A stretch of DNA of 9,209 bases from Octopus sinensis (GCF_006345805.1 NW_021828014.1:1-9209), one strand, 5' to 3'; shown: positions 1 through 9,209, counted from the stretch's first letter. Numbers and translations are program-made. The notes: a model not told the origin generated them from the letters alone.

Positions 1-109
1 ATAATAATAATAATATGTCTACAGATCGCAGCTGATATATTGGAAAGGGGCAAAATAAGGGACAGAAAACTAGAACTACATGCACGATACATATAATAAA
101 GCCTCCCAA

Positions 110-420
110 AATCATGGTGGAAAATATCTCATCAGCATTGCCCAAATGATGTTGGCATCAGCTTTAAGATATACCCAAGGCCTGGGCCCCGTATTATCTG
201 TCACAACATAATCAAACTCGCATCACATAACAACAATACGGCAAAATTATTTCACCTCAAGTGGCCCCGGTCCATTTAGCATTACACAAAATACATTAAA
301 GCAGAAAAAGACCCCCATAAGTTCAAGAAGTATTTGGAAAAATCCTTCAAGAAATCCCGATAAAACTCCAACACCAGGATATGTCCCCGTAAACAGCAAC
401 TCTCCCTCCTCGAGTGGGTC
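110..420 (+). mobile_element. Degenerate 3' end of a non-LTR retrotransposon ORF2 (CR1/L2-group-like LINE), frameshifted
   Basis: Frameshifted peptides read WKISHQHCPNDVGISFKIYPRPGPR (118-192), HHITTIRQNYFTSSGP (221-268), KFKKYLEK, PDKTPTPGYVPVNSNS (356-403) and LLEW (406-417). This fits the FKxxLDxFLxxIPDxP...GY...NSL C-terminal pattern of CR1-group LINEs. The clade call is from remembered motif pattern. 421-502 may be its 3' UTR. Confidence 0.65.
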
Positions 421-499
421 ATGTTGTCCGCATCCTGATTCGCCCGGTAGTGGGGATTACGTTAAACATGACCTGCGCTAATGCTGGCGCGACCTATCA

Positions 500-502
<3 letters not shown>

Positions 503-538
<36 letters not shown>
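503..538. repeat. (AT)n microsatellite
   Basis: Uninterrupted AT dinucleotide run directly visible. Confidence 0.98.
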
Positions 539-541
<3 letters not shown>

Positions 542-830
542 CGTGATCACGTGACCGACCAGTCCATCAGATGTAGTTACACATCGCCGGTCACAATGCA
601 TTCGCATGTTTTAGCCTTCGAATGACGCCACCCCACTGGCTAAGCGAGCAGGCCAACAGAAGAAAGAGTGGTGAAAGAGTACAGCAGGGATCACCACCCC
701 CCTGCTGGAGCCTCGTGGAGCTTTTAGATTTTTTCGCTCAATAACACTCGCAACGCCAAGTCTGGAATCGAAACCGTGATCCTACAACCGCGAGTCCGCT
801 GCCCTAACCACTGGGCCATTGTACCTCCAC
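539..830 (-). mobile_element. tRNA-derived SINE, apparently full length (about 290 bp)
   Basis: The minus strand begins GTGGAGGTACAA, then A box TGGCCCAGTGG (818-808) and B box GGTTTCGATTCC (775-764) at tRNA-like spacing. A non-tRNA body follows with an 8-bp stem hairpin (682-707, CAGCAGGG/CCCTGCTG), ending in TCACGTGATCACGTGA and then (AT)n. It resembles octopus tRNA-derived SINEs from memory. Confidence 0.9.
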
Positions 831-834
831 ACAC

Positions 835-876
<42 letters not shown>

Positions 877-880
877 CCTC

Positions 881-924
<44 letters not shown>

Positions 925-930
925 AGATAT
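831..930. repeat. Interrupted (AT)n microsatellite
   Basis: AT runs at about 835-871 and 884-921 are separated by TGTGCCTCCACA. Confidence 0.95.
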
Positions 931-988
931 ATCATCATCATCATCATCATCGTTAACATCCATTTTCCGTGATAGCACGGGCTGGACG
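931..988 (-). mobile_element. Very short 5'-truncated retroposon 3' tail (RTE-type) ending in (GAT)n
   Basis: (ATC)7 at 931-951 is followed by CGTTAACATCCATTTTCCGTGATAGCACGGGCTGGACG. This is homologous to the sequence after the (TCA)n run at 4899-4960 (CGTTTAACGTCCGTTTTTATAGTAGCATGGGTCGGACG). Confidence 0.8.
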
Positions 989-1207
989 AAAATATATATA
1001 AGTAATATTCGTAGGCACGCCAACATGAGTATCTGTTCGGATGGACTCTACTGCGAATGTTTAACCCCAAGAGAACACCTCCTCTAGCTAATTACCAATG
1101 CAAAGGTGCATCCGATTAATTGCGAGCAGGGGATCGAACCCCTACCATCTTATAGCAACAGAACCAGCAACCAGGTCTGGTTTCGGGCTATTCCTGCCAC
1201 TCTTCAG

Positions 1208-1257
1208 TACTGGACACCTCATCTGCTAATCTGTGGAGACAGGATGTATATAATAAA
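1208..1257 (+). CDS. Candidate 50-bp upstream exon (uncertain)
   Basis: Pyrimidine-rich acceptor TTCCTGCCACTCTTCAG| and donor AAA|GTATGC. The length (50 nt, phase 0 to phase 2) is compatible with the phase-2 start of the RING exon, giving YWTPHLLICGDRMYII-K-CLLC. An alternative open frame reads LDTSSANLWRQDVYNK. No recognisable domain. Confidence 0.3.
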
Positions 1258-1633
1258 GTATGCGTATATAAAGAAACCTCTGTAGATATATTTGTTCAGA
1301 AGAAATGAGTTCGATGTGAGAAGTGAATATATTTCTGGAATATATGCAGTTCACTGTGTGTCAACCAATTTCTATGATGTATCAGGTCATGACAAACATT
1401 TATCAATGTATGTATGCATGAGTGTGTATACTTGTATGTGTGTGTGGTGTGTGTGTTTCTGCGTCATTTAACTAACACAATGCTGTATGTATGTAAAATA
1501 TTTAAAGAAGAGTTTCTGCTCTACCCTTGGTAGTTACTGATGTATCTTATAATATTCTCTATTCCGAACATGTAAATAATATAATATTTATTATAAATGA
1601 ATGTTATTGATTGGATGTTCTGTTTGTCCACAG

Positions 1634-1771
1634 ATGTTTGTTGTGCAGAAATAAAGAGGCCACAACAAAGTTCATCCCTGTGAACACCTTCTGACATGTG
1701 AAGAATGTTCAAACGTTCCACTTAACGATGCCTGAGGTGTTTGAAACCTGTAACAAGCAGAGGTCGAGTTG
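1634..1771 (+). CDS. Exon encoding a C3HC4 RING finger (Mind bomb/IAP-like RING-HC E3 ligase); two 1-bp deletions as written
   Basis: Acceptor TTCTGTTTGTCCACAG| (AG 1632-1633) and donor TTG|GTAAGA (1772). Correcting single-base gaps at about 1674-1678 and 1724-1725 gives CLLCRNKEATTKF(I/H)PCEHLLTCEECSNVPL(K)RCLRCLKPVTSRGRV. All eight ligands are present in the pattern C-x2-C, P-C-x-H, C-x2-C, C-x2-C. Confidence 0.8.
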
Positions 1772-2091
1772 GTAAGAATATTCTTTGCTGATCTGTCTGT
1801 TTGTCCTGCTTGTCCCATTGCCCTTATTGTGTAGAATAATATACTTCATGTTGTTATGTAGACAGAGGTCTGCCATAATCTGGCAGATTTATGATAAAAG
1901 GGTGTTCCTAGTGTCTGTTCTCTGTAATAGTATATCTCTCACACTACATCCACTAAACATTGACCTTATCCAAGTAGGAAACATGTCACACTTCAAGAGG
2001 GTTGTAGTCTGCAACATAAAGATAATGGACGATTCTGCAAGATAATTAGTGAGTAACTGAAGTATCAATAAATCTCCATCAACTCTATAAT

Positions 2092-2139
2092 TAATTATGA
2101 GTTATTAGAAGATAATTATGAGTTATTAGAAGATAATTA
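2092..2139. repeat. 21-bp tandem duplication (2.3 copies)
   Basis: TAATTATGAGTTATTAGAAGA twice (2092-2112, 2113-2133) plus TAATTA. Confidence 0.95.
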
Positions 2140-2875
2140 AATACAACAGTACTTACAAGGACATCTGTGTCATCTTTGGCAAAGTATTAAATTCAGTAGA
2201 ATATTTTAAAGGAGTAAAATTATATGTCACTAGTTTGAGAGACTTTAACACACAATTCCATGTTGTTATGTTTGTAATTGGAGGGTATTAAGGCTAATAG
2301 AGACAGTTTTGTTTGTCAAGCAACCAGATCATGAAACCTTCAAATATATCCTGAATGAGGTGACATTCTGGTGAACTGTGAAGTTAAAATTAGGGATTAT
2401 CAGCAACAATGTTTAACAAAAAGATTAGGTGTATGTATTACCTTCTTGAAGTGGTTGTGACATGTGTTTGTTGTTATATCTTTGATGAATAAATATGTTG
2501 ACACTGGAATTAAACAGGTTGTTAGTGAAGATCAGGGTTTTGAGAATACATTTAGGGTCATAGATATAAGCAAGGAAACCAAAACCTACAGATTAACTGT
2601 TATTATGTGATATAATTACAGCATTGTTAGATTATGTAGGATATCTTAACAGAAAGAGGAAATTTACAAAGATCAACTAGAGTTCGTTTTGGAGCTAAAT
2701 ATTGGCTATTACATGGGTCCACTGTTGAAAGTATAAAAATATTGACCAAAAGCATTATGATCGCTGGTTGGCCATTGATGATATGAATGTCTCTCAATAA
2801 TAAAATATAGATTATTAATAAATATAAAGGGATTGTGCTATAAATAAATATAAAACTTGGAGACACATATTTCAG

Positions 2876-2920
2876 AGAGTCCAAAGTTTGAAGAGAAGGG
2901 AGTGCAGACTGTGGCAGAGA
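2876..2920 (+). pseudogene. Mini-exon A (45 nt), (E)SPKFEEKGVQTVAE; splice donor defective as written
   Basis: Acceptor ATATTTCAG| (2875) is homologous to those of exons B and C. The donor position reads A|TGAGTTTGAAATTA, where the paralogues have G|GTGAGTATAAAATAA. Restoring one G gives a phase-1/1 exon. Confidence 0.65.
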
Positions 2921-3247
2921 TGAGTTTGAAATTAGAGATCTTAATTAATTTCTATAGATTTTACATTCACCTCAGCTATTTTGCTTATTAGAATGGTGGA
3001 GAACAAATCCCATTTCTAATTTCCATTTGAAAGGTTAGCTCTAAAGTAATTGTATTAAAAATATTACTGAAATTTCATAAAGTCATGTTTAACATGTTTG
3101 GTCAAATGGATAAATTAAAAGCCACAATAGAGTTAATATTGTCTTCTATGGAACTATAATTATGTTTTTTTTTGGTGTAAACTCGTGAGTTAATAAAATA
3201 GTTGTTTGTTTTTCTACTAAGATTTTTCGTAAGTTTTCTGATAGGTT

Positions 3248-4898
3248 ATTCTTGATGTTGTTATGTAGCCAGATGTCTGTCGTAATATTTTGTATTTTCT
3301 GGGGTTGTGTACCCTGAATGTCTCTGGTTAGAATACATTTGTAGTTGCAAATTAGAAAATTCTAATTAAATGTTAACTCTGTATAAGAATATTCATCATG
3401 AACTTAATTTTATTAAATGTTAAATTTAGTATTGAACCGTGAACATCTGTTTATATTTAAACAAATTATTGGTGTTTATACAAAATATACAATCAGAAAT
3501 TGAATATGACTTGAATACACAAATCCTTGATTGTAACTATGTATAATATACACTTATTACATTGTTTGGACAGCATTTACCATCCATATAGTCATTCTTT
3601 TTCTCACTCTTGTTAGATTTTAGATGATATTAATGCTAAAAGAGGCACAATTTTCTGAATGTTTCACCCTCTGGTCTTGATTGTTGCGTTCAAATTATTT
3701 AATGAAAGATAGTCATTGTTATTTGACCAGGAAATGAATTAATCATTGGTATTTGGCAGTGGACTTGGTTATATCTTTCTTCGTTTGCTCATGGAACTAC
3801 CATAATATTAGCTGTGCTGAGACACAATCATATTCATAGTAATGAAGGTTATATGTTCTTTACTCAGATTATATACAATCTATATTGATATCTAGTATTG
3901 CACCGTCAAGCACATTGCCATTGAATCACATATATACCCAATTATCATGATAATTAATAAGCTATAATTCATTAACTCTCTTACATTTGTATGTCTGAAA
4001 TGTAAACTTATTTTGCCATAGGAACATCGTGTACCCTCACCTTACATTTTATATCTTGTTAGGGATCATGTTGGGGAAGGGTGTATGGAATTTGGCTTGT
4101 GCAGATGTTTTTTAGGGGACAGATTGTGTGCGGAGTGGAGGGTATACACATAAAGGACATGTCTTTATGGGCTCAGTTTCACTTAATTAGAGAGGAATGT
4201 TGATTAGTGAATTCTAGAGATGAGAAGACTGTGCCATGCCATAGATTTGGCACAGTTATAAGAAAAGAAAGACAAAGCTAAGAGAAAACTGTCATCAAGT
4301 GTTAATTTTAATGAGATAATTGCTACATTGTTAGAATATTTAATGTGTTTCTAGAGAGAGAGAGGGTGGATTTAGAGATGTTAGTCTGTTTTATTGTGGA
4401 CATATTCTGTAGAAAGTACAGAAATATTGACCAAAACCATAATGGTCAACAGTTGACCAGCAACGACAGGAATTGAATGTCTCACAATAACAAGATAGAT
4501 TTTAATAAAAATAAAGATAAATAAATTCTACAATTAAATGTAAAACTTGTAAATGTTTATTTCAGCGTCTCCAAAGTTTGCAGACAAGGGAGTGCAAACA
4601 GATTTACAATTATTAGAGCCTACATCCGAGCAAAGTGGTGAGTATAAAATAACATTTCCCAATTGATTTCTATAAGATTTAATTTACCTGGGTATATTGT
4701 GTTTGAAAGAATAACTGAAAATAGGATCCACTCCTACTTTCCAATTGAACGATTATCTGAATTATCTGAACGATTAATTGAATAAAAGATATCGATTTAC
4801 TGAGAGTTTATGAAATACCCATTGAGGTTAATGCTGTTGGTAATAATGTTCAAATTAGAAGACACAATAGAGTTAATTTTATCATTTGGTCACAGACC
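3248..4898 (+). repeat. Tandem segmental unit 2 (intron + mini-exon B); boundaries approximate
   Basis: Exact 42-mer CATTTACCATCCATATAGTCATTCTTTTTCTCACTCTTGTTA (3574-3615 = 5442-5483). 3413-3697 aligns by eye with 5268-5575. 4190-4720 aligns with 2520-3000 and 8660-9160. Confidence 0.85.
4566..4637 (+). CDS. Mini-exon B (72 nt, phase 1/1), (A)SPKFADKGVQTDLQLLEPTSEQS
   Basis: Acceptor TTTATTTCAG| (4565) and consensus donor G|GTGAGT (4638). Length is divisible by 3, with no stop in the frame continuing from the RING exon. Confidence 0.8.
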
Positions 4899-5190
4899 TC
4901 ATCATCATCATCATCATCATCGTTTAACGTCCGTTTTTATAGTAGCATGGGTCGGACGATTTCACTGGAGAGGCAGTAGGCTGCGCCAGGATCCAATGTG
5001 ATCTGGCAAGGTTTCCACATATGTATGCCATTCCTAATACCAACCACTCAGAGAGTGTGGTGGGTGCTCTTTACGTGCCACCGACACAGGAACCAGTTGA
5101 GGTTGGGGCTGGCATTGACACCGTTCGGATGGTGCTTTTTACTTTCCCCCGGCACAGGGAACCAGCCAGGCGGAACTGGCAACAAACCAC
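4899..5190 (-). mobile_element. 5'-truncated RTE-type retroposon 3' UTR with (GAT)n tail and two about 68-bp internal repeats
   Basis: (TCA)n at 4899-4921, with the same tail-proximal sequence as 931-988. Internal imperfect repeats start with GGTGCT at 5063 and 5131 (GGTGCT..TTAC......CCG.CACAGG.AACCAG...CTGGCA). The GC-richer block interrupts otherwise homologous intron sequence. RTE assignment is from memory of octopus repeats. Confidence 0.8.
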
Positions 5191-5575
5191 TGAATAACAT
5201 TGTTATAAATTAAAAGGATTAAAAATCAAATCTCTAAGATTATAAGTATAATGATCGTTAACGTTGATTAAATATTAAATTTAGTATTGAACTGTGAACA
5301 TCTGTTTACATTTAAACAAAATATTGGTGTTGACATAAAATATAAAGATAGAAATTAAATATGAGTTCCCTGTGTGACTTGATCTCACAAATCCTTGTTT
5401 GTAATTATATATAATATACACTTACTACATTGTTTGAACAACATTTACCATCCATATAGTCATTCTTTTTCTCACTCTTGTTACATTTTAGATGATATTA
5501 ATGCTAAAAGAGGCACAGTTTTCTGAGTGTTTCACCTCTGGTTTTAGTTCTGACTTGATTGTTGCATTCAAATTT
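5191..5575 (+). repeat. Tandem segmental unit 3, left part
   Basis: Close direct-repeat match to about 3330-3697, including the 42-mer at 5442-5483. Homology stops abruptly at about 5575. Confidence 0.85.
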
Positions 5576-5589
5576 GACTACTCCCACAG

Positions 5590-5875
5590 CTGTTGTCATC
5601 CTTTGTCAGGTTCAACTTCTTATTTCCTTCAATTTGGATCTTCTGGCACTTCTTTATCCACATTTTTTAAATCCCCCATACTCATCCCATATCTGTACCA
5701 TCTCGTCTTTTGTGCGCTATCTCTGAATCTTCTAAACCCTAGTTTTGCTTCCAGCTCATCTCTGCTCCGGGACTTCAGCACATTAATATTACACTTCTTC
5801 TGAAGTATGCTCACTTCATTTTTTAACAGTTTTCATACATCCTCTATACTCTGTGAAACATTCCACTTTACAAAT
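5590..5875 (-). mobile_element. Old, highly decayed RTE-clade LINE ORF2 C-terminal fragment
   Basis: Minus-strand translation gives EDV*KLLKNEVSILQKKCNINVLKSRSRDELEAKLGFRRFRDSAQKTRWYRYGMSM, then after a shift WIKKCQKIQIEG. It is colinear with the + strand element's QDMRRLERDEACMIRWMCNVSV...KLGIRSIKCGVQERRLCWYGHVLRM...VMKCHSLTVEG. Confidence 0.7.
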
Positions 5876-5883
5876 ACACATCA

Positions 5884-6900
5884 GGGTTCACTAACGATCA
5901 GTCCTCAGCCCGCTCTTATTCCTTATAGTCCTCCAGGCAATAACAGGGAAATTCCAAGACAGGCTGCCCCTGGGAGCTCCTCTGTGCTGATGACCTCGGT
6001 CTAATAGTTGAGTCAATGCCAGAACTGGAGACAAAGTTTGGGGTGTGGAAGCAAGGTCTAGAATCGAAGGGCCTTAGAGTTAACCTAGTCAAAACCAAAG
6101 TCCTTGTAAGTAGGAAGGCTGTTAAATCACAACCCCTTTCAGGTAGATGGCCCTGCTCTATCTGTAGAAATGGAGAGGGTAGAAACTCCACACGATGTAA
6201 CCGGAGGAAGCTTTGGACACATAAAAGGTGCAGCAATATCAAAGAAAGTTAACCAGGAAAATAGTTTTTGTGTGTGGCAAATGCTCTGGGGCAATAAACA
6301 CTGAAAGTGTACAGAAAACAGATTCCATCACATGCCAGGGGAAGAAACTAGAAGTAGTTAATAGCTTCTGCTACCTAGGGGTTCAAGACTGTAGTGAGTG
6401 TGATTGCTCTGCGAATGTAGCGACTAGAGTAAGAATAGCCTGGGCAAAGTTGAGGGAGCTCCTACCTCTGCTGGCAACTAAAGGTATATCGCTCAGGGTG
6501 AAAGGTAGACTGCATGATGCATGTGTGCGAACAGCCATGTTACAGGGCAGGGAAACATGGGCCATGGGTGCTCAGGACATGCGTAGGCTTGAAAGAGATG
6601 AAGCTTGTATGATTCGCTGGATGTGTAACGTCAGTGTGCAATCACGACAAAGTTGGGCATAAGAAGCATCAAATGTGGTGTGCAAGAGAGGCGACTGTGC
6701 TGGTATGGTCATGTGTTACGTATGAATGAAGACAGCTGTGTGATGAAGTGCCACTCCCTCACTGTAGAAGGAACCTGTAGAAGAGGTAGACCCAGGAAGA
6801 CATGGGATGAGGTGATGAAGTATGACCTTCAAACATTGGCCTCACAATGGCAATAACAGGAAACCGGGATCTTGGGAGATACGCTTAGATTGAGAAAACC
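5884..6900 (+). mobile_element. RTE-clade non-LTR retrotransposon ORF2 fragment (RT C-terminal half + PHD-like Zn finger), inactive
   Basis: VH*RSVLSPLLFLIVLQAIT (the QGSVLSP motif, with stop TAA at 5892-5894). WELLCADDL is the YADD motif mutated to CADD (5983-5994). Also GLRVNLVKTK, FCYLG, ETW, RWMC, WYGHVLRM and RGRPRKTW. Frameshifts at about 5955, 6247, 6650 and 6838. No 5' portion or 3' tail is attached. Confidence 0.93.
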
Positions 6901-7019
6901 CCCTAGTGAATTCACCCACACACTGTTGGGGTGTATGCGCAGTAGTCCTCTAAATCCAAAATATTGACACCCATCAATACAGTAAGCATTTTGCATTCAC
7001 TTTTACTCCGTATTTTGGT

Positions 7020-8545
7020 GACATTGAATATAAATTTCGAAGAGGCACCAATGCGCATTCGTTAACCTTTGTGCCAGTAATTTGGTCACGGAAATAATTT
7101 ACTGGAACCTTTGATGTAAGTGCTCATATGGTGCGGAAATCACAGCAACTGAGCAAAGAAGAGGCTATTTTGGCTCATCCTGACCCAAGGAAAGGTACGT
7201 CCCGGGACGTCAGAATCGGAGGAATATTCACGTGTTTGTCCAGCTAAAAAGGAAATTGTTACTGTAATTGAGAACGGATTAAAAGTCCACCGACTAAAAT
7301 AGCCATTGCTTGTGAATCTTCAGAAATAGTTTTGTGTGGATTACAAGGAAAACGCTGGATATAATAAGGTAGATTTTTGTAAGTTTTATGAATTGCAACT
7401 GAAATGAACGGATAATACAATTGTATGAGTCGGAGGAATATTCGCTTCTTTGTGACTTGCAACCAAAATGCTGTGTTCAAGTTACTACCTCAGGCACGCA
7501 TTCTGTATGTGTCTGTGAGAATCACCAACATGCAAAACGTATCGCCGCTGCCATTCCTGGTAGTCATGACTACACAGACTTGCTTGGCAAAATGGTCTCT
7601 TCCGTGAGCAATCGAGATTGTATGTTGCTCCTATGTGAGTCCTGTCCTTTTGAACAACGTTTATTAGACGTATTTTAATCACTTGGAGGTTTAGTAACGC
7701 ACAAACAGTTGGCACATGTGGACTGGTCAGCTCCTCCTTTATGACTCACTTCCCCAGTGAATGCCTTCATTCAAACCGCTGAAAGTGTGTTTGAATCTCT
7801 ACAACAACATCATTTCATAGCAGAGGCCCGATCTTGTTTCCTTAATCATCAAAAAGATGACCTGACATCAAGTGAAGCAATAGTATTGTTGGACTTTACA
7901 GAAAATTACAGCTTTGTAGTACAGGACGCCCTGCAAGGGTTTCATCGGAACAAATTCCAGTAAAATATTCATCCATTCGTGATTTACTATAAGACTGGTT
8001 CAAACCCACAATGCACTTCAATCTGTGTCATATCGGATTGTTTGAAACGTGACAACCACATTGTGCATGCTTTTATTACGAGGGTGATATCGCATATAAA
8101 GACAGAACTTCCATTCATAAACCATCTCCTGTACTTCAGTGACGGTGCAGCCGACCAATACAAGAACTAGAGACACCAAACAAATCTCTGTCATCATCAG
8201 AATGATCAAGGACTTGCAGTAGAGTGGCATTTTTCTCCATGTCATGTGCAAAAAAGTCTACAAGTAGCCACAGAAAGACATTTTCTCACGGATCCCAAGG
8301 TGTGTAGCTGAGTATGTGCAAGCATTCCAGGAATAATGTTCTTTTACGTCCGAAACGAAAACAGTAGAACAGTGAAATTAATTGGCACAAGATCCCATCA
8401 CTGCTTCATTCTTTCTTCAAGATCTGATCTTCTAATGAAAAGAATATCAGCCGATGACAATTTCACTCTTTTAGGTGAGGAGCAGCCAGCATCTGAGCTG
8501 CATATTTCAAAGTTACAACCCTGAAAATATGTTGGATACACGAAT
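7020..8545 (+). mobile_element. Fossil cut-and-paste DNA transposase, Sola2-like
   Basis: Colinear fragments: WSRK*...PDPRKG, ESEEYSRVCPAKKE...ELQLK, SGTHSVCVCENHQ, CMLLLCESCP, LLDFTENYSFVVQDALQGFH (D at 7892), IHPFVIYY, ISDCLKRD, YFSDGAADQYKN (D at 8141), EWHF and GTRSHHCF. It carries multiple stops and deletions, and the expected HGKxxxD third acidic motif is missing. The Sola2 label is from remembered motifs. No TIRs were found. Confidence 0.8.
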
Positions 8546-8548
8546 GAA

Positions 8549-9209
8549 AATGTTTAACAAAGAGATCAAGTGAGCAGGTTTATTCTACGTGAAGTGTCTG
8601 TCATGTGTTTATGGTAAGATCATTGATGACCAAACTGGTTGCCATCGGAATTAAGCAAAGATGAGAATAATGTTGGTTAGAGAAGGGCAGAAGTGAGGGC
8701 ACAATTTCACGTCATATGTTTAGTGCAGATATAAGAAAGGAAAGACAAACCTAATAAAAGATTGGTGTTATCAAGTGATAATTAAATGAAATAATGACAC
8801 AGTTGTTAGATTATGTCGAATGTCTCAAAAGATAAAGGAAATTTTGGAAGACTGTAAATATTAAACTATTAAATAGTAATCCTGTTCAAACTATAAACAT
8901 TCTAACCAAAATTATTGTCTTCAACAGTTGATTATGTATGAAAAGAATCCCTGATATAAAATATAGATTATTAATAAAGATGGAGAAATTTTTCTATAAT
9001 GTTTGAAACTTGGAAATATTTATTTCAGTGAATCGAACATTTGAAGTCAAGGAAACACAGACATTGGCTGAACCTGTTGGTGAGTATAAAATAACAGCAC
9101 TTGATTGATTTCTGTAAGGTTTATCCCCTGCTGAACTATTTTGATATCAGAATGATAAAGATCAGCTTCCATTCTTACCTGTCAATGGGAAGTTTTAGCA
9201 TTAAACTAA
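8549..9209 (+). repeat. Tandem segmental unit 3, right part (runs off window end)
   Basis: Homology to unit 1 resumes at AATGTTTAACAAA (8549 vs 2408). AGATATAAG.AAGGAAA..AAACCTA is shared with about 2552-2588. GGTGAGTATAAAATAACA is identical at 9079-9096 and 4637-4654. Confidence 0.85.
9029..9079 (+). CDS. Mini-exon C (51 nt, phase 1/1), (V)NRTFEVKETQTLAEPV
   Basis: Acceptor TTTATTTCAG| (9028) and donor G|GTGAGT (9080). Length is divisible by 3 and the frame is open and continuous with exon B. Confidence 0.8.

Follow-up and report, generated by a model that had tools for sequence, protein, structure and literature searches.

The stretch of DNA analyzed here (the window) is an entire 9.2-kb unplaced contig of Octopus sinensis, and it raises the question of what protein results when a RING-type exon is followed by small paralogous exons that each encode an LC8-like anchor peptide. 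A sequence-only reading had seen in it a Mind bomb/IAP-like ligase whose post-RING linker gained LC8 sites by repeated exon duplication. The window is a 9.2-kb piece of one paralogue of a gene family, extending from the pre-RING intron to the second linker exon. Its first part (1..1633, + strand) is the 3′ portion of the intron that precedes the RING exon and follows the last ankyrin exon, itself outside the contig, as placed by alignment to contig C11333: segments L061 6036–6577 and 6544–10000 of C11333 align to window positions 1–538 and 882–4356 (96%), and ankyrin exons lie upstream in C11333 at L061 3110–3448 and 5017–5196. The same intron holds (TA)n runs at about 500–540 and 835–925 and a SINE-like element at about 931–1200.

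The RING exon itself (1634..1771, + strand; C3HC4, zf-C3HC4_3 type) is bounded by an AG acceptor (1632–1633) and a GT donor (1772–1773), and is 138 nt long in the window assembly versus 140 nt in intact paralogues. Relative to 99%-identical paralogues, the A-runs at 1667–1669 and 1724–1725 are each one A short; the reading frame entered from the acceptor meets a TGA at 1692–1694, and no single open frame runs throughout 1634–1771 in the window. Because of these two frameshifts and the stop, the exon as assembled does not present the RING's eight zinc ligands (C-x2-C...C-x-H...C-x2-C...C-x2-C) within a single open frame; among paralogous copies, 21 of 30 do, as do the family proteins, whose PF13920 scores are close to the cut-off or exceed it. 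The RING peptide previously read as a single exon needs three frames in the window, and its ‘FIP’ residues are a frameshift artefact, with intact copies having ...TTKVHPCEHLL... instead. Intact copies encode CLLCRNKEATTKVHPCEHLLTCEECSNVPLKRCLRCLKPVTSRGRV and finish in phase 1.

As it stands in the assembly, the window copy is unable to make protein. That the frameshifts are real and this one copy a genuine pseudogene fragment, rather than a working gene masked by assembly errors, we consider possible though somewhat doubtful. The two frame-breaking deletions and premature TGA of the RING exon speak for decay, as do an additional 7-nt deletion in one of the downstream mini-exons (pseudo-exon A), two protein searches that gave no protein attributable to the window contig, and the finding that nine of the 30 sampled RING-exon copies are closed, which indicates that decay is frequent in the family. 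The type of damage argues the other way: all four differences from the nearest paralogues over the 301 nt around the RING exon are 1-nt homopolymer deletions, with no substitutions; eight of the nine broken copies are broken by small indels and one by a nonsense substitution; and when indels are ignored, 28 of 30 copies keep all eight zinc ligands. This pattern seems to resemble the errors that long-read consensus sequences carry where repeats are poorly polished, and the two 1-nt deletions in the A-runs of the RING exon may be assembly errors, possibly long-read homopolymer errors.

Downstream of the RING exon, a unit profile run over the six frames of the window matched three paralogous, mini-exon-like units on the + strand, A, B and C, and no others. 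B (4566..4637) is a 72-nt cassette mini-exon of phase 1-1 encoding (A)SPKFADKGVQTDLQLLEPTSEQS, and C (9029..9079) is a 51-nt cassette mini-exon, likewise of phase 1-1, encoding (V)NRTFEVKETQTLAEPV; both have an AG acceptor and a GTGAGT donor. In contrast, A (2876..2919, ESPKFEEKGVQTVAE) is a dead, decayed exon. Its acceptor is intact and its donor is lost (AT at 2920–2921), the donor position reading G|ATGAGT in all 29 aligned copies, the window included (one is given as G|TTGAGT); its 7-nt deletion in the window copy disrupts the phase, and it is left out of the models P0023 and P0006. The three symmetric mini-exons proposed from the sequence reduce to two. The proposed RING–B–C splice product matches, letter for letter, the NCBI model P0023 on the sister contig C4534, which joins exactly these exons. 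The B peptide is spliced after the RING, identical, in both P0023 (O. sinensis) and P0026 (O. vulgaris), and a unit identical to C is present once or twice each in P0011, P0023, P0024 and P0025. The exons are also not hidden from annotation, as had been supposed: RefSeq models already splice such exons.

The three units sit within tandemly duplicated intron sequence, where three copies each of the repeat families D3, D4, D5, D7 and D8 stand about 1690 and 4463 nt apart. Chance does not account for the duplicated units, and the suggested origin of the array, one motif per symmetric exon after a RING-type exon through tandem exon duplication, is upheld. Since the motif recurs because of duplication, its three copies are not independent evidence. 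An intronic SINE-like element with an (ATC)n head (4895..5200, + strand) belongs to the duplicated unit (D9); it has at least 5,824 first-look candidates genome-wide, and among those listed, the best-scoring copies are located downstream of family mini-exons, at a distance of a few hundred nt. The B–C intron additionally carries an inserted dispersed-repeat fragment (5900..6860, + strand), recognized from genome matches (at least 12,916 first-look candidates, 80–86% identity, many chromosomes), for which a Pfam search of the insert gave no match. It is also present in C4534 at 95% identity and explains part of the long distance from B to C.

The family to which the window belongs is Octopus-restricted, large and recently amplified. 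Candidate places number at least 92 for the RING exon and at least 226 for the mini-exon unit, and copies are 84–99% identical, introns included. The family layout is ankyrin repeats, a RING, zero to five cassette units and a C-terminal death domain; RefSeq models from O. sinensis, O. vulgaris and O. bimaculoides run from RING through units to death domain in a single frame, and Pfam returns Ank, zf-C3HC4_3 and Death for the family proteins. The death-domain exon lies off the window contig. The proteins show both the PF00531 match (33.5 bits in P0005 and 27.7 bits in P0006, with a cut-off of 22.6) and the six-helix fold of the death-domain superfamily: the AF2 model of P0024 has a C-terminal six-helix domain (pLDDT 81–91) whose closest PDB matches are the death domains of ankyrin-G, RAIDD, FADD and RIPK1, that of ankyrin-G being nearest (TM 0.77, rmsd 1.4 Å). 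A terminal RING had been anticipated beyond the linker, and the C-terminal domain is this death domain instead. Neither the family nor the motif appears to have been described in the literature.

Mind bomb 1/2 is the name carried by RefSeq models of the family, and the two have in common ankyrin repeats followed by a zf-C3HC4_3 RING; the Mind bomb/IAP-like identity proposed earlier ends at these shared features. Membership in the Mind bomb family (MIB/HERC2, ZZ and Mind-bomb repeats, with at least two C-terminal RINGs) was rejected, as the Pfam lists of 21 family proteins hold Ank, RING and Death only. PF06701, PF00569 and PF18346 are confined to the dipteran match P0022, a true MIB2 with MIB/HERC2, ZZ, Mind-bomb repeat and RING domains. 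Unlike Mind bomb 1/2, the octopus family is without MIB/HERC2, ZZ or Mind-bomb SH3-repeat domains and has a single, non-C-terminal RING plus a death domain. Membership among the IAPs (BIRC) was rejected as well, the BIR domain being absent from every family protein. The RING is nevertheless an IAP/IDOL-type C3HC4 domain, and in the P0024 model it matches the RINGs of XIAP, cIAP1/2 and IDOL, the solved RING folds nearest to the model. RINGs of the IAP/IDOL type function as dimers. Unlike the IAPs and IDOL, the octopus proteins have neither a BIR nor a FERM domain, and whereas the RING terminates an IAP and its tail joins the dimer, the octopus chain runs on into the linker.

The mini-exons of this linker are tandemly duplicated, of phase 1-1 and 12–26 codons long, and annotated isoforms add or omit them as entire cassettes. 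Among isoforms of a single gene, the difference amounts to exactly one unit, of 17, 18 or 24 residues, or to two units, together 35 residues, and one gene has 14 listed isoforms that vary solely in unit inclusion. The post-RING linker is predicted to be disordered: AF2 gives pLDDT <50 and no secondary structure for the linker of P0024 (residues 114–187) and for the unit B region of P0026 (residues 214–245). The disordered linker of the sequence-only reading is thus supported, unit B included, at the level of prediction in two models.

The LC8 consensus is [D/S]K x [T/V/I] Q [T/V] [D/E] (PMC3078936), and favourable flanks have a polar residue at −4, a large residue or K/R at −3 and, at +2, D/E/P in preference to a hydrophobic residue, with bulky aromatics avoided at −2 (PMC6607443, PMC3078936). 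Conservation over 23 non-redundant unit types peaks at Q0 (3.64 bits), with K−3, V−1 and T+1 at 2.6–2.8 bits; K-x-V-Q-T is the most conserved core of the unit, and P at −8 and K at −7, beyond the LC8 8-mer, are also conserved. The anchor [T/V/I]-Q-[T/V], with Q at 0, is found in B (GVQT) and C (ETQT). Among unique units, 31 of 60 match the loose pattern [KR]x[TVIS]Q[TV] and 5 of 60 the strict consensus, and the remaining unit types show VKTV, VQAV or SQRV. Candidate sites were scored with a PSSM, a simplified rebuild from the published binders and non-binders of the LC8Pred training set (leave-one-out AUROC 0.83; the published accuracy of LC8Pred is about 78%), in which the median is 18.2 for binders and 8.0 for non-binders.

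The window's best candidate site is ADKGVQTD in B, within the stretch ASPKFADKGVQTDLQ. It equals the published consensus (PMC3078936), and its score of 22.9 exceeds those of all 32 non-binders. Its DKGVQT recurs in ZFPM1 (SDKGVQTP), a validated binder, and gephyrin (EDKGVQCE) has DKGVQ in common with it. For the main family unit (EDRCVQTE, within APKFEDRCVQTEAT) the score is 18.5, which ranks at percentile 57 among binders and 97 among non-binders, and both this unit and B satisfy all flank rules. C (EVKETQTL) has a KETQT core but fails the rules at −4 (V) and +2 (L), and its score of 9.7 is ambiguous, while A fails at +2 and scores poorly (5.3). In the family consensus PKSEEK-x-VQTVAE, the residues at −4 (E) and +2 (V) are both disfavoured by the published rules (PMC6607443), and consensus-like units that carry them score within the non-binder range. 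The VKTV, VQAV and SQRV unit types, about half of those in the family, also fall in that range, with no usable anchor. Sites scoring at least 18.5 are about 50-fold commoner in linkers than in shuffled linkers. Scoring with an LC8 predictor, proposed earlier as a check, accordingly placed B and the main unit in the binder range and about half of the unit types in that of non-binders, with C ambiguous and A poor. LC8 binding is plausible, though for some of the linker units only. The genome contains a canonical LC8 gene plus several paralogues.

The window thus belongs to an octopus ligase family with a duplicated, cassette-exon linker that is predicted to be disordered, and we tentatively favor the view that the core of its units is a putative LC8 docking site. 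With more reserve, we infer that the core [DE]-[KR]-x-[VT]-Q-T may dock an LC8/DYNLL dimer, dimerising the RING and pre-clustering the death domains. An LC8 dimer would take one strand from each of two ligases, zipping the linkers in register behind the RING; in B, the Q lies 21 residues past the last RING cysteine. Such zipping would make RING dimerisation more likely and bring the death domains together in advance, and the number and quality of LC8 sites would be set by exon number and alternative splicing. The units that look competent for this are B, the main unit EDRCVQTE, KDKETQTQ and EDKCVQTE, and no others; the remaining units would be spacers or have a different role.

It is somewhat unlikely, in our estimate, that the units are a mere variable-length disordered spacer between RING and death domain, with a core retained from common descent, perhaps as exonic splicing signals, and a coincidental likeness to LC8 sites. 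The amplification is recent, about half of the unit types score like non-binders, and some members have no unit at all (e.g. P0010 and P0019), all of which would suit a spacer. In 24 recent copies of the main unit, moreover, the 12 non-synonymous and 2 synonymous changes show no departure from neutrality, and 4 of the 24 have lost Q or T. However, Q0 remains the most conserved position over divergent unit types, and O. bimaculoides units retain the K-x-V-Q-T core despite differing flanks. The strict consensus occurs in nine linkers against 0.0 expected from shuffles, and the introns vary more than the exon and splice sites, with 242/730 variable columns in the flanking introns of the same 24 copies against 14/78 in the exon (p = 0.007).

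We regard it as quite unlikely that the core is instead a short motif or beta-strand element with a non-LC8 role, whether for a death-domain signalling partner, as a self-associating strand, or as zinc knuckles formed from neighbouring CPxC units. Such a role would account for the conservation of P−8 and K−7 outside the LC8 8-mer, and for entire sub-arrays with K at 0 (VKTV) or A at +1 (VQAV) that remain spliced cassettes despite a broken LC8 anchor; K-at-0 units bear CPKC/CPRC every 17 residues, which gives C-x2-C-x13-C-x2-C spacing. The placement, with a catalytic module before it and a death domain after, also resembles RIPK1, in which the RHIM precedes the death domain. Yet AF2 shows no structure in the two modelled linkers (P0024 and P0026), and the RHIM and TRAF motifs tested are absent or not significantly enriched in 61 linkers: the RHIM core [IV]Q[IVLC]G, TRAF2/3 PxQx[TS] and TRAF6 PxExx[FYWDE] each occur 0 times, and the TRAF2 major motif [PSAT]x[QE]E was observed 36 times versus 26 ± 5 in shuffled sequences.

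If the units do dock LC8, the octopus linkers would be comparable to the multivalent LC8 partners ASCIZ/ATMIN, Nup159, KANK1 and GKAP, in which paired chains, it has been proposed, are zipped in register by LC8 dimers (PMC5963919, PMC10046861, bioRxiv 10.1101/2025.07.16.665182). Like these, the octopus proteins have a disordered segment with what look like serial LC8-type sites of uneven quality. Unlike these, their anchors are mostly VQT rather than TQT, each site is on its own phase 1-1 cassette exon, with a set that varies among annotated isoforms, and the host is a RING and death-domain protein rather than a transcription factor, nucleoporin or scaffold. As in RIPK1 and ankyrin-G/B, a disordered segment with a short (here putative) interaction motif joins an enzymatic or scaffold module to a C-terminal death domain, but the family lacks the kinase of RIPK1 (the RHIM tetrad is found in 0 of 61 linkers) and the ZU5-UPA module of ankyrin-G/B. 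A link between a ligase and death-domain signalling is known for MIB2, which acts via RIPK1 and cFLIP (PMC5912950, PMC7815719).

In its broadest form, the idea that an exploded, Octopus-specific family has in its duplicated cassette exons a row of LC8 sites programmable by splicing, possibly alongside an expansion of LC8 paralogues, is unlikely on present evidence. If it is true, the choice between QT-bearing and QT-less exons would tune LC8-driven RING dimerisation and death-domain pre-clustering, and the row of LC8 sites may have emerged together with the genome's expansion of LC8 paralogues.

The window spans contig C4485 (9,209 bp) from end to end, in an assembly of 2.72 Gb and 13,516 contigs. 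Units B (4566-4637) and C (9029-9079), both on the + strand, have the borders and phase that the sequence-only reading gave them: each has an AG acceptor and a GTGAGT donor, is phase 1-1, and encodes the peptide SPKFADKGVQTDLQLLEPTSEQS (B) or NRTFEVKETQTLAEPV (C). Together with unit A (2876-2919, + strand) they are housed in a tandem duplication of intron sequence, seen as the window repeat families D3, D4, D5, D7 and D8 at spacings of ∼1690 and ∼4463 nt, and a unit profile run over the window in six frames found no further units. The splice from RING to B to C that had been put forward matches an NCBI model, P0023, on the sister contig C4534, which reads ...CLKCLKPVTSRGRV-ASPKFADKGVQTDLQLLEPTSEQS-VNRTFEVKETQTLAEPV, continues with two more C-type units and skips A. 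In an O. vulgaris family model (P0026), the order is RING, a B unit identical to that of the window, and death domain. Unit A, one of the three proposed exons, is dead: none of the 29 copies aligned has a GT donor, the position reading G|ATGAGT (TT in one copy), and the unit in the window additionally has a 7-nt deletion.

The RING exon (1634-1771) was said to end in phase 1, which is the case in intact paralogues; within the window, no single frame is open, the peptide originally proposed joins three frames, and the frame from the acceptor hits a stop at 1692-1694. Paralogues that are 99% identical carry one additional A at each of the runs 1667-1669 and 1724-1725, and their RING exon reads CLLCRNKEATTKVHPCEHLLTCEECSNVPLKRCLRCLKPVTSRGRV, terminating in phase 1. 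The window copy itself is damaged or mis-assembled. A true pseudogene is an explanation to which we give real but lesser credence, and two observations speak against it: across 301 nt around the RING exon, comparison with the nearest paralogues shows four 1-nt homopolymer deletions in the window and zero substitutions, and the broken copies among 30 sampled RING exons mostly carry small indels (21 open, eight broken by small indels, one by a nonsense substitution). All eight zinc ligands are retained in 28 of these 30 copies if indels are disregarded. The frameshifts in the window resemble the consensus errors that long reads leave in poorly polished repeats. Where the RING-exon donor goes unused, read-through (window 1772-1792) gives only GKNILC and then TGA, and therefore a short RING-terminal isoform is possible in intact paralogues; IAP-type ligases also stop soon after the RING, as this read-through isoform would.

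Ankyrin-repeat exons lie upstream of an intact paralogous RING exon within one 10-kb stretch (locus L061 on contig C11333); this stretch and a set of 3.3-kb loci supplied the genomic context of the paralogues. A protein search for ankyrin repeats, RING and units returned 22 proteins, all but one of them Octopus RefSeq or GenBank models, with names such as ‘E3 ubiquitin-protein ligase MIB1/MIB2-like’ and ‘ankyrin-1-like’. By Pfam, the fuller models consist of ankyrin repeats, one zf-C3HC4_3 RING, 0-5 units and a death domain, such that the terminal RING anticipated after the linker is replaced by a C-terminal death domain. The Mind bomb/IAP-like identity also has to be given up, as no family protein has a MIB/HERC2, ZZ or BIR domain; the ‘Mind bomb’ names therefore reflect nothing beyond ankyrin plus RING, and the sole true MIB2 among the 22 is a fly protein, with Mind bomb domains. 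The linker is predicted to be disordered, as had been supposed. In AF2 models of two family proteins, P0024 and P0026, a RING and a C-terminal helical bundle with pLDDT >80 (six helices in P0024) accompany a linker with pLDDT <50 and no secondary structure, spanning residues 114-187 of P0024 and 214-245 of P0026, with unit B inside the latter. Foldseek matched the C-terminal domain to the death domains of ankyrin-G, RAIDD, FADD, TRADD and RIPK1, and the RING to XIAP, cIAP and IDOL. The O. vulgaris model P0020 has leucine-rich repeats fused to its ankyrin part and ends ...MFVVQK*, which is the RING exon in the wrong frame (ATG TTT GTT GTG CAG AAA TAA), so some annotated family models are mis-spliced or chimeric. 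The structural half of the sequence-only reading is correct, and its essentials are already in RefSeq models.

Linkers of isoforms from the same gene vary solely by a single unit (17, 18 or 24 residues) or by a pair of units (35 residues). The 14 isoforms listed for a gene of O. sinensis on a contig of 50,486 bp (X9-X22; P0045 and P0190-P0202) differ only in their choice of 0-2 linker units from a set of at least four. The NCBI pipeline derives alternative isoforms from transcript evidence, and the units are very probably real coding cassette exons. One unit of this gene carries VQT and the remainder VKTV, so splicing could switch an LC8 anchor on or off. Should the LC8 reading hold, this would to our knowledge be the first case of LC8 sites encoded one per exon with their number varied by alternative splicing. 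When 24 recent main-unit copies are compared, the exon with its splice sites shows a mean pairwise difference per site of 0.031, versus 0.054-0.058 in the flanking introns, and 14 of 78 exon columns are variable versus 242 of 730 intron columns (p = 0.007).

The published LC8 consensus is [D/S] at -4, K at -3, x at -2, [T/V/I] at -1, Q at 0, [T/V] at +1 and [D/E] at +2 (PMC3078936), and positional rules call for a polar residue at -4, a large one at -3, no bulky aromatic at -2, and D, E or P rather than a hydrophobic residue at +2 (PMC6607443, section 9). An ungapped alignment of 60 unique 17-residue units, anchored at the exon start, was reduced to 23 representatives with at most 10 of 17 residues identical. 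Among these representatives, the top column is Q0 (3.64 bits), followed by P-8 (3.0), K-3 and V-1 (2.77 each) and T+1 (2.61); position +2 of the units is mostly V. Units were scored with a PSSM, a simplified LC8Pred-style rebuild from 79 published binders and 32 anchor-bearing non-binders with a leave-one-out AUROC of 0.83. Unit B (ADKGVQTD) scores 22.9, higher than all non-binders and at the 91st percentile of binders, and shares DKGVQT with the validated binder ZFPM1 (SDKGVQTP); the main family unit (EDRCVQTE) scores 18.5, with the binder median at 18.2. Unit C (EVKETQTL, 9.7) is ambiguous and unit A (EEKGVQTV, 5.3) is poor. PSSM sites scoring at least 18.5 occur at 5.9e-3 per residue in linkers versus 1.2e-4 in shuffled linkers. 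Peptide B would probably bind LC8 in vitro. That the linker acts in vivo as a multivalent LC8 strip controlling dimerisation is less likely than not. An LC8 function can reasonably be hypothesised for some units, B above all, though not for the whole family.

Other roles for the units have to be weighed against this. About half of the unit types fall in the non-binder PSSM range (e.g. EEKAVQTV, REKTVKTV, EDKAVQAV and KGKASQRV). The 24 recent main-unit copies hold 12 non-synonymous and two synonymous changes where ∼3 synonymous are expected under neutrality, which is no departure from the neutral expectation, so protein-level constraint is not demonstrated by this selection test; Q or T is lost in four of the 24. 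Of the main rival readings, we regard it as unlikely that the units are a plain variable spacer, and as decidedly improbable that they serve a different partner or structural role, including possible zinc knuckles in the CPxC-bearing units. In the linkers of the family models P0036, P0031 and P0045, units begin CPKC or CPRC with a 17-residue period, so that adjacent units together present C-x2-C-x13-C-x2-C, a spacing typical of small zinc-binding knuckles; in these units the LC8 anchor position is K, not Q. In the main family unit, two cysteines stand seven residues apart (RCVQTEATC). RHIM, TRAF2/3 and TRAF6 readings were rejected, their patterns being absent from the 61 linkers searched; a TRAF2 major-motif reading was rejected too, that motif showing no enrichment. 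S/T-Q clusters are mildly enriched because of TQT and SQT variants, and inspection by eye found no LIR or KFERQ-like pattern common to unit types.

Besides a canonical LC8, several intronless paralogues are encoded in the genome. At least nine full-length Dynein_light (LC8-family) matches lack an internal stop, and several additional copies contain stops. The seven translated are uninterrupted 89-90-aa ORFs: one canonical LC8, three more LC8-type paralogues of 89 aa (including a tandem pair 2.5 kb apart), and a divergent group of 90 aa. LC8-family loci (L062-L068) lie at C25:12066054-12066305, C8597:280489-280740, C8459:191318-191569 and 193825-194076, and on contigs C12460, C11947 and C9567. 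LC8 paralogues may have expanded alongside the motif-bearing family.

Repeats in the window were classed as dispersed repeats, by copy number. One, for which the genome yields at least 12,916 first-look candidates at 80-86% identity, partly occupies the B-C gap (5900-6860 and ∼6900-8550); it is shared at 95% with the sister contig (C4534:29358-30314), and thus inserted before the two contigs diverged. ORFs in the B-C intron (5944-8524) have no Pfam matches. A SINE-like element headed by (ATC)n (at least 5,824 first-look candidates genome-wide) lies at 4895-5200, inside the B-C intron, and at 931-1200, and ARAGORN found no tRNA gene in these elements or the window. Its best-scoring listed copies follow family mini-exons downstream at a distance of a few hundred nt, so the element was duplicated together with the exon unit.

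First-look counts, which are lower bounds, give at least 92 genome places matching the RING exon and at least 226 matching the mini-exon unit, and scored hits, introns included, are 73-99% and 84-97% identical, respectively. Many lie on small unplaced contigs, with clusters on contigs C27 and C29. With phmmer, 1.84 billion representatives were searched exhaustively, yielding 347 hits. Among the 30 representatives whose source was looked up, RING with units or a death domain occurs in O. sinensis, O. vulgaris and O. bimaculoides only, the non-octopus hits looked up being single-domain matches; absence from other cephalopods may reflect only database content. We found no paper describing the family, nor one on LC8 motifs in ligases of the MIB-like or death-domain kind, and in databases the family is masked by misleading names (‘MIB1/MIB2-like’, ‘ankyrin-3-like’, ‘PP6 regulatory subunit’). 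Even without LC8, this is a clean case of very recent gene and exon amplification in octopus, in which domains in a new order (ankyrin repeats, RING, cassette linker and death domain) go together with cassette exons used combinatorially. If the LC8 reading is true, it would link LC8 to a death-domain-bearing RING ligase and offer a simple means of tuning ligase dimerisation in a lineage-specific family with a possible part in immunity or cell death.
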